From: Methanothrix sp.
Lineage (GTDB): Archaea > Halobacteriota > Methanosarcinia > Methanotrichales > Methanotrichaceae
Reading direction: 5' to 3'
NCBI GenBank assembly: GCA_963682135.1
Contig: OY821645.1
Coordinates: 2,624,001 to 2,688,000, forward strand
Length of the DNA: 64,000 bases
Numbering within the stretch: the first letter of the stretch is position 1; each line of letters opens with the position of its first letter. Under the pieces are notes generated by a model. That model made no database searches and was not told the origin of the DNA. It saw nothing but the letters and a program-made list of their open reading frames with translations. Positions 1 to 64,000 of the stretch are shown here, one piece after another. The translations under genes were made by a program, and so were the position numbers.

Positions 1-227
1 TTCTCTTGCGTGGAGTTATTTTGAGCGTCTGTGGCCCCATTGGGGCAGGTGCAGTTTTCGCCGCAATTACCGCCACAATTTGCGCCGCAATTCCCACTAC
101 AGCTTCCGTTTACCTGGCATGAGCCGCTCTCTCCCGAAAATGGACAGGAAATACTGGCACAGTTCAGGATCAGAGCTACTCCTGCCAGGAGCAGGACCAG
201 TGCAACTATTGGATATTTATTCATCAT
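1..227 (-). CDS. Secreted Cys-rich protein (partial, runs off window start)
   Basis: Hand translation: MMNKYPIVALVLLLAGVALILNCASISCPFSGESGSCQVNGSCSGNCGANCGGNCGENCTCPNG...; signal-peptide-like N-terminus, no stop before base 1; not in the ORF track. Confidence 0.65.
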   Translation of the reverse strand, partial: MMNKYPIVALVLLLAGVALILNCASISCPFSGESGSCQVNGSCSGNCGANCGGNCGENCTCPNGATDAQNNSTQE

Positions 228-293
228 TTGTTCCTCTTGTTTTGTCTCCAGCCTTATCCTATGAGGCAGATAGATTCGGCTTTCTCTATTTAT

Positions 294-1612
294 CTTGTTT
301 GGGTACAGGGGTAGAGAAGACCCCAGACTTCAGGCTGGGGATGAATTGTACCCCTGTCAGGATTACTTTCGCTCTGCACTAATTGACTTAATATAGCATT
401 GTGCGACCATATTAAGTTAATATGAAAACGGCCTACAAGTTCCGGCTATATCCAAACAGGCTACAAGAAGCACAATTGGCCTTAACGCTGGATACCTGCA
501 GGCATCTTTGGAATAAAGCACTTGCTGATCGCAAAAATGCCTGGGAACGCGAAGGCATAACTCGATCTTACGAAGATCAGGCAGCTTTGCTGGTCTTTGA
601 GAAACAGTCTAATCCATACCTCAATGCCGTCCATTCTCAGGTGGAACAGGATGTCTTGAGGAGGCTTCAGAAATCCTTTGATAACTTTTTTCGAAGAGTT
701 CGTGAAGGGGCTCGAAAAAAAGGCTACCCCAGGTTCAAGTCCATTAACCGTTATAGCTCGGTTACTTATCCTCAATCTGGGTTCAAGCTTAACGGCTCTC
801 GGCTGATACTCTCAAAAATTTCCGGTGGCATTAGAACCTTTGTGCATAGGCCGATTGTGGGCAGAATCAAAACCTGTTCCATCAAGCGAGATAAGACAAA
901 TGCATGGTATGTCATATTTACGACCGAGATTGAGAATCCAACCAAGCTGAAGCCCAAGACCGCGATCGGTGTAGACCTTGGCATCACTCATGCAGCCGTA
1001 ACTTCGGACGGTCAGTACTTCGACTATCCAAAGTACCATGTCCAAGCTGAGAAGAAAAATCGGGCTGCCAATAAATCGTTGCACCGCAAGAAGCTAGGTT
1101 CCAATAACCGGAAGAAAGCCCAGACAAAGTTGGCCAGGATCGCAAAGAGGGTAACCAACCTTCGCGAGGAGTTCTTGCATCAGGTATCCAGGAAACTGGT
1201 AAACTCAGCTGACATAATAGCATTTGAAGATCTGAGCATCCAGAATATGCTTAAGAACCACTGTCTGGCAAAGCATATTCAAGATGTATCATGGGGAAAG
1301 CTAATGCGCTTCACGGTGAGCAAGGCTGAAAGAGCTGGCAAAATCGTGGTATTGGTTAATCCCTATAACACTAGCCAAAGATGTTCCGCATGTGGTGAGA
1401 TCGTGCCCAAGAAGCTGAAAGATAGGGTGCATATCTGCTCTCGGTGTGGTCTAATAATTTGCAGAGATCTCAATGCAAGCATGGGAATCAGAACCCTCGG
1501 ACTGAGGGGGATAGCCTGTGGAGAATCGACCTCCGGCTTTGGCCTATGTCCAAAGTAAGCGCCGGTTCGTCGAAGCAGGAAGCCCCATCCTTTAGGGTGG
1601 GGAAGAAGTCAC
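294..1612 (+). mobile_element. IS200/IS605-family (IS1341-type, tnpB-only) element, copy 1, 1319 bp
   Basis: Boundaries set by near-identity with the inverted copy at 43800-45118; preceded by TTTAT (289-293); left hairpin CCCCAGAC-TTCA-GGCTGGGG; right hairpin CCCCATCC-TTTA-GGGTGGGG; ends in TCAC; no tnpA. Confidence 0.92.
422..1558 (+). CDS. tnpB: RNA-guided endonuclease TnpB
   Basis: KTAYKFRLYP N-terminus; RuvC motifs GVDLG, FEDL, RDLNAS; zinc finger CSAC...CSRC. Confidence 0.95.
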   Translation: MKTAYKFRLYPNRLQEAQLALTLDTCRHLWNKALADRKNAWEREGITRSYEDQAALLVFEKQSNPYLNAVHSQVEQDVLRRLQKSFDNFFRRVREGARKKGYPRFKSINRYSSVTYPQSGFKLNGSRLILSKISGGIRTFVHRPIVGRIKTCSIKRDKTNAWYVIFTTEIENPTKLKPKTAIGVDLGITHAAVTSDGQYFDYPKYHVQAEKKNRAANKSLHRKKLGSNNRKKAQTKLARIAKRVTNLREEFLHQVSRKLVNSADIIAFEDLSIQNMLKNHCLAKHIQDVSWGKLMRFTVSKAERAGKIVVLVNPYNTSQRCSACGEIVPKKLKDRVHICSRCGLIICRDLNASMGIRTLGLRGIACGESTSGFGLCPK

Positions 1613-1632
1613 ATTTCATCGTGCAACCATGT
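1480..1632 (+). ncRNA. Predicted TnpB omega/reRNA (scaffold plus guide ATTTCATCGTGCAACCATGT), copy 1
   Basis: TnpB guide RNAs are known to derive from the element right end plus about 16-20 nt of flank; 5' boundary is approximate. Confidence 0.55.
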
Positions 1633-1696
1633 AAACCAAAGCAAACTCAATTATTTATAGTGGTGTGCAAATTCATTTGCCATTCGAGGTGGAAGA

Positions 1697-3637
1697 ATGA
1701 TCAAGTTGGCAGAAGGATTTTTAATATCGCTCATGCTCATTGTCATTATGCTCTTGATTGGTGGTTTTGGCCTAGCCGCTTCTCCTGAAAACGAGACGAC
1801 AGGACTGAATGGAAGTGAAACAACTACCTCCTGGGATCTATCAAACTTATTTAAAGATCGGGAGGCGGCAACCGCTGAATTCGAAGCGCTGCAAAACAAG
1901 TCGCAAGAGATAAATGCGACATTTCGCCCCATGTTTAAAAACCTGACCGGAAAGGTTTTGCTGGAATACATTGAGGCGAATAAGAATTTCAGCCGGAGTT
2001 TAAGCGTCGTCATGGCCTATGCTTATGCCCAAAATAGCCTGAATGTCAATGACAAATTCTTCGAGAAATTCATCTCCGATGTGCAGAACCTGTACACGGA
2101 GCATGCCAAGGCCACCTCTTTTGCAGAAGTATTGCTCAAGTCGCTTTCTACTGCCGAATGGGACCGGCTGTTTTCACAGCAGCCTGCTCTGGAGAAGTAC
2201 AGAGCATACCTTGAGAACAGCTACCAGCGCTACAGCGATCACCGGCCCAGAAATGAGACGCATGCCGCCTATCTGGCTGATTTATCCAACCAGCTTATGA
2301 AGATCAATACCGAAGCGGAAAAGACGGTAACCAATAATGTTACCGTTGCGGGAAATATCACTCTGGAGGACGGAAGAGAGCTGGCCATAAACTCCGTAAC
2401 CTACTCGGAGCTTCTCTCTACGGACAGGAGCCGAAACAACCGAAAGATGGGCTACGACAAACGCTTCTACCATCTCATCAACGAATCGGACAGAATGGCT
2501 GAGATCTACTGCAATAAATCAAGATTAGACGACCAGCTCGCCCGGGAGCTGAACTACTCCGACTCATACGATGCCAAGATGTTCGAGACCTATCTCACGA
2601 AAGAGCAGGTAGAGACGATGAACCAGGTCTTCAAAGAACGCAAGGGCGACTTTGATGGCTATTACGAGTTTCGAAGGACGCGGATGAATCTGTCTCTGCT
2701 CAAGCCCTATGACCTGGCGCTTCAATTGATGAAAAACCCCGATAAGAAATACAGCTACGAGGAGACACTCTCCAACATATCAGCTTCTTATGCGGCAATG
2801 GACCCGGCCTTCCTGGACATATTTGCAAAGACTACAACAAGCGGATCAATGGATGTCTTCCCCAATCCGGATGGCGGAAAGCAGTCAGGAGGCTACTGCC
2901 AGGATATGTGTGCTCTGCAGCGTCCTGCTTTGATATTCATGAACTACAAGGGTTTGATGCAAGACCAAAAGACCCTCACTCATGAGATGGGTCATGCCAT
3001 CAACTTCTACCTGATGGGTAGTAATGTGGATTATCTTTATTGTACCGGCACAGAGTATGAGATGGAGATCCCCTCAACCTTCAATGAGGAGCTATTTGTG
3101 GATTATGCGCTGAAAAACTACGACCAGGATACAGCTCTGGCAATTTTAGCGCAAAGCGTCGGTGATTATGAGAACTACTTCACCTTCCAGCCCATGATCA
3201 CAGAGTTTGAGTGCAAGGCACACGAGCTTTGCCGCCAAAAGACAAATGTGAGCGGCAGCGAACTGTGCCGGCTCTGGACCGACTTATCCAAGGAGTACCG
3301 AAGCGGTTTGGTGGATTATTACCCGGAGGACAGTGCCCAGTGGACCTACATCAGCCACATCTATCTCACCAATAACTACTACACTTTCAGCTACGCCCTC
3401 TCCAAAGCCGTGACCTTATCTCTATTCAAGATGTACAAAGAAGATCCGGAAAAGTTCAATGAGAATTACATGGCCTATCTCTCCGCGGGAAGCAGCATGA
3501 CTCCGCCTGAGAAGCTCCAGAAATTCTTCGGAATTAAAATAGATCGAAAGCTATTCGAGGATGCCATGGATGTTGTGCAGATGAGGGTGCAGCAGCTCCA
3601 GGAGCTGGAGGGGAAGAGACTGGCAAGTTCCGCCTGA
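1697..3637 (+). CDS. M3-family oligoendopeptidase F with signal peptide
   Basis: WDLSNLF N-terminal motif, HEMGH zinc motif, EIPSTFNE, HIY..YY.F.YA. Confidence 0.88.
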   Translation: MIKLAEGFLISLMLIVIMLLIGGFGLAASPENETTGLNGSETTTSWDLSNLFKDREAATAEFEALQNKSQEINATFRPMFKNLTGKVLLEYIEANKNFSRSLSVVMAYAYAQNSLNVNDKFFEKFISDVQNLYTEHAKATSFAEVLLKSLSTAEWDRLFSQQPALEKYRAYLENSYQRYSDHRPRNETHAAYLADLSNQLMKINTEAEKTVTNNVTVAGNITLEDGRELAINSVTYSELLSTDRSRNNRKMGYDKRFYHLINESDRMAEIYCNKSRLDDQLARELNYSDSYDAKMFETYLTKEQVETMNQVFKERKGDFDGYYEFRRTRMNLSLLKPYDLALQLMKNPDKKYSYEETLSNISASYAAMDPAFLDIFAKTTTSGSMDVFPNPDGGKQSGGYCQDMCALQRPALIFMNYKGLMQDQKTLTHEMGHAINFYLMGSNVDYLYCTGTEYEMEIPSTFNEELFVDYALKNYDQDTALAILAQSVGDYENYFTFQPMITEFECKAHELCRQKTNVSGSELCRLWTDLSKEYRSGLVDYYPEDSAQWTYISHIYLTNNYYTFSYALSKAVTLSLFKMYKEDPEKFNENYMAYLSAGSSMTPPEKLQKFFGIKIDRKLFEDAMDVVQMRVQQLQELEGKRLASSA

Positions 3638-3703
3638 AGACAGGGCGGGACTGTATTCTAATTACTATTTTCACCTTTTTCGGCCAAGTTCTGGGCTTGT
3701 TGG

Positions 3704-4300
3704 TTAGCGCTTTATTGCCGTGGCATTTCCGTCACCCATGAATTCGCCGCCAAGACTCAGGATATAAGTTCCCGACATATTATTAATTGAAGCATTATTT
3801 GCCGAGAAAAGGCTGATATCGTATCTATCAGAATTCTGGCCGGAGTATTCTGAGTCAGCCGATTGGACGGTCAATATGAGTTCCTCCCCGTCAAGAGATC
3901 CGCTGACAGTAACAGAATTCGTGGTGCTTCCTTTTGTCAGTGTTCCATAGCCCATGATTTTTGCTTTGCCTGAAGACCACAGGGTCAGATCAAGTGACCT
4001 GTCCGGTCGATCATCGAATTTTATCGACCATTTGCCGCTCAAATCATCTGATTTGGCCTGCATCGTTTGAGCCTGATCATCAATTTTGCTGGTTTGGTTT
4101 GCATTGCTATTCTGCTGCGCCTGTTTTGGCTCAGGCACATTCATGTTCGGACTTGTGATAATAGGCGCTGGCATATCCATGTTTGGAGCCTTAATGCTGG
4201 GCGCCGCGATATCACCCGCTTCAATAGCACATGCTTGAAAGGATATGCAAGAAAGCAATACTGTGAATAACAATGAGCTTGCTAATCTCATCTCAGCCAA
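3704..4300 (-). CDS. Secreted hypothetical protein
   Basis: 198-aa ORF with signal peptide, low-complexity linker and beta-rich C-terminal domain. Confidence 0.7.
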   Translation of the reverse strand: MAEMRLASSLLFTVLLSCISFQACAIEAGDIAAPSIKAPNMDMPAPIITSPNMNVPEPKQAQQNSNANQTSKIDDQAQTMQAKSDDLSGKWSIKFDDRPDRSLDLTLWSSGKAKIMGYGTLTKGSTTNSVTVSGSLDGEELILTVQSADSEYSGQNSDRYDISLFSANNASINNMSGTYILSLGGEFMGDGNATAIKR

Positions 4301-4461
4301 CCTCCACTATAATGTTGTTGCAGGCGGACAATTTTAATGTTATCCTTAATTATGTTTGCCACTCAATCAATCTGCCAGAATTTCCATTTGTCGTGGATCG
4401 CCTGACGCAAAAATAATAATACGAGTATGTCCGCATTATCCATGGTGATTTCTTCTTGAGC

Positions 4462-5472
4462 ATGTGTGAATCGAAAACCATCTGGTGGGATGACGGACTG
4501 TGGCTGATCGATCAGACCCGTCTGCCAGGCGAGCTATTGCCCCTTCGCATAAAAAGCGTCCGACAGCTCATTGAAGCTATCAAGACCCTGCGCGTGCGCG
4601 GCGCTCCTGCTCTGGGTGCCGCGGGAGGCTATGGGATAGCTCTGGCTGCCAGGCTCTCCCCGGCCGGCAATGCACCGGAGTTGATGGATGAATTGGAGAA
4701 AGCCGCCCATATGATTAAGGGCTCTCGGCCCACCGCCATCAACCTCTCCTGGGGGGTGGATAGGACTATGCGTGCCGCCGCCCTTCAGGAAACGGCTGAA
4801 GATATTCGTGCGGCAGCGCTGCGTGAGGCTGAGGAGATCGCTGAGGAGGATATCCGCATCAATAAGCTCCTGGGCAAGAACGGGGCCAAGCTTCTGGATG
4901 ACGGGGACCATGTCCTCACCCATTGCAATGCCGGAAGGCTGGCCTGCGTGGGCTGGGGAACTGCCCTGGGAGTCATCCGCTCTGCCGTGGCTGCGGGCAA
5001 GCACATTCATGTCTACGCCTGTGAGACCCGGCCTTTGCACCAGGGATCGCGCCTGACTGCCTGGGAGCTGGCCCAGGATGAGATACCGGTCACTCTTATC
5101 TGCGACAACATGTCCGGCAGCCTGATGAGAAAGGGCAAAATCGACAAGGTCATCGTCGGTGCCGACCGCATCACCAGGGACGCAGCCTTCAACAAGATAG
5201 GCACCTATAGCCATGCCGTCCTGGCCAGATTTCATAAGATCCCCTTCTATGTGGCAGCGCCGCTCTCCACTTTCGACCGCCTGCATGAGGAAAAGGACAT
5301 TGTCGTGGAGGAGCGAGACCGTGAGGAGATCTGCAGCCTGAACGGAAAACGGCTCGCCCCCCAGGGAATCGAAGTCTACAATCCAGCCTTCGATGCCACG
5401 CCGCTGGAACTGGTATCCGGCCTGATCACAGAGAAGGGCGTCTTCCGACCGCCGCTCATGCCAGTGCTTTGA
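4462..5472 (+). CDS. mtnA: S-methyl-5-thioribose-1-phosphate isomerase (eIF-2B-like)
   Basis: LIDQTRLP, VRGAPALG, RPTAINL, LTHCNAG, ETRP..QG.RLT, NKIGTY, NPAFD.TP. Confidence 0.92.
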   Translation: MCESKTIWWDDGLWLIDQTRLPGELLPLRIKSVRQLIEAIKTLRVRGAPALGAAGGYGIALAARLSPAGNAPELMDELEKAAHMIKGSRPTAINLSWGVDRTMRAAALQETAEDIRAAALREAEEIAEEDIRINKLLGKNGAKLLDDGDHVLTHCNAGRLACVGWGTALGVIRSAVAAGKHIHVYACETRPLHQGSRLTAWELAQDEIPVTLICDNMSGSLMRKGKIDKVIVGADRITRDAAFNKIGTYSHAVLARFHKIPFYVAAPLSTFDRLHEEKDIVVEERDREEICSLNGKRLAPQGIEVYNPAFDATPLELVSGLITEKGVFRPPLMPVL

Positions 5473-5620
5473 GCAGAGCTTGCGGAGGAGGTTGCGTTTC
5501 CAAAAAGTTAAATAGGATAATACATTCTACTTTTTGGGAGGGATTTAAATAAGCCGATCCAGAGATAAATGGAAATTTTTAAATAATATTAACATCGGAG
5601 TTCTTATTATCTTTATCCCT

Positions 5621-8600
5621 ATGCTCTTTATCCCGGCATTTTGCGCAGAGGAGCAATCCGGTGAGCTTGATGACATCAGCATTACCTCATTTGGCGAGCC
5701 AATCGAAATTGATATGGATTATTATCAGTTGGTGCCCATAACTATAATGAATAATGGCAAGAAAACACATAGATTAAAAATTAGCGCAATCAATCCCTAC
5801 AGCGACATTTATCTTAGCTTTATCAGTGAAAGTCCGGACAAAGAATACATGGGATTTGCGCCAGGGGATAAAAAGACCCTGGTTCTTTCCATAAATGCGC
5901 AGGATGCTGCAAGCAGCACTTATAATATAATAATTGATCTGATCGATAAGCAGACTGGCCAAGAGAAATCATTCCCTCTAAACATATCTGTCAGGTACAG
6001 CAATTTAAGTTTTGCATTTAAGGATGTGACCGGACCAGTTGATGCTCAATCGGATTCGAAGAGATTCTTTGTGAAAAATGTGGGCGATGATGCCCCAGAT
6101 ATCGATGTCATTGCGGGAGATGACATTGCAGGTAAGGTAATCATCCAGAGGGTTCCGAGAGATCCAAGCATGTCCATCGCTAAAGGCGAGGGCGTTGATG
6201 TTACAATCTCACCCTTGCTTTCAGATCAAAATCGAGCGATATATGGCAACGTGATCGCAAAATGGGGCAATAATTCCAGGTCTTACCCGGTTGAATTCAG
6301 GTGTGATGGAGATATTCTCGCAAGAACACTGACTGATCCGATATTGTATTTCAATCTCAAGAGATCTGGATGTATTAATAAAGGGACAGTTAATGATTTG
6401 TTTTATTTGCCATCGGGGATAAAGAAGGAAGATGTGGACTATGCTTACGTCGATTTTGAATTATTTCCCCATAGCAATCAATATAAAGAATATGCTGTTG
6501 TCGTGGATTTCAACGGACGCGAACTCGGCAAATTCGTGCTTGCGCCATTGCAGGACGGCGTTTTTCAAAGACATATTCGCCTGGACGTAACAAAGCATTT
6601 GAATTTCTCTAGTAGTAATAGTCCCAATGCAAATAAAGTTCACCTTTCGACTGATATGGATCGAGGGTATTATACACCTCTATCGGATGCAAGAGCAGTA
6701 GTCTGTTTGAAGGGAGAGTATCATCATTACATGTGTTCGAATCGATCGGCCTCACATCTGCCACCATACATCTATTTTAATCCAGAAATTGCTAAATCCG
6801 GTTCAAAGCTGGATCTAACAATCGATTCTCCTGTAAAAGGCAGCACGTTGGACACATCTGATTTCATCGTTGTATCTGTAAGATGCAATGGAACAAATGT
6901 TCCTTTCTGCAGAGTTAGCGCAAGATCGAATCTCAGCAAGGATGTAATCAGTCTATTTGATAATGGCCAAAATAAGGATGGAGCTGCTGATGATGGAATC
7001 TATGGCGCACCAATTGGTAAGTCTCCAGCTGGATCATGCCATTTGAGTATCAATGCTTATCTTGGGGGAGTCTCAGGTCAAAATGAGACAGATTTCATTG
7101 TAACCAGAAAATATTATCCACCGGATTGCCCTAACCTCAAGCTGGTTGACCCTGTCCTATCAATAGACAATCAAACGCTTGTCGGAGACAGAGCTATCAT
7201 AATAGAACCTTCCGTGCTGCACAGCATATCTCTGCATTCAAGCTTTGAGAATCCGTGTTATATATCAGATGGCATCTTGAATTCAAACATTGGCATAAAG
7301 TCATGCGGCCAGAGCATATCACTAGACGGCTTTATTCGCATTTTAAATTCGTCTGGTGAAAAGAATCTCGATATAACGTTGAACTCAGAAGTGAGCTTCC
7401 TGGATGATCCAGCGGTTTATGGACTGAATACGCTAGAATTCTCAGCCAAGCCGAAAGAGGATGAACACTTTATTCAACCGGACACTATTTCCGCAAGCGT
7501 ATTTCTCACACCATATAAAATTCAAAGTCATGGCGTAGATCCCATTTTGTACAGACCTTGGCGCGAGAATGCGAATAATGGTCACGGGAATGTAACGATC
7601 ATTTGCAGCCCTGAGTACGAACAGCATCTGGCCTACAATAGTTCAAAGGATCCTTCTGTGACATCATTTATCGCCTATCTGCAGCTTTTAGGCCTGACTG
7701 AGCTTGCAAAAAAATACCCGGATGCAGAGGTCATTATCATTCCATTTCGCGTCGGTGATAGCCAAGATAATATTTGTGCAGCGATTGAGAGGTATGTTCA
7801 ACAGGCGCGGGATCTGGCAAAGGTCCCTCTTATCGTCGGGGCAGTTCCGCATGTCTACGTGTCATACAGTCCCTCTAATATCATCGCCTCTCAGTCGTAT
7901 AGAGCTGCTTATATGAGCTATGCTCAGGCAAGTGAGATCAATAGCATGACCTTCTGGGACGATTTATCGTCACCTAAAAGAGCATTGGTGTCAAGCGACT
8001 TCCGTAGCGAAAAAATAGCCAGTCCTGCTGCAAAAAAATATAAAAAATATAATTTAGATGATTCAATCGACTATCCTCTTCTGCTTCTCTGTAAAAAAGA
8101 TATGCCACTGCTCCAAATCGGACCGGAGATAATGGCCGTGGATCTCAGGACGCAAAGCGCGTTTAAATCTATCTATTCAATACAAAGAATTAGCCCTCTT
8201 GTGCCGATAGATCATACGTTCTATCTTGGTGGCTCAGCTAATGTCGGACCATTTAGTATTTCTCTAAATCCCTCAAGTTTGACTATTTCAGCGGGTTATA
8301 AGAAGGTCAGCGGCCTCATCATCGTAGGAGATTATTCAGGGATAAAAGCAAAGCCATGTCTGCTAACTTATTATTGTAAGAACTTATCTCTAAATGATGC
8401 GATGAACAATTCCGTGGTTACTCAGTTCATCTCTCCAGCGGATTTGGGCCGACTCGACAAATCAGTCTCTGAGATATTTAAGAAGTCTTCAATAACTTAT
8501 AAAAAATGGCTTTCCGATTACGTGGAACCAGACAGCACGTTTTCCATGCTTAGGGCGTGCACCGAAAATGTACTATCTTTTGATCAGCCTGTCTACGATA

Positions 8601-11494
8601 GCGTAGAGAGCATTCGTGATAGCTACCCGGCATCGACAAAAGAGGCAAATGCCATTTTTGCAGGGGTATCGATTCTCTCAGATGTCAGCCAGATTGCCGG
8701 CTATGCAGGATTGCCGGTGTCCTTGACAGCCAGCAACGTTCCTGAAGTCCTGACATATGTGAACCGAGACAATGATATCAACTATATTCTGCTCAATGAG
8801 TCCGCTAATCGGATTGAGGCTGTTCAATCAGACTTCCTAATTCCCGAATCAAGCATGATCGGTGATATCAGGATGTCGTCAGTCAGAAAGCAGGCTATGT
8901 CGGCATCCTCATCAGGCGAAATGCGAAAGCTTCTCGAACAAATAGCATCGGGCGGCATACCGATGAATACCGGCACAATGTCCAAATCTCTGCAGAAAGG
9001 ACTCGCATCCAGTGCAAAGTCAATGAACCTGTATTCCAATTCTCAGGATCTTGCGACCTTTTCCTCAAAAGAGCTCTATTATTTAGGCAATCCCGATCTG
9101 GGAGACAGCAGAAGTCAGAAGAAAACAGTATCTGGAAGGTTAAGCTATGATGATCCTGAAGATTCGTATGAGCCGAAATATCTGCCAGACAGATTCTCTG
9201 TAAACATTAAGAGCCTGCCGGAGCGTTTTGAATTGCCAGGGAAGACCATCATATATGCGAATATCACGGAAAATGAAACTAATGTGGATGGCTTTAAAGT
9301 CAGAGCTTATTCGACAATTGCTGCAACAGGAACCGGCCTACCACCAATTCCATTCATTTGTATGATTTTAAATTCGCCTTCATCTCAAGTCGTGGATAGA
9401 ATTGACGTTGCGTCAGGCGATTCCGTATTTTTAAAGGCCTCCTTGCCATTGACAATTGCCCAAGCGCATGATAAGCCACTCTCCGGCTTCTCCCCTGACG
9501 GAATATGGCCACCGCAGCCTTGGTCATATACGTCTGGGATTTCGGGGAACTCTTCAAATACCATTATTTGTCTTTATCCGTTTAAATACAATTCTTCGAG
9601 AGAAGACGGCTGGTACAATTGCACACTTAACATCTCCGTTTCCATGAGGAACCTGACTGAAGAGAATAGGACAACTCTCAGACTTGAAAGCTATCCTGAG
9701 AGCATTGCTTTAAGCCCGAGTGCCTGTTTCCCACTAAAAGTGCGTGTCTTTAATGATATCTCATCTATCGGCAATGCCTCTGATGTCATTATTAGGGCGA
9801 GGGCTTCTGATGGCATAAATATAAGCAGCGATGAGGCACAGAGAAATTCCGACGGCTCTTTGCAATGGCCAATTATGAACTTTGGACGGTCGGCGACGGA
9901 TTACAATGCATTTCTCCCGCTCAATGTGTGTATCGAAAACAATACCTCTCCGGATACTGCTCAGCATTTGATCAATATAACCTCTGAATACATGGACGAC
10001 GATGTCCTTAGAAATGCAACGATAAGCATCCCCATAGTACAGATCTCACCGGATTCGGTTGATCTTGCAATAAGTGATGTGACTCTCAAGAATGATACAA
10101 TTGGGGAAAATAATCGTTACTGGGTAGATGCATCGATTGAAAATGCTGGAAAAGAGACTATAATCATGGCGCAGGTTATGCTATTTGTAGACGGGATATG
10201 CAAGGCGCAGGAAAGCATACCTGTTATTGAGAGCGGACACGAGCAAAATATAAGTCTTTTATTCCGACCAGCGTTTGGAAGGCATAATCTCTCAGTTGCA
10301 GTTGCAGCATCACCCTTTGAAGTCAATCTTCAGAACAATTACAGAAGCCTCAAGGATATCTATTTTAAGCCAGTTGAACAATGGATAGGCCCATCGGGTG
10401 CGAATGTGAGTGCAGTTGTCCAATCTATGCTAAAAGGTGATGGCGGGTTCATCGTTTTAGGCGTTTCGCAACCAGAGAATTCAAGTACATCCAGGACAGT
10501 CTTGATGAATATTTCGGGTAATGGTAGCATTGTATGGGAAAGAGAGCTGCCTCAGGGCAACTTTACGGGATATACGATGCTAAAATCAGGTGACGATTAT
10601 ATTGTCGCTGGGTCAAATATAATGAACGATCTGCAAGGAGAAGAGCTATTTGCCACGAAATGCAACAGCAATGGCATCGAGAAGGCTGGAGCCAACTGGT
10701 CTTTCGGCAAATACAGCAGGGAGCGAGCACTTTCAGTATGTGATACAGCAGATGGCGGATTTCTTTTGACTGGGTATGGAATGAAAACAAAGGCAAAATC
10801 CGGCATCTTGCTGATCAAAGCGAGACCAGGCTTTCCTGGTGATTATAAGGAATGGGATCGTCTAATTGGCATAGACAATAAGAACGGCTTAGGAAAATCC
10901 GTGGAAGAATGCAGGGATGGAAGCATCATAATAGCAGGATCTGCGGGTTCGCAGTCAGGCAATGACACAGATCTGTTGCTGCTGAATGCAGATTTTAACT
11001 TAAATCCAAAAAGCCTTCAGATATGGAATAAGACCTTTGGGGGAGGAAGAGACGATTTTGCTCTGAAGGTTACTCATGACCAGGATGGCGGCTATGTCAT
11101 ACTCGGTGGCACTTCCTCATTTGGAAACGGTGGCAACGATGTGTGGCTACTTAAAACTGATGCAGACGGACGAGAAATGTGGAACAGGACCTATGGCGGG
11201 ATCGGAGATGATGGCGCGGGGTCCCTCATCAAGACCGTTGACGGAGGATATCTCATTTCAGGTTATGCTGGAATGTCAGATCGCTGCACAAAGCCATGGA
11301 TTATAAAGACTGATGCCCATGGCTTTGAGGAATGGAATCTGACATTTAATGAAACAGGCAAAGCAACATCAGCACTTGAGCTGGATGATGGCAGCTTCGT
11401 TGTAGCAGGATACAGCGAATCCTGCGAGAGATTCCCCTCAAATCAGACAACAGTCTGGATAAGGAAGCTAAGGCCTGTAATAGCAGATGGGTAG
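5621..11494 (+). CDS. Giant multidomain surface protein (Ig-like, Asp-rich DNGxxxDGxxDDG motif, CARDB-like, C-terminal beta-propeller repeats)
   Basis: 1957-aa ORF; repeated WNKTFGG/WNRTYGG and DGGY..G motifs; frame stays open upstream to 5549. Confidence 0.75.
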   Translation: MLFIPAFCAEEQSGELDDISITSFGEPIEIDMDYYQLVPITIMNNGKKTHRLKISAINPYSDIYLSFISESPDKEYMGFAPGDKKTLVLSINAQDAASSTYNIIIDLIDKQTGQEKSFPLNISVRYSNLSFAFKDVTGPVDAQSDSKRFFVKNVGDDAPDIDVIAGDDIAGKVIIQRVPRDPSMSIAKGEGVDVTISPLLSDQNRAIYGNVIAKWGNNSRSYPVEFRCDGDILARTLTDPILYFNLKRSGCINKGTVNDLFYLPSGIKKEDVDYAYVDFELFPHSNQYKEYAVVVDFNGRELGKFVLAPLQDGVFQRHIRLDVTKHLNFSSSNSPNANKVHLSTDMDRGYYTPLSDARAVVCLKGEYHHYMCSNRSASHLPPYIYFNPEIAKSGSKLDLTIDSPVKGSTLDTSDFIVVSVRCNGTNVPFCRVSARSNLSKDVISLFDNGQNKDGAADDGIYGAPIGKSPAGSCHLSINAYLGGVSGQNETDFIVTRKYYPPDCPNLKLVDPVLSIDNQTLVGDRAIIIEPSVLHSISLHSSFENPCYISDGILNSNIGIKSCGQSISLDGFIRILNSSGEKNLDITLNSEVSFLDDPAVYGLNTLEFSAKPKEDEHFIQPDTISASVFLTPYKIQSHGVDPILYRPWRENANNGHGNVTIICSPEYEQHLAYNSSKDPSVTSFIAYLQLLGLTELAKKYPDAEVIIIPFRVGDSQDNICAAIERYVQQARDLAKVPLIVGAVPHVYVSYSPSNIIASQSYRAAYMSYAQASEINSMTFWDDLSSPKRALVSSDFRSEKIASPAAKKYKKYNLDDSIDYPLLLLCKKDMPLLQIGPEIMAVDLRTQSAFKSIYSIQRISPLVPIDHTFYLGGSANVGPFSISLNPSSLTISAGYKKVSGLIIVGDYSGIKAKPCLLTYYCKNLSLNDAMNNSVVTQFISPADLGRLDKSVSEIFKKSSITYKKWLSDYVEPDSTFSMLRACTENVLSFDQPVYDSVESIRDSYPASTKEANAIFAGVSILSDVSQIAGYAGLPVSLTASNVPEVLTYVNRDNDINYILLNESANRIEAVQSDFLIPESSMIGDIRMSSVRKQAMSASSSGEMRKLLEQIASGGIPMNTGTMSKSLQKGLASSAKSMNLYSNSQDLATFSSKELYYLGNPDLGDSRSQKKTVSGRLSYDDPEDSYEPKYLPDRFSVNIKSLPERFELPGKTIIYANITENETNVDGFKVRAYSTIAATGTGLPPIPFICMILNSPSSQVVDRIDVASGDSVFLKASLPLTIAQAHDKPLSGFSPDGIWPPQPWSYTSGISGNSSNTIICLYPFKYNSSREDGWYNCTLNISVSMRNLTEENRTTLRLESYPESIALSPSACFPLKVRVFNDISSIGNASDVIIRARASDGINISSDEAQRNSDGSLQWPIMNFGRSATDYNAFLPLNVCIENNTSPDTAQHLINITSEYMDDDVLRNATISIPIVQISPDSVDLAISDVTLKNDTIGENNRYWVDASIENAGKETIIMAQVMLFVDGICKAQESIPVIESGHEQNISLLFRPAFGRHNLSVAVAASPFEVNLQNNYRSLKDIYFKPVEQWIGPSGANVSAVVQSMLKGDGGFIVLGVSQPENSSTSRTVLMNISGNGSIVWERELPQGNFTGYTMLKSGDDYIVAGSNIMNDLQGEELFATKCNSNGIEKAGANWSFGKYSRERALSVCDTADGGFLLTGYGMKTKAKSGILLIKARPGFPGDYKEWDRLIGIDNKNGLGKSVEECRDGSIIIAGSAGSQSGNDTDLLLLNADFNLNPKSLQIWNKTFGGGRDDFALKVTHDQDGGYVILGGTSSFGNGGNDVWLLKTDADGREMWNRTYGGIGDDGAGSLIKTVDGGYLISGYAGMSDRCTKPWIIKTDAHGFEEWNLTFNETGKATSALELDDGSFVVAGYSESCERFPSNQTTVWIRKLRPVIADG

Positions 11495-11572
11495 GAAAGA
11501 TTATGGAGTCGGAGGACTGGCATCTTACTGATTTGACCGCCCGATCCACCGACTTTTATCTTGGTTTTCAAT

Positions 11573-13450
11573 TCAGGGAGCCATCCTTCTAGAAAGATAT
11601 AATTTGTAATCATCTTTGCATGAGACGTTCAAGAAAAATGGTCCCAATAGCCGTATTTGGCTGTCGTCATCCAGGAGGATGCTTTTAAGATTCTTAAGCA
11701 AAATTCCATTTTCGTTGACAGAATTTACCTTCATATCATCTATTACATCATTTTCAGCGATTTGCTTCAGCTCATCGGATATCTGCCATATACCGTCAAC
11801 TGTGGCGACTTCCGTCCCGTTTTCATCTCTGAACGCATTTAGGAAGGAAATGGCAATAGTCACAATCCTATTATGATTGTCATCGTAGCCTGGCATCTCT
11901 CTCTCATATGTAAACGTCCGATCGATCGCTTTTGAATCATCTGTAGATGGGCTCATCACTTTATCTGATTTGGGTATTGCCTTTCCATCTTTATAGAGCG
12001 TTGCATACACCTTATTTCCTGCGGGTATATCGATATTTTCTATTTTGAGTTCAAATCCCTCTTCTAGCAGGATGGATTCTCCCCTGGAGACATTTATCCG
12101 CTCACTTTGATCTTTGAGCACCTTTAGCAGCTTGCCATCATTAAGAAGGCTTTTAATATCGGATTTCTCGTAGATGATTGAACTTTCTGTCGGCTCATCT
12201 CGGCAGTATCCCGCAAAATAGGGCTCTCCTAAAAAGCCTATTACTGAATAATTTCCCCAATTCCGATAAGCAAATTTCTTTGCTCCTGGTTTGCTGGAAT
12301 ACTCTGCAGCATTCTTTTCAATTCTCATTTTGGAGTCTTGGGCATCAGTCAGTCTGAGGATGAGGCATTCGCTTCCGACATCATCATCCATGTCGTAATA
12401 AAAGCCCACAAATCTGTAAGGATTCCAGGAAAACCGGGAGAATTCCCTCGGATCCACCACATTACTTCTGACAGAATCTAGATTGCTCTTGTATGGATAG
12501 AATCTAAGTGTGTCATTATCGGCTATTCTAAGGCCAATGTTATCGGCTATTGTCTTGTTATTTCCTTTGCCAAGCGTTATGCCTCCATGATTTTTCATCA
12601 GGATTTTGCTGCCGTCATAATCATATACCGACAATAGTCCAAATTTATTACTTGCCTCAATATTCTTGATAGGTTTATCAGATAGCTGAAATATGCCATC
12701 AACCAAGATCCAATCGGCTTCATCATCCATATGTATATCTTTTAGATGAATCATGATAAATGGTATATCAATACCCTTGTAATTAATATTAAAAACAATT
12801 GTAGAACGCCTGATGGATTTGCTATCAATATCCCTCTCTTGGATGTGTTCTCCCTTTATTTCTCGATCACCATTCATCAACACAAGAGTTGCTTCTTTAT
12901 ATTGTCCATCATTTGCGTCATTATCTCGAATATCTGTCACCTTGATGGAATATCCTTCTTCTAGTGGCGGCAGAAAACCCCCTGAATTGGCTTGAAAATC
13001 GCCTTTGATATCGGTTAATACCTTGAACAGAAGGCCCCTTTCGAGAAGGTTTGTATCCTCATCAGAGAAATCCTGATTTCGTCCCTGATTGCTGGCAAAG
13101 TACTGTTCTCCGAGGAAGTCTATGACCTCGTAGCTGCCCCAATCCTCAAATTTGAATTCCTTTTTTCGGGTAAATGACGAATACAATAGACTGCCAGGAT
13201 CAATCTGCCTTTGATCATCGGAATTCAGGTGGATGCTTATTTTCTCACTATTCAGTTCATCGTCGCGCAATTCGTTACAGTTATTGGAATCCAAAGAAAA
13301 TCCAGAAAAAGTCTCTTTTGTACAAGTGTATTCATCAGATGAGATTCCTTGCCTCCAGACTAGATCCCCAACAGGATCTTCCTGAGCGGTGGAATACGAT
13401 ATCAATAAAAACGAAGCTAAGCAAATTAGATGCAATACAAGTTTAATCAT
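11573..13450 (-). CDS. S-layer domain protein (Methanosarcinales S-layer duplication type), divergent
   Basis: Signal peptide; two repeats with WG.Y.VI.FLGE.YFA, VDGI(F/W)Q(L/I)SD, GFYYDMDDDVG.E; GGAGG upstream of ATG 13450. Confidence 0.8.
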   Translation of the reverse strand: MIKLVLHLICLASFLLISYSTAQEDPVGDLVWRQGISSDEYTCTKETFSGFSLDSNNCNELRDDELNSEKISIHLNSDDQRQIDPGSLLYSSFTRKKEFKFEDWGSYEVIDFLGEQYFASNQGRNQDFSDEDTNLLERGLLFKVLTDIKGDFQANSGGFLPPLEEGYSIKVTDIRDNDANDGQYKEATLVLMNGDREIKGEHIQERDIDSKSIRRSTIVFNINYKGIDIPFIMIHLKDIHMDDEADWILVDGIFQLSDKPIKNIEASNKFGLLSVYDYDGSKILMKNHGGITLGKGNNKTIADNIGLRIADNDTLRFYPYKSNLDSVRSNVVDPREFSRFSWNPYRFVGFYYDMDDDVGSECLILRLTDAQDSKMRIEKNAAEYSSKPGAKKFAYRNWGNYSVIGFLGEPYFAGYCRDEPTESSIIYEKSDIKSLLNDGKLLKVLKDQSERINVSRGESILLEEGFELKIENIDIPAGNKVYATLYKDGKAIPKSDKVMSPSTDDSKAIDRTFTYEREMPGYDDNHNRIVTIAISFLNAFRDENGTEVATVDGIWQISDELKQIAENDVIDDMKVNSVNENGILLKNLKSILLDDDSQIRLLGPFFLNVSCKDDYKLYLSRRMAP

Positions 13451-13546
13451 AACAATACCTCCAAATGCAACTTTTTTAGGATGGTAACTCACATTTGATA
13501 TTTAATTCTATCTAGGCGAAAAAGAGATTAGATCGTCGGGATTCCT

Positions 13547-14308
13547 TTGATCATGAATTCCGATCTGGCTGTCATCGGCGGCGTGGGCTTCGCCTTGTCA
13601 GGGCAGACTGATGAGGTGGAGACCCCCTATGGCAAAGTTCCCATCGTTCGCTGCAATTTGATGGAAAAAGAGATCGTCTTCATCTCCCGCCATGGAGATG
13701 ACCACCTGCCTCCTCACAAAGTCAACTACCGGGCCATAATCTCCGCTGCCAGGATAGCGGGCGCAAGCGCCGTAATCTCCACCAACACCGTGGGCAGCAT
13801 GGCCGGGCATCCCATGGGCAGCATCTTTTTGCCGAGCGACTTTGTGGAGTTTACCAAAAACAGGCCCAATACATTCTTTGAAGAGAGAGCCGTTCATGTG
13901 GATATGGGCCGCCCCTACTGCCCGCATCTTCGCAGCTCATTGATTACGGCGGCCGGCCTGCTTGGCCAGACGGTGGGTGAGGGCGTCTACGTCTGCGCCG
14001 AGGGCCCGCATCTGGAGTCTCCCGCCCAGATCAGAATGATGCGCCTGTTTGGGGATGTGGTGGGAATGACCGGCTATCCAGAGGTAGCCCTGGCCAGGGA
14101 AGCGGCGCTTTGCTATGCATCGCTATGCATCGTCACCAATCCGGCTGCCGGAATGATGGGAGGAAGCGACCTGGCCATCTCAGAGATCACCATTCTCATG
14201 AGAAAGAATCAGGAAATTGTGGCGGAGATAATCAAACTGGCAGCGCAAGAAATTTCGGATCAGAGGTTATGCCGATGCAGAGATGCCCTGGGAGATGCGG
14301 GGCTTTGA
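13547..14308 (+). CDS. mtnP: MTAP-family purine nucleoside (methylthioinosine/methylthioadenosine) phosphorylase
   Basis: VETPYG, SRHG..H..PPH.VNYRA, EGP.LESPAQ, VVGMTGYPE. Confidence 0.88.
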   Translation: MIMNSDLAVIGGVGFALSGQTDEVETPYGKVPIVRCNLMEKEIVFISRHGDDHLPPHKVNYRAIISAARIAGASAVISTNTVGSMAGHPMGSIFLPSDFVEFTKNRPNTFFEERAVHVDMGRPYCPHLRSSLITAAGLLGQTVGEGVYVCAEGPHLESPAQIRMMRLFGDVVGMTGYPEVALAREAALCYASLCIVTNPAAGMMGGSDLAISEITILMRKNQEIVAEIIKLAAQEISDQRLCRCRDALGDAGL

Positions 14309-14395
14309 GAGAACGCTGATGGCCCCAAAGAAGCATCATCCAATAGATGCCCATCAATAAATTTATATATTAATTTATACAGTAATCCATTTGCT

Positions 14396-14953
14396 ATGTA
14401 TTCCACACGAATTGCCGGATTGCTTTCCTTCGTCGCAGCCTCGCAATTTCTCATCTGTATGCTTATCTGTGAGGCGCTTTATCCCGGATACAGCATCTCA
14501 GAAAATATGATAAGCGATCTGGGCGTCGGCTCGACTGCGGGATTATTCAACAGCTCCATCATCGTCCTGGGCCTGCTGATAATTTTCTCTGCAATATCAT
14601 TTCATTCTTTTCACAAAAATAGGATATTCACCATTCTAATGATCCTGACCGGCGCGGGTGCGATGGGTGTCGGCATATTCCCTGAAAACTTAAGACCTTA
14701 CCATGAGATCTCCGCCGGCATTACTTTTATATTTGGCGGATTATCGGAAATCTTGTCTTTTGTCCTAGTAAGGTTTCCCATGTCCATGTCGGTAATCTTC
14801 CTGGGCGGGTTAACTTTAGGTTCCCTAATATTGTTTGCACTTGGAGTCCATCTGGGACTGGGACCGGGCGGTATGGAAAGGATGATCGTCTATCCGGTGA
14901 TCCTCTGGGGAGCAGGCTTTGGAGGATATCTGATGGCCTCAGAGCGAAGATAG
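14396..14953 (+). CDS. DUF998-type membrane protein
   Basis: YPGYS...N.ISDLG, GVGIFPE, GGMER; about 5 TM segments. Confidence 0.75.
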   Translation: MYSTRIAGLLSFVAASQFLICMLICEALYPGYSISENMISDLGVGSTAGLFNSSIIVLGLLIIFSAISFHSFHKNRIFTILMILTGAGAMGVGIFPENLRPYHEISAGITFIFGGLSEILSFVLVRFPMSMSVIFLGGLTLGSLILFALGVHLGLGPGGMERMIVYPVILWGAGFGGYLMASERR

Positions 14954-15004
14954 TATTTACCTCTTGCAGGTCATCAAGCCATCATCGATAGTTGGTGGAA
15001 AATT

Positions 15005-15793
15005 ATGCCCGAACTTCCTGAAGTGGAGATGGCTCGCAGATATTTGCGGGCCACAGCGCTGCATCAGTCCATCCGGGCGGCAGAGGTCAGGGACGATCGC
15101 ATCCTGGCCGGTATATCCGCGACCGAATTCGAGCAGGCCCTGGCCGGCAATCAGTTTTACTGCGCTATGCGTCACGGCAAGAGGCTCTTTTTGAAGCTGC
15201 ATGATTCGCTCTGGCTGACGCTTCATCTGGGCCTCACTGGAAGGCTGATCTATCAGGAAAGCGGGGCAGAAGAGCCCAGTCACACCCGCCTGCTCATATC
15301 CTTCGAAAAAGGCCAAAACCTGGCCTTCGATGACCCCAGGATCTTCGGCGAGGTGGGCCTCGCGAAAAGCCCCCAGGCCTTCCTGGTGGAGCGAAAGATC
15401 GGACCGGATGCCCTTCAGCTCGACCAGGATGGCTTTCTAGAGATCATGAAGGGCAGAAAAGGCCTGATCAAACCTGCGCTGCTCAATCAGAGGCTTATCG
15501 CGGGCCTGGGCAATCTCTATGCCGATGAGTCCCTCTTTCAGGCAGGCATCTGTCCCAAGACTCGCGGCCTGACAATTGGGCAGCTCACAACCCTTTTCTC
15601 GTCCATCCAGGAAGTGCTGAAGAAGGCTCTTGCCACTCATGCCGATCTGGAAGAACTGCCTGATTCCTACCTCCTGCCCCATCGCCATCCCCAAGGAAGA
15701 TGCCCAAGAGATGATGCTCTTCTCAGACGCGAAAAGATCGGCGGGAGGACCTGCTACTATTGCCCCGTGCATCAAAAAATGAAAAAAAGTTAA
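15005..15793 (+). CDS. mutM: Fpg/Nei-family DNA glycosylase
   Basis: MPELPEVE, RHGKRL, HLGLTG, GLGNLYADE.LF. Confidence 0.9.
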   Translation: MPELPEVEMARRYLRATALHQSIRAAEVRDDRILAGISATEFEQALAGNQFYCAMRHGKRLFLKLHDSLWLTLHLGLTGRLIYQESGAEEPSHTRLLISFEKGQNLAFDDPRIFGEVGLAKSPQAFLVERKIGPDALQLDQDGFLEIMKGRKGLIKPALLNQRLIAGLGNLYADESLFQAGICPKTRGLTIGQLTTLFSSIQEVLKKALATHADLEELPDSYLLPHRHPQGRCPRDDALLRREKIGGRTCYYCPVHQKMKKS

Positions 15794-15875
15794 GAATAAA
15801 TAGTACGAATCATGTATGATAACTGTCCAGCAGCTCTTGCAGAAATCATGGCTGCCGGCGGGGAAGGGTAGGAGA

Positions 15876-16268
15876 ATGAAAGAAGGAGAAGATGTTTCCT
15901 GCGATGTAATCGATCAGTCGGTGCTGGCCAGCCTCCGAGAGCTGCAAGATGTTGGGGACCCGGATATCATCGCTGAGGTGGGCGGACTATTCATCAAGCA
16001 TTCGCCTGAGAAGGTAAGAGCTATTTTACAGTCTGTGGAAAGCGGGAACGCCAAGGGGTTGCACATGGCTGCCCACAGCCTGAAGTCCAGCAGCGCTTAC
16101 GTCGGAGCGATGCGTCTCTCGGTTCTGGCCAAGGAACTCGAGCTGATGGGACGGTCAAATTCATTGGACGGGGCTGCAGAGTTGGCGCAAAGGCTGAAAA
16201 CGGAATTCATCCTTGTAATGGCCGCTCTTGAAAAGGAGATCAATGAGCAAGGCAAAGAGCGTTTGTGA
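15876..16268 (+). CDS. Stand-alone Hpt (histidine phosphotransfer) domain protein
   Basis: AAHSLKSSSAYVGAMRLS motif. Confidence 0.85.
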   Translation: MKEGEDVSCDVIDQSVLASLRELQDVGDPDIIAEVGGLFIKHSPEKVRAILQSVESGNAKGLHMAAHSLKSSSAYVGAMRLSVLAKELELMGRSNSLDGAAELAQRLKTEFILVMAALEKEINEQGKERL

Positions 16269-16923
16269 TCGCGTCTACACCGTCGGTGGATCGGATCTCT
16301 CTGCACCGGAAGATGCTTTCGTCTATCTGGTGGATGCCGGGTCAGAGCTGGTGCTGGTAGATGCCGGTGTAGGCTATGGCATAAGCAGAATTGAAGAGAA
16401 TATCCAGTCGCTGGGCTTTGAGCCGGCCAGAGTCTGGCATATAATCGCCACCCACTGCCATATCGATCATATCGGAGGCCTTTTCGCCTGGAAGGAGCGC
16501 TACGGCTGCAAGATAATCGCCCACGAGCTGGACCGGGCGGGAATTGAGGGCGAAAACAACGCACTTACGGCGGCCAGTATGTACGGTGTGGACTACAAAC
16601 CGGTCTTGGTGGACACGTTGCTCAAGGGTGAAACACAAAAGCTCGCCCTGGGCGATTTGGAGTTTAACTTCCTGCACACTCCCGGGCACACGCCCGGCAG
16701 CGTCTGCGTCTATATCGATACTAAAGACGGCCGGGTCCTATTCGGACAGGACATTCATGGGCCGTTCTCACCTGCATGGGGATCGGATCTAAAGAAGTGG
16801 CGCGTTTCCATGCAAAAGCTGCTGGCTTTGCGAGCTGATGTGCTCTGCGAGGGGCATGCAGGCATCTTTCGAGGGGAAAAAATAGGCAAGTATATTGAGT
16901 CGTATTTGAAGAAATACACATAA
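16243..16923 (+). CDS. MBL-fold metallo-hydrolase
   Basis: THCHIDHIGG, TPGHTPG, CEGH. Confidence 0.88.
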   Translation: MSKAKSVCDRVYTVGGSDLSAPEDAFVYLVDAGSELVLVDAGVGYGISRIEENIQSLGFEPARVWHIIATHCHIDHIGGLFAWKERYGCKIIAHELDRAGIEGENNALTAASMYGVDYKPVLVDTLLKGETQKLALGDLEFNFLHTPGHTPGSVCVYIDTKDGRVLFGQDIHGPFSPAWGSDLKKWRVSMQKLLALRADVLCEGHAGIFRGEKIGKYIESYLKKYT

Positions 16924-16937
16924 ATTGCTGATACGAA

Positions 16938-17370
16938 TTGAGGACGGTGAGGCTCATTACCTACAAGTCATGGCTCATAATAATAGCAGCGGTGCTGATC
17001 GCAGGTGCTATAATTTTTTCCGAAGATAGGGAATCGTCCGGTCCTGGATCATCCACATCCGGATATAGCGGTAGTTTTGCAGGCATTCCTGATCAATAAT
17101 TTCCGAAATCAGGGCAGCGAGCATCTATGGCTCCTGGTAAAAAATCAGCAGGGTGAGAGCATGTATGTCGATCCCAGCTCAGATAAGATGAAGGCTGATT
17201 CCATCTGCCCTACAATGCCCGAGTACAAGAGCTATCAAGAGATGTTTAAGGATATCTATGAGCTAAGCAGCAATATGGGTGGCGTGGATAAGTACGCCTG
17301 GTGGAATACGGATGACGGAAGAAAGCTGTACGAAAACAGCGTCATGCTGCTGAAAAAAGAGCAGCTTTAG
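16938..17370 (+). pseudogene. Probable split gene: membrane-anchor ORF (16938-17099) plus out-of-frame C-terminal ORF (17077-17370)
   Basis: 53-aa ORF with a TM helix (WLIIIAAVLIAGAIIF) overlapping a 97-aa ORF that lacks a good start. Confidence 0.4.
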
Positions 17371-17978
17371 CCGTTCATCCTCTCATTTTTGTTCCAACTC
17401 ATTCTACTTTCAAGCGCTGCCCGTGCCGCCAGTCGGGCGAGTCGCACCGGCTCCGGCACCCGTCCATCTCGCGTGAATTTATTGAGCAGAATTCTTGCTT
17501 CATCGGGCGAGGCTCCCCAGACCCGGACGAAGACCTCATGACCCGTCCGGAGACGGACACACTGGCGCTCACCGAGCTTGCAGTAAAGGCGAAGCTTCTC
17601 ATCCGGGCTGGGAAAATACTGGCGAATATATCTTTCCAGGCCGGGAGATTCCTCGTAGGTGAGGCAGACCAAGGGCCTTTGTGTCTCTTCGAAGACCCGC
17701 TTTAGATCGATGATGTTAAACCAGCTTAAGGCCACGCCGCTTAAGATCAGAGCATTCACATCCTCTCGGTCCAGCTGCCGGTAAAGGCTGAGCACCGCCT
17801 CTGTACCATCGTCGCCGCCCACAGTGGCATGGGCATAAGCCAGGCCGTCCACGCGCAGGTCGGCACGCATGACCACGCCGGCAATTGTGGAGGTAGAGGA
17901 AGAGCGCACAAAGCTTTCCGCAATCCCCAAAACTCGCAAAGCCGGCTTGTTGAGATGAAGAGACACTGGCGAGACCAC
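17367..17978 (-). CDS. DUF99-family (endonuclease V-like) protein
   Basis: RVLGIAESF, TVGGDDGT, FNIIDL, GRVPEPVRLA. Confidence 0.82.
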   Translation of the reverse strand: MVSPVSLHLNKPALRVLGIAESFVRSSSTSTIAGVVMRADLRVDGLAYAHATVGGDDGTEAVLSLYRQLDREDVNALILSGVALSWFNIIDLKRVFEETQRPLVCLTYEESPGLERYIRQYFPSPDEKLRLYCKLGERQCVRLRTGHEVFVRVWGASPDEARILLNKFTRDGRVPEPVRLARLAARAALESRMSWNKNERMNG

Positions 17979-17979
17979 C

Positions 17980-18267
17980 CTAATCCTGCCCGGATTTTCC
18001 CGCCTTTTCCAGGATATCTCTCAGAGGCGGAGCTATCTCTAAAATGGCCTCGATAGTCATCGGCTCGCCTGCAACGGATACTGCGTACTGTCCTGCCGGC
18101 TCGACGATAAGCATGGCAAGAGGCGTTACCTGAATAGCCTGGACCTTGTCCTCAAAGCTCTTCAGAACTGTGATTCTGGTCACAGGCCAAATTGTTCTAT
18201 CGCCCGCTTTTATCTCCTTGCCCACCAATACCTGCAGATCTATCTCAGGAAGCCCGATTTTCTCCAT
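17980..18267 (-). CDS. GerW/YtfJ-like small protein
   Basis: VGKEIKAGDRTIWPV...VTPLAMLIV; ATG at 18267 just after the upstream stop. Confidence 0.6.
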   Translation of the reverse strand: MEKIGLPEIDLQVLVGKEIKAGDRTIWPVTRITVLKSFEDKVQAIQVTPLAMLIVEPAGQYAVSVAGEPMTIEAILEIAPPLRDILEKAGKSGQD

Positions 18268-18269
18268 GA

Positions 18270-18950
18270 TCACGTCCACCCCAGCATATCTTTCAAGAGT
18301 AGCCTGATCTCGCTTATTCGCATGGCTTTGATCACAGCCAAGACAGGCCAGAGCAGTCTGGCCTCGATCTCGGCTTTGAGCTCTCCCTCCAGCCGCACTC
18401 CCGCAAACCATGGATCGATGGAAATATTGGCTGGAAAGGTGCCAAGCGCCGATGCCAAGAACCAGAGATATCCGCTGACAATAGCAGTCTGGGCGGGATC
18501 GTCCAGGCCAAAGCATAAGCGACAAGAGCTCTTCTTAAAGTGAATTGACTTGAGAAGGTCCCAGAGAATTTTCGCCAGTGCAGGAGCGACATTAATCATA
18601 GATTTAATACTGGGAGAGCGGATGGTATCTTTCGTCTCACCTTCAGTCTCACTATCATTCTTTATCTTAATTCTCTCATCGACGGCTCGCTCCTCTTTTC
18701 CGGCCTCTTCTTTCTGGATGGAGGCCAGCAATTCGTCGGCAGACTGGGGCGAAATCTCCACCTTTCTCAAAGTTAGCCCTAGCCACGCCAGCTTAATACT
18801 AACCCACACCAGTGGTCCCTTCTTGCCGACATTCAGGGAGAGGTTGAAGGGAGCGAGGAGAAGGATGGCCAAAATAATTATTAAAAGCAAAATAAACATA
18901 ACTGGAATAGATATATGGGGAATAAATATGGCAGGATAAGAAAACAGCAT
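18270..18950 (-). CDS. DUF2953 (YtfI-like) membrane-anchored protein
   Basis: N-terminal TM; FGLDDPAQTA...G motif. Confidence 0.75.
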   Translation of the reverse strand: MLFSYPAIFIPHISIPVMFILLLIIILAILLLAPFNLSLNVGKKGPLVWVSIKLAWLGLTLRKVEISPQSADELLASIQKEEAGKEERAVDERIKIKNDSETEGETKDTIRSPSIKSMINVAPALAKILWDLLKSIHFKKSSCRLCFGLDDPAQTAIVSGYLWFLASALGTFPANISIDPWFAGVRLEGELKAEIEARLLWPVLAVIKAMRISEIRLLLKDMLGWT

Positions 18951-18972
18951 TCCTAAAGCCTCCAGCTGGCAG

Positions 18973-19383
18973 CTATTCTACCTTGATGGCAGCCATATCA
19001 TCTATTCTCTTCTCTTGCATCTTCTTGTGGCTCATCATCTCCATAAGATCATAAGCGATCTCGGATAATGATTCCCCCGGCGGCGACAGGGGGATAACCT
19101 TTACGCCTTCCGGGCCAGGGATTCCTTTGAATATGATCAGAACAGCGAAGGGGAAGACCCCCACCCCCCCACCTGTTGCATGCCTCGCCAAGGCTTCTTC
19201 TTTCATATCTTCTTCTTTCGCATTCGCGCCCGTCTGGTTCGTGTTGGTGCCAAAGCCCATGCCCATCTTGGCGATGGGTATGATGATCTTATCTTCCAGC
19301 TCTATCGGTCCGCAAATTAATTGAGCCGAGAGTGCCTTGAATAGTTCATCATGTGCGGCTCCATTGGCATCAACGCCTGGCAT
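18973..19383 (-). CDS. GerW/YtfJ-family protein
   Basis: GPIELEDKIIIPIAKMGMGFG...GGGVGV.P.AVLII. Confidence 0.78.
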   Translation of the reverse strand: MPGVDANGAAHDELFKALSAQLICGPIELEDKIIIPIAKMGMGFGTNTNQTGANAKEEDMKEEALARHATGGGVGVFPFAVLIIFKGIPGPEGVKVIPLSPPGESLSEIAYDLMEMMSHKKMQEKRIDDMAAIKVE

Positions 19384-19460
19384 CTATATCTCCTTTTATA
19401 ACTATAGCCACTTTATATATACATTTTTCTGCCAGAAAAGAAATCACAAAGAATAAGCCC

Positions 19461-19886
19461 CTAATATTTTCCTAATAATTTTGCTAAGCTTGCGTGCATG
19501 GTGTGGATACTCAGGCCGCAACCAAGATACATCATGGGGCATTTTCCAATGATGCACTGCATTTGCAGTTGTGCACATCTCTGTTTAGCCTGAACTGTCT
19601 CTGTCCTCCAGTGAATCCAGCATTTCTTAATGCCCATCCTATTTAGTTCAACGATTGCATTCTCTGTCTTTTCCGGTTTCACCCCGATTATAGCACAATC
19701 GAGATCTTTCGGAAGATCCAGGATGCTTCGCTTCGTCCCTTGTTCCGGGCTATCCGACAGATCAACAACATGAACTATCTTTCCTCTCCGTATCAATTCG
19801 TTTATCGTCAATTTCATGGCCGGTTTGGTCTTATCTGTGACAACGGCAAAGCTGTTATTCTCCCAGAATGACTCCTGCTCCAACAT
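19461..19886 (-). CDS. CoA-binding domain protein
   Basis: FAVV, DLP..LD..IIGV.PE, GIKKCW, CPMMY. Confidence 0.7.
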   Translation of the reverse strand: MLEQESFWENNSFAVVTDKTKPAMKLTINELIRRGKIVHVVDLSDSPEQGTKRSILDLPKDLDCAIIGVKPEKTENAIVELNRMGIKKCWIHWRTETVQAKQRCAQLQMQCIIGKCPMMYLGCGLSIHTMHASLAKLLGKY

Positions 19887-19956
19887 ACACTATCACTTCG
19901 GTAATTCCATTGTGGGCTCAAAGTATAAAAATAAGGCCGCAGATGACTATGAGATA

Positions 19957-20844
19957 ATGCAGATTACAGATCACATTCATGCCCTGAAGATCCCTTTTCA
20001 GATAACCGATCCTTCTGGCAGGAGAATTGACAGATTCGTTTACGCCTTTCTTATTTACGGGGAAGAGATTTGCCTTATCGACAGCGGCGTAGCCGGATCT
20101 GAGAAATACATTGTGGAATATCTGAAAAGAACCGGCAGAAGCCCGCATGATATCTCCGTGCTCATCCTAACTCATGCTCATCCTGATCATATTGGGTCCG
20201 CCGCCGCCCTCAAACGCATCTGTGGTTGCACTGTGGCCGCTCACGCAGCAGAAAAGGCATGGATCGAGGATGTAGAGTTGCAGGCAAAGGTGCGGCCCGT
20301 TCCCGGCTTTTTCTCTCTGGTGGGCGGCTCGGTCCAGGTCGACCGCGTACTGAAAGAGGGAGATGTCCTGCATCTGGAGAGCGGCCCTTCTTTGCAGGTA
20401 CTGCACACGCCCGGCCACTCTTCCGGCTCCCTCTCCCTGTGGATGGCAGAAGAGGGCGCTCTCTTCACGGCAGATGCGGTTCCCATTGCCGGAGATATGC
20501 CCATTTATCAGGACATCCTGGCATCCGTCCGATCAGTGCAGAGGCTTTCTTCAATTCCGGAGGTCAAGCACCTTCTGGCTGCCTGGGATGAGCCGCGCTC
20601 TGGTAGCGAAGCCTACCACATCATGGATGAAGGGCTGCAATATCTGCAGCGTATCCACAGCAGCGTTCTCAAGGCAGCAAGAGAAAATCCAGCACTGCTG
20701 GAGCAGGACTTTATGCAGCTATGCAGACAAGTTTTAGTTGGGCTAGGCCTGCCACCGGTCATGGCCAATCCTCTGGTAGCCTCATCTTTTCAGGCCAGCT
20801 TAAGAGAGGAGATGCGAGAACAACAGGATCTCCTGAGAATCTGA
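19957..20844 (+). CDS. MBL-fold metallo-hydrolase
   Basis: LTHAHPDHIG, TPGHSSG; ATG 19957. Confidence 0.88.
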   Translation: MQITDHIHALKIPFQITDPSGRRIDRFVYAFLIYGEEICLIDSGVAGSEKYIVEYLKRTGRSPHDISVLILTHAHPDHIGSAAALKRICGCTVAAHAAEKAWIEDVELQAKVRPVPGFFSLVGGSVQVDRVLKEGDVLHLESGPSLQVLHTPGHSSGSLSLWMAEEGALFTADAVPIAGDMPIYQDILASVRSVQRLSSIPEVKHLLAAWDEPRSGSEAYHIMDEGLQYLQRIHSSVLKAARENPALLEQDFMQLCRQVLVGLGLPPVMANPLVASSFQASLREEMREQQDLLRI

Positions 20845-20873
20845 GCGGAGGAAGAGAAAGAGGAAGAAGTCAC

Positions 20874-21230
20874 ATGAATCCGACATACGAAGATGAGGCG
20901 AGAATAATCTGGCTCAAGGATCATGATGCTCTGGCCAGGATGATTTACGTGCGGGAGAGATGGTTGCTCTGCTCCCTTCGCACTGGTCCTGTCAAGGCTC
21001 CTCCTGATGAGATTCTCATCGGCTATGCGGTATTGAAGAAGACTGCAATTAGAGCTGAAGACGCGGGATTTTACAGAAGGATCTTCATCCTGCACGCAGA
21101 GGAAGGAGTCTGCGATCCCAAAGGAGTCTGTCGGGATAGTCTGCCGCCTGATGCAGTCGATCCGCTGCTGGTGGAGGCAGGAAAGACCAGCCCAAGGCTT
21201 GACAGAGCAGGATATGGACATAAGACATAG
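20874..21230 (+). CDS. DUF6009-like protein
   Basis: E..IIWL.D....YVRE...IGYAVL...FYRRIF.L....DP.G......P.DAVDP pattern recalled for this family. Confidence 0.55.
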   Translation: MNPTYEDEARIIWLKDHDALARMIYVRERWLLCSLRTGPVKAPPDEILIGYAVLKKTAIRAEDAGFYRRIFILHAEEGVCDPKGVCRDSLPPDAVDPLLVEAGKTSPRLDRAGYGHKT

Positions 21231-21309
21231 ACCATCTAGGTCATCTTTAACCGCAAAGATCAAAACCTGCCCACACTATGATAAAAAACAGACCACAGGG
21301 AGTCAAGAT

Positions 21310-22380
21310 ATGCCCATTAAGCTACGCATTGCCACCTTCAACCTCATGAACCTGGACGACCGGCGCGACCGTTACCCCAGCTTAGAGGAGCGTATACCCA
21401 TCCTGCGACCCCAGCTGGTTCGACTGGATGCGGACATTCTCTGTCTGCAGGAGGTCTGCGGCCAGCATAAAGGCAGCAGAAAGGTGCGCTTGGATGCCAT
21501 GGACCGCCTCCTGGAATGCACGCCTTACGAAGGCTACAAGAAAGTCAACACCATCGATCCGGATACAAGAGAGCCCTTTGAGCATCATAATCTGGTCATC
21601 CTCAGCCGATACGATATTGTGGAGCATGACCAGTACCTGCACGAGTATGCCCCCTCTCCTCGCTACAAGAAGGTCACAGCGATTCCAGAGGAGAGCGAGG
21701 CCAGGGAGATCTCCTGGGAGAGGCCCATCTTGCATGCCAAAGTGCGTCTTGCCAACAACATGGTGGTGGATGTGATCAACCTGCATCTCAAGAGCCGCAG
21801 GCCCACGAATATCCAGGGTCACAAGCTGACACCGAGGACCTGGAAGACGGCTTCCGGCTGGGCGGAGGGCGTTTTTATATCCAGCATGAAACGCATCGGC
21901 CAGTCGCTGGAGACGCGTATTCTCATCGACAATCTGTTCGATGTAGATCCCTGCGCCCTCATCGCCGTCTGCGGGGATTTCAATGAGGAGTTTGATGAGG
22001 TCTCCATTGAAGCCATTCGGGGCGACGTGGAAAACACCGGCAACATGGACCTGTCCATGCGGGTCATGGTTCCCACAGAGAGAAACATACCCGAGCCGGC
22101 GCGCTACTCGCTGCTGCACAACGGCAAGGGAAAGATGCTCGACCACATTTTGGTCTCCAGGACCATGCTGGCCTATTTCAAGGGCTCAGAGGTTCATAAT
22201 GAGCTTTTGCACGATGAGTCTATTGTCTTCGCCTCCAAGATATTCTATCCTGAGTCGGACCACGCTCCGGTGATCGCCCGCTTCGAGATGCCGGATACGA
22301 AGATCAAATGGGCTGGTGAGGCGGAAGGGGGCGAGAAGAGTATCAGTTGCATAAAGGGGGAGAAGGGGGATTGCCAGTAG
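21310..22380 (+). CDS. Endonuclease/exonuclease/phosphatase (EEP) family protein
   Basis: IATFNL.N, DILCLQEV, HLKS, CGDFN, LDHILVS, SDHAP. Confidence 0.9.
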   Translation: MPIKLRIATFNLMNLDDRRDRYPSLEERIPILRPQLVRLDADILCLQEVCGQHKGSRKVRLDAMDRLLECTPYEGYKKVNTIDPDTREPFEHHNLVILSRYDIVEHDQYLHEYAPSPRYKKVTAIPEESEAREISWERPILHAKVRLANNMVVDVINLHLKSRRPTNIQGHKLTPRTWKTASGWAEGVFISSMKRIGQSLETRILIDNLFDVDPCALIAVCGDFNEEFDEVSIEAIRGDVENTGNMDLSMRVMVPTERNIPEPARYSLLHNGKGKMLDHILVSRTMLAYFKGSEVHNELLHDESIVFASKIFYPESDHAPVIARFEMPDTKIKWAGEAEGGEKSISCIKGEKGDCQ

Positions 22381-22967
22381 CGAGGGAATCTTGTGACGAA
22401 GTCTACCAGCCCGCCGAGGACACCTTCCTCCTCCTCAGAGCTGCGCTCTCCGAGGCCGGGCCCGCTGACCGCGTGCTGGAGATCGGCTGCGCCGGTGGCT
22501 TTATCTCCCTGGAGCTGGGGCCAAAGGTCGCCCGCCTCCTGGCCACCGACATAAATCCCCATGCTGTCCGGGCGGCCAGAGCCAGGGGAATTGAGGTCAT
22601 AAGAGCCGATCTGTTTGGGGGTATCAAAGGAAAGTTCGACCTGATACTCTTCAACGCACCATATCTCCCCACCTTGCCGGAAGAGAGAACCGGCCAATGG
22701 ATAGACTATGCTCTGGACGGAGGGGAGAGCGGCAGGCAGACGGTGGATCGTTTTATCAAGGACTTGGCCGGACATCTGAGACCCGGCGGCAGAGCACTGC
22801 TGCTCATATCCAGCCTTACTGGGCTCTCAGAGGTGCAGGGGACGGCTGCTGCTGCCGGGCTGACTGCGGAGGTGGTGGCAGAGGAAGGATGCTTCTTCGA
22901 GCGGCTTTATGTTCTCCGGCTGGGGACCATTGGCTCTTCATTTGGATCCGGATCAGGAGCAACATAG
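22371..22967 (+). CDS. HemK2/MTQ2-family protein methyltransferase
   Basis: VYQPAEDTFLL, LEIGC..G, FNAPYLP, ALDGG. Confidence 0.88.
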   Translation: MPVARESCDEVYQPAEDTFLLLRAALSEAGPADRVLEIGCAGGFISLELGPKVARLLATDINPHAVRAARARGIEVIRADLFGGIKGKFDLILFNAPYLPTLPEERTGQWIDYALDGGESGRQTVDRFIKDLAGHLRPGGRALLLISSLTGLSEVQGTAAAAGLTAEVVAEEGCFFERLYVLRLGTIGSSFGSGSGAT

Positions 22968-23890
22968 CGCGGCATGGCATCAAGCATGCTGACGAGCTTA
23001 TCCAAAACCTCACTCACGCCCTGGCCGGTCTCAGTGGACATTTGCATTATGTCTTTGTCGTCTGCGAATCTCAATATGTCTGCCTTATTGGCTACAACCA
23101 GAACCGGCAGCGTTAGCCATTTCTTGAGATCTTCGGCCAGAGAGAGCTGGGAATCGATAAGATAGCCGCAGTGTTCACTGGGGTCGAGGATATAGAGAAC
23201 CACGCCTTGCAGATGGCTTAGGGCAGCTACCGTCTGCTGCTCAATCTCATTTCTCTCTTCCATGGGCCGGTCAAGCAGTCCAGGCGTATCCACGACCTGA
23301 TACTTTTGCTCTTCCCGCATGAAATGGCCTACAAAGATACCTCTCGTGGTGAATGGATAATTGGCGATCTCGGGCCGGGCTCCCGTGACTTGTACAATGA
23401 AGCTTGACTTGCCCACATTGGGGTAGCCGGCTATGAGAATGGTCGGCACCGCCGGGTCTATGGTCGGCATCTTGCGAAGGTGGTTACGAGCCTCGTTTAA
23501 AAATAGCAGATCTTTCTCAATGGACCTCATTACCGAAGAGTAGCGCCCGAAGGCCGACTTTCGGGCGGGGGTGGTGTCAAGACCCCGAGACCTTCTAATA
23601 GTGCCTACATACTCTTTTGAGATCAGTCTTATCTGTCGGGATGCCCAGCCCAGGCGAGAAAGGCTGATGCGGATCTTATCCACGCCCGCAATTATATCTG
23701 CCATCTCTCTGTAGAAGGGCGGCAGATTTTCAAAGGAGGGGAATTTCTTGATCAGATTGCTGAGATTGTCGGAGAGAATATTGCCGGCGTTTTGCACCAT
23801 GGACTCGTCATCTGTGGCACGAGAGGCACGCCTAAAGGACTTATTTAAAAGCTCTTCTGATGTGGGTACGGTTGGAAGCTGTTCGAACAT
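22907..23890 (-). CDS. NOG1-family GTPase
   Basis: GYPNVGKSS, YPFTT, DTPGLLDRP, NKAD. Confidence 0.92.
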   Translation of the reverse strand: MFEQLPTVPTSEELLNKSFRRASRATDDESMVQNAGNILSDNLSNLIKKFPSFENLPPFYREMADIIAGVDKIRISLSRLGWASRQIRLISKEYVGTIRRSRGLDTTPARKSAFGRYSSVMRSIEKDLLFLNEARNHLRKMPTIDPAVPTILIAGYPNVGKSSFIVQVTGARPEIANYPFTTRGIFVGHFMREEQKYQVVDTPGLLDRPMEERNEIEQQTVAALSHLQGVVLYILDPSEHCGYLIDSQLSLAEDLKKWLTLPVLVVANKADILRFADDKDIMQMSTETGQGVSEVLDKLVSMLDAMPRYVAPDPDPNEEPMVPSRRT

Positions 23891-24016
23891 TATATAACTG
23901 GTTACAGGACTAGGGTGATAAACCTTTAGGCGGATACCGCCTGAAAATAGACATTTATAAATGGTTTTCGGAATGCTTATATATCAGTTCTGCATCTATA
24001 TAGATGAGGTGGCCTC

Positions 24017-24301
24017 TTGAAGAGATTAGGCACCGCTCTTCATGTTGTACAGAATAAATTGATTCTCCAAAGCGAGCAGACTGTTGGAAGCGAGACCAAT
24101 ATCCCCAGAACCAATTCCTGGGTTGTGGATCAGAAGAGGACCAGAGTCGGAAAGGTTTTCGATATATTCGGCCCCATTAATCATCCGTACATCATTGTTC
24201 GACCAAATAGAGGTGTAGATGCCGCTGCCCACGTCGGAAAGAAGCTCTATATCGACGAGGCGCCGGGGAGAGATAGCAAGTGGAAGAGATTGAGAAGCTG
24301 A
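24017..24301 (+). CDS. gar1: H/ACA RNP protein Gar1
   Basis: [20 protein letters not shown]; upstream of tfb. Confidence 0.88.
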
Positions 24302-25293
24302 GAGAGATAGAGAGGGCGGAGCCGGAAAAGCTCAAGGAAAGGACCCGGCTCAAGCGCGAGAAAGAGAAGGTAGACGAGTTCGAGAAGTTCACAGTGGAGT
24401 GTCCGGAGTGCAAGAGCCACACCCTTGTGCGCGACTATGAGCGCGCCGAGCTGGTCTGCTCAGATTGCGGTCTGGTCATCGACGAGAACTTCATCGACCA
24501 GGGGCCGGAGTGGAGAGCATTCGACCACGACCAGCGCATGAAGAGGTCCAGGGTTGGAGCGCCCATGACCTACACCATCCACGATAAGGGCCTCTCCACC
24601 ATGATCGACTGGAGGAACAGGGACTCCTACGGCAAGACCATATCCTCCAAGAACCGCGCCCAACTGTACCGTCTGAGAAAGTGGCAGCGGCGCATCAGGG
24701 TCAGCAATGCCACCGAGAGAAACCTGGCATTCGCTCTTTCGGAATTGGATAGGATGGCGTCTGCCCTTGGTCTTTCCAGAAACGTGCGAGAGACGGCAGC
24801 CGTTGTCTACAGAAAAGCCGTGGACAAGAACCTCATTCGCGGGCGGAGCATTGAGGGGGTGGCCGCAGCAGCGCTTTATGCGGCTTGCCGGCAGTGCAAT
24901 GTGCCCCGCACTCTGGACGAGATTGCAGAGGTTTCCAGGGTTTCTCGAAAGGAGATCGGCAGGACCTATAGATTTGTCTCTCGCGAGCTGGCACTCAAGC
25001 TCATGCCGACAAGCCCCATTGACTACATCCCACGCTTCTGCTCAGGTCTGAATCTGAAGGGCGAGGTGCAGGCCAAGGGAATTGAGATCCTGCGTCAGGC
25101 AGCAGAAAAGGAGCTTACCAGCGGGCGCGGGCCCACGGGCGTGGCAGCTGCCGCAATTTACATCGCTTCAATCCTCTGCGGTGACAGAAGGACGCAGCGC
25201 GAGGTAGCCGATGTGGCGGGTGTGACTGAGGTTACCATCAGGAACCGCTACAAAGAGCTGGCAGAAGAACTGGACATTGAGATAATCCTCTGA
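24280..25293 (+). CDS. tfb: Transcription initiation factor IIB
   Basis: CPEC...CSDCG zinc ribbon, GPEWRAF, cyclin repeats, [13 protein letters not shown]. Confidence 0.97.
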
Positions 25294-25299
25294 AGACGA

Positions 25300-25340
25300 T
25301 TTTGAATAACTCCGCCGCAAAGCTGCGGAGTTATCCAAAA
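25300..25340. terminator. Inverted repeat between convergent genes
   Basis: TTTTGaATAACTCCGC-cgcaaagct-GCGGAGTTATcCAAAA. Confidence 0.5.
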
Positions 25341-25353
25341 TGACAACTTTTTT

Positions 25354-25953
25354 TCAAATCATATTGACAAACGCAGATGATGTTGCGGCAGATATCAGGA
25401 ACGACAGGCCGATCAGCAAGAATAGGGCGCCGCCCGCTTTGGTAATCACTCTGCGATCGATCCGGCTGGAGAGGTACTTGCCCAGGAATATGGCCATGAT
25501 GGATAGAAGCAATAGCGCAATCATGACGCCGATGAAAACCATTCTGGGATCGTATTCTGTGGCAAAGAGGGCAGAAGCGATCTGGGTCTTATCCCCCCAC
25601 TCAGAGAGGAAGATCATGGAGAATCCAGATGCAAAGGCTCTCTTAGCGGAGAGGTTGCTCTCCTCAACATCTTCCTGACCTCCCTTTAATATCAGTATGC
25701 CAAAGAGGATAAAAACCAATCCGCTGACGAGCTTCACCAGATGTGTGGGAATGACGTCAGTCACCCATGATCCCACCAGTATGGCAATTCCATCCGCCAG
25801 AAGAAATGCCAGCATCACACCCAGGAGAAGTCGAAAGTATTCACGTGTTCGGGAAGAGAGCAGCAGAATGGACAGCTGCGTCTTGTCACCCATCTCAGCC
25901 AGCCCGACGGCCAGCAGCGGAATTATGATCTCATCAAGCGCGATTGCAGACAC
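25354..25953 (-). CDS. TMEM165/GDT1 (UPF0016) Mn/Ca transporter
   Basis: Two ExGDKTQ motifs. Confidence 0.92.
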   Translation of the reverse strand: MSAIALDEIIIPLLAVGLAEMGDKTQLSILLLSSRTREYFRLLLGVMLAFLLADGIAILVGSWVTDVIPTHLVKLVSGLVFILFGILILKGGQEDVEESNLSAKRAFASGFSMIFLSEWGDKTQIASALFATEYDPRMVFIGVMIALLLLSIMAIFLGKYLSSRIDRRVITKAGGALFLLIGLSFLISAATSSAFVNMI

Positions 25954-26068
25954 CTTTTGCCTGGTAAATTCAGGATTCTACAGGTCTGGTTGGCATTAAT
26001 AACTGTTGCGTCGCTTCACCGATTCGATAAATTCCCAATCAAGAATATGCTAAAGTTATACTGATTAG

Positions 26069-26872
26069 AATCTCTGGTCTCCCGGAGATGAGATCAAGCA
26101 AGCGAAAGACCAAATGGAGGTCCCCAAAAAGGCCTTAGAAGACTCCAATTTGAAGGTAACGGTAAGGGCGGAGATCGCGGAAGAGACACCTGAATATGTG
26201 GTAATCAGACATGTAGCCAGGGAGGAAAATGTCTCGCTCGTGGTGATGGGGGCGAGGGGAAGAAGCATGTGGCAGGGCCTGCTCTTAGGCAGCGTCTCCA
26301 GCGGCGTTCTTCGCTATGGCGACAAAGACCTTCTCATCATGCGCTATAGGACTTTGGACGAGGAAAAAGAAGAACTGGGAAAATTCTGCTCGCGCATTTT
26401 CGAGAACGTCTTGACACCTACCGATTTCTCACCCGCAGGAAATGCAGCAATCCAGAAGATAAAAGAGGCGAAGCTCACAAACAATGTACTGCTGCTCAAT
26501 GTTGTGGCCAAGGGAGAAAAACAATCCCAGTTGGATGCGTCTCTGAAGATTGCACACGAAAAGCTAGATGAGATGAAGGCAGATCTTGCCGCAGCCGGAA
26601 TTAGCGCCAGAGCATTAGCAGTGTCCGCAGCAGCTGAAGAGCCAAGAACCTATGGCTCAGGCGGCATGGTCAAAGTAGAACCTACTCACATGGCAGCAGT
26701 AGGTGGAGTTGTCGATAGGATCCTTTCCGTAGCGGAGACGGAAGAAGCTTCCTTGATTGCATTGGGCTCTCATGGTAAGGGTTGGCTGGATGAAGTTGCC
26801 ATTGGCAGCGTAGTATCCGATGTGGCCAGGATGGGGCAGCGGCCCGTGCTCGTTGTCAGATCCAAGAAATAA
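26069..26872 (+). pseudogene. Tandem universal stress protein, 5'-truncated
   Basis: Second USP domain complete (VLTPTDFS...GSHG...GSV); first lacks its PTDFS N-terminus; in-frame stop at 26066-26068. Confidence 0.6.
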
Positions 26873-26905
26873 ATATGCCATAATTTCCAACTTTTTTAAG
26901 AATAT

Positions 26906-27238
26906 CTAGTCAAAGCTATCCATGGCCTCTTTAAGATTATGATGTATGGAAAATATATTCGAGAGGCCCGATATATCCAATATATTTCTGACAACAGGTT
27001 GAAGTGATACTAGCCTCATTTCGCCATTTTTTGTCTTCAAGATCTTGAGGGCCGCAATGAAGACACGCAAACCTGAACTGCTTATGTACTCCGTATCGGA
27101 TAGATCAAAGATCATTCTGGAATTATTGCACATTGATTTATTGAGAAATATCTCAAGATCACTTGCAGATATTACGTCAACTCTTCCGGAGATCGCTATT
27201 AACTGGATATTATTGAGATTTTTTTCAGTTATCTTCAT
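26906..27238 (-). CDS. STAS-domain anti-anti-sigma-factor-like protein
   Basis: ISGRVD, DLS..EYISSSGLR, ILDISGL. Confidence 0.9.
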   Translation of the reverse strand: MKITEKNLNNIQLIAISGRVDVISASDLEIFLNKSMCNNSRMIFDLSDTEYISSSGLRVFIAALKILKTKNGEMRLVSLQPVVRNILDISGLSNIFSIHHNLKEAMDSFD

Positions 27239-27265
27239 AAATTTAGTCCTAATTTTTTAATTCTT

Positions 27266-27619
27266 TTAACGCGAGACTTCAACTAACGTCAGACTCTGAA
27301 ATGCAGCTTCATCCGTAGGAAATATCTGAAACATCTTATCTAATCCTGTTATCTTAAATATATTTTGCACAAAAGGCTGCAGAGATACAAGCGGAATCGA
27401 TCCCTGATTCTGTTTCTGTCCCTTTAAAGCTGCTAACAGAACCCTTAACCCTACACTGCTGATATAGTCCACTTCCGCCAAATTAATGATTATCTTCTCT
27501 TTTCTTTCCTCAATTGCTTCTTTCAGTTTAGCCTCTAAATCCTTGGAGGTAATCGTATCGATCCTTCCTGAGATTGAGATAATATGGACATCTTCTATTA
27601 TTTTCTCAGTAATTTGCAT
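27266..27619 (-). CDS. STAS-domain anti-anti-sigma-factor-like protein
   Basis: ISGRID, VDYISSVGLR, IFKITGL. Confidence 0.9.
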   Translation of the reverse strand: MQITEKIIEDVHIISISGRIDTITSKDLEAKLKEAIEERKEKIIINLAEVDYISSVGLRVLLAALKGQKQNQGSIPLVSLQPFVQNIFKITGLDKMFQIFPTDEAAFQSLTLVEVSR

Positions 27620-27655
27620 CGGCTCGCCATCCTTTCAGACTCTGTTTCTAGACAT

Positions 27656-30600
27656 TTATCCCTTTTCATATTTTATGGGGTGGAGCTTTCTATTTTTTAT
27701 CAAGACTAATCGATTTTTATTATTCTTATACTCGTATCTCATTTCATCCGTTTGTGACCTCATAAGATTTATGCCCCATCCGCCAACAGGATGATCTTGA
27801 ATATTGCCACCGTGATCTCGCTTAATAAACAGAGTAGGATCAAAGCGAGGGGCTTCATCCTCAAGAGTCACCCTGAAGAATCTGTTCCCGCAGTCAAATG
27901 TGACCCAGATAGGACCTTTTTCTTTTTTATATCCATGGTTGGTTATATTAACATACGCTTCTTCTACTGCCACCTGCAGCTCCAATATTTGTTCTCTATC
28001 AAAGCCCCTTTCAGACATCTTTTTGTCAATATAGCTAACGATCTTGGGCATATTTTCTTTGCCGGAAATCATCTTTGTCCTGCAATGGTCTTTCTGCTGA
28101 CCTATGGCCTTTATTATCATCAAAGTAATGTCATCATGCTGCTCAGTGTTTTGGCTAAACTTAGATATGTCTGCGAGTATATTATTCAAAATTTCTTTCG
28201 TCTCTAGCAGACAATTCTCTTTAATGACTTCCATGAGACGTTCTACTCCATATAGCTCTCCCTGGTTGTTCATAGCCTCTGTAATCCCATCTGTATAAAA
28301 GATAGCCATGTCACCGGAGGAGAATTTGATGCGACTTTCCTTGTATTGCGCGTCGTCAATAATACCCATGACAATTCCCATTGGTGCTTCCTCTTCAATT
28401 GTGCAGCTCGCCGATCTGAAGAGCAAAGGTGGAGGATGACCCGCATTTGCATAATGCAGCGATAAGGTCTCTCCATCCAAGACACCGTAAATTAGGGTTA
28501 CAAACATGCCTGTCGGTGCATCAGAAGCAATCATTTTGTTGGCATTCCTGGCCACCTTTGACACTTTGGACTGATTCGTGGCATTGGCTCGAATTATCGT
28601 CCTGGAGAGCGCCATGAAAATAGCTGCTGGAATGCTTTTACCCGCGACATCGGCAATTACAATACCATATTTTCCATCAGGCTGAACAATAAAATCATAA
28701 AAATCTCCGCCCACCTCCATGGCGGGAATGCTCGTCGCCTCTATCTCGAATTCAGGAATATCGGGTGTCTTTTTAGGAATGAAGCTCTTCTGGATATCTG
28801 CCGCAATATGTAATTCCGTCCTCGTTCTCTCCAATTTTTGCTCCATTTTCCTTCGTTCGGTAATGTCCTTTATGGATTCTATTGCTCCTACTCTTTCGCC
28901 TGCCTCATTGTATAGCGTTGCTGCCTTTGCTAACAGATAAGACCCAGTTGGCCCAAGACTGGGGATAAATATCTCACCTAAAACCGCATTTCCTTCTTTT
29001 TTAAATCTCGCATATTCGTTTTCAAATTGCCTGAATGGTGTTAAGACCATGTCTACCAGAATCGGTCTTCGAAATCCGTAAAAGGGCAGTGCATGCTCGT
29101 AATTGTCTTTGCCCAGCATATCATTCGCTTTGACGCCTGTAAGGCTCTCCATGGCTTTATTCCAGACCATTACCCTGCCGTCCAGATCAATAGCCAGTAT
29201 GGCATCCGGCATGAATTCAATTATTTCGGCCTGCCGTCTTTCCGACTGCTTTAGGGCTTCTTCTGCCATCTTCAGTTCAGTTATGTCCCTGCCAACAGAT
29301 TGAATCTCAATCAGAGATCCTGATTGGCCAAATATGCCATGGCTGGTCCATTGGATCCAACGTCGCCCCTCCGGCCTCATAAATAGGCTAACAAATGATA
29401 TCGTAGAGTTATCAGGCATCAGCTCGCTGACCATGTCTACCGCCGGCTGCAGATCTTCGTTTGGGATCAGACTATCAATTCCATTTCCGACTATCTTATC
29501 CTGGCTATTTGAGAAAAATCTGCAGAAGATCTCATTGCAATAGGTTATTGTTCCGTCAGTCAATGTTCTTAAAATCAAGTCCGATTGCTCTTCAACCACT
29601 GCTTTGTAGCGCTTTTCGCTATTGATGATCTCTTCATGAGCCTGCTCCAAAGCATCGAGCATCCCATTAATGGATGAGGCCAGGCCGGACAGCTCGTCCT
29701 TCCCCTGGATCATAAGGCGGGAGGCCATGTTCTGGCTCTTGCCGATCTTGGCAACTCCTGTGGTAAGGACACTCAGCCTGGATAGAACGAAACGATCCAG
29801 GAAAAGTAAAGTAAGCATGAATAGAAAAATGTCTGCCAGAGTGAATAAGATTGCAAAACTGCGCAGGCTCTTCAAACCTTGCATATAGATCGCACGTGTT
29901 GAATCTATTCTCAGTATCAATAGCGGATTACTGTATATATTGGTCAAGAGGGCATATCCTGCAATAGAGTCATTATCTAAATTCCTGACCAGCACTGAAT
30001 CATTACCTGGCAAAGAGAGTTTAGCCTCCTTGAAGTCTGGAGGCATCTTATCATCATTCAATGACTTAATTGTTATATGCAATTGAGTGGTCTTGGATAA
30101 CCTGGCAATCTCTTTATTGGTCAGAAAGCGCCCCAATACCACCCTGCCTGCAGAGGAACCGTCTCCTTTTCTCATGATTACGGGATTGGTGACTACAAGC
30201 ATGGGCTGATTGGAAATTTGAATAATCCCGGAATACTTGCTCTGTTTATCCAGGCACCCCGGACAAAATCCATAAAAGGATAATTGATCTGACAGGTCGG
30301 AGGGGATCTCCATGCGGCTTGCATTTTCGTCCAGGTATCTGATGAATGCCATTTGCCCAAAAGAATCCATGAAGAGCAGCAAGTTGATTCCCATATTGCT
30401 CAAGCTCTCATCTGCGAGTTCCTCTTGATAATTCTCAACGAATGATAGGTCATGTGCTTTAAGGAATGCAACAGTATCATTTCTGGTTGCCCAATGATCT
30501 GCCAGCCCATCCATGCTATCCAGATCATTTGATATAGCGTTTAAGGCTCTTTCAACGTCCTTATGCATCACTTCTTCTTCCAGCTTCGAAAAACCCAGAA

Positions 30601-30691
30601 ACAACTCCATTTGGGCAGTGATGTACAGGATCAGAACCACGAGGATGAGGAATACTCCCATGACAATTAGTGTCTTCTCGCGCAGATTCAT
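27656..30691 (-). CDS. Membrane sensor: CHASE4-HAMP-PAS-PAS-PP2C(SpoIIE)-RsbW-like HATPase
   Basis: 2 TM; KDELSGLASSINGML (HAMP); PAS/PAC RDITE; VGGDFYD, ADVAGK, YTDGITEA, HDDIT; EEAYVNITNHGY...GGWGI.LM. Confidence 0.9.
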   Translation of the reverse strand: MNLREKTLIVMGVFLILVVLILYITAQMELFLGFSKLEEEVMHKDVERALNAISNDLDSMDGLADHWATRNDTVAFLKAHDLSFVENYQEELADESLSNMGINLLLFMDSFGQMAFIRYLDENASRMEIPSDLSDQLSFYGFCPGCLDKQSKYSGIIQISNQPMLVVTNPVIMRKGDGSSAGRVVLGRFLTNKEIARLSKTTQLHITIKSLNDDKMPPDFKEAKLSLPGNDSVLVRNLDNDSIAGYALLTNIYSNPLLILRIDSTRAIYMQGLKSLRSFAILFTLADIFLFMLTLLFLDRFVLSRLSVLTTGVAKIGKSQNMASRLMIQGKDELSGLASSINGMLDALEQAHEEIINSEKRYKAVVEEQSDLILRTLTDGTITYCNEIFCRFFSNSQDKIVGNGIDSLIPNEDLQPAVDMVSELMPDNSTISFVSLFMRPEGRRWIQWTSHGIFGQSGSLIEIQSVGRDITELKMAEEALKQSERRQAEIIEFMPDAILAIDLDGRVMVWNKAMESLTGVKANDMLGKDNYEHALPFYGFRRPILVDMVLTPFRQFENEYARFKKEGNAVLGEIFIPSLGPTGSYLLAKAATLYNEAGERVGAIESIKDITERRKMEQKLERTRTELHIAADIQKSFIPKKTPDIPEFEIEATSIPAMEVGGDFYDFIVQPDGKYGIVIADVAGKSIPAAIFMALSRTIIRANATNQSKVSKVARNANKMIASDAPTGMFVTLIYGVLDGETLSLHYANAGHPPPLLFRSASCTIEEEAPMGIVMGIIDDAQYKESRIKFSSGDMAIFYTDGITEAMNNQGELYGVERLMEVIKENCLLETKEILNNILADISKFSQNTEQHDDITLMIIKAIGQQKDHCRTKMISGKENMPKIVSYIDKKMSERGFDREQILELQVAVEEAYVNITNHGYKKEKGPIWVTFDCGNRFFRVTLEDEAPRFDPTLFIKRDHGGNIQDHPVGGWGINLMRSQTDEMRYEYKNNKNRLVLIKNRKLHPIKYEKG

Positions 30692-30890
30692 ATCCCTTTT
30701 TCCTCCCGGATGAATGCCAAATCCAGAAATTTAAGCGCTGGCCAATTGATATGGATCAAAGAAGCTAATGCAATGATCCATCGGACGCAAAGTCCATACC
30801 AGACTATTGCACTTCTGCCTATTTTAACGTAATTGTTAAATATGTAATATATCCATTATATATTTTACTTCTCGTAGCACGTAGCACCTG

Positions 30891-32633
30891 ATGATTATTA
30901 TGATCTCCCCCAATACTATACAACCTATTCCCGGAACCAAGGGCATGAAGTTCTATCCTTACATTCGAAAGATAGACCTCATGTCCTCCAATTCGTTCAT
31001 ACTATCAGGCGAAGATCAAATCGCACTAATAGATCCCGGTGCCCTGGAAGACCAGCTCGACTGCCTTGCAGAGATCGTTGCGATTATGCTCAGTGAGAAG
31101 CCTAGGCCGGTGATCGTATATCTGACCCATGCTCATTTGGACCATTGTTTTCAATTAAATCGTCTCAGAAGGATCAAAAATCTGGGCAACATTGCAGTGG
31201 CGGCTCAGGAGATTGGAGCAGATGCTCTGATAAGGCAGGACGCAGAATTGACTCTGGCAGGCCTTCTCGGGAAAGAAATGGCTCCCATTACCGTCGATAT
31301 CAAACTGCTTTCCAGAATGGATCTTCTTATTGGCGGAGCGCTCGAGATTGAATTAAATGGGTGGAAGTTCTCCTATTATGTAGACTCCATCAAAATACGT
31401 TATGGTCCTGTACTGCAAAGCCAAACAATCTCAATGGGCAATGGGAACTTGCTTGAGATATACTCCATCCCCGGTCACAGCCCGGACAGCCTATGCCTGA
31501 GGGTTGGGGGTCTGCTTTTTACCGGAGATCTTTTCTTCGCCCCTAATCCGGGAATGGCAGGAGCATACGGCTGGAATCAGTCTGCCTTAATAAAATCAAT
31601 TTATAAAATCATGTGGATCCTTGAAAAAAGGAATATCAGCTATTGCTGCTCCGGACATGGCCGAATTGTCGATGTCGATACGGCATGGAATACTCTGCGA
31701 TCCATGTATCAGGATGCACTTTCCCTCTCCGGCCTGGAGGAAATCACCCAGCATTGGGCCAGGAATACTGCAATTTATGCCGAAGATTTGATGAGAGAGC
31801 TGGAGAGGCTTTTTACTATAATAATTGGCAGATTGGCTTATGTCTCCCAAGTGCTCGAATGGCTGGAAGAAAGTGGGGATGCAGATGACATGCATAAACT
31901 CATTAATGTAACTAAAATTGATGAGCTTTTCTTTGAATTCAACTGCTTTGTGGAGGAATTGCATATGGGCAAGAAGCTTGATTGGGATTTGGTGCACAAA
32001 GCAGGGCAGATCATAAAAAAGTTGGATCAGGTTTTTGAGAGCAAAGAGATCGGATCGTTTCTGGACAGCTCTCTTCTGAGAAGAGCTAACAGAATGCTAA
32101 ATGACTATACAGTCACCTATCGTGGGTTTAAGCCTACTTATTATGCAGACGATGTGGACCTAAATGCAATTATAAAAGCGGTCCTGGATTTTTCACTATC
32201 TCGGCCTTATGAGGATGATGCTATCTTATGTGCAGGTTCATATGAAGACTACCTCCGGGCTCTCAGGGCGAGGATAGCTTATGTCAATTTGCTGGAGAGA
32301 CTGACTCTGAAGTTCAAAGCTGACAAAAACTTGCCCTTAGTGCGCATGGATAAAGAGCGTTTCCGTGACGCTTTGATCGACTTATTGGAGCGGCTTGCAA
32401 GTGCTGTAGCAACAGAGATACAAATAATTACTTCCAGCAATCTGGGCTGGGTCTCTGTATGTATAGCTGTCCCGAGAACTGATAGAGATTATCCTCTGGA
32501 TGAACAAACCTGGAGATTCTTCGAAAGATCATTTGCCCTTTGTGGCGGGGTTATTCAGAGATATAAGACCTGCGAGGGCTCTGCAATGCAGATTGAATTC
32601 TTGCCATGTGAGTCATTTCTCCTTATGTGCTGA
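30891..32633 (+). CDS. MBL-fold hydrolase with C-terminal degenerate HATPase-like region
   Basis: THAHLDH, PGHSPDS, GDLFF, SGHG; C-terminal VDLN.II...LP.V.MD.ERF...L.DLL. Confidence 0.72.
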   Translation: MIIMISPNTIQPIPGTKGMKFYPYIRKIDLMSSNSFILSGEDQIALIDPGALEDQLDCLAEIVAIMLSEKPRPVIVYLTHAHLDHCFQLNRLRRIKNLGNIAVAAQEIGADALIRQDAELTLAGLLGKEMAPITVDIKLLSRMDLLIGGALEIELNGWKFSYYVDSIKIRYGPVLQSQTISMGNGNLLEIYSIPGHSPDSLCLRVGGLLFTGDLFFAPNPGMAGAYGWNQSALIKSIYKIMWILEKRNISYCCSGHGRIVDVDTAWNTLRSMYQDALSLSGLEEITQHWARNTAIYAEDLMRELERLFTIIIGRLAYVSQVLEWLEESGDADDMHKLINVTKIDELFFEFNCFVEELHMGKKLDWDLVHKAGQIIKKLDQVFESKEIGSFLDSSLLRRANRMLNDYTVTYRGFKPTYYADDVDLNAIIKAVLDFSLSRPYEDDAILCAGSYEDYLRALRARIAYVNLLERLTLKFKADKNLPLVRMDKERFRDALIDLLERLASAVATEIQIITSSNLGWVSVCIAVPRTDRDYPLDEQTWRFFERSFALCGGVIQRYKTCEGSAMQIEFLPCESFLLMC

Positions 32634-32700
32634 GCCAGGACACACACCAAAAGGTTATTACCAATGAACGAGTAATAGTAACGTATAAAGGTGATGATTT

Positions 32701-33711
32701 TTGAAAACTATTACTCCAATTATTCTCATCGCTATGCTCGTCGTGGTTGTGCTTTTTTCCCTTGGATGCATTTCGTCTCCAGAGAATAAGACGGAAATGG
32801 TCACCATTCTTCGCATAGGTTACCAGCCGACAACTCATCATGTGGCAGAAATGATCGCGCAGGTGAAGGGTTGGTGGCAGAAAGATCTATTGCCGTTTGG
32901 GATCACAAATGTAAAGGAATTTGGATATCCATCTGGCGGTTCTGAGCTTGAGGCTATGAAGGCCGGAGACATAGACATGGCCTATATCTGTACTGCACCA
33001 TTTATTCGTCCTGTTTCCACAGGTCTGGATGCGAAAATTGTGGTTGCTGTAAATACCAATGGCTCAACCCTCATATTGAGGCCCGATTTTAATTATGATG
33101 GGCCCCAATCTCTACGAGGATCACATATCGGGACCTTCCCGGCAGGCACGGCCCAGGATACTCTGCTGAAGGTATGGCTGGAAAATAATGGGGTAGGCAC
33201 CTCTGAGGTCAATATCACATACATGGGGCCGGGCGATGCTGTAAGCGCCATGCTTGCCGGAAAAGTAGATGGGGTATTCCTCCCGGAACCAGGTCCTGCT
33301 ATGATTGAGTTGGAGAAAAAGGGCAAGTCCCGGGTGTACTCAGGCGAGATGAAACCCAATCATGCATGTTGTGCCATAATCGTCAGCGGCAAGCTGATTA
33401 GAGAGGAACCGGAGCTGGTAGAACAGATAATTCGTACCCATATGAACGCCACGGATTATGCCAATGCCCATCCCATGGAAGCTGCAGAGATTTACTCTAA
33501 TCGCACGGGACAGGATCTGGAGATGATCAAATACTCCATAAAAACCTGGGATGGTAAATGGATGAGTGACCCGCATCTACTTGTCAACGACACACTGGAA
33601 TATGCAAAAGCCCAATATGCGATGAATTATATACAGAAGATGATGGGCCAAAGTGACCTATTCGATAACAGCCTCTACGATAGTGTGATGCAATCCGAGA
33701 GAAGGGCATAG
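32701..33711 (+). CDS. SsuA/NMT1-type ABC substrate-binding lipoprotein
   Basis: Lipobox SLGC; RIGYQPTTH, G.VDG.F.PEP; no permease nearby. Confidence 0.85.
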   Translation: MKTITPIILIAMLVVVVLFSLGCISSPENKTEMVTILRIGYQPTTHHVAEMIAQVKGWWQKDLLPFGITNVKEFGYPSGGSELEAMKAGDIDMAYICTAPFIRPVSTGLDAKIVVAVNTNGSTLILRPDFNYDGPQSLRGSHIGTFPAGTAQDTLLKVWLENNGVGTSEVNITYMGPGDAVSAMLAGKVDGVFLPEPGPAMIELEKKGKSRVYSGEMKPNHACCAIIVSGKLIREEPELVEQIIRTHMNATDYANAHPMEAAEIYSNRTGQDLEMIKYSIKTWDGKWMSDPHLLVNDTLEYAKAQYAMNYIQKMMGQSDLFDNSLYDSVMQSERRA

Positions 33712-33897
33712 ATCCACAATTTCACTCGCAAAATGTTGCGAAGATTCGAGGCAGCAGCAAATATCTGCGATGAGAGCCGCAAAAATATCTTGCTGTCTCC
33801 TTATTTGCTTCTTTTTGAATAAATTACAAAATACGAATGAAAAATAGAATAATATTTATTCAGATTGCAGTCGATTCTAATTCATGTCTTCTGAGAG

Positions 33898-34338
33898 CTA
33901 CGGATGGAGATTCTGCTTGCCTTTGGAGTGTGTCCCTTCGTGTGCATGGAATTTCTTGGTCGGATCAGTACCTGTTGCCGGGTCCACTTCCATCTTGGTA
34001 TTAATTGTTTCGATGATATTTTTTGCATAGGGACAGATATACTCGCCTGCGTTGTTCTTTCTCGTAATGCAAATGCCTATGAACACATGGGTCGGTAGGT
34101 CTCCCATGGGTGGTTGATTCCAAAATTTGAATTCATTAAGCCTTGGTACCATAGCGATGCCAGGGCAACCTCCGCAATCAAGCAATCCGACGAGTTCGGC
34201 ATTCGGGCCTAGACCCGCAAACTCATCACTTCTGTCATTGAATGCTTTTAAACAACGACTGCATGCTACGCATTTATCTATCATGTCGATTTTGCATCCA
34301 ACAATGAGAACTTTCTCCTTGCTTGTTCCTTTGTCCAT
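33898..34338 (-). CDS. CGGC-domain protein
   Basis: IVGC...C.AC..C, CGGCPG, C...CP, GTH. Confidence 0.85.
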   Translation of the reverse strand: MDKGTSKEKVLIVGCKIDMIDKCVACSRCLKAFNDRSDEFAGLGPNAELVGLLDCGGCPGIAMVPRLNEFKFWNQPPMGDLPTHVFIGICITRKNNAGEYICPYAKNIIETINTKMEVDPATGTDPTKKFHAHEGTHSKGKQNLHP

Positions 34339-34540
34339 AATCTCACTCCAATTTTTTTTTGAAACATAATACTACTATTCTAACTATTTAAATGTTATGT
34401 TTCAAATTTTTTTAGAATGTTTTGGCATGGCCGAAAGGAATGCGGCCAATGTGGAATAAGATAATGGAATATCGCTATGAAGCTTAAGAAAATGCATTCA
34501 TTGGAAAGTCAGTCTCTATATAAGTCCAACATTCGGGACC

Positions 34541-34867
34541 CTACAGGTATATGTTTTCAGGAATATATCCACAATATCTATGCCACTTATACCAATATTC
34601 AGGATTTATATTTTTAAAATTATTGATATATGAATATCTTGGTGGCATATAGCGCCACAAGTCAAATATCCGGTATTCAGAGCTCCAATAGTTATCGTAG
34701 GTTCCCTGATTGGGATCGAAACAGGAACCCAAAACAATAGCACCTGTTTCATGAGGATTCAGGTTGCCGATAAGGCCATGGCCGATACGAATCGGCCCAG
34801 GATTTGCGACACCTTGCCCGATCAGCAGAACAAGGCAGAAGCATATGGCTGCAATATATCTTTTCAT
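34541..34867 (-). CDS. Small secreted hypothetical protein (Tyr/Trp-rich)
   Basis: Signal peptide, GAGG upstream. Confidence 0.55.
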   Translation of the reverse strand: MKRYIAAICFCLVLLIGQGVANPGPIRIGHGLIGNLNPHETGAIVLGSCFDPNQGTYDNYWSSEYRIFDLWRYMPPRYSYINNFKNINPEYWYKWHRYCGYIPENIYL

Positions 34868-34996
34868 TGCGTATCCTCTTAGAATTTTGGGTATTTTGAA
34901 TCTACGGGAATAAATAACTTAGTCTTAACCTGGGTATATGTATCTACTATAGATTTTACTTCTTTATTGCACAGGCAGAAGGAAATGGTCAAGCAT

Positions 34997-35443
34997 TCAT
35001 CTCTCCTCCAGCCCTTCCACCAGCACCTCCCCTTCTTCCGTCACAAAGATTCTGGCATCTTTTTCCAGCGCCCTTTTCTTAAAGAGCCGGGGAGCTTTTC
35101 GTCGCAGTTGCACCACGATATCCAGAGATGTGATGGGCAGACGCATATGTTTTTCGTCCGCTGCGGCAAATATCATCTTGGGCAGCTCGAAGACATCCGT
35201 TCCCTCCTTCGCCTGCAAGGATATGGGAGCGCGCAGCATCATCCATTGCTGCAATGTTCGCTCCGCTCGGGCGATGTTCTGATGGGCTCTCTTCTCCAGT
35301 ATGCTGATGTTGGAGCGAGTGGTGCCCAAGCTGTCGGCTACCTCCTGTTGGGACTGGCCGGAAAGCCGCATCTGCAGCACCATGATCTGTCTTTTTGTAA
35401 GAAACGAATCCAGGGATTCTTCGTCAATTGATTCGGGCATCAT
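34997..35443 (-). CDS. tfx: Tfx-family DNA-binding protein
   Basis: FLT.RQ..VL.MR..G.SQ.EVA..LGTTRSNIS.LEKRA. Confidence 0.88.
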   Translation of the reverse strand: MMPESIDEESLDSFLTKRQIMVLQMRLSGQSQQEVADSLGTTRSNISILEKRAHQNIARAERTLQQWMMLRAPISLQAKEGTDVFELPKMIFAAADEKHMRLPITSLDIVVQLRRKAPRLFKKRALEKDARIFVTEEGEVLVEGLEER

Positions 35444-35512
35444 TTAGTCGCAAGGTAAAAATGGTCTTACAAGATGATAAAAGCATCCTTCCGGCAGTCA
35501 CCATTCTACCTG

Positions 35513-36211
35513 TCACCAGGGCATGGTTATCTCTTCGCTTCTGCCCAGAGCCGCCAGCCTGCCGGCTTGTAGCAAGGCTACCCTGTCGGCCAGCTTGCGA
35601 CATTGCTCCATGTTATGGGTAGCTATAATTACCGCCGTCCTGCTCCCGGCCAGACTGTGCAAGAGGCTGTCGATGGATGCGGCGCTCCTGGGGTCCAGAT
35701 TGGCGGTCGGCTCGTCGAGCAGGAGAAGCTCCGGCTGGAGGATTAGAGCTCTGGCCAGGGCAATTCTCTGCATCTCACCTCCTGATAGGGTATTGGCATC
35801 GCGTCTCTCATGGCCCGACAATCCGACCATTGCCAGAGCTTCTTTTACCCTGGCACTCATACTTATTTTTCCATCTCTTCCTTGACTGCCTCGCATCCTC
35901 AAGCCGTAGGAGACATTCTCCTCCACGCCGGCCTTGAACATAACCGGCTTTTGAAAGACCATGGCCATCTTGCGCCGTACGGCAAGGCCCTCTTTCTCCG
36001 GCCTTCCCGAGACTTCTTTGCCGTCAAAGAGGATGCAACCCGCGGAGGGTTCATCGAGGAGATTAATAAGGCGCAGCAGTGTCGTTTTTCCCGAACCGGT
36101 GGGGCCGATCAGTCCCAGGATCTCGCCCCGCTCCACTGTCAGGTTGATTTCGTGGAGAATCTCTGTTGAGCCGATGCTTTTACTTAGAGAGCGTACCTCC
36201 AGGAAAGCCAT
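35513..36211 (-). CDS. tupC: Tungstate ABC transporter ATPase
   Basis: GPTGSGKT, LSGGE, DEPTANLD; in operon with tupAB. Confidence 0.82.
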   Translation of the reverse strand: MAFLEVRSLSKSIGSTEILHEINLTVERGEILGLIGPTGSGKTTLLRLINLLDEPSAGCILFDGKEVSGRPEKEGLAVRRKMAMVFQKPVMFKAGVEENVSYGLRMRGSQGRDGKISMSARVKEALAMVGLSGHERRDANTLSGGEMQRIALARALILQPELLLLDEPTANLDPRSAASIDSLLHSLAGSRTAVIIATHNMEQCRKLADRVALLQAGRLAALGRSEEITMPW

Positions 36212-36213
36212 TC

Positions 36214-36900
36214 TTATTTCCCCTGAAATCTATTGAGCAAGAGGTTGATCGCCAGAGAGATGGATATGAGGATAATTCCCAGAGCCATGGAAAGCTCCAG
36301 ATTGCCCATAGAGGTCTCTAAGGCTATGGAAGTGGTTAGAACACGAGTATAGCCCCGGATATTCCCGCCGATCATCATAGCCACGCCTACTTCGGAGAGT
36401 GCCCGGCCAAATCCCAGGAGCACTGCCGCAATAACCGCCACTCGTGCTTCTTTTATAACAGTTATTATTATCTGTATCTCCGTCGCGCCTAGCGATTTAG
36501 CTGTATCCCTGATCTGGGGACCGACGCCCGCCAGCGCAGTGATGGTCAGCCCAATCATGATGGGGCAGACGAGAATGGCCTGGCCGAGAATCATGCCGCT
36601 CGGGCTGAAAAGCAGATTGAGAGAACCTAATGGCCCCGAGCGGGAGATTAGCAAAAAGACCAGCAGGCCAACGGTCACCGTCGGCAGGCTGTAGAAAGTC
36701 TGAATTAGATTTATCAGCGCTCTTTTGCCCCAAAACGCTCGAAACTGGATGATGCCGCCCAGAGGAATGCAGATGATACCTGCCAGGGCGGCGGAAGAGA
36801 GCGAGATAAATATGGACCTTATGGTGATCTCGACCACCTGGGGGTCTCTCGCTGCAATTAATTCAAGGGCCTGCAAGAGGCCTCTGTAGATCTCTTCCAA
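36214..36900 (-). CDS. tupB: Tungstate ABC transporter permease
   Basis: LP.V.VGL, FGRA.SEVG..MM.GGNI.G.TRVLTT. Confidence 0.88.
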   Translation of the reverse strand: MEEIYRGLLQALELIAARDPQVVEITIRSIFISLSSAALAGIICIPLGGIIQFRAFWGKRALINLIQTFYSLPTVTVGLLVFLLISRSGPLGSLNLLFSPSGMILGQAILVCPIMIGLTITALAGVGPQIRDTAKSLGATEIQIIITVIKEARVAVIAAVLLGFGRALSEVGVAMMIGGNIRGYTRVLTTSIALETSMGNLELSMALGIILISISLAINLLLNRFQGK

Positions 36901-36917
36901 CCCTCTTCACCCTAGCT

Positions 36918-37838
36918 TTATGCAGCAGCGCAGGAGGCGCTGGTGGGAACAGCGCACTCAGCGGCTGCGCAGCCGATCAGATCGCAGTTTCCTCTGGCCG
37001 CCGAGAAGAGTGGCTTGCCGAATTTCTCTGTGCCATAGGATGCAATCAGGTCCTGCCCTTCATCTGAGACCAGATAGTTGATGAATTCATTGGCCAACTC
37101 ACAGTTTACTCCCGAATGTTTCTTGGGATTTACGGCCATGGCCACATAGACATTGAGCAGGTCGCTTCCGCCTTCAATTAATGGGACCAGCGTCAAATTT
37201 CCCTGATATGCCATGAAAGTGGACATATCCGAGAGCGTGTAGGCCTGTTTTTCATTGGCCATATTTAGGGTTGCGCCCATACCCTGTCCGGCCTCAATGT
37301 ACCAGGGACCGGAAGAGTTTACGGCAGAGTAATTGTAGCCGGCCTTCTTCCAGAGCAGCTTCTCGCGAGCATGGGTGCCGGAGTTGTCGCCCCGAGAGAC
37401 AAACATTACCTTGGAGGGGTCGGCTAAGCCTTTCTCCTTGATGACGGCAAGAGCCTCAGAAGCGTTGATTCCCTTGATACCTGCCGGATCATCCTTCGGT
37501 CCGACCAGGAAGAAGTAGTTGTAGGCAATGCATCTTCTCTCCAGGCCCTGTTCGTCCTTGATAAATTTCAGTTCTCGTTCCTTGTCATGGACGATAAGGA
37601 CATCCACGTCGCCTCTCTCTCCATACTGGATGGCAATGCCGGTTCCGCCGGAGACCACGTCCAATGAAACATTATACTTCTCATCAAACTTGTCCTTGAT
37701 CACATCCAAGAGACCGGTATCCTGCAGGCTGGTAGTAGTAGCCAGCCTCAGCCTCTCTCCTTCGGCTGCCCCGATAGCGCTGCATAAAACGGATAGCGCC
37801 ATCAGCACAAGAGTCATTCTTAATAACTTTTCATCCAT
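36918..37838 (-). CDS. tupA: Tungstate ABC transporter substrate-binding protein
   Basis: LATTTSL.D.GLL, FVSRGDNSGTH, G.GMGATL, YTLSD. Confidence 0.88.
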   Translation of the reverse strand: MDEKLLRMTLVLMALSVLCSAIGAAEGERLRLATTTSLQDTGLLDVIKDKFDEKYNVSLDVVSGGTGIAIQYGERGDVDVLIVHDKERELKFIKDEQGLERRCIAYNYFFLVGPKDDPAGIKGINASEALAVIKEKGLADPSKVMFVSRGDNSGTHAREKLLWKKAGYNYSAVNSSGPWYIEAGQGMGATLNMANEKQAYTLSDMSTFMAYQGNLTLVPLIEGGSDLLNVYVAMAVNPKKHSGVNCELANEFINYLVSDEGQDLIASYGTEKFGKPLFSAARGNCDLIGCAAAECAVPTSASCAAA

Positions 37839-37892
37839 TTCAATCCCTGATGAAAGGCATGTTGCTTACAATAAATAGGTTATGTCAGCTAA

Positions 37893-38948
37893 TTGACTCA
37901 CGGGTCCAATGCAAGAGTGCGGCAAGGCCCAGGAAAATCTATATCATACAAAACTGCAAAAAAACATGAACTGATGCCAAGAGACTTGTTAACGTTGAAA
38001 GAGAAATCGATTCTCATCACCGGCGGTGCCGGCTTCATCGGCAGCCATCTTCTAGAGGCTCTGCTGGCGGAAAATAGGATAACCGTTCTCGACAACTTCA
38101 GCTCGGGAAAGCGTGAGTTTCTTGCCTTGCACCACAATAATCCCAATTTCCGTCTTATTGAAGCCGACCTGCTTCGCCCCGGTGCTCTGGAAAAGGCCCT
38201 GAACGGAGTGGATCTGGTCTTTCACCTGGCTGCCAATCCGGATGTGAAGCTGGGCGCAGAAAACACCACTGTGCACCTGGAGCAAAATGTGCTGGCCACC
38301 TGCAACCTTCTAGAGGCCATGAGAAAGAGCGGCGTCAAAAGGATAGCCTTTACCTCCACCTCCACAGTTTACGGCGAAGCGACAGAGGTGCCCACACCAG
38401 AAGACTACGGACCGCTTCTGCCTATATCACTCTACGGTGCCTCAAAGCTTTCCTGCGAGGCGCTCATCTCCTCCTACTGCCATACCTTCGATATGCAGTC
38501 CTGGATCTATCGCTTTGCCAATATTGTGGGAGAACGAGGCACGCACGGCGTGCTGGTGGATTTCATCAGAAAGCTGCAGGAAAATCCACGAGAGCTGGAG
38601 ATCCTGGGGTCAGGCAAGCAGAAGAAGTCCTACCTGGAGGTCAGAGACTGCGTGCAGGCCATGCGTCGCTGCGTAGAGCACTCAAACGAGCAGGTCAATG
38701 TCTTCAACGTCGGCACCGAGGACGCGGTGGATGTAACGGAGATTGCAGATATCGTGGCCGGGCAGATGGGCCTCAGAGATGTTTTATATCGCTACACGGG
38801 CGGCGTGGATGGCCGGGGCTGGAAGGGTGATGTCAAGGTTATGCAGCTCTCCATTGAGAAGATCAAGAGACTGGGCTGGTCGCCCCAGGGCGGCTCTGCC
38901 CAGGCTGTCGAAATGGCGGTGAAGGCGTTGCTGAAAAGCATTGAGTGA
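37893..38948 (+). CDS. NAD-dependent epimerase/dehydratase (GalE-like); true start probably later
   Basis: TGGAGFIGS, YGASK, RFANIVG. Confidence 0.9.
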   Translation: MTHGSNARVRQGPGKSISYKTAKKHELMPRDLLTLKEKSILITGGAGFIGSHLLEALLAENRITVLDNFSSGKREFLALHHNNPNFRLIEADLLRPGALEKALNGVDLVFHLAANPDVKLGAENTTVHLEQNVLATCNLLEAMRKSGVKRIAFTSTSTVYGEATEVPTPEDYGPLLPISLYGASKLSCEALISSYCHTFDMQSWIYRFANIVGERGTHGVLVDFIRKLQENPRELEILGSGKQKKSYLEVRDCVQAMRRCVEHSNEQVNVFNVGTEDAVDVTEIADIVAGQMGLRDVLYRYTGGVDGRGWKGDVKVMQLSIEKIKRLGWSPQGGSAQAVEMAVKALLKSIE

Positions 38949-38993
38949 TAACTAATGGAAAAAGGTAAGAGACAAAAATAGTGAGAATGCCCC

Positions 38994-40046
38994 TTACCTT
39001 ATGTTGCTCACCGCCCATTTCGTCTTTTTCCACCAGTCGCCTTCCAGCAGTGTGGCATTGTAGCCCATGAGCCTCAGGCTGTAGAATAGAGAGTAGGCTT
39101 GCGGTGTGCCGTAGACGATGGCCGTCCCTGACTTCTCCAGGCGACGGTCGAAGAGATCTTCCAGCGTGCCGGCATCTTTGACTCGGGAATTTTCATAGAG
39201 CTTATCCTGACTAAGGCAGATCGACTCATTGCCCAGCCTGCTCTGGCCGTATTCGAAAAAGTCCCGTGCATCCAAGACCCGGGCATCAGATAGCTGTAGC
39301 ATGCTCTCCAGGTTGTCGGCGGTCACCAGAAGCCAGGGCTCGATGCGAGCGGTGTAGTTGGATGGCGGGGGAGAGGGCGCATTCATGGTGAAGGCGAGGC
39401 CCGCAGCCTGGGCTGCATCTGCGCCGCCGTCCACCAGGCTCACATTCTCATGCCCCAGGTAATTCAGAGCCCAGAAGACGAAATAAGCACCTTCGCCGGA
39501 GTCTCCGTAGATGAGCAGCCGGTCATTCTCGTTTACTCCGGCCCGCTCCAGCGCACCCTTGGCGAGAGCCGGATCAAGAACTCCGTTTTTCTGCATATCC
39601 TTCCAATACAGGCTTCTCGCCTGGGGAATATGCCCGGAGAGATAATCAGCTTCTGGCCTTACATCCAGAATAACCTGATCGCTTGCAACTTGATCGCTCT
39701 TGATTGATGAGGGGCTGGTGATGAGATCGGGCTGAGCATAGCTCTTCTGGGGAGGATCGGCCTTCGCATTGGCTGCGGTATTGCTTGTCTGCCCGTTTAT
39801 CTGGACAGCCGTCTGGCTGCCGCCCTGCTGGCTGCTCATTTGGGCCCGCTCATAGGCATCCTTTTTGGCCAGCCAGCCATCCAGATCGGTCCAATCCGGA
39901 CAGGTAGGACAGAACTCGCCGGTCTCTGTGCCGGCCATAGCCGATATTACCAGAAAGTTTTGGAAAAAGACGGCCAGCAGGGAGAATATCAATGCTGCGC
40001 TGCTTGCCTTTCTCAGTTGATTAAATCGGGATAAACTGCCGCCCAT
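38994..40046 (-). CDS. Secreted tandem-rhodanese-like protein
   Basis: Signal peptide, CPTCPDW, ILDVR...Y..GHIP.A, VLDAR...EY. Confidence 0.75.
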   Translation of the reverse strand: MGGSLSRFNQLRKASSAALIFSLLAVFFQNFLVISAMAGTETGEFCPTCPDWTDLDGWLAKKDAYERAQMSSQQGGSQTAVQINGQTSNTAANAKADPPQKSYAQPDLITSPSSIKSDQVASDQVILDVRPEADYLSGHIPQARSLYWKDMQKNGVLDPALAKGALERAGVNENDRLLIYGDSGEGAYFVFWALNYLGHENVSLVDGGADAAQAAGLAFTMNAPSPPPSNYTARIEPWLLVTADNLESMLQLSDARVLDARDFFEYGQSRLGNESICLSQDKLYENSRVKDAGTLEDLFDRRLEKSGTAIVYGTPQAYSLFYSLRLMGYNATLLEGDWWKKTKWAVSNIR

Positions 40047-40110
40047 AATTGAATTCACTCTCAGGATAGGGCACCTTGCCACTATTTCAGGCTTGCTGAG
40101 GAAGGCAAGC

Positions 40111-40163
40111 TATAAATACACCCACCATGTACATCATAGCATCAAAAAGTACTTTGATGTACT
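40111..40163 (+). promoter_or_regulatory. TATA box plus three TRP-box-like hexamers upstream of aroA'
   Basis: TATAAATA 40111-40118; TGTACA 40128, AGTACT 40148, TGTACT 40158, all in a 10-bp register. Confidence 0.5.
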
Positions 40164-40184
40164 ATACAATACATTGAAACTCAA

Positions 40185-41090
40185 GTGGGAAAGTCATACT
40201 CAAAACATACAGAAAAACGGAGATGGACAATTTTGAGAGGATCATCAATTCGCATGGAGAGGATATTCAATCGCAAGACAGGAAACGCAGTTATAATTCC
40301 CATGGACCACGGGGTGACCGTCGGTCCCATCAAGGGCATTAGAAGCGTCAAGGCCATCGCCGATGCCGTGGCCTCCGGCGGTGCGGACGCCGCCATAGTT
40401 CACAAAGGCGCAGCCGTATTCGGCCATCGCGGCTACGGCCGGGATTTGGGACTGATCATCCATATGTCCGCTTCCACGGCTCTGGGGCCCGACCCCAACA
40501 ACAAAGTGCTGGTGGCAACGGTTGAAGAGGCACTCAAGATCGGCGCAGACGGCGTAAGCATCCATGTCAATATCGGTGCAAAAGACGAGAGCCACATGCT
40601 CTCAACACTTGGCGAGGTATCCAGGAACTGTCAAGAATGGGGCATGCCGCTCCTGGCCATGATGTATCCGCGGGGAAAAAAGATCAAAGACGAATACTCA
40701 GAGGAGTACATCGCTCATGCAGCAAGGGTAGGAGCAGAACTTGGCGCGGATATTATCAAGACCAACTACACCGGAGACCAGGACAGCTTCGCTCGCGTGG
40801 TTGAATGCTGCCCCGTTCCGGTGGTCATTGCTGGCGGACCGAGGGTGGAGTCGGAGCTGGACTTGCTCAAAATGGTCGAAGGAGCAATAGCGGCTGGAGC
40901 GCGGGGTGTGGCCATCGGCAGGAACGTCTTCCAGCACGATAGTCCCGCTCTCATCACCCGCCGCATCTGCGGGGTGGTGCACGAGGGCCTTCATGCAAAC
41001 GAGGCTGCGCAAATCGCAGCGGCAGACTTAAAAGCAGTTGGGAGGTGCGCCCACGCCGGCAGGCTGGAAAATATTGCCTACAGACAATGA
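40185..41090 (+). CDS. aroA': 2-amino-3,7-dideoxy-D-threo-hept-6-ulosonate synthase (DhnA-type aldolase); start may be near 40233
   Basis: [42 protein letters not shown]. Confidence 0.85.
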
Positions 41091-41150
41091 AATTTATGCC
41101 TTGTGTCTTCAGGCCAGCAGAGATAAAAAGGTACAGTTGCTCTATCTGGA

Positions 41151-42125
41151 TTGATGAAAGCCGCAAGGATCCTCTGCCGATTTATCCTTCTTCTCTTTCT
41201 GCTCCTTCTTTTTCTGCCGACCGGCTTTTCCAGTGGGGTAAGGACCGGCGCAGACGAGGGCCCTCGTCTGCAAATCTCATCGATCCGCGGCAATCTGGAG
41301 GATGGCCAGCCATCCAGCATTTTCGTTGTGCTGCAAAACAATGCTTCGCCCCCCAAAGATGCGGTTGAGCCTGGGTTCAATAAAGAGAGTGCCCGCAATA
41401 TTGTAGCCGAGCTTAAAAGCTCCGATGACAGAATCAGGATCTTCTCAGAGCAGCAGAATGCCGGCCTTCTGGCCGCCGGGGAGAATGTGACTGTGCAGTT
41501 CATGGCCCTGACTGAGGGTGCACCTTTGGGAATTTATCCTCTAAAATTATCTCTCAACTACTCCCGATTAATCCAGGTGACAGACTCGGGGGAGAAGAGC
41601 ATTCCCAATTTTGTCTTTGCTTATGAAAGAGCTTCACAAGAGTTGCCCTTGCAGGCGAAGCTGGTGGCGGGGCCGAAGATCGAGCTGGAAGAATCGGAGA
41701 GCGAGACGCTTCCGGGAATTGAATCGAGCTTGGAAATCTTTTTGGTCAACCGGGGCGACGAGCCTGCACGGGATATTCAGATGCTGGCCCGCCCCATCTC
41801 CCCGTTTCTCATGGTTGAAAACGGCCAGGAGAAAGCAAGCCTTGATCCGGGCGAGAGCGCTCAGTTGAGGCTGTCGGTATTCACGGACGGAAATGCAACC
41901 TCAGGTTACTATGCTTTGCCCTGCCGGATATCCTACCGAGACGCGCAGGATGCACAGACAAGGAACCAGGATCTCGCCTTACTGATTTACGTAGGCCAGG
42001 AATCGTCTTTTCCATGGCTGTACCTGGGGGCTGCGGGATTGATTCTGTTCCTTTTAGCCGGCGGCCTTTTTGGCCTGAGACGGTTCTTGAGCGGCCAAAG
42101 AAGAATCCGAATTGTCAAGAGTTGA
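41151..42125 (+). CDS. COG1361-type S-layer/Ig-fold protein with C-terminal TM
   Basis: Signal peptide, G.YPL.L...Y and N.G...A.D motifs, C-terminal hydrophobic anchor. Confidence 0.7.
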   Translation: MMKAARILCRFILLLFLLLLFLPTGFSSGVRTGADEGPRLQISSIRGNLEDGQPSSIFVVLQNNASPPKDAVEPGFNKESARNIVAELKSSDDRIRIFSEQQNAGLLAAGENVTVQFMALTEGAPLGIYPLKLSLNYSRLIQVTDSGEKSIPNFVFAYERASQELPLQAKLVAGPKIELEESESETLPGIESSLEIFLVNRGDEPARDIQMLARPISPFLMVENGQEKASLDPGESAQLRLSVFTDGNATSGYYALPCRISYRDAQDAQTRNQDLALLIYVGQESSFPWLYLGAAGLILFLLAGGLFGLRRFLSGQRRIRIVKS

Positions 42126-42175
42126 ATGGTCTCGAAAGAATCAAATCCTTGTAGATCTTAAGCCGTCCAGAAGGA

Positions 42176-43759
42176 ATGCTCATGAAGGTTCTTGTCAGTG
42201 ATTCATTGGCCGAAGAAGGCGTAAAGAGGCTTTTATCGGGAGCAGACGTTGATGTCATCACCAATCTATCTCCAGAGGAGCTTATCGAGAAGATAAAGGA
42301 TTATGATGCTCTGGTCATCCGCAGCGGAACCAAGGTCACTGCTGATGTCATTAAAGCCGCAGACCGGCTCAAGGTCGTTGGCAGAGCAGGAGTAGGCATT
42401 GATAATGTGGATGTGGAGGCCGCTACAAAAAGGGGCATCATCGTGCTCAATACTCCGGGAGGAAACACCATCTCTGCCGCCGAGCACACCATCGCCATGA
42501 TGCTGGCCTTGGCTCGAAACATCCCCCAGGCTAATGCAGCGCTGCATAAGGGCGAATGGAACCGCAAGAAATACACCGGCGTTGAGTTCTTTAACAAGAC
42601 TCTAGGCGTGGTGGGCCTTGGCCGGGTAGGAGCGGAAGTGGCGACGCGCATGAAGTCTTTCGGCATGCAAATTCTGGCTTACGATCCCTTTGTTACAGAG
42701 GAGCGGGCCCGTGAGATGGGTATCACCCTGGGTGACTTGGAGACGGTTCTTCGCGGCGGCGACTTCATCACGGTGCATACGCCCCTCACCAACGAGACGA
42801 GAAACCTCATCGACGAGGAGGAGTTCAATATCATGAAACCCGGCGTGCGCATCGTCAACTGCGCTCGTGGCGGGATCATCAACGAAGCCGCTCTGGCCAA
42901 AGCCGTTGCTGACGGAAAGGTGGCAGGTGCCGCCGTAGATGTCTTCACCAAGGAGCCTCCTACCGGAAATCCCATGCTGGATCAAGAGAAGATCATCGTC
43001 ACTCCTCATCTGGGAGCCTCGACTGCCGAGGCGCAGGTCAATGTGGCCCTGGCTGTGGCGGATCAGATTCTGGCCATCGCCAGTGGGGGTCTACCCACCA
43101 ATGCCATCAACATGCCGGCTATATCTCCCGAGACTCTGGCCGTCATGGAGCCGTTCATGAAATTGGCAGAGAAGATGGGCGCATTGCTCGGTCAGCTTGT
43201 AGGAACCGGCTTTGAGGCTCTGGAGCTGATTTACAGCGGAACATTGGCCGAGAAGGACACCAGGCCGGTTACCATATCCGCTATCATCGGTCTGCTCGGC
43301 TGCCTCATGGGAGATGGCTCAGTCAACTTCGTCAATGCTCAGAGGACGCTTAAGGAGATGGGCGTCAAGCTCCTGGAGAGCAAGACTGAATCTGCTAACG
43401 GATACAGCAATTCCATCACCATGAAGCTGACCAAGAACGGTGCGGTGACGGTCGTGCAGGGCACGGTCTCCGGAAACAAGGAGAAGCGAATCGTTCAGCT
43501 CAACGAATACCATACCTACATCCCCACCGAGGGTGATATGGTGCTGGCCATCATCGAGGATCGGCCCAATATCATCGGCCCGTGCTGCGTGGTTCTGGGG
43601 GAGGGTGAGATCAACATCGGCGGAATGCATGTGGGCCGCATAGCTGCGGGCAAACCTCAGCTCATGGTGCTGAGTGTGGATCATCTGGCAACCGATGAGA
43701 TCATGAAGAAGCTATGTGCTGTGCCGGGAGTGACCAGCGCTAAGATGGTAGAGCTGTAG
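42176..43759 (+). CDS. serA: D-3-phosphoglycerate dehydrogenase
   Basis: RAGVGIDNVD, G.GRVG, NCARGG, TPHLGAST.EAQ, C-terminal ACT domain. Confidence 0.96.
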   Translation: MLMKVLVSDSLAEEGVKRLLSGADVDVITNLSPEELIEKIKDYDALVIRSGTKVTADVIKAADRLKVVGRAGVGIDNVDVEAATKRGIIVLNTPGGNTISAAEHTIAMMLALARNIPQANAALHKGEWNRKKYTGVEFFNKTLGVVGLGRVGAEVATRMKSFGMQILAYDPFVTEERAREMGITLGDLETVLRGGDFITVHTPLTNETRNLIDEEEFNIMKPGVRIVNCARGGIINEAALAKAVADGKVAGAAVDVFTKEPPTGNPMLDQEKIIVTPHLGASTAEAQVNVALAVADQILAIASGGLPTNAINMPAISPETLAVMEPFMKLAEKMGALLGQLVGTGFEALELIYSGTLAEKDTRPVTISAIIGLLGCLMGDGSVNFVNAQRTLKEMGVKLLESKTESANGYSNSITMKLTKNGAVTVVQGTVSGNKEKRIVQLNEYHTYIPTEGDMVLAIIEDRPNIIGPCCVVLGEGEINIGGMHVGRIAAGKPQLMVLSVDHLATDEIMKKLCAVPGVTSAKMVEL

Positions 43760-44990
43760 GGCTTCGAAAAAACATTTTTTGGTTCAGGCGGCTAACGAAG
43801 TGACTTCCTCCCCACCCTAAAGGATGGGGCTTCCTGCTTCGACGAACCGGCGCTTGCTTTGGACATAGGCCAAAGCCGGAGGTCGGTTCTCCACAGGCTA
43901 TCCCCCTCAGTCCGAGGGTTCTGATTCCCATGCTTGCATTGAGATCTCTGCAAATTATTAAACCACACCGAGAGCAGATATGCACCCTATCTTTCAGCTT
44001 CTTGGGCACGATCTCACCACATGCGGAACATCTCTGGCTAGTGTTATAGGGATTAACCAATACCACGGTTTTGCCAGCTCTTTCAGCCTTGCTCACCGTG
44101 AAGCGTATTAGCTTTCCCCATGATACATCCTGAATATGCTTTGCCAGACAGTGGTTCTTAAGCATATTCTGGATGCTCAGATCTTCAAATAATATTATGT
44201 CTGCCGAGTTTACCAGTTTCCTTGATACCTGATGCAAAAACTCCTCGCGAAGGTTGGTTACTCTCTTTGCGATCCTGGCTAACTTTGTCTGGGCCTTCTT
44301 CCGGTTATTGGAACCCAACTTCTTGCGGTGCAACGATTTATTGGCAGCCCGATTTTTCTTCTCAGCTTGGACATAGTATTTTGGATAGTCGAAGTACTGA
44401 CCGTCCGAAGTTACGGCTGCATGAGTGATGCCAAGGTCTACACCGATCGCGGTCTTGGGCTTCAGCTTGGTTGGATCCTCAAGCTCGGATGTAAATATGA
44501 CATACCATGCATTTGTCTTATCTCGCTTGATGGAACAGGTTTTGATCCTGCCCACAATCGGTCTATGCACAAAGGTTCTAATGCCGCCGAAGATTTTTGA
44601 GAGTATCAGCCGAGAGCCGTTAAGCTTGAAGCCAGATTGAGGATAAGTAACCGAGCTATAACGGTTAATGGACTTGAACCTGGGGTAGCCTTTTTTTCGA
44701 GCCCCTTCACGAACTCTTCGAAAGAAGTTATCAAAGGATTTCTGAAGCCTCCTCAAGACATCCTGTTCGACCTGAGAATGGACGGCATTGAGGTATGGAT
44801 TAGACTGTTTCTCAAAGACCAGCAAAGCTGCCTGATCTTCGTAAGATCTGGTTACGCCTTCGCGTTCCCAGGCATTTTTGCGATCAGCAAGTGCTTTATT
44901 CCAAAGATGCCTGCAGGTATCCAGCGTTAAGGCCAATTGTGCTTCTTGTAGCCTGTTTGGATATAGCCGGAACTTGTAGGCCGTTTTCAT
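43740..44990 (-). CDS. tnpB: RNA-guided endonuclease TnpB (C-terminally extended)
   Basis: Same motifs as copy 1; CAA at the copy-1 TAA position extends it to 416 aa. Confidence 0.93.
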   Translation of the reverse strand: MKTAYKFRLYPNRLQEAQLALTLDTCRHLWNKALADRKNAWEREGVTRSYEDQAALLVFEKQSNPYLNAVHSQVEQDVLRRLQKSFDNFFRRVREGARKKGYPRFKSINRYSSVTYPQSGFKLNGSRLILSKIFGGIRTFVHRPIVGRIKTCSIKRDKTNAWYVIFTSELEDPTKLKPKTAIGVDLGITHAAVTSDGQYFDYPKYYVQAEKKNRAANKSLHRKKLGSNNRKKAQTKLARIAKRVTNLREEFLHQVSRKLVNSADIILFEDLSIQNMLKNHCLAKHIQDVSWGKLIRFTVSKAERAGKTVVLVNPYNTSQRCSACGEIVPKKLKDRVHICSRCGLIICRDLNASMGIRTLGLRGIACGEPTSGFGLCPKQAPVRRSRKPHPLGWGGSHFVSRLNQKMFFRSPTALPS

Positions 44991-45118
44991 ATTAACTTAA
45001 TATGGTCGCACAATGCTATATTAAGTCAATTAGTGCAGAGCGAAAGTAATCATGACAGGGGTACGATTCATCTCCTGCCTGAAGTCTGGGGTCTTCTCTA
45101 CCCCTGTACCCCAACAAG
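43800..45118 (-). mobile_element. IS200/IS605-family (IS1341-type) element, copy 2, 1319 bp
   Basis: Inverted near-identical copy of 294-1612; TTTAT on minus strand at 45119-45123; ends in TCAC at 43800. Confidence 0.92.
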
Positions 45119-45280
45119 ATAAAACCAGTCGCCTGTTTTCATACTGACGGCATTGCTGACCGCCTGGCAAGACATGCGATTGAACGTCAGTTCATTGTAG
45201 AGATATCTCTGCGGAAAAAAAAACCTATGCAAAAAACTATAAAGTGTAAGGACGAATAATAGCATTAAGGTGAACCAAGA

Positions 45281-45604
45281 ATGAAAGAAGAAGTTTTCTT
45301 TGGCGAAGGCATGGCCAGGACCAAGACCGAATATCCAGACCTCTACAAGGCTATTGTCGGACTGAATGAGGCCGCCTACACCGGCAAAGTCTTGGATTAC
45401 AAGGCCCAGAAGCTGATTGCCATCGGCATCAATGCCGCTGCCTCCGACGATCGGGCCACCAGGAAGCAGATGATAAGCGGCATGAAAGAGCTGGGCATCA
45501 CCAAAGACGAGATTGTGGACGTTCTGAGGGTGGTTCTGCTCACATCCGGAATGCCTCCTTTCACCAAGGGCATGAAGATATTGTATGAAATACTCGAGAA
45601 ATAG
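45281..45604 (+). CDS. Carboxymuconolactone decarboxylase (CMD/AhpD-like) family protein
   Basis: LD.K.Q.LIAIG...GITK.EI..VL...G.P. Confidence 0.75.
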   Translation: MKEEVFFGEGMARTKTEYPDLYKAIVGLNEAAYTGKVLDYKAQKLIAIGINAAASDDRATRKQMISGMKELGITKDEIVDVLRVVLLTSGMPPFTKGMKILYEILEK

Positions 45605-45729
45605 AAATTGGCAGAGAAATCAGGCATTTTCTCATTTTTTTAGGCCGGGCCACAGGCTTGAGGTGCCCTGGCAAAGATACTTGGGGGAGAAGATTTGATG
45701 GGATGTAAACGATAATCAGCATACTACCA

Positions 45730-45765
45730 CCTACTACTATTCCTACTACTATTCCTACTACAATT
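45730..45765. repeat. 12-bp tandem repeat, three copies
   Basis: CCTACTACTATT CCTACTACTATT CCTACTACAATT. Confidence 0.85.
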
Positions 45766-45851
45766 ACCTATATCGCAAAGCGCCTCTCTGGGCGAAAAAG
45801 CCATATCACATTGACTGCAAAGTCGATGACAATTCTCATGGAGGCCCAAGG

Positions 45852-46232
45852 ATGGTTACAGAAAACGAATTCGCCGGAAAGTGGAAAGTCATCGAGGCAG
45901 TGGATATGGATGAAGATTATCTCAATCTGTCTACTGATCCATATCTTCTGATACAGGTTAATGAAAGAGGCGAGGTAACGGGAAGCTATCAGTTTGGCAC
46001 CCAGGAAGGCTACATCGATGGCCGATTCGAGCGGGATGGTGAAAGCCAGAAGCTAATCTTCTCTTTTGAAGGCTGGGACGAGGCAGATCTGGTAAACGGA
46101 TCCGGCACTTTTTGCGTTGAATCTGGGGACACGTTCCTCTTTGCGATTAAATATGAAAATGGCGATACTTTCCGCTTGAGATGCCAAAAAACACTGGAGG
46201 ATCCTCTTACTGGTTCGGACGAACCGACATAA
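45852..46232 (+). CDS. Acidic beta-rich hypothetical protein
   Basis: GGAGG RBS; GKWKV.E...D.DY...Y.FG...G.IDG...FSFEGWDE.D...G.G. Confidence 0.75.
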   Translation: MVTENEFAGKWKVIEAVDMDEDYLNLSTDPYLLIQVNERGEVTGSYQFGTQEGYIDGRFERDGESQKLIFSFEGWDEADLVNGSGTFCVESGDTFLFAIKYENGDTFRLRCQKTLEDPLTGSDEPT

Positions 46233-46301
46233 AATATCTCCGCCGGATATAGCAAATCCTCGAGATTGATCTGATTAGATAGCTTTCAATGGCTCGAAAT
46301 C

Positions 46302-49300
46302 ATGCAGGTCTTACACACCCTTTGGGACACGGAAACTTTCCATATCTGGGCAGAATCCTCAGCTCTGCCTCTCTCATCTGCTCGTAAGTCAGGCAATCGT
46401 AAGAAGCAGCACCTACCACAGCTTCATCCTTTTGCACTTCCCTGCCTTGAGCTAAAAGACCTTCTCATGCACTCCTTCTCCTGGAGCGGCGAATGCGTTC
46501 GGGTGGAAGCGTTGTCTCTTCGCCTTCCCGCACTTATCTCCGGACCTCTTCCTTCTCCCTGGCTTTTGCGGGAAGACTACCAATCTGAAAAACCATCACT
46601 ATTGGGCACCTTCTCCGTCCCGGCCCTGGGTCTTGCACCAGGACCTGTCCTCGATCTCTTGTTGGAATTGCCCACCAATCCACCTCAGGGTACAGCTTAT
46701 GCCGATTCCCTGCTCTTCTGGTCACAGCTAGCCCTCTTTTCTCTGGAGCTTGTAGCCCGTGAGCAATTTCTGCCCGGCATCGAGAAAAGCAGAGCCATCT
46801 GGAAAGCGGTGATCGATGAGCCGGATCAAGAGCGCCTCAATATCTTCATCCGTTCCTTGTCGCCCAGTTGTCTTAGCCTGTCGCTCCCTGAGCAGGCCAC
46901 CTCCACTCAGCTAGTCCATAGCTTTGTGAATAGCTCTGTGAACACAATTGTGCACAGTGGCCTGGAGGGGGTTAACCTACTACCTGCAAAGCGAGGCCGC
47001 AGGCCAAAGATCGTACCTCTGCCGATTCAATTCCTCTCAGCCCTCACCGTCCAGGAGACTGACCTGTCTGCAACGGCACCGGATCTGGCCGTTTTTTCTT
47101 CAAAGATGGATTGCTGGGTCTCACAAGTCCATCCAAAAATTGAGGATATTCCATTTCGTACCTGCTTTCGCCTGGAAGCTCCTGACAGTGAAAAAGCCGC
47201 CTGGTCTCTTGCCTTCTTCCTCCAGGCCAATGATGACAGAAGCCTACTCGTCCCAGCAAAAGAGGTATGGCAGACCAAATCTCATGCTCTCACCTTCCTC
47301 AAGAAACGGCTTAAAAATCCCCAAGAGCGGCTCCTGGCCGACCTTGGCAAAGCATCCAGGATTGTTCCTCTGATGGAAAAGTGCCTGGAAAGCGCCCGCC
47401 CCACCTGCCTGGAGATGCATACACAAGAAGCCTATTCCTTTCTGCGAGAGTCGGCCCCTCTCCTCAACCAGAATGGCTTCGGGGTTTTGCTGCCCTCCTG
47501 GTGGGAGAAGCCCGGCTCTCGCCTGGGCTTAAAGCTGCAGCTCAAAGGTCCGGTTAAACAGGAAGGCAAGATCGGGTCGGCCTTCTTCGGGCTCGACTCT
47601 CTGGTAAGTTACGACTGGCAGCTCTCCCTGGGTGGCAACATACTCACGAAGGCCGAGTTCGCCGAGCTTTCCCGCCTCAAGATACCACTCATCCAGATAA
47701 GAGGCGAGTGGATGGAGCTTCGCCCCACTGAGATCGAGGCCGCCATTGCATTCTTCCAGAAGAACCAAGAAAGGGAGATGACCCTGGCTGAATCTTTGCG
47801 CCTGGGCAATGCTCTTTCCGGCCAAAAGCTTCCTGATGTTGATTCAACCCTGCCAATTCTAGACGTTCAGGCAGAGGGTCAGATCGAACAAATTCTTAAT
47901 TCTCTAGCCAATCCCGGCAGTCTGGAGGAGATCCAGCCTCCCCGTGAATTTCTGGGGACACTTCGCCCTTACCAGCTGCGGGGCGTCTCTTGGCTGGAAT
48001 ATCTGCAAGGCATAGGCCTGGGAGCCTGTCTGGCAGACGATATGGGTCTGGGAAAGACAGTGGAGCTGATAGCTTTTCTCTTGCGTGAACGAGAACATGA
48101 ATTGGATAAAGAGGGCACTTCCATTGTCCGCCTCCCACCGGCTCTTCTCATTTGCCCCATGTCTGTGGCCGGCAACTGGCAAAAAGAGCTGGAGCGTTTT
48201 GCCCCCAGCCTGCGGGTACTGGTGCATCACGGCCAAAATCGACGCACAGGTCCAGGTTTCCTGCAGGAGGCAGGAGAGAAAGACGTGGTCATCACCACCT
48301 ATGCACTCGCTCAGAGGGATGAGGAAGATCTTTCAGCCATCACCTGGAGTCATGTGATACTGGATGAGGCCCAGAATATAAAGAACCAGAACGCCCGGCA
48401 GACCCAGTCCATAAAACGGCTCTCGTCAGGCCAGAAGATTGCCCTCACCGGAACCCCTGTCGAGAACAGGCTCTCCGAGCTATGGTCCATCATGGACTTT
48501 CTCAATCCAGGCTACCTGGGTTCCTTTCAGTCCTTTTGCAAGAATTTCTCTCATCCAATTGAAAAATACAACAACAAGCGCAGCTCTGAGGCCCTGCGCA
48601 CCATAATTTCGCCTTTTGTACTGCGGCGGCTCAAGACCGATTCAACCATTATCCAGGATCTGCCCGAGAAGATGGAGATGCGGGTCAACTACAACCTAAC
48701 TGCTGAGCAGGCATCGCTTTATGCGGCAGTTGTCGAAGAGATGCTCAGCCGCATAGAATCGCTGGATGGCATAGAGCGAAGAGGTCAGATCCTGGCCGCT
48801 CTAACCAAGCTTAAGCAGATCTGCAATCATCCTGCTCTCTTCTTGCAGGATGGAAGCCTTCTGGCGGGCCGTTCCGGAAAGCTCTCCCGTCTGGAGGAGA
48901 TGCTTTATGAGGTTTTAGCTGGAGGTGATAGTGCCTTGATCTTCACCCAATATGCTGCAATGGGGGCTATGCTCAGACACCATCTTCAGGAGAAGCTGAG
49001 AGTCGAGGCCCTGTTCTTGCATGGAGGGACCTCCCGAAAGCAGAGGGATGATATGGTTTCCAGGTTCCAGGCGGGTGGATCGCCCATATTCATACTCTCT
49101 TTAAAGGCGGGCGGCTCCGGTCTCAACCTGACCGCAGCGAGCCACGTATTTCACTTTGATCGATGGTGGAATCCAGCCGTGGAAAATCAGGCTACCGATC
49201 GCGCCTTTCGTATCGGCCAGAAGAAGAGGGTCTTTGTCCACAAGTTCGTGTGTCTGGGTACTCTGGAAGAAAGAATAGACAAAATGATAGAGCAGAAGAA

Positions 49301-49424
49301 GGCCCTGGCGGAATCGGTAATAGGGACCGGTGAGTCCTGGCTGACTGAGCTTTCCAATGAGGCGCTGAGAGATATGCTCTCCTTGCGACGAGATGCTGTA
49401 AGCGGCGCGGATGATGATAAATGA
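46302..49424 (+). CDS. SNF2-family helicase/ATPase
   Basis: LRPYQ.RG..WL, LADDMGLGKT, LDEAQNIKN, TGTPVENRL, RWWNPAVE.QATDRA.RIGQ. Confidence 0.95.
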   Translation: MQVLHTLWDTETFHIWAESSALPLSSARKSGNRKKQHLPQLHPFALPCLELKDLLMHSFSWSGECVRVEALSLRLPALISGPLPSPWLLREDYQSEKPSLLGTFSVPALGLAPGPVLDLLLELPTNPPQGTAYADSLLFWSQLALFSLELVAREQFLPGIEKSRAIWKAVIDEPDQERLNIFIRSLSPSCLSLSLPEQATSTQLVHSFVNSSVNTIVHSGLEGVNLLPAKRGRRPKIVPLPIQFLSALTVQETDLSATAPDLAVFSSKMDCWVSQVHPKIEDIPFRTCFRLEAPDSEKAAWSLAFFLQANDDRSLLVPAKEVWQTKSHALTFLKKRLKNPQERLLADLGKASRIVPLMEKCLESARPTCLEMHTQEAYSFLRESAPLLNQNGFGVLLPSWWEKPGSRLGLKLQLKGPVKQEGKIGSAFFGLDSLVSYDWQLSLGGNILTKAEFAELSRLKIPLIQIRGEWMELRPTEIEAAIAFFQKNQEREMTLAESLRLGNALSGQKLPDVDSTLPILDVQAEGQIEQILNSLANPGSLEEIQPPREFLGTLRPYQLRGVSWLEYLQGIGLGACLADDMGLGKTVELIAFLLREREHELDKEGTSIVRLPPALLICPMSVAGNWQKELERFAPSLRVLVHHGQNRRTGPGFLQEAGEKDVVITTYALAQRDEEDLSAITWSHVILDEAQNIKNQNARQTQSIKRLSSGQKIALTGTPVENRLSELWSIMDFLNPGYLGSFQSFCKNFSHPIEKYNNKRSSEALRTIISPFVLRRLKTDSTIIQDLPEKMEMRVNYNLTAEQASLYAAVVEEMLSRIESLDGIERRGQILAALTKLKQICNHPALFLQDGSLLAGRSGKLSRLEEMLYEVLAGGDSALIFTQYAAMGAMLRHHLQEKLRVEALFLHGGTSRKQRDDMVSRFQAGGSPIFILSLKAGGSGLNLTAASHVFHFDRWWNPAVENQATDRAFRIGQKKRVFVHKFVCLGTLEERIDKMIEQKKALAESVIGTGESWLTELSNEALRDMLSLRRDAVSGADDDK

Positions 49425-50314
49425 GCCCTTATTGGATGTACTACGAAAAGACTTCGCCAAAGGAGGTCAAGAACGGCCTGAAGGCCAAGAGCAAGCGTGG
49501 CTCTATCGGAGAGACCTGGTGGTCAAAACGCTTTGTAGGCGTTCTCGAGTCCTTCAATCTGGGGGCCAGGCTGACGCGCGGCAGAAGCTATGCCCGAAAA
49601 GGCCAGGTCATCTCCATCGATATTAAGCCCGGAATTGTGCGGGCTCAAGTGCAGGGCTCATTTGCAAAGCCCTATGACGTATCGATAAAACTGCTGCCGC
49701 TATCTTCCGAAGAATGGGAGAGAGCCATAGCTGCCATGGCCTCTAAAGCGGTATTCTCAGCTCGTCTGCTCTCCGGCGAGATGCCGCAAACAATCGAAGA
49801 AGCATTTTCCGATTGCGGCATATCTCTCTTTCCCAGGAAGGGAGCGGATCTGAAAACGGATTGCTCTTGCCCAGATTGGTCCAACCCCTGCAAGCACATA
49901 GCTGCGGTCTATTACCTCCTGGCGGAGCAGTTCGATCGTGATCCTTTTCTCATCTTTAAGCTGCGAGGCAAGTCCCAAGAGGAGATCGTCGAGGCGCTGC
50001 GCAGTTTCCGCTCTTCTCAGGCCGAAGGAGAATCCAAGTCTCCATCTAGCCCTGTTCCGATTTCCGTTTCTCCTGTCGAGAATAAGGTCAGACCTCTGGA
50101 AGAATGCCTGGATTGCTTCTGGCAAAAGGGAAGCGAGCTTGATTTGCTGGAGATCAATCCCAGGAGTCCGATGGTGGAGAGCGCCATCCTAAAAATACTT
50201 GGAGATGCTCCATTCTCAATTGGCCGGGATAATTTGGCTGCCCTGCTAAAACAAGCATATGAAATAGCAGGCAAGTCTGCACTTCAGAGGGCAGAGCGAG
50301 GAAGCGATGATTAA
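49421..50314 (+). CDS. SWIM zinc-finger protein
   Basis: RL.RG.SYA..G.V, CSCPD...PCKH.AAV; ATGA overlap with SNF2 gene. Confidence 0.92.
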   Translation: MSPYWMYYEKTSPKEVKNGLKAKSKRGSIGETWWSKRFVGVLESFNLGARLTRGRSYARKGQVISIDIKPGIVRAQVQGSFAKPYDVSIKLLPLSSEEWERAIAAMASKAVFSARLLSGEMPQTIEEAFSDCGISLFPRKGADLKTDCSCPDWSNPCKHIAAVYYLLAEQFDRDPFLIFKLRGKSQEEIVEALRSFRSSQAEGESKSPSSPVPISVSPVENKVRPLEECLDCFWQKGSELDLLEINPRSPMVESAILKILGDAPFSIGRDNLAALLKQAYEIAGKSALQRAERGSDD

Positions 50315-50439
50315 TGAATTTATATTTTAGAGCAATAATGAACCATTTCACACAAAATCTCCGAGCAGATTATAAATAGTTTGGAGACATTCCTTCATGA
50401 TGCAAATTGCATATTATCGAACTTACAGGAGAGTATGAT

Positions 50440-51135
50440 ATGGGTTTCTTAGATCGTATGAGCACTGTTGTGCAGGCAAAGATGAATAAGATCATGGATA
50501 AGATCGAGGACCCCAGGGAGACCTTGGACGTGTCCTACGAAAAGCAGATTCAGCTCCTGCAGAATGTCAAAAGAGGCGTAGCGGAGGTCGCCACCTCCAA
50601 GAAGAGACTTGATCTGCAAAAGGCCAAGCTGCAGATGAGCCTTGACAAGCTGGACGGTCAGGCCAGGGAAGCATTGCAGGCTGGCCGCGAGGATCTGGCT
50701 CGCCGGGCTCTGGAGAATAAGGCTTCCCTCCAGGCGCAGTTGACAACCTTGGACCAGCAGATCGCCGACCTGCAAGAGCAGCAGCAGAAGCTCATGGATG
50801 CCGAGAGCCGCCTGGCTACCAAGGTAGAGTCCTTCCGCAGCAAGAAGGAGACCATTAAAGCTCAGTATTCTGCAGCAGATGCACAGGTAAAGATCACCGA
50901 GTCCGTGACAGGCATCAGCGAAGAGATGGCCGATGTGGGCATGGCTGTTCAGAGGGCAGAGGCGAAGACAGAGAACATGCACGCTCGCTCGGCTGCCTTA
51001 GACGAGCTTCTCGAGTCTGGAACTCTAACCGATTATTCCGGTGGCGATGATCTAACCCAGGAATTGGCCAAAGTAAAGGCACAGAGCAGCGTCAATGATA
51101 TGCTGGCCAAAATGAAGGAGGAGATGAAGAAATGA
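50440..51135 (+). CDS. pspA: PspA/IM30-family protein
   Basis: MGFLDR....V.AK.N...DK.EDP; A..AL..GREDLAR.AL; coiled coil. Confidence 0.92.
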   Translation: MGFLDRMSTVVQAKMNKIMDKIEDPRETLDVSYEKQIQLLQNVKRGVAEVATSKKRLDLQKAKLQMSLDKLDGQAREALQAGREDLARRALENKASLQAQLTTLDQQIADLQEQQQKLMDAESRLATKVESFRSKKETIKAQYSAADAQVKITESVTGISEEMADVGMAVQRAEAKTENMHARSAALDELLESGTLTDYSGGDDLTQELAKVKAQSSVNDMLAKMKEEMKK

Positions 51136-51410
51136 TCATCAGGATTTTAGGTGACGGGCAGTTTCGCCTGGACGACAATCTTGTAGAAAAGATAAACAAG
51201 ATCGACAACAGGATTGTAGATCATGTCTCCAGGGGCAACAAAGCGGAGTATGCCCGGGATCTGGCTAATTTGATATCCACTATCAAAGAACTAGCAGAGC
51301 CCGTTGATCCCGTGGAGATCCTCCCCTCGGATATCATCATCCCTCCTTCCGATCTCTCCTTTGAGGAGGCAAGGAAGGTGTTCTGCGACGAGGGGCTCAT
51401 CAAAGGCTGA
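51132..51410 (+). CDS. PspA-associated protein PspAA
   Basis: MIIRILGDGQF...PSD.IIPP.DLS.EE......EGLI; overlaps the pspA stop. Confidence 0.8.
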   Translation: MIIRILGDGQFRLDDNLVEKINKIDNRIVDHVSRGNKAEYARDLANLISTIKELAEPVDPVEILPSDIIIPPSDLSFEEARKVFCDEGLIKG

Positions 51411-51466
51411 GCAGCAATGGTGGCAATATCGTCCCGCCATCTGACCCAAACCAGTGGCGGACGACA

Positions 51467-52948
51467 TCATCTGCATATGCTCACCAGTCGACTGACTCCG
51501 TCGCTTGTTATCATGCCTATTAACCTTTGATTGCCATCCACCACCGGAAGAGCCGAGATATTATGCTCATTCATGCGCTTGGCGGCTCGCTCGATTGGAT
51601 CTTCCTGAGCGGAGATGACCACCTTGCGGGTCATTATCTCCTCCAGCAGAGTGTACTTCAAGGCCACAGCCTTGGATACATCCCAGGCGGTGACAATCCC
51701 AACCAGCTTTCCTTCTGCGTTGATTACGGGCAGGTGAGTTACGCCCTCGTTCATCATGATTCCGGCTGCCTCCTCTACGCTGGAGCCCTGTTGGATGGTT
51801 ACTAGCTCTTTGATCATCACATCACCAACTGATCTGCGGGAGAGGAAATTTTGGATGGTATAATTCATCTGCCCGGATTCCAGGAGAAAAGCATCATGCC
51901 CGTAGTTTGATCGGATTGTGCAATGACGCACATCGATATCATTGGCACTGATAGCCTCAGCGATCTCTTTGCACTGGTAAGGCGGATAAAGCCAGTCTGA
52001 GCTAATGGATATGACCAGGAACTTTGTCTTGGCGCCCTTAAAGGCCTCAGCCAAAGAGAGAGTGCCATTCTTTGTCAGGTCGAAGTAGTCTATGGCCTTG
52101 GTGATGTAAAGATAGGAATTGGCATCGAAGCGCTTCACAAAGGCATCACCGTGGTAGCTCAGATAGCTCTCAACCTGAAAGTCCAGAGATGCGAGATCAA
52201 AGCCGAATTCTTTTTTGCCCTGCAAGCGCCGACCGAACTTCTGATGCATGGACTCGTCGCTGAGGTATGTGATATGCCCGATCATCCTGGCCAGAGAGAG
52301 ACCGCGAGCTGGAGGAGTTCGTCCGAAATAGTTGCCATTGTTCCAGTCCGGGTCTGAGGTTATGGCTCTGCGCCCCACCTCATTGAAAGCAATCTGCTGG
52401 GGTGAGGAGTAGGCGCTGGTGGCTATGGGCACGGCGAGACGCACCATCTCCGGGTAGGATATGCACCATTGCAAAACTTGCATTCCGCCAAAGGATCCGC
52501 CAATGACTGCAAATAGCTTATCTATACCTAGGTGATCCAGGAGCCTCTTTTGGACGTCCACCATATCTTTCAGCGTGATGAAGGGAAAGTCCAGGCTGTA
52601 AGGCTTTCCAGTCCTGGGATTAAGAGAGGAGGGACCTGTAGTCCCTTTGCATCCGCCCAGTACATTGGAGCATATGATAAAGAATTTATCGGTATCCAGA
52701 GCTTTACCTGGGCCGATGATAATGTCCCACCAGCCTGGTTTCTCTTCATTCTTATGCCAGCCACCAGCATGAGCGTCTCCGGAGAGAGCGTGGCAGATGA
52801 GGATGGCATTGCTCTTTTCTTTATTCAGAAGGCCATAGGTCTCGTAAGCAACTCTGGCCCCGTCGAGCCGGCCGCCATGCTCCAGGACTATCTCTTCTGG
52901 AATATGATAGCATTGAGTCTCAACTTGGCCCGCAGATTCGCGTTTCAT
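51467..52948 (-). CDS. metX: Homoserine O-acetyltransferase with C-terminal CBS pair
   Basis: CHALSGD.H, GWW...IGPG, GGSFGGM, GHDAFL; CBS motifs LPV....LVGIVT.WD. Confidence 0.92.
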
Positions 52949-52963
52949 TTGAAATCTCTCTAA

Positions 52964-53605
52964 TTAAGGATAAACAATCATCTTCAAGGCGGTTTTATCT
53001 GCCGTAACTATGTTATTTTCATCCAGAGGAACCTCTTTAACTATTCCACCGGCAACCTCAACAGCCAGGAATTCTGTGTAATGCACCAGTGAAGAGACAA
53101 TCACGCTGTCACCCTTCTTAACAATGGACTGAGTTATAGCCTGAAATCCTCTACGGGCACCGGGGACGACCCGAGCCTGATCCATGTTCAGGAACTTGGC
53201 CAGATCCTGGTGGAACTCCTCAATTGGAGGACGGGTGATTTTATCGAGCCGGAAGGGCTTTCGGCAGTAGTCGCAGGTAGAGTAACCATCTCCATAAGAT
53301 ATGATGGCCTTGCGCGCCTCGGGCGTAAGCCTGCCCGCCGCCTGGATGGAGTGGATGTTTATGAACTCCTCTTCCCTGGTCCTTGGTTCGAGCTTTCCTA
53401 CCCTGTTGCAGGCTGGTTTGCCTTCACCTTTCTCCAAGTCGGAGATGATGCTCTTAATCCTCGTAATAGTATTGGAAAAGTCCTCTTGCTGCACCTCATC
53501 AAAACCTGCCGGTAGAGATTGCCTGAAGATCTCTCTGATATCCTCCAGGGCAAAGAGTGCCTCATATGTTTTCTGAATCTGTAGACTCTTTATGGATTCG
53601 CTCAC
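52964..53605 (-). pseudogene. pscS: Truncated Sep-tRNA:Cys-tRNA synthase (SepCysS) with N-terminal extension
   Basis: FINI..IQA.GRLT.EARKA...YGDGYS.CD.C, ARV..GAR.G, HYT; stops at 213 aa, before the PLP-lysine region. Confidence 0.82.
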
Positions 53606-54016
53606 CTAATTTGGCCTCCAAAAACCATTATTCTGCATATCCAACAAATTTTCGTCAGTTTGACCCTTGTGAATCGACTTGTCAAAACTCGACGGCTAAC
53701 TTATTTAAGAACTGAGATTGAGGCAAAAATTACCTTGAGCAAGACTATTTCATCTTGCTCTGGGCTCAAGAAAGGTTTCTTCCGGTTATGACGATATTGG
53801 CACATTGCAGGAGTAACGGCGCAAAGAAAGGCATTGGCGGGCGGCTTTGGACTGAATGCCAGGGGCACATTTTTGTGGCTCTGGTGATCATGGCTTTGGC
53901 GACAACCATGATCTCAGGCCTGGCCCTTTCCTGGCACATGAAGACGAGGCCGCTGAGCTGAAAGGTTTGGGAGAGACAATACCTTTGCACAAGAAAATAG
54001 GATCTATTCTTGGCGG

Positions 54017-54244
54017 TTATAGCAGATCTTGCAGCTCTTCTCTGCTAATCCCCGCATCTTCCAGGATCTGAATAAGAGTCCCTCTGGCTACTTCTTGATT
54101 GCTATGGTAAGGAACTGTGACTCTTCTTTTCGTTTCCGGATGGGCAAAGATGTAATGGCTGCCAGTAACTCGCCTCAATACGAATCCATTCTTCTCAAGA
54201 ATCGCTATGATTTTTAGAGGAGAAAGAGATGGCAGCTTAGGCAT
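54017..54244 (-). CDS. hicA: HicA toxin
   Basis: GF...R..GSH..F.H......TVP.H.....GTL..IL..AG. Confidence 0.92.
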   Translation of the reverse strand: MPKLPSLSPLKIIAILEKNGFVLRRVTGSHYIFAHPETKRRVTVPYHSNQEVARGTLIQILEDAGISREELQDLL

Positions 54245-54479
54245 GGGCCTCCACGGTCAGCCTGCATTCGATGAGTTCCTCATCCGTAGGAACAGCCTCG
54301 CCATCTTCGATGAGGCTCTCGACATATCCTGTGATTGCATCCCTAGCCATTTCGATGGCCTCTTCCACGGTCTTCCCGTAAGTGACGCATCCGGGAAGTG
54401 CCGGGACCAGCACGGTATAGCCACCTTCGGGTTCCTTGCGCAGATTAATTCGATAGCTCAGAGTTCTCATGCCTAACAT
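54237..54479 (-). CDS. hicB: HicB antitoxin (short, no DNA-binding domain)
   Basis: EGGY.V.VP.LPGC.T.G.T.EEA..MA.DAI. Confidence 0.92.
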   Translation of the reverse strand: MLGMRTLSYRINLRKEPEGGYTVLVPALPGCVTYGKTVEEAIEMARDAITGYVESLIEDGEAVPTDEELIECRLTVEAHA

Positions 54480-54664
54480 AAACTCTTGATAATGAAATAT
54501 ACCTTGCGGCTATCATGGCATACTCTTAAATGATGGTGGGGTTGGCAGAGGCTCCGCTCGCAAGCGCGGGCGCTTGGGGTCGGGCATGGAATAAAGCCGA
54601 GTAATAGAGCATCTCCATCTTTGCACTTGTTCACTCAGAAGATCGCAAAATTCATTACTTTGCA

Positions 54665-55720
54665 TTGAGATCCCTCATTAAGATGGACAAATTTGCATGT
54701 ATCAGCACGGCCTTTGCGGGAATCGGAACAGCCTATGCAATAAGAAACTATATAAAAACACTGAAGGACTATTTGGAACCGACACTAATTCGCACTAAAC
54801 GAAGGATTCAAAACAGATATTTTGAATACGATATGGATCAGGATGGTGATATTCTGTTATGGAGGGATCTACTGAAAAAAAAGTTCAGCAACCCAACTTC
54901 AAAAATATTAGTGGAACCTGATCGACCTTTGAGAGTTGGTGACATGGTTGAGCTTAATAACGCTAATATCACGAGGTGGGTTCCTCTTTTTCCTGGAAAA
55001 AAATATAGCAATGAAGGCGAAATAATTAGCAAGAAACATGAAACAGAATTTCCGAATTATCACGAATATGGCTTAGAGGAAGAATTGATATCAAGAAACA
55101 ATGCCCAAGTATTATCTGGGTGTGCTACTACCCGAATCTTGCCGTTTAATAAGGAAGTACTGCTATGTGCTTCTGGAGAATTATGTGAAACTGGTATTCC
55201 AATGATTTTAACTGAACGGATGTATTCAGATACACTTCAAAGTATGATTTCAAAGGATGGCGGTGCAAAGGGAAAAATAATAGGAACGTTAGTGGAGCTA
55301 CCTGGTGAATGGAAGGATCGTTTAGATAGAAATTCCACAAATAAATTAGATAAAAATATTTATGGTTTGCCACGTCTATCATTAATAGTAAATCAAATCA
55401 GCCAGCTTGGTACGCCAAGTTTGGTTTTTGCAGATGCTTGGACCCAATTTATCAATTCTGATCTTGGGTATTCATCAATGATAAATTCCCTCTTTAAACC
55501 AACTCTTCTTGATGATATCGATAATTCGATAAATATGCTCGTGAATTACGAAAAATTTCTTGAAAGTAGCTTGATTGGAGGAGATTGGGATATTGATGTA
55601 GAGTTTGATGAGACGAGAAATTGGTTTGCACCTGGTAATTATAAAATTTTTAATCTGAGTGAAGTAGATCTATTTAGGATATACTATATGAATCCGTGGG
55701 GCAGAATGAGAATTTCTTGA
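54665..55720 (+). CDS. AT-rich hypothetical protein
   Basis: 351-aa ORF, visibly AT-richer than neighbours; no family recognised. Confidence 0.6.
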   Translation: MRSLIKMDKFACISTAFAGIGTAYAIRNYIKTLKDYLEPTLIRTKRRIQNRYFEYDMDQDGDILLWRDLLKKKFSNPTSKILVEPDRPLRVGDMVELNNANITRWVPLFPGKKYSNEGEIISKKHETEFPNYHEYGLEEELISRNNAQVLSGCATTRILPFNKEVLLCASGELCETGIPMILTERMYSDTLQSMISKDGGAKGKIIGTLVELPGEWKDRLDRNSTNKLDKNIYGLPRLSLIVNQISQLGTPSLVFADAWTQFINSDLGYSSMINSLFKPTLLDDIDNSINMLVNYEKFLESSLIGGDWDIDVEFDETRNWFAPGNYKIFNLSEVDLFRIYYMNPWGRMRIS

Positions 55721-56024
55721 AAACTCATTATTAATTTTATCGTAATACCCGATGCTCGCATCGGTGATAAAGTGCATACGTATTCAACTTAGGCTTGGTA
55801 TCAATGCATCTTGGTTCCAGCTTCATGCGGCGGTGCCTCGGATGACTACCAGCTTACTGTGTGGGTGTACCGCAGCGGTTTCACTTGCGGATATATTTAA
55901 TATTTTTCCATCATTATTTCTTGAGCCTCTTAGTAGTATTATCATTTTGTCTCCCCCGTCCTTGCCGCAATCCAAACCTTCATTACCCCTTTCCCACCGT
56001 CCATCACAGTTTAGAGACCTCCAG

Positions 56025-56243
56025 ATGACCGCGCCTGCACCAAGCATCGACTACGCCGCCCTGAAGTCCGGCGGCATCATCATGCAAAAGGACGATGATT
56101 TATTCGCCCTACCCCTGCGCCTGCCCGGTGGCTGCATCGCTTCCAACCTTCTCCCAAAAATAGACGAGGTGGCCAAAAAATGCGGTCCGGTGGAAGTTCG
56201 CCTCACCACCAGGGCAGAGATGGAGATTCCCTGGATCAAATGA
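56025..56243 (+). pseudogene. Fragment of a nitrite/sulfite-reductase ferredoxin-like half domain
   Basis: LK.GG...QKD...F...LRLPGG......L..I..VA.K.G..EV.LTTR...EIP.I, then stop at 72 aa. Confidence 0.65.
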
Positions 56244-56557
56244 TGCAAACCTGATCGTGGGCAGAAATGAAAACAAGAACAATATGCTCAGCATGCCGGC
56301 GAAGGTTGGCGATTACCTGTTTGCTCTGGCTAGCATCATCGTTCCGAACGCTGTTGGCAAAGGCTCATTTTCTCCCCACCTCCTGCATCTCGCCTGCCGC
56401 ATTATGGCCCGCTACTCTGACCGATTGGGGGAAAAGAATGCTGATATTTCCTGCCGGAGACTTCCCAAGAGCGATGAGGAGACGATTTGTGAATGATCTG
56501 GTTGTGGCCGATTCGATATATAGAGACTGAGAATGCGGCAAGAAAAAATTATCAGCG

Positions 56558-56854
56558 TCAACTGCCAGCTTGTGCCTCAGACTTGATCCTGATCTCTGAT
56601 TTCATGCGCTCCAGCATGCCCTGTTCCATGTTGGCCTTCTCGCAATGCGACGCCACCTTGGGATTGCAGTTCATCAAGACATCCATGGCCATATTTGCCA
56701 GAGAATTGCATCCGCAATCTTCCAGATCGGACAAGAACAGAGACATGCGATTGGCAAATTCCCGGCATTTCTCATAGTTTGCGATGGCATCGCTATGCAA
56801 TTTGCATAATAATTCGATTTCTTCTTCCTTCTCCGCCCAATTTATATCGTCCAT
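56558..56854 (-). CDS. Small Cys-containing helical hypothetical protein
   Basis: 98-aa ORF with GGAGG RBS, divergent from the tRNA-cysS unit. Confidence 0.6.
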   Translation of the reverse strand: MDDINWAEKEEEIELLCKLHSDAIANYEKCREFANRMSLFLSDLEDCGCNSLANMAMDVLMNCNPKVASHCEKANMEQGMLERMKSEIRIKSEAQAGS

Positions 56855-56949
56855 AGCCCTCCGGCAAGTGAAATAATGATGAACGTCAATTATCTTTGCC
56901 GCAATCTACAGTTATTTGTGCTTCCAGTGAAGATGAATGTATTGGACGT

Positions 56950-57020
56950 GCCGGGGTGACTGACCGGTTAAGTGCGCGGCTGCAGACCGCGAGAATTGGG
57001 TTCGACTCCCAACCCCGGCC
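56950..57020 (+). tRNA. tRNA-Cys(GCA) or tRNA-Cys-like element (atypical C73, C15/A48)
   Basis: GCCGGGG/CCCCGGC acceptor; ACT/AGT D stem; CGCGG-CT GCA GA-CCGCG; TTGGG-TTCGACT-CCCAA. Confidence 0.85.
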
Positions 57021-57022
57021 TT

Positions 57023-58468
57023 ATGTTGATCAATAGCACCATGAGCGGCAAGAAGGAGCCTTTCTTGCCTATTCATGACAATCGCGTTAACCTCTTTGTA
57101 TGCGGTCCAACCGTTTATGACAATTCGCATATCGGCCATGCCAGAACCTATATCTTCTTTGATGTGGTGGCACGCTACCTCAAGCACATTGGTTTTAGCG
57201 TCTTTTATCTGCAAAATATCACCGATGTGGACGACAAGATAATTGACCGGGCAGCCCTGCAGGGCATCTCGCCCCGACTGCTGGCACGCACCTTCGAAGA
57301 GAAATACCGTGAGGACATGCAGGCATTGGGCGTGACCAGCATCAACTACTATGCCCGCGCCTCAGAGCATATTCCTGAGATCATCAGCCAAATTAGCAGG
57401 CTGATTGAGAAGGGTTTTGCCTATGAGACACAGACCGGTGTGTACTTTGACGAATCCCGTTTCAAGGACTTTGGAAAGCTCTCTCATCAGAGCCTGGAAG
57501 ACCTGGAAAAACACAGGATTGAGCCGGATCCGACCAAGAGAAATCCTGGGGACTTCTCGCTGTGGAAGAAGCGGCAGGACGGCCCGGAGGTCACCTGGGA
57601 CTCGCCCTGGGGAAAGGGCAGACCTGGTTGGCATATCGAGGACACGGCCATCACTGAGAGCTATTTCGGGGCGCAGTACGATATTCATGGCGGAGCCATG
57701 GACCTGATCTTTCCTCACCACGAGGCTGAGATCGCCCAGATGGAGGCGACATCCGGCAAAAAGCCGCTGGTGAGATTCTGGATGCACACCGGCTTTCTCA
57801 ACGTCAACGGCGAGAAGATGTCAAAATCGTTGGGCAACTTCACCACCATCCGGGAGATGCTGGCGAAGTTCGATGCCGATTCGTTCCGCTTCTTTGTGCT
57901 CTCCTCCCATTATCATAGCCCGATCGACTTCTCAGAGTCGGCTTTAGAGCAGTCGAGAAAGAGCCTGGAGCGCATTCGCCAGGCGGCAAAGGCCATCGAG
58001 GAGGAACTGGAAAGGACGCCACAGTCTGCGAACGAGGCATCCCTGAAAGACGAAGCAGATGATGCGGGAATGGCTGAATTCAAGGCCAAGTTTCTCGATT
58101 CGATGGACAACGACTTCAACACTCCCTATGCCCTGAAAGCCGTCTTCGAGCTGGTAAGAGAGGTCAACCGCCGCATAAACGAGAGGACCATCTCCAAAGA
58201 AAGCCTGAGCGAGGCAGGACGACTGCTGGATGATTTCGGGCGAATACTCGGCATCAGCTTTTCGCCTGCAAAGTGCGGGCACTCTGAAGGTTTCGGGAAT
58301 AACCAGGATCTTACTGGCAATCTAATTGAACTGTTGATTGATGTAAGGCAGAAACTGCGAGATAAAAAGGATTGGGCTCTGGCCGACGAGATCAGAAACC
58401 GGTTAAACGAGCACGGCATCGTCCTGGAAGACGCTAAGTCCGGCGGAGGAAGATACTCGATCAAATGA
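57023..58468 (+). CDS. cysS: Cysteine--tRNA ligase
   Basis: VCGPTVY...HIGHAR, NITDVDDKII, GRPGWHIE, HGG..DL.FPHHE.E, KMSKS; start MLINSTMSGKKEPF matches the usual CysRS N-terminus. Confidence 0.96.
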   Translation: MLINSTMSGKKEPFLPIHDNRVNLFVCGPTVYDNSHIGHARTYIFFDVVARYLKHIGFSVFYLQNITDVDDKIIDRAALQGISPRLLARTFEEKYREDMQALGVTSINYYARASEHIPEIISQISRLIEKGFAYETQTGVYFDESRFKDFGKLSHQSLEDLEKHRIEPDPTKRNPGDFSLWKKRQDGPEVTWDSPWGKGRPGWHIEDTAITESYFGAQYDIHGGAMDLIFPHHEAEIAQMEATSGKKPLVRFWMHTGFLNVNGEKMSKSLGNFTTIREMLAKFDADSFRFFVLSSHYHSPIDFSESALEQSRKSLERIRQAAKAIEEELERTPQSANEASLKDEADDAGMAEFKAKFLDSMDNDFNTPYALKAVFELVREVNRRINERTISKESLSEAGRLLDDFGRILGISFSPAKCGHSEGFGNNQDLTGNLIELLIDVRQKLRDKKDWALADEIRNRLNEHGIVLEDAKSGGGRYSIK

Positions 58469-58603
58469 TTATAATTGGGGTCAATATTGCCGCAATCGCA
58501 GACTTGATAATGGATCAGGTTGCAGGACAGATTGGTGAAATGAAAATGAGGGATCGACTTTGCAGAAACCAAAAATGAATCGACCAGCACGAAGATAGAG
58601 CAC

Positions 58604-58825
58604 TTGCCACCATCGGCAAAGCTTGTCTTTAAGGTGCTGGAATCAGGCAGCCTTCTCACGCAAAAAGATATCGTCGCCAAGACCTATCTTCCGCAAAGGA
58701 CCGTAAGGTATGCCCTGAACCGATTGAAGGAACAACATATCCTTCAAGAGCGCTTCTATTTCCAGGATGCGCGCCAGAGCCTCTATGGACTGAGTCCCGA
58801 AACCCAGGAGGTGGTGGCAGAGTAA
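58604..58825 (+). CDS. Small winged-helix DNA-binding protein (start uncertain)
   Basis: LPPSAKLV.KVL.....LTQK.I...T.LP.RTVRYAL.RL...DARQSLY. Confidence 0.75.
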   Translation: MPPSAKLVFKVLESGSLLTQKDIVAKTYLPQRTVRYALNRLKEQHILQERFYFQDARQSLYGLSPETQEVVAE

Positions 58826-59063
58826 ATGACAATGCAATTCACTCATGGTATTTATCAGAAGTTGCAGCTCCACCTTTCTAGCCTTATCATTTATGTCTTA
58901 GTATTCGTCTTCGCCTTCAAGAGCTCCATTTGCCAAGAAGCTTTCAGAGCATCTACGGTTAGTGATTCAGTCCTTCATCCGATCTCGTTCACCAAGGATA
59001 TGGCAATAAAAAATGACTGCCCAGATTTATACCCGGGCGAATGACAATATGCCGATAGCAGCT

Positions 59064-60563
<1,500 letters not shown>

Positions 60564-60582
60564 TTAAATGAGAGGTTTACTT

Positions 60583-61512
60583 ATGGGAAGGATCTATGAA
60601 GATCTAACCAAGACCATTGGCAATACGCCTCTGGTAAGATTGAACAGAATCACGAAGGGCCTGGATGCTACCGTGCTGGTAAAGCTGGAATCATTCAATC
60701 CCTTGAGCAGCGTCAAAGACCGAATCGGCGTCTCCATGATTGAGGCAGCAGAAAAGGCGGGCCATATCAAGGAGGATACCATTATCCTTGAGCCTACTAG
60801 CGGCAATACCGGAATCGCTCTGGCTTTTGTCAGCGCCGCCAAGGGCTACAAGCTGACCCTCGTCATGCCTGAAACCATGTCTATTGAGCGGCGAAAGCTG
60901 CTCAAGGCTCTGGGCGCTGATCTGGTCCTCACTCCAGGAAGCCAGGGAATGAAGGGAGCAGTGAGTACGGCAGAAGAAATGCTTGTTAAAGATCCTCGCT
61001 TCTACTACATCCCCCAGCAGTTTAGAAATCCGTCCAATCCCGAGGTCCACCGCAAGACCACGGCAGAGGAGATCTGGCGGGATACAGACGGAATGGTGGA
61101 CATTCTCGTAGCTGGTGTGGGCACCGGCGGAACCATAACCGGAATTGCTGATGTCATAAAGTCCAGGAAGCCTGGCTTCAAGGCAGTGGCAGTCGAGCCA
61201 TCTGCCTCCCCGGTTCTCTCCGGAGGCAAACCGGGACCGCACAAAATCCAGGGATTGGCGCCGGGATTCGTGCCCGACGTTCTCAAGCTCGACCTGGTGG
61301 ATGAGATAGTCAAAGTGGAGTACGAGGATGCAGTAAAAACTGCTCGCCGCCTGGCAAGAGAAGAAGGCATCTTGGTCGGCATCTCCTCAGGAGCCGCCGC
61401 CTGGGCTGGACTGGAGCTGGCAGCAAGACCGGAGAATAAAGGGAAGCAGATTGTGGTAATCCTCCCCGACACCGGAGAGCGCTACCTCAGCACCGAGCTA
61501 TTCGAATTCTAG
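60583..61512 (+). CDS. cysK: Cysteine synthase A
   Basis: [40 protein letters not shown]. Confidence 0.95.
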
Positions 61513-61525
61513 GGGTGGGCAGGAG

Positions 61526-62482
61526 ATGAGCATCAGAGAGGATATCCGGACCATCTTTGCCAAGGACCCCGCTGCCAAGTCTACCCTAGAAGTAATCACC
61601 TGCTATCCGGGGCTGCATGCCATCTGGATGCACCGGATCTCTCACTTCCTCTGGGCTCATAAACTCTTTTTTCTAGCCAGATTCAGCTCCCATATCAGCC
61701 GATTCCTGACAGGCGTCGAGATCCACCCCGGAGCAAAAATCGGCAAGCGGTTCTTCATCGATCACGGCATGGGGGTGGTCATAGGCGAGACAGCCGAGGT
61801 AGGAGATGATGTGTTGATGTACATGGGAACGGTCCTGGGCGGAACCAGTCTCGACAAAGTCAAGCGCCATCCCACGGTCGAGGACCGGGTGGTCATCGGC
61901 GCTGGCTCCATCATACTTGGACCGATCACCATAGGAAACGGCGCCAAGATCGGAGCAGGTTCGGTGGTGGTTCGGTCTGTGCCTGCGGGAGCAACTGTGG
62001 TAGGTGTGCCTGGAAGAATCGCCGAACCGGAATGCCCGGCAACAGGAACGGATCTGAACTATGCCAATCTGCCCGATCCCATGCTGCGAGTGGTAAGCAG
62101 ACTGCTCGACCGGCAAAACCGACTGGAGGAGCGGCTGCGCTCTCTGCAAAAAGCTATGAGCGGGCCGGAGGCGGAGATGCTGGTGGCCCAAATGAAAAAA
62201 GAAGAGGAGATTCGAGAGGCTTTGCGGGATGTTCTCGACCCTGAGGTGGGCATAGATATCGTGGACCTGGGACTGATCAAAGATATAATCATTCGCAGCG
62301 AGGATACTGTGGAGGTGAACATGGTGCTGACCTCCCAGGTTTGCCCCATGGTCAGCCACCTCACAGAGCAGGTAAAAAGGCGCGTGAAAGGCCTCAACGG
62401 CATTCGACAGGTTGAGGTTAGGGTCTTAGATGAGCCCTGGAACTGGGAATACTTCGTCAAGCAGCAGAAATCGAGGGCTTAG
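61526..62482 (+). CDS. cysE: Serine O-acetyltransferase fused to a C-terminal DUF59 (SufT/PaaD-like) domain
   Basis: DPAA, YPGLHA, EIHPGA.IG...FIDHG.GVVIGET, KRHPT; then [20 protein letters not shown]...LT...CP...PW. Confidence 0.92.
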
Positions 62483-62541
62483 GTATGGCTGAATTTTAGA
62501 GCCCAAAACTTATTTACCCTCTCACAAAGCTTCTCCCTGCC

Positions 62542-63759
62542 ATGGAGATACTTGCCGATGTTGGTGGAAGACCTGGCCTGGATTGCAGAGGCTTTTGCAG
62601 CTACTGTTATTTCAAAGGAGTAAAAAGCGTCCCACCCTTCGGCTGCAAGCATTGCATGCCCTTCCAGAAGGGCTGCGATTACTGTTCCCGCGCCATTGCG
62701 GAGGGCTATCCGGGCTTCAAGCCCATGGACGGCGTCGTATTCGAGGTGGCGGGAAAGTGCATGGGCAGCATCCCCGATAAAGCCGTCATCAGCGGTGGCG
62801 GGGATCTGAGCTGCTATCCTGACCTTTTGGCTCTCACAAAGATGCTCTCTCAGGGCATGGTTCCTATAGCTTTAGGCTACACCTCAGGAAAGGGCTTCAA
62901 GAGTGCGAATGATGCAGCCGCTCTGGTGGAGGCGGGAGTCACCGAGGTCTCCTTTACCGTATTTTCCACAAACCCGGAGCTACGCCGCAAGTACATGAAC
63001 GATAAAAACGCTGAGATTGCGCTTGAGTGCCTAAAGATATTCTGCAAAAGCTGCGAGGTTTACGCAGCAGCCGTTCTCATTCCTGGCGTAAACGACGGAG
63101 CAGAGCTGGAGAAGACCTGCAGCGACCTGGAGGATATGGGAGCCAAAGGACTGATCCTGATGAGATTTGCCAATTCCCGCGAGCAGGGTCTGATCCTGGG
63201 AAATGCTCCTATCATCGAAGGCATAACGCCGCACTCTGTGGAGGAGTTTCAAAACATTGTCACCGAATTGGCAGCGAAGCATCGTTTGAGAGTAACAGGA
63301 ACTCCTCTCTGGGATCCGCTCACGGGGGCGCCTTTTGCCCTGGCCCGCCATCCGGAGATGGTCTCTGCTTTGCCGCCACTGCGCAGAGGCGCAACCATCA
63401 TAACCAGCCTCGTTGCCCGACCCTTGTTGACTGCCATTTTTTCTCAGATGGGCGAAAAAGTGAATGTGATGGCAGTAAACAAAGATGTAGGTTGCCTGAT
63501 AACCATAGAGGATTTCATGGATCTGGATCTTAGTGATGTCAAGGACACAGTCATCATTCCCGGTCGCACCCTGGCCCATGAAAAAGAGATAAAAAAGGCT
63601 CTGGGACGTGATGGTCGGGATAGGATTGTAGCTCGGGGCCCGGACAGGCTCACCGTTGATGGAGAGATGAGCATCTCCATGACTGAGGCGGAGGTTCTGG
63701 ATCTGGAGATGGAAGCCTTCGAGGAGCTGATTGAGGCCATCAACGCGCTGGGGGTCTAG
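62542..63759 (+). CDS. mmp10: Methyl-coenzyme M reductase arginine methyltransferase (methanogenesis marker protein 10)
   Basis: DVGG.PG.DC.GFC.YCYF, PFGC..C..F.KGCDYC, GP..LTVDGEMS. Confidence 0.92.
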   Translation: MEILADVGGRPGLDCRGFCSYCYFKGVKSVPPFGCKHCMPFQKGCDYCSRAIAEGYPGFKPMDGVVFEVAGKCMGSIPDKAVISGGGDLSCYPDLLALTKMLSQGMVPIALGYTSGKGFKSANDAAALVEAGVTEVSFTVFSTNPELRRKYMNDKNAEIALECLKIFCKSCEVYAAAVLIPGVNDGAELEKTCSDLEDMGAKGLILMRFANSREQGLILGNAPIIEGITPHSVEEFQNIVTELAAKHRLRVTGTPLWDPLTGAPFALARHPEMVSALPPLRRGATIITSLVARPLLTAIFSQMGEKVNVMAVNKDVGCLITIEDFMDLDLSDVKDTVIIPGRTLAHEKEIKKALGRDGRDRIVARGPDRLTVDGEMSISMTEAEVLDLEMEAFEELIEAINALGV

Positions 63760-64000
63760 ATTGGGAAAGAGCGGCCACGAATGAAATGGCGCAAGAATGA
63801 AAAACGAATGCCGTCATGAGGAAGAAGCTCTGTGAGAGTGGGTCCGAAGAACCGATTTGAAGCTTTCATCCTCCATCCTCATAAGTCTTTTATATGAGGA
63901 GCGTATCAACACTTTGGTTCAATGGATTATTTCGCCCCATAACAACGGTGAGCGGGCGGCGTCGGGCTCTGACCCGGGGCTGATCCAGTGGATTTAAACT

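Follow-up and report, generated by a model that had tools for sequence, protein, structure and literature searches.

The window analysed here, a 64-kb stretch (64,000 nucleotides) of a Methanothrix sp. genome (G000), contains a single tRNA as predicted by ARAGORN, a tRNA-Cys(GCA) gene of 71 nt on the forward strand (56950-57020) that does not encode its CCA end. The Rfam tRNA model RF00005 matches it over its full length (1-71) with 53.4 bits, compared to a gathering score of 29 (E 3.5e-10). Direct reading of the sequence gives completely paired acceptor (7/7), anticodon (5/5) and T (5/5) stems, and the anticodon loop CUGCAGA places a G at position 37. The D stem consists of A10-U25, C11-G24 and U12-A23 together with a G13/A22 mismatch that is also present in the canonical tRNA-Cys of the same genome. 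Position 15 in the D loop (ACCGGUU) is a C, the variable loop has 4 nt (AGAA) with an A at position 48 and no position 47, and position 59 is a C. The discriminator, at 57020, is C73. It is separated by two nucleotides (TT, 57021-57022, forward strand) from the cysS start codon at 57023, and this spacer is the predicted 5′ end of a processed cysS mRNA. The initial annotation had described the stems, GCA, G37, C73, C15/A48, A10-U25 and the ATG two nucleotides on, and the sequence agrees with it in each of these points. From the canonical identity set of tRNA-Cys, this tRNA has the GCA anticodon and lacks the U73 discriminator. The U73 rule for tRNA-Cys is held to be universal in the available text of PMC8762117, and C73 breaks this rule.

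The cysS gene (57023-58468, forward strand) encodes a cysteinyl-tRNA synthetase (CysRS) of 481 aa, as judged from its translation and from Pfam and PDB matches. The domains tRNA-synt_1e (394 bits), DALR_2 and CysS_C indicate a complete enzyme, PDB structures of CysRS match it with an E value of 9e-133, and it is present in a single copy, with no other CysRS in the genome. The start at 57023 is backed by homology: in an alignment with about 75 CysRS homologues, the N-terminus MLINSTMSGKKEPF corresponds to their M(L/I)K(I/V)YNT... beginning, and the next in-frame ATG (57041) is replaced by TTG or ATC in relatives. No Shine-Dalgarno (SD) sequence was found before the ATG in the junction sequence, where the preceding bases are the acceptor strand of the tRNA (CCCCGGCC). 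An SD-like 5-mer was counted for roughly 20% of the long ORFs of the genome, compared to 6% in a control window; this low frequency allows for leaderless or SD-less initiation and is no proof of it for cysS. Among the 44 tRNAs predicted in the genome, this is the only one that convincingly abuts an ORF. Other abutments (Ile-AAT at +7, Thr-CGT at +6 and Pro-GGG at +13) were rejected, as their ORFs look spurious or mis-started. Further downstream, cysS has neighbours of cysteine or sulfur metabolism (59064-62482), whose functions are suggested by Pfam family membership only: a Cys/Met PLP enzyme (59064-60554, reverse strand), a cysteine-synthase-like PALP protein (60568-61512, forward strand) and a hexapeptide acyltransferase fused to a FeS_assembly_P domain (61526-62482, forward strand).

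Upstream of the tRNA, two conserved elements were identified on the forward strand by comparison of Methanotrichaceae upstream regions. A TATA-like box, TTATTTGTG (56912-56920), is conserved in position and sequence, reads GTATTTGTG or GTATTAGTG in relatives and sits at -38 to -30 relative to tRNA position 1. A conserved promoter-like box was found only here, upstream of the tRNA. In archaea the distance from TATA box to transcription start is about 26-27 nt, and transcription is predicted from the sequence to start about 7 nt before the tRNA. The motif TTGCCGC (56896-56902) lies equally far from the tRNA in the majority of 23 distinct upstream regions and is missing or altered in four loci (L010, L031, L033 and L044); a regulator site or a piece of a shared divergent promoter region is conceivable. 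Two runs of RNA libraries contain contigs that span the junction of tRNA and cysS; these are Logan contigs with a depth of 4-10 that are blind to RNA ends and may include DNA carry-over. The metatranscriptome contig of X16 belongs to a relative and is 265 nt long; it begins 86 nt upstream of the tRNA, spans it completely and includes at least 105 nt of cysS. Contigs of the run X2 cover 56986-57049 and 57020-57175. The latter contig overlaps its neighbour by exactly 30 nt, and we read its start at 57020 as an assembly-graph break and not as an RNA end. A further run (X1) had conserved pieces only inside cysS, with unrelated flanks, and is uninformative on the junction, and X19 was left out of the RNA evidence, its library type being unknown.

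The arrangement is conserved in the family. All 23 distinct loci from Methanotrichaceae have C73, then 1-2 nt and the ATG; 21 of them have a spacer of 2 nt and the remaining 2 one of 1 nt, and the first base of the spacer is a T in 22 loci and a G in one. A junction kept in this way in 23 loci is neither chance nor error, which removes the possibility, named in the initial annotation, that C73 is a sequencing mistake or strain-specific decay. The covariation that this annotation had proposed to look for is also present. In an alignment of 26 sequences (21 distinct), 8 of 20 stem pairs are changed on both sides and 99.8% of the cells are paired, with all four helices involved. None of 500 shuffles attained the covariation score, and slid controls paired to at most 47%. 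The GCA anticodon is found in 26 of 26 aligned sequences, and U8, A14, G18G19, U33 and the T-loop nucleotides U54, U55, C56 and A58 are likewise invariant. With a four-helix cloverleaf above the gathering threshold, compensatory helices and a conserved core, the element belongs to the tRNA family RF00005. Its aligned homologues in Methanotrichaceae are about 85-100% identical to the tRNA of the window, while the CysRS proteins fall to about 62-66%.

Decayed copies occur as well. Locus L019 has the anticodon GTA and an ORF of 63 aa, L020 likewise has a 63-aa ORF, and in L032 a deletion fuses the tRNA to codon 56; in these loci tRNA and cysS decay as one unit. In locus L150 (genome G116), an intact cysS is preceded by a truncated tRNA of which just the 3′ half remains (T arm, acceptor 3′ strand and C, followed by TC-ATG), and no other C73 tRNA was found in this genome. 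The full tRNA is thus not always required to retain cysS.

The tRNA of the window is not the sole tRNA-Cys of its genome, an option that the initial annotation had considered. A separate canonical U73 tRNA-Cys is encoded at C1:2030175-2030246, and SepRS (751 bits) and SepCysS (556 bits) are present, both above their cut-offs. Minor elements specific to SepRS are G15, G37, A47 and A59 (available text of PMC9976931), and SepCysS is reported to recognise U73 (available text of PMC9499178). The canonical tRNA-Cys keeps G15, G37, A47, A59 and U73, and the tRNA next to cysS retains only G37 of the SepRS elements, with C15, no nucleotide 47, C59 and C73, as far as elements defined in other species can be transferred. 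Since C73, C15, C59 and the missing position 47 remove the reported SepRS and SepCysS determinants, this tRNA probably stands outside the phosphoserine route. In a survey of 105 Methanotrichaceae genomes, CysRS was found in 38 and a C73 tRNA with a cysS start also in 38, and 37 genomes are in both lists. The U73 tRNA-Cys is present in 84 of the 105 genomes, and in 53 of 58 within the genus. The tRNA adjoins cysS on the same strand in all loci and is co-inherited with it, as in a dedicated tRNA/synthetase cassette, and the tRNA of the window is a genuine second, accessory tRNA-Cys isoacceptor.

The same tRNA is found outside the family. In a quick tree, the CysRS proteins of Methanotrichaceae group with those of Methanobacteriaceae in a single clade (SH-aLRT 98). 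Among 18 loci of the Methanobacteriaceae clade that have an upstream tRNA-Cys, 16 carry a homologous C73 tRNA; the distance from tRNA to cysS across the 18 loci is 29-209 nt, and cysS is preceded by an SD in Methanobacteriaceae. The C73 tRNA, as a separate gene in this family, is therefore a true tRNA gene and not a mimic confined to a leader, and it is older than the fusion. In related tRNA-Cys genes with A73 or G73, the distance to the cysS gene downstream is about 21-30 nt, and SD-like motifs are present. C73, G73 and A73 tRNA-Cys genes are all directly upstream of cysS in the lineages sampled.

Within the CysRS clade of Methanotrichaceae and Methanobacteriaceae, the identity of N73 tracks SepRS. 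SepRS is present in 4 of 4 C73 genomes tested (G000 and three Methanobacteriaceae) and missing in 5 of 6 U73 genomes, namely four Methanobrevibacter and the genome of L040; in the genome of L053, a U73 tRNA adjoins cysS despite the presence of SepRS. The tRNA-Cys of Methanobrevibacter was located with a covariance model, and a DNA search of these genomes with the Methanobacteriaceae tRNA returned T arms of tRNA-Ser only. In the CysRS alignment, only columns 150, 164 and 288 set the C73 group apart. At column 150, the only one to track N73, C73 goes with F, U73 with Y and G73 with N, but F150 also occurs with U73 in three of four Methanobrevibacter enzymes and in L040. H164 was rejected as C73-specific because it is common to enzymes of Nitrososphaerota, Bathyarchaeia and Aenigmatarchaeota, and F288 because it is clade-wide. 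We therefore claim no C73-specific adaptation of CysRS, and the enzyme may simply accept either pyrimidine at position 73. The residue of E. coli CysRS that contacts U73 was not found in the literature searched.

We propose that tRNA-Cys(C73) and cysS constitute an optional, horizontally shared cassette that would supply a direct CysRS route, and that the resident SepRS/SepCysS route would use the canonical U73 tRNA-Cys encoded elsewhere. It is probably the accompanying CysRS that charges the tRNA of the cassette. The spacer between tRNA and cysS has shrunk to 1-2 nt in Methanotrichaceae, and a single promoter, located about 35 nt before the tRNA, would give rise to a tRNA-cysS co-transcript, from which RNase P and tRNase Z would free the tRNA. 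Release of the tRNA probably also creates a leaderless cysS mRNA: cleavage by tRNase Z after C73 would leave a 5′ end of 1-2 nt that needs leaderless translation, so that expression of the synthetase would be tied, one to one, to production and processing of its own tRNA. The invariant junction of 1-2 nt argues for processing, and tRNase Z is encoded in the genome (355 bits). Overall, we consider it fairly probable that this is a CysRS-linked isoacceptor without SepRS identity elements that is co-transcribed with cysS, and that tRNase Z cleavage yields an effectively leaderless mRNA. In a further-reaching version, maturation of the private tRNA would control CysRS synthesis, as the cysS mRNA could be translated only after tRNase Z has removed the C73 tRNA. 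CysRS, or the charging state of this tRNA pool, would act on the tRNA part of the precursor and tune the cut as a self-contained feedback switch, and CysRS and the C73 tRNA would form a naturally orthogonal pair parallel to SepRS and the U73 tRNA for the same codons. This version is a speculative one to which we give little weight.

The initial annotation had put forward two mechanisms, and one of them is now favoured. Cleavage by tRNase Z to a leaderless mRNA starting with UUAUG would fit the fixed spacing, the box found only upstream, the missing SD, the tRNase Z gene and the bridging contigs. A poorly chargeable mimic by which CysRS represses its own translation finds no such support. The full covariation, the free-standing relative in Methanobacteriaceae, the co-inheritance with CysRS and the separate U73 tRNA with SepRS speak against it, and C73 is thus better read as a partition between two routes. 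In E. coli, the leader of the thrS operator mimics the anticodon arm of tRNA-Thr, and the locus resembles it in having a cognate-tRNA-like structure beside the start codon of a synthetase gene. CysRS might by analogy bind the tRNA-shaped 5′ part through the GCA anticodon and the acceptor end and so block the ribosome at the AUG or tRNase Z. A whole anticodon arm of the cognate type lies 2 nt from the start codon, the junction is unchanged across 23 loci, and a folded tRNA so close to the AUG would be a steric obstacle to initiation until its removal. In contrast to the thrS operator, however, the element is a complete, covarying tRNA gene that is free-standing in relatives and not a mimic embedded in a leader. 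No mimic-specific features were found, every feature of the tRNA core is kept, and the Methanobacteriaceae, A73 and G73 genes described above stand apart from cysS with SD or SD-like motifs in between. We therefore regard such autoregulation as unlikely in place of processing, although it could operate on top of it.

Two other explanations are less probable still. The tRNA could be transcribed alone, and a promoter inside the tRNA gene could yield a leaderless cysS mRNA as a separate primary transcript, since the AT-rich variable loop and the beginning of the T stem lie about 25-30 nt before the ATG and tRNA positions 43-50 (GAGAATTG) are at the TATA distance expected for a leaderless start. 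This segment does not resemble a TATA box, though, and the fused loci differ in it (GAGAATTG, GACAATCG, GTTATTCG, GATATTCG). The corresponding segment of Methanobacteriaceae (GATACTTG) is just as AT-rich with cysS at a distance of 29-209 nt, so that it looks like an inherited feature of the tRNA and not an adaptation to the fusion. As RNA-library contigs also cross the junction, two separate transcripts appear improbable. That the tRNA is a non-functional relic, either a pseudogene or an assembly error before cysS, might be suspected from the conflict of C73 with the U73 rule (available text of PMC8762117) and from the decayed copies in L019, L020, L032 and L150. Against this, C73 and the cloverleaf are kept in 23 Methanotrichaceae and 16 Methanobacteriaceae-clade loci, the stem changes are compensatory, and the tRNA diverges much less than its synthetase, so that we see hardly any room for a relic.

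The locus can be compared with several known systems. In the tRNA punctuation of mitochondria, leaderless mRNAs arise when RNase P and tRNase Z cut out the tRNAs. The layout here is similar: the 3′ end of the tRNA abuts the start codon at 1-2 nt, an SD is missing and a separate promoter has no space, and excision would set the 5′ end of the mRNA 0-2 nt from the AUG. Unlike in mitochondria, this is a single locus on an archaeal chromosome with the tRNA's own synthetase downstream, and processing is a prediction. Association of a tRNA gene with a synthetase gene is described for pylT and pylS in pylTSBCD (available text of PMC9499178) and for selC* tRNA-Cys adjoining cysS* (available text of PMC5389517). 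As in these systems, a tRNA with non-standard identity elements lies beside its own synthetase gene and the two move together, here in 37 of 38 cases. In contrast to them, the unit brings no new amino acid or codon meaning, as both tRNAs read Cys codons with GCA, and its spacing of 1-2 nt to the ORF, which the other two do not have, would imply processing-dependent translation.

In Methanosarcina mazei, tRNA-Cys isoacceptors are split between SepRS and CysRS by determinants in the core region (Hauenstein and Perona 2008, as summarised in the available text of PMC9976931 and PMC8762117). Two Cys-tRNA routes coexist there as in the genome studied here, but according to the same summaries all isoacceptors of M. 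mazei keep U73, whereas the tRNA of the window has C73. No tRNA was found upstream of cysS in the Methanosarcinaceae-type loci L163-L166. Non-U73 tRNA-Cys, paired with CysRS in methanogens that also have SepRS, has already been published: C73 in some Methanobacterium, G73 in Methanospirillum and Methanoregula and A73 in Methanolobus and Methanocella (Perona et al. 2018, cited in the available text of Mukai et al. 2022, PMC8762117). The tRNA of the window is homologous to the C73 tRNA of Methanobacteriaceae and its CysRS is a sister of theirs, but the available text of that paper mentions neither Methanothrix or Methanotrichaceae nor the linkage to cysS or a fusion at 1-2 nt. In the literature searched, which did not extend to the chapter of Perona et al. 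2018, we found neither a tRNA-Cys fused to cysS nor a non-U73 tRNA-Cys in Methanothrix or Methanosaeta. The initial annotation likewise knew of no description of the arrangement in archaea.

If the processing model is true, excision of a tRNA from an archaeal chromosomal transcript creates the leaderless mRNA of that tRNA's own synthetase, a logic known mainly from mitochondria. The locus would then be a clean natural substrate for the site choice of tRNase Z and for the translation of leaderless mRNAs with a 5′ monophosphate in methanogens. Owing to the linkage of tRNA-Cys and cysS, the proposed orthogonality of SepRS and CysRS can be tested directly, and natural candidates for orthogonal pairs are at hand. 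With the charging assumed here, Methanotrichaceae, which are important acetoclastic methanogens, would join the lineages with two Cys-tRNA routes that operate on two tRNA-Cys species.

The tRNA-Cys(GCA) gene at 56950-57020 (+) was the sole tRNA called in the window by ARAGORN and matched the Rfam tRNA model end to end with 53.4 bits (gathering score 29). Reading the individual bases agreed with the initial annotation in every detail: the acceptor (7/7), anticodon (5/5) and T (5/5) stems are paired, the anticodon loop CUGCAGA provides the GCA anticodon and G37, and an A10-U25 pair, C15 and a 4-nt variable loop ending in A48 are present. C occupies the discriminator position (N73, 57020), and a TT dinucleotide separates it from the cysS ATG at 57023. 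Relatives were collected by searching 41 related genomes at the DNA level and by scanning GTDB species genomes with protein guidance. Pooling both searches yielded 23 distinct Methanotrichaceae loci in which the tRNA is intact, all of which carry C73 and continue with the ATG directly after a spacer of 2 nt (TT, TC or GT; 21/23) or 1 nt (T; 2/23). For the tRNA alignment we used 26 tRNAs (21 distinct rows), of which 11 belong to Methanotrichaceae and the other 15 to the Methanobacteriaceae clade, omitting identical duplicates, the variant L085, the Methanobacteriaceae-clade loci L047, L061 and L086, and decayed copies. Cloverleaf pairing was observed in 99.8% of cells, and 8 of the 20 pairs, across all four helices, are altered on both sides. 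The covariation score was matched by none of 500 shuffles, and slid controls paired at no more than 47%. Judged from this alignment, the fold of the cysS-linked tRNA (the cassette tRNA) is under selection. Of the two features upstream of cysS that the initial annotation had suggested examining, conservation was thus found in Methanotrichaceae, and covariation in Methanotrichaceae taken together with the Methanobacteriaceae clade. Its concern that C73 could be a sequencing error or strain-specific decay is contradicted, and a relic is likewise ruled out, by C73 in 23/23 loci, the covariation and the shuffles. The window tRNA is a genuine CysRS-linked tRNA-Cys(C73) isoacceptor whose gene is fused to cysS.

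The cysS gene at 57023-58468 (+) is a complete CysRS ORF (Pfam tRNA-synt_1e, 394 bits; DALR_2; CysS_C) and encodes the only CysRS of the window's genome (G000); a PDB search with this protein returned CysRS matches (E 9e-133). Because its N-terminus MLINSTMSGKKEPF aligns with those of about 75 homologues, which begin M(L/I)K(I/V)YNT, and the second in-frame ATG is not kept (TTG or ATC in relatives), the ATG located 2 nt past the tRNA is regarded as the true start. Residue 207 of the protein (P0001; window about 57641-57643) is the Asp of a WHIEDT motif found in 75/75 CysRS of the subfamily, which includes archaea and Patescibacteria. The best PDB match, 8qhp, has WHIEC at this site, with a Cys presumed to coordinate zinc in the E. 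coli enzyme. Sulfur and cysteine/methionine metabolism genes cluster around cysS (51467-62482, Pfam). On the minus strand these are an abhydrolase+CBS gene (51467-52948) and a Cys/Met PLP enzyme (59064-60554); the plus strand carries a NIR_SIR ferredoxin-like ORF (55752-56243), a PALP (cysteine-synthase-like) enzyme (60568-61512) and a hexapeptide acyltransferase-FeS_assembly_P fusion (61526-62482). Apart from the abhydrolase+CBS gene, these neighbours would be consistent with a module devoted to the use of free cysteine. A 213-aa ORF (52964-53605, -), situated about 3.5 kb away from the tRNA-cysS pair, matches TIGR02539 (SepCysS) at positions 2-122 only, the N-terminal third, with 133.7 bits and no Pfam match; it could represent a SepCysS N-domain-like protein that stands alone.

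In the GTDB scan, a same-strand tRNA-Cys was found within 210 nt upstream in 37 of 80 CysRS loci. The 14 Methanotrichaceae loci carry C73 with spacers of 1-2 nt, and 16 loci of the Methanobacteriaceae clade carry C73 with AT-rich spacers of 29-178 nt. Two further loci of the latter clade, L040 and L053, have U73 and spacers of 209 and 79 nt, respectively. Methanospirillum and Methanoregula (L098, L100; 2 loci) have G73, a spacer of 21-23 nt and an SD-like motif, and three loci from Aenigmatarchaeota and Methanophagales have U73 and 11-38 nt. None of the 16 bacterial CysRS loci showed a same-strand tRNA-Cys within 210 nt upstream. A class-level search added 11 loci (L152-L162) from one Methanosarcinales-type genus, with a same-strand A73 tRNA-Cys directly upstream of cysS, an SD-like motif and a GTG or ATG start, which lies about 25-30 nt downstream of the tRNA in the four loci read; four loci from other genera showed no tRNA upstream of cysS. 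Physical linkage to cysS seems to be a general property of non-U73 tRNA-Cys genes. In a quick maximum-likelihood tree of CysRS (77 rows, four sequences below 400 aa dropped), Methanotrichaceae and Methanobacteriaceae form one clade (SH-aLRT 98) and the fused group one branch (94). The pair of C73 tRNA and CysRS occurs in two methanogen families that are only distantly related, and within Methanotrichaceae its occurrence is patchy; this distribution points to spread of the cassette by horizontal transfer.

As the initial annotation had remarked, there is no room for an RBS or separate promoter of cysS: the 30 nt 5′ of the ATG are tRNA, ending CCCCGGCC-TT, and contain no SD. A TATA-like box, TTATTTGTG, lies upstream of the tRNA at 56912-56920, at a fixed distance conserved in relatives; the usual archaeal TATA-to-start spacing predicts a transcription start about 7 nt 5′ of the tRNA. 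A TTGCCGC motif at 56896-56902, at a fixed distance of some 50 nt 5′ of the tRNA, is conserved in most Methanotrichaceae loci; the intergenic stretch in which it lies also borders a divergent 98-aa ORF (56558-56854, -; no Pfam match). The tRNA-cysS junction is bridged by low-depth contigs assembled from two RNA-library runs, which carry no information on transcript ends and may include DNA carry-over. Contigs identical or near-identical to the window span 56986-57175, and one of 265 nt, from a relative, begins 86 nt 5′ of the tRNA, covers it and extends into cysS. The bridging contigs weakly favour co-transcription. The most economical mechanism would be joint transcription of tRNA and cysS, with the tRNA then excised by RNase P and tRNase Z (the latter encoded in G000, 355 bits). 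The cut after C73 would leave a cysS mRNA starting 5′-UUAUG. Initiation should be obstructed for as long as a folded tRNA sits 2 nt from the AUG, so that processing would gate cysS translation. The layout is unique in G000, where one of 44 tRNAs convincingly abuts an ORF. In a rough count, SD-like 5-mers precede about 20% of long G000 ORFs (6% in a control window), so initiation without an SD would not be unusual here.

Of the two readings offered by the initial annotation, we lean towards tRNase Z cleavage yielding a leaderless cysS mRNA, an option that gains from the fixed 1-2 nt junction, the missing SD, the upstream TATA-like box and the bridging contigs. The other, in which CysRS binds a tRNA mimic and represses its own translation as in thrS, is not supported. 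The tRNA is genuine and covarying, and it is clearly older than its fusion to cysS, as C73 tRNAs stand apart from cysS in the Methanobacteriaceae clade; this argues against a purpose-built mimic. Such autorepression could act as an extra layer, for which we found no support and which we consider improbable. A promoter inside the tRNA gene could in principle drive cysS from the only internal AT-rich stretch, positions 43-50, but is unlikely because this stretch varies among fused loci and is equally AT-rich in unfused Methanobacteriaceae tRNAs.

Among 105 Methanotrichaceae genomes (64 of high quality), CysRS was found in 38 (23 of the high-quality ones) and the C73 tRNA with cysS start also in 38, with 37 genomes common to both lists; G105 (tRNA at a contig end) and G116 appear in one list only. 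Near-complete genomes such as G005 and G086 showed neither CysRS nor C73 tRNA. The canonical U73 tRNA is present in 84/105 genomes (53/58 of the genus), mostly 100% identical, with or without cysS. Multiple cassette copies occur in G041 and G042, and extra copies decay as a unit: second copies show an anticodon mutated to GTA plus a 63-aa ORF remnant (L019, G020:C5), a 63-aa ORF remnant (L020, G012:C1), or a deletion fusing the tRNA T arm to cysS codon 56 (L032). At locus L150 of G116 (C46, about 1430-1500), an intact 470-aa cysS follows only the 3′ half of a C73 tRNA, consisting of the T arm and 3′ acceptor strand with C73 and leading into TC-ATG; unrelated sequence takes the place of the 5′ half. 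No further C73 tRNA was detected in this genome. This locus counts against our main reading of the cassette.

The window's genome (3.04 Mb, one contig) contains 44 predicted tRNAs, two of them tRNA-Cys(GCA). The separate canonical U73 tRNA-Cys that the initial annotation had proposed to search for is present outside the window, at C1:2030175-2030246. ARAGORN also made odd calls, Ile-AAT (C1:513077-513163, 87 nt), Phe-AAA (C1:2062393-2062472, 80 nt) and an undetermined tRNA (C1:2601380-2601471, 92 nt), which may be intron-bearing or false positives. SepRS (751 bits) and SepCysS (556 bits) are encoded, each over its curated cut-off. PMC9976931 lists G15, G37, A47, A59 and U73 as SepRS recognition elements, and PMC9499178 reports U73 as recognised by SepCysS. 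The canonical tRNA has all of these SepRS elements; the cassette tRNA retains G37 only, with C15, C59 and C73 and without position 47.

Non-U73 tRNA-Cys/CysRS pairs and tRNA-synthetase cassettes are already known. The text of PMC8762117 (Mukai et al. 2022), citing Perona et al. 2018, gives G73 for Methanospirillum and Methanoregula, C73 for some Methanobacterium and A73 for Methanolobus and Methanocella, with accompanying changes in the CysRS acceptor-binding region, and suggests that the two Cys-tRNA systems are possibly orthogonal. Our assignments agree with that text; they add Methanotrichaceae and place non-U73 tRNA-Cys genes directly upstream of cysS, and the window locus adds mitochondria-like punctuation. 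No description of the fused layout was found in the literature searched, although Perona et al. 2018 may list part of these findings. In the CysRS alignment, only columns 150, 164 and 288 separate C73-linked enzymes from others. H164 and F288 were rejected as neither is specific to C73. Column 150 is F in 27/28 C73-linked enzymes, Y in 37/37 of the outgroup and N in both G73-linked enzymes. F150 is nevertheless not exclusive to C73, a point against the main reading: it also occurs with U73, in L040 and in 3/4 Methanobrevibacter enzymes, where the best tRNA-Cys is U73 and SepRS was not found. CysRS of the C73 clade may accept either pyrimidine at N73. SepRS is present in 4/4 C73 genomes tested (G000 and three Methanobacteriaceae) and was not found in 5/6 U73 genomes of the same CysRS clade. 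The exception is the L053 genome, in which SepRS coexists with a U73 cassette tRNA; it counts against the main reading. C73 tracks SepRS presence in these few and related cases, and the safest reading is that C73 would chiefly keep the cassette tRNA away from SepRS and SepCysS.
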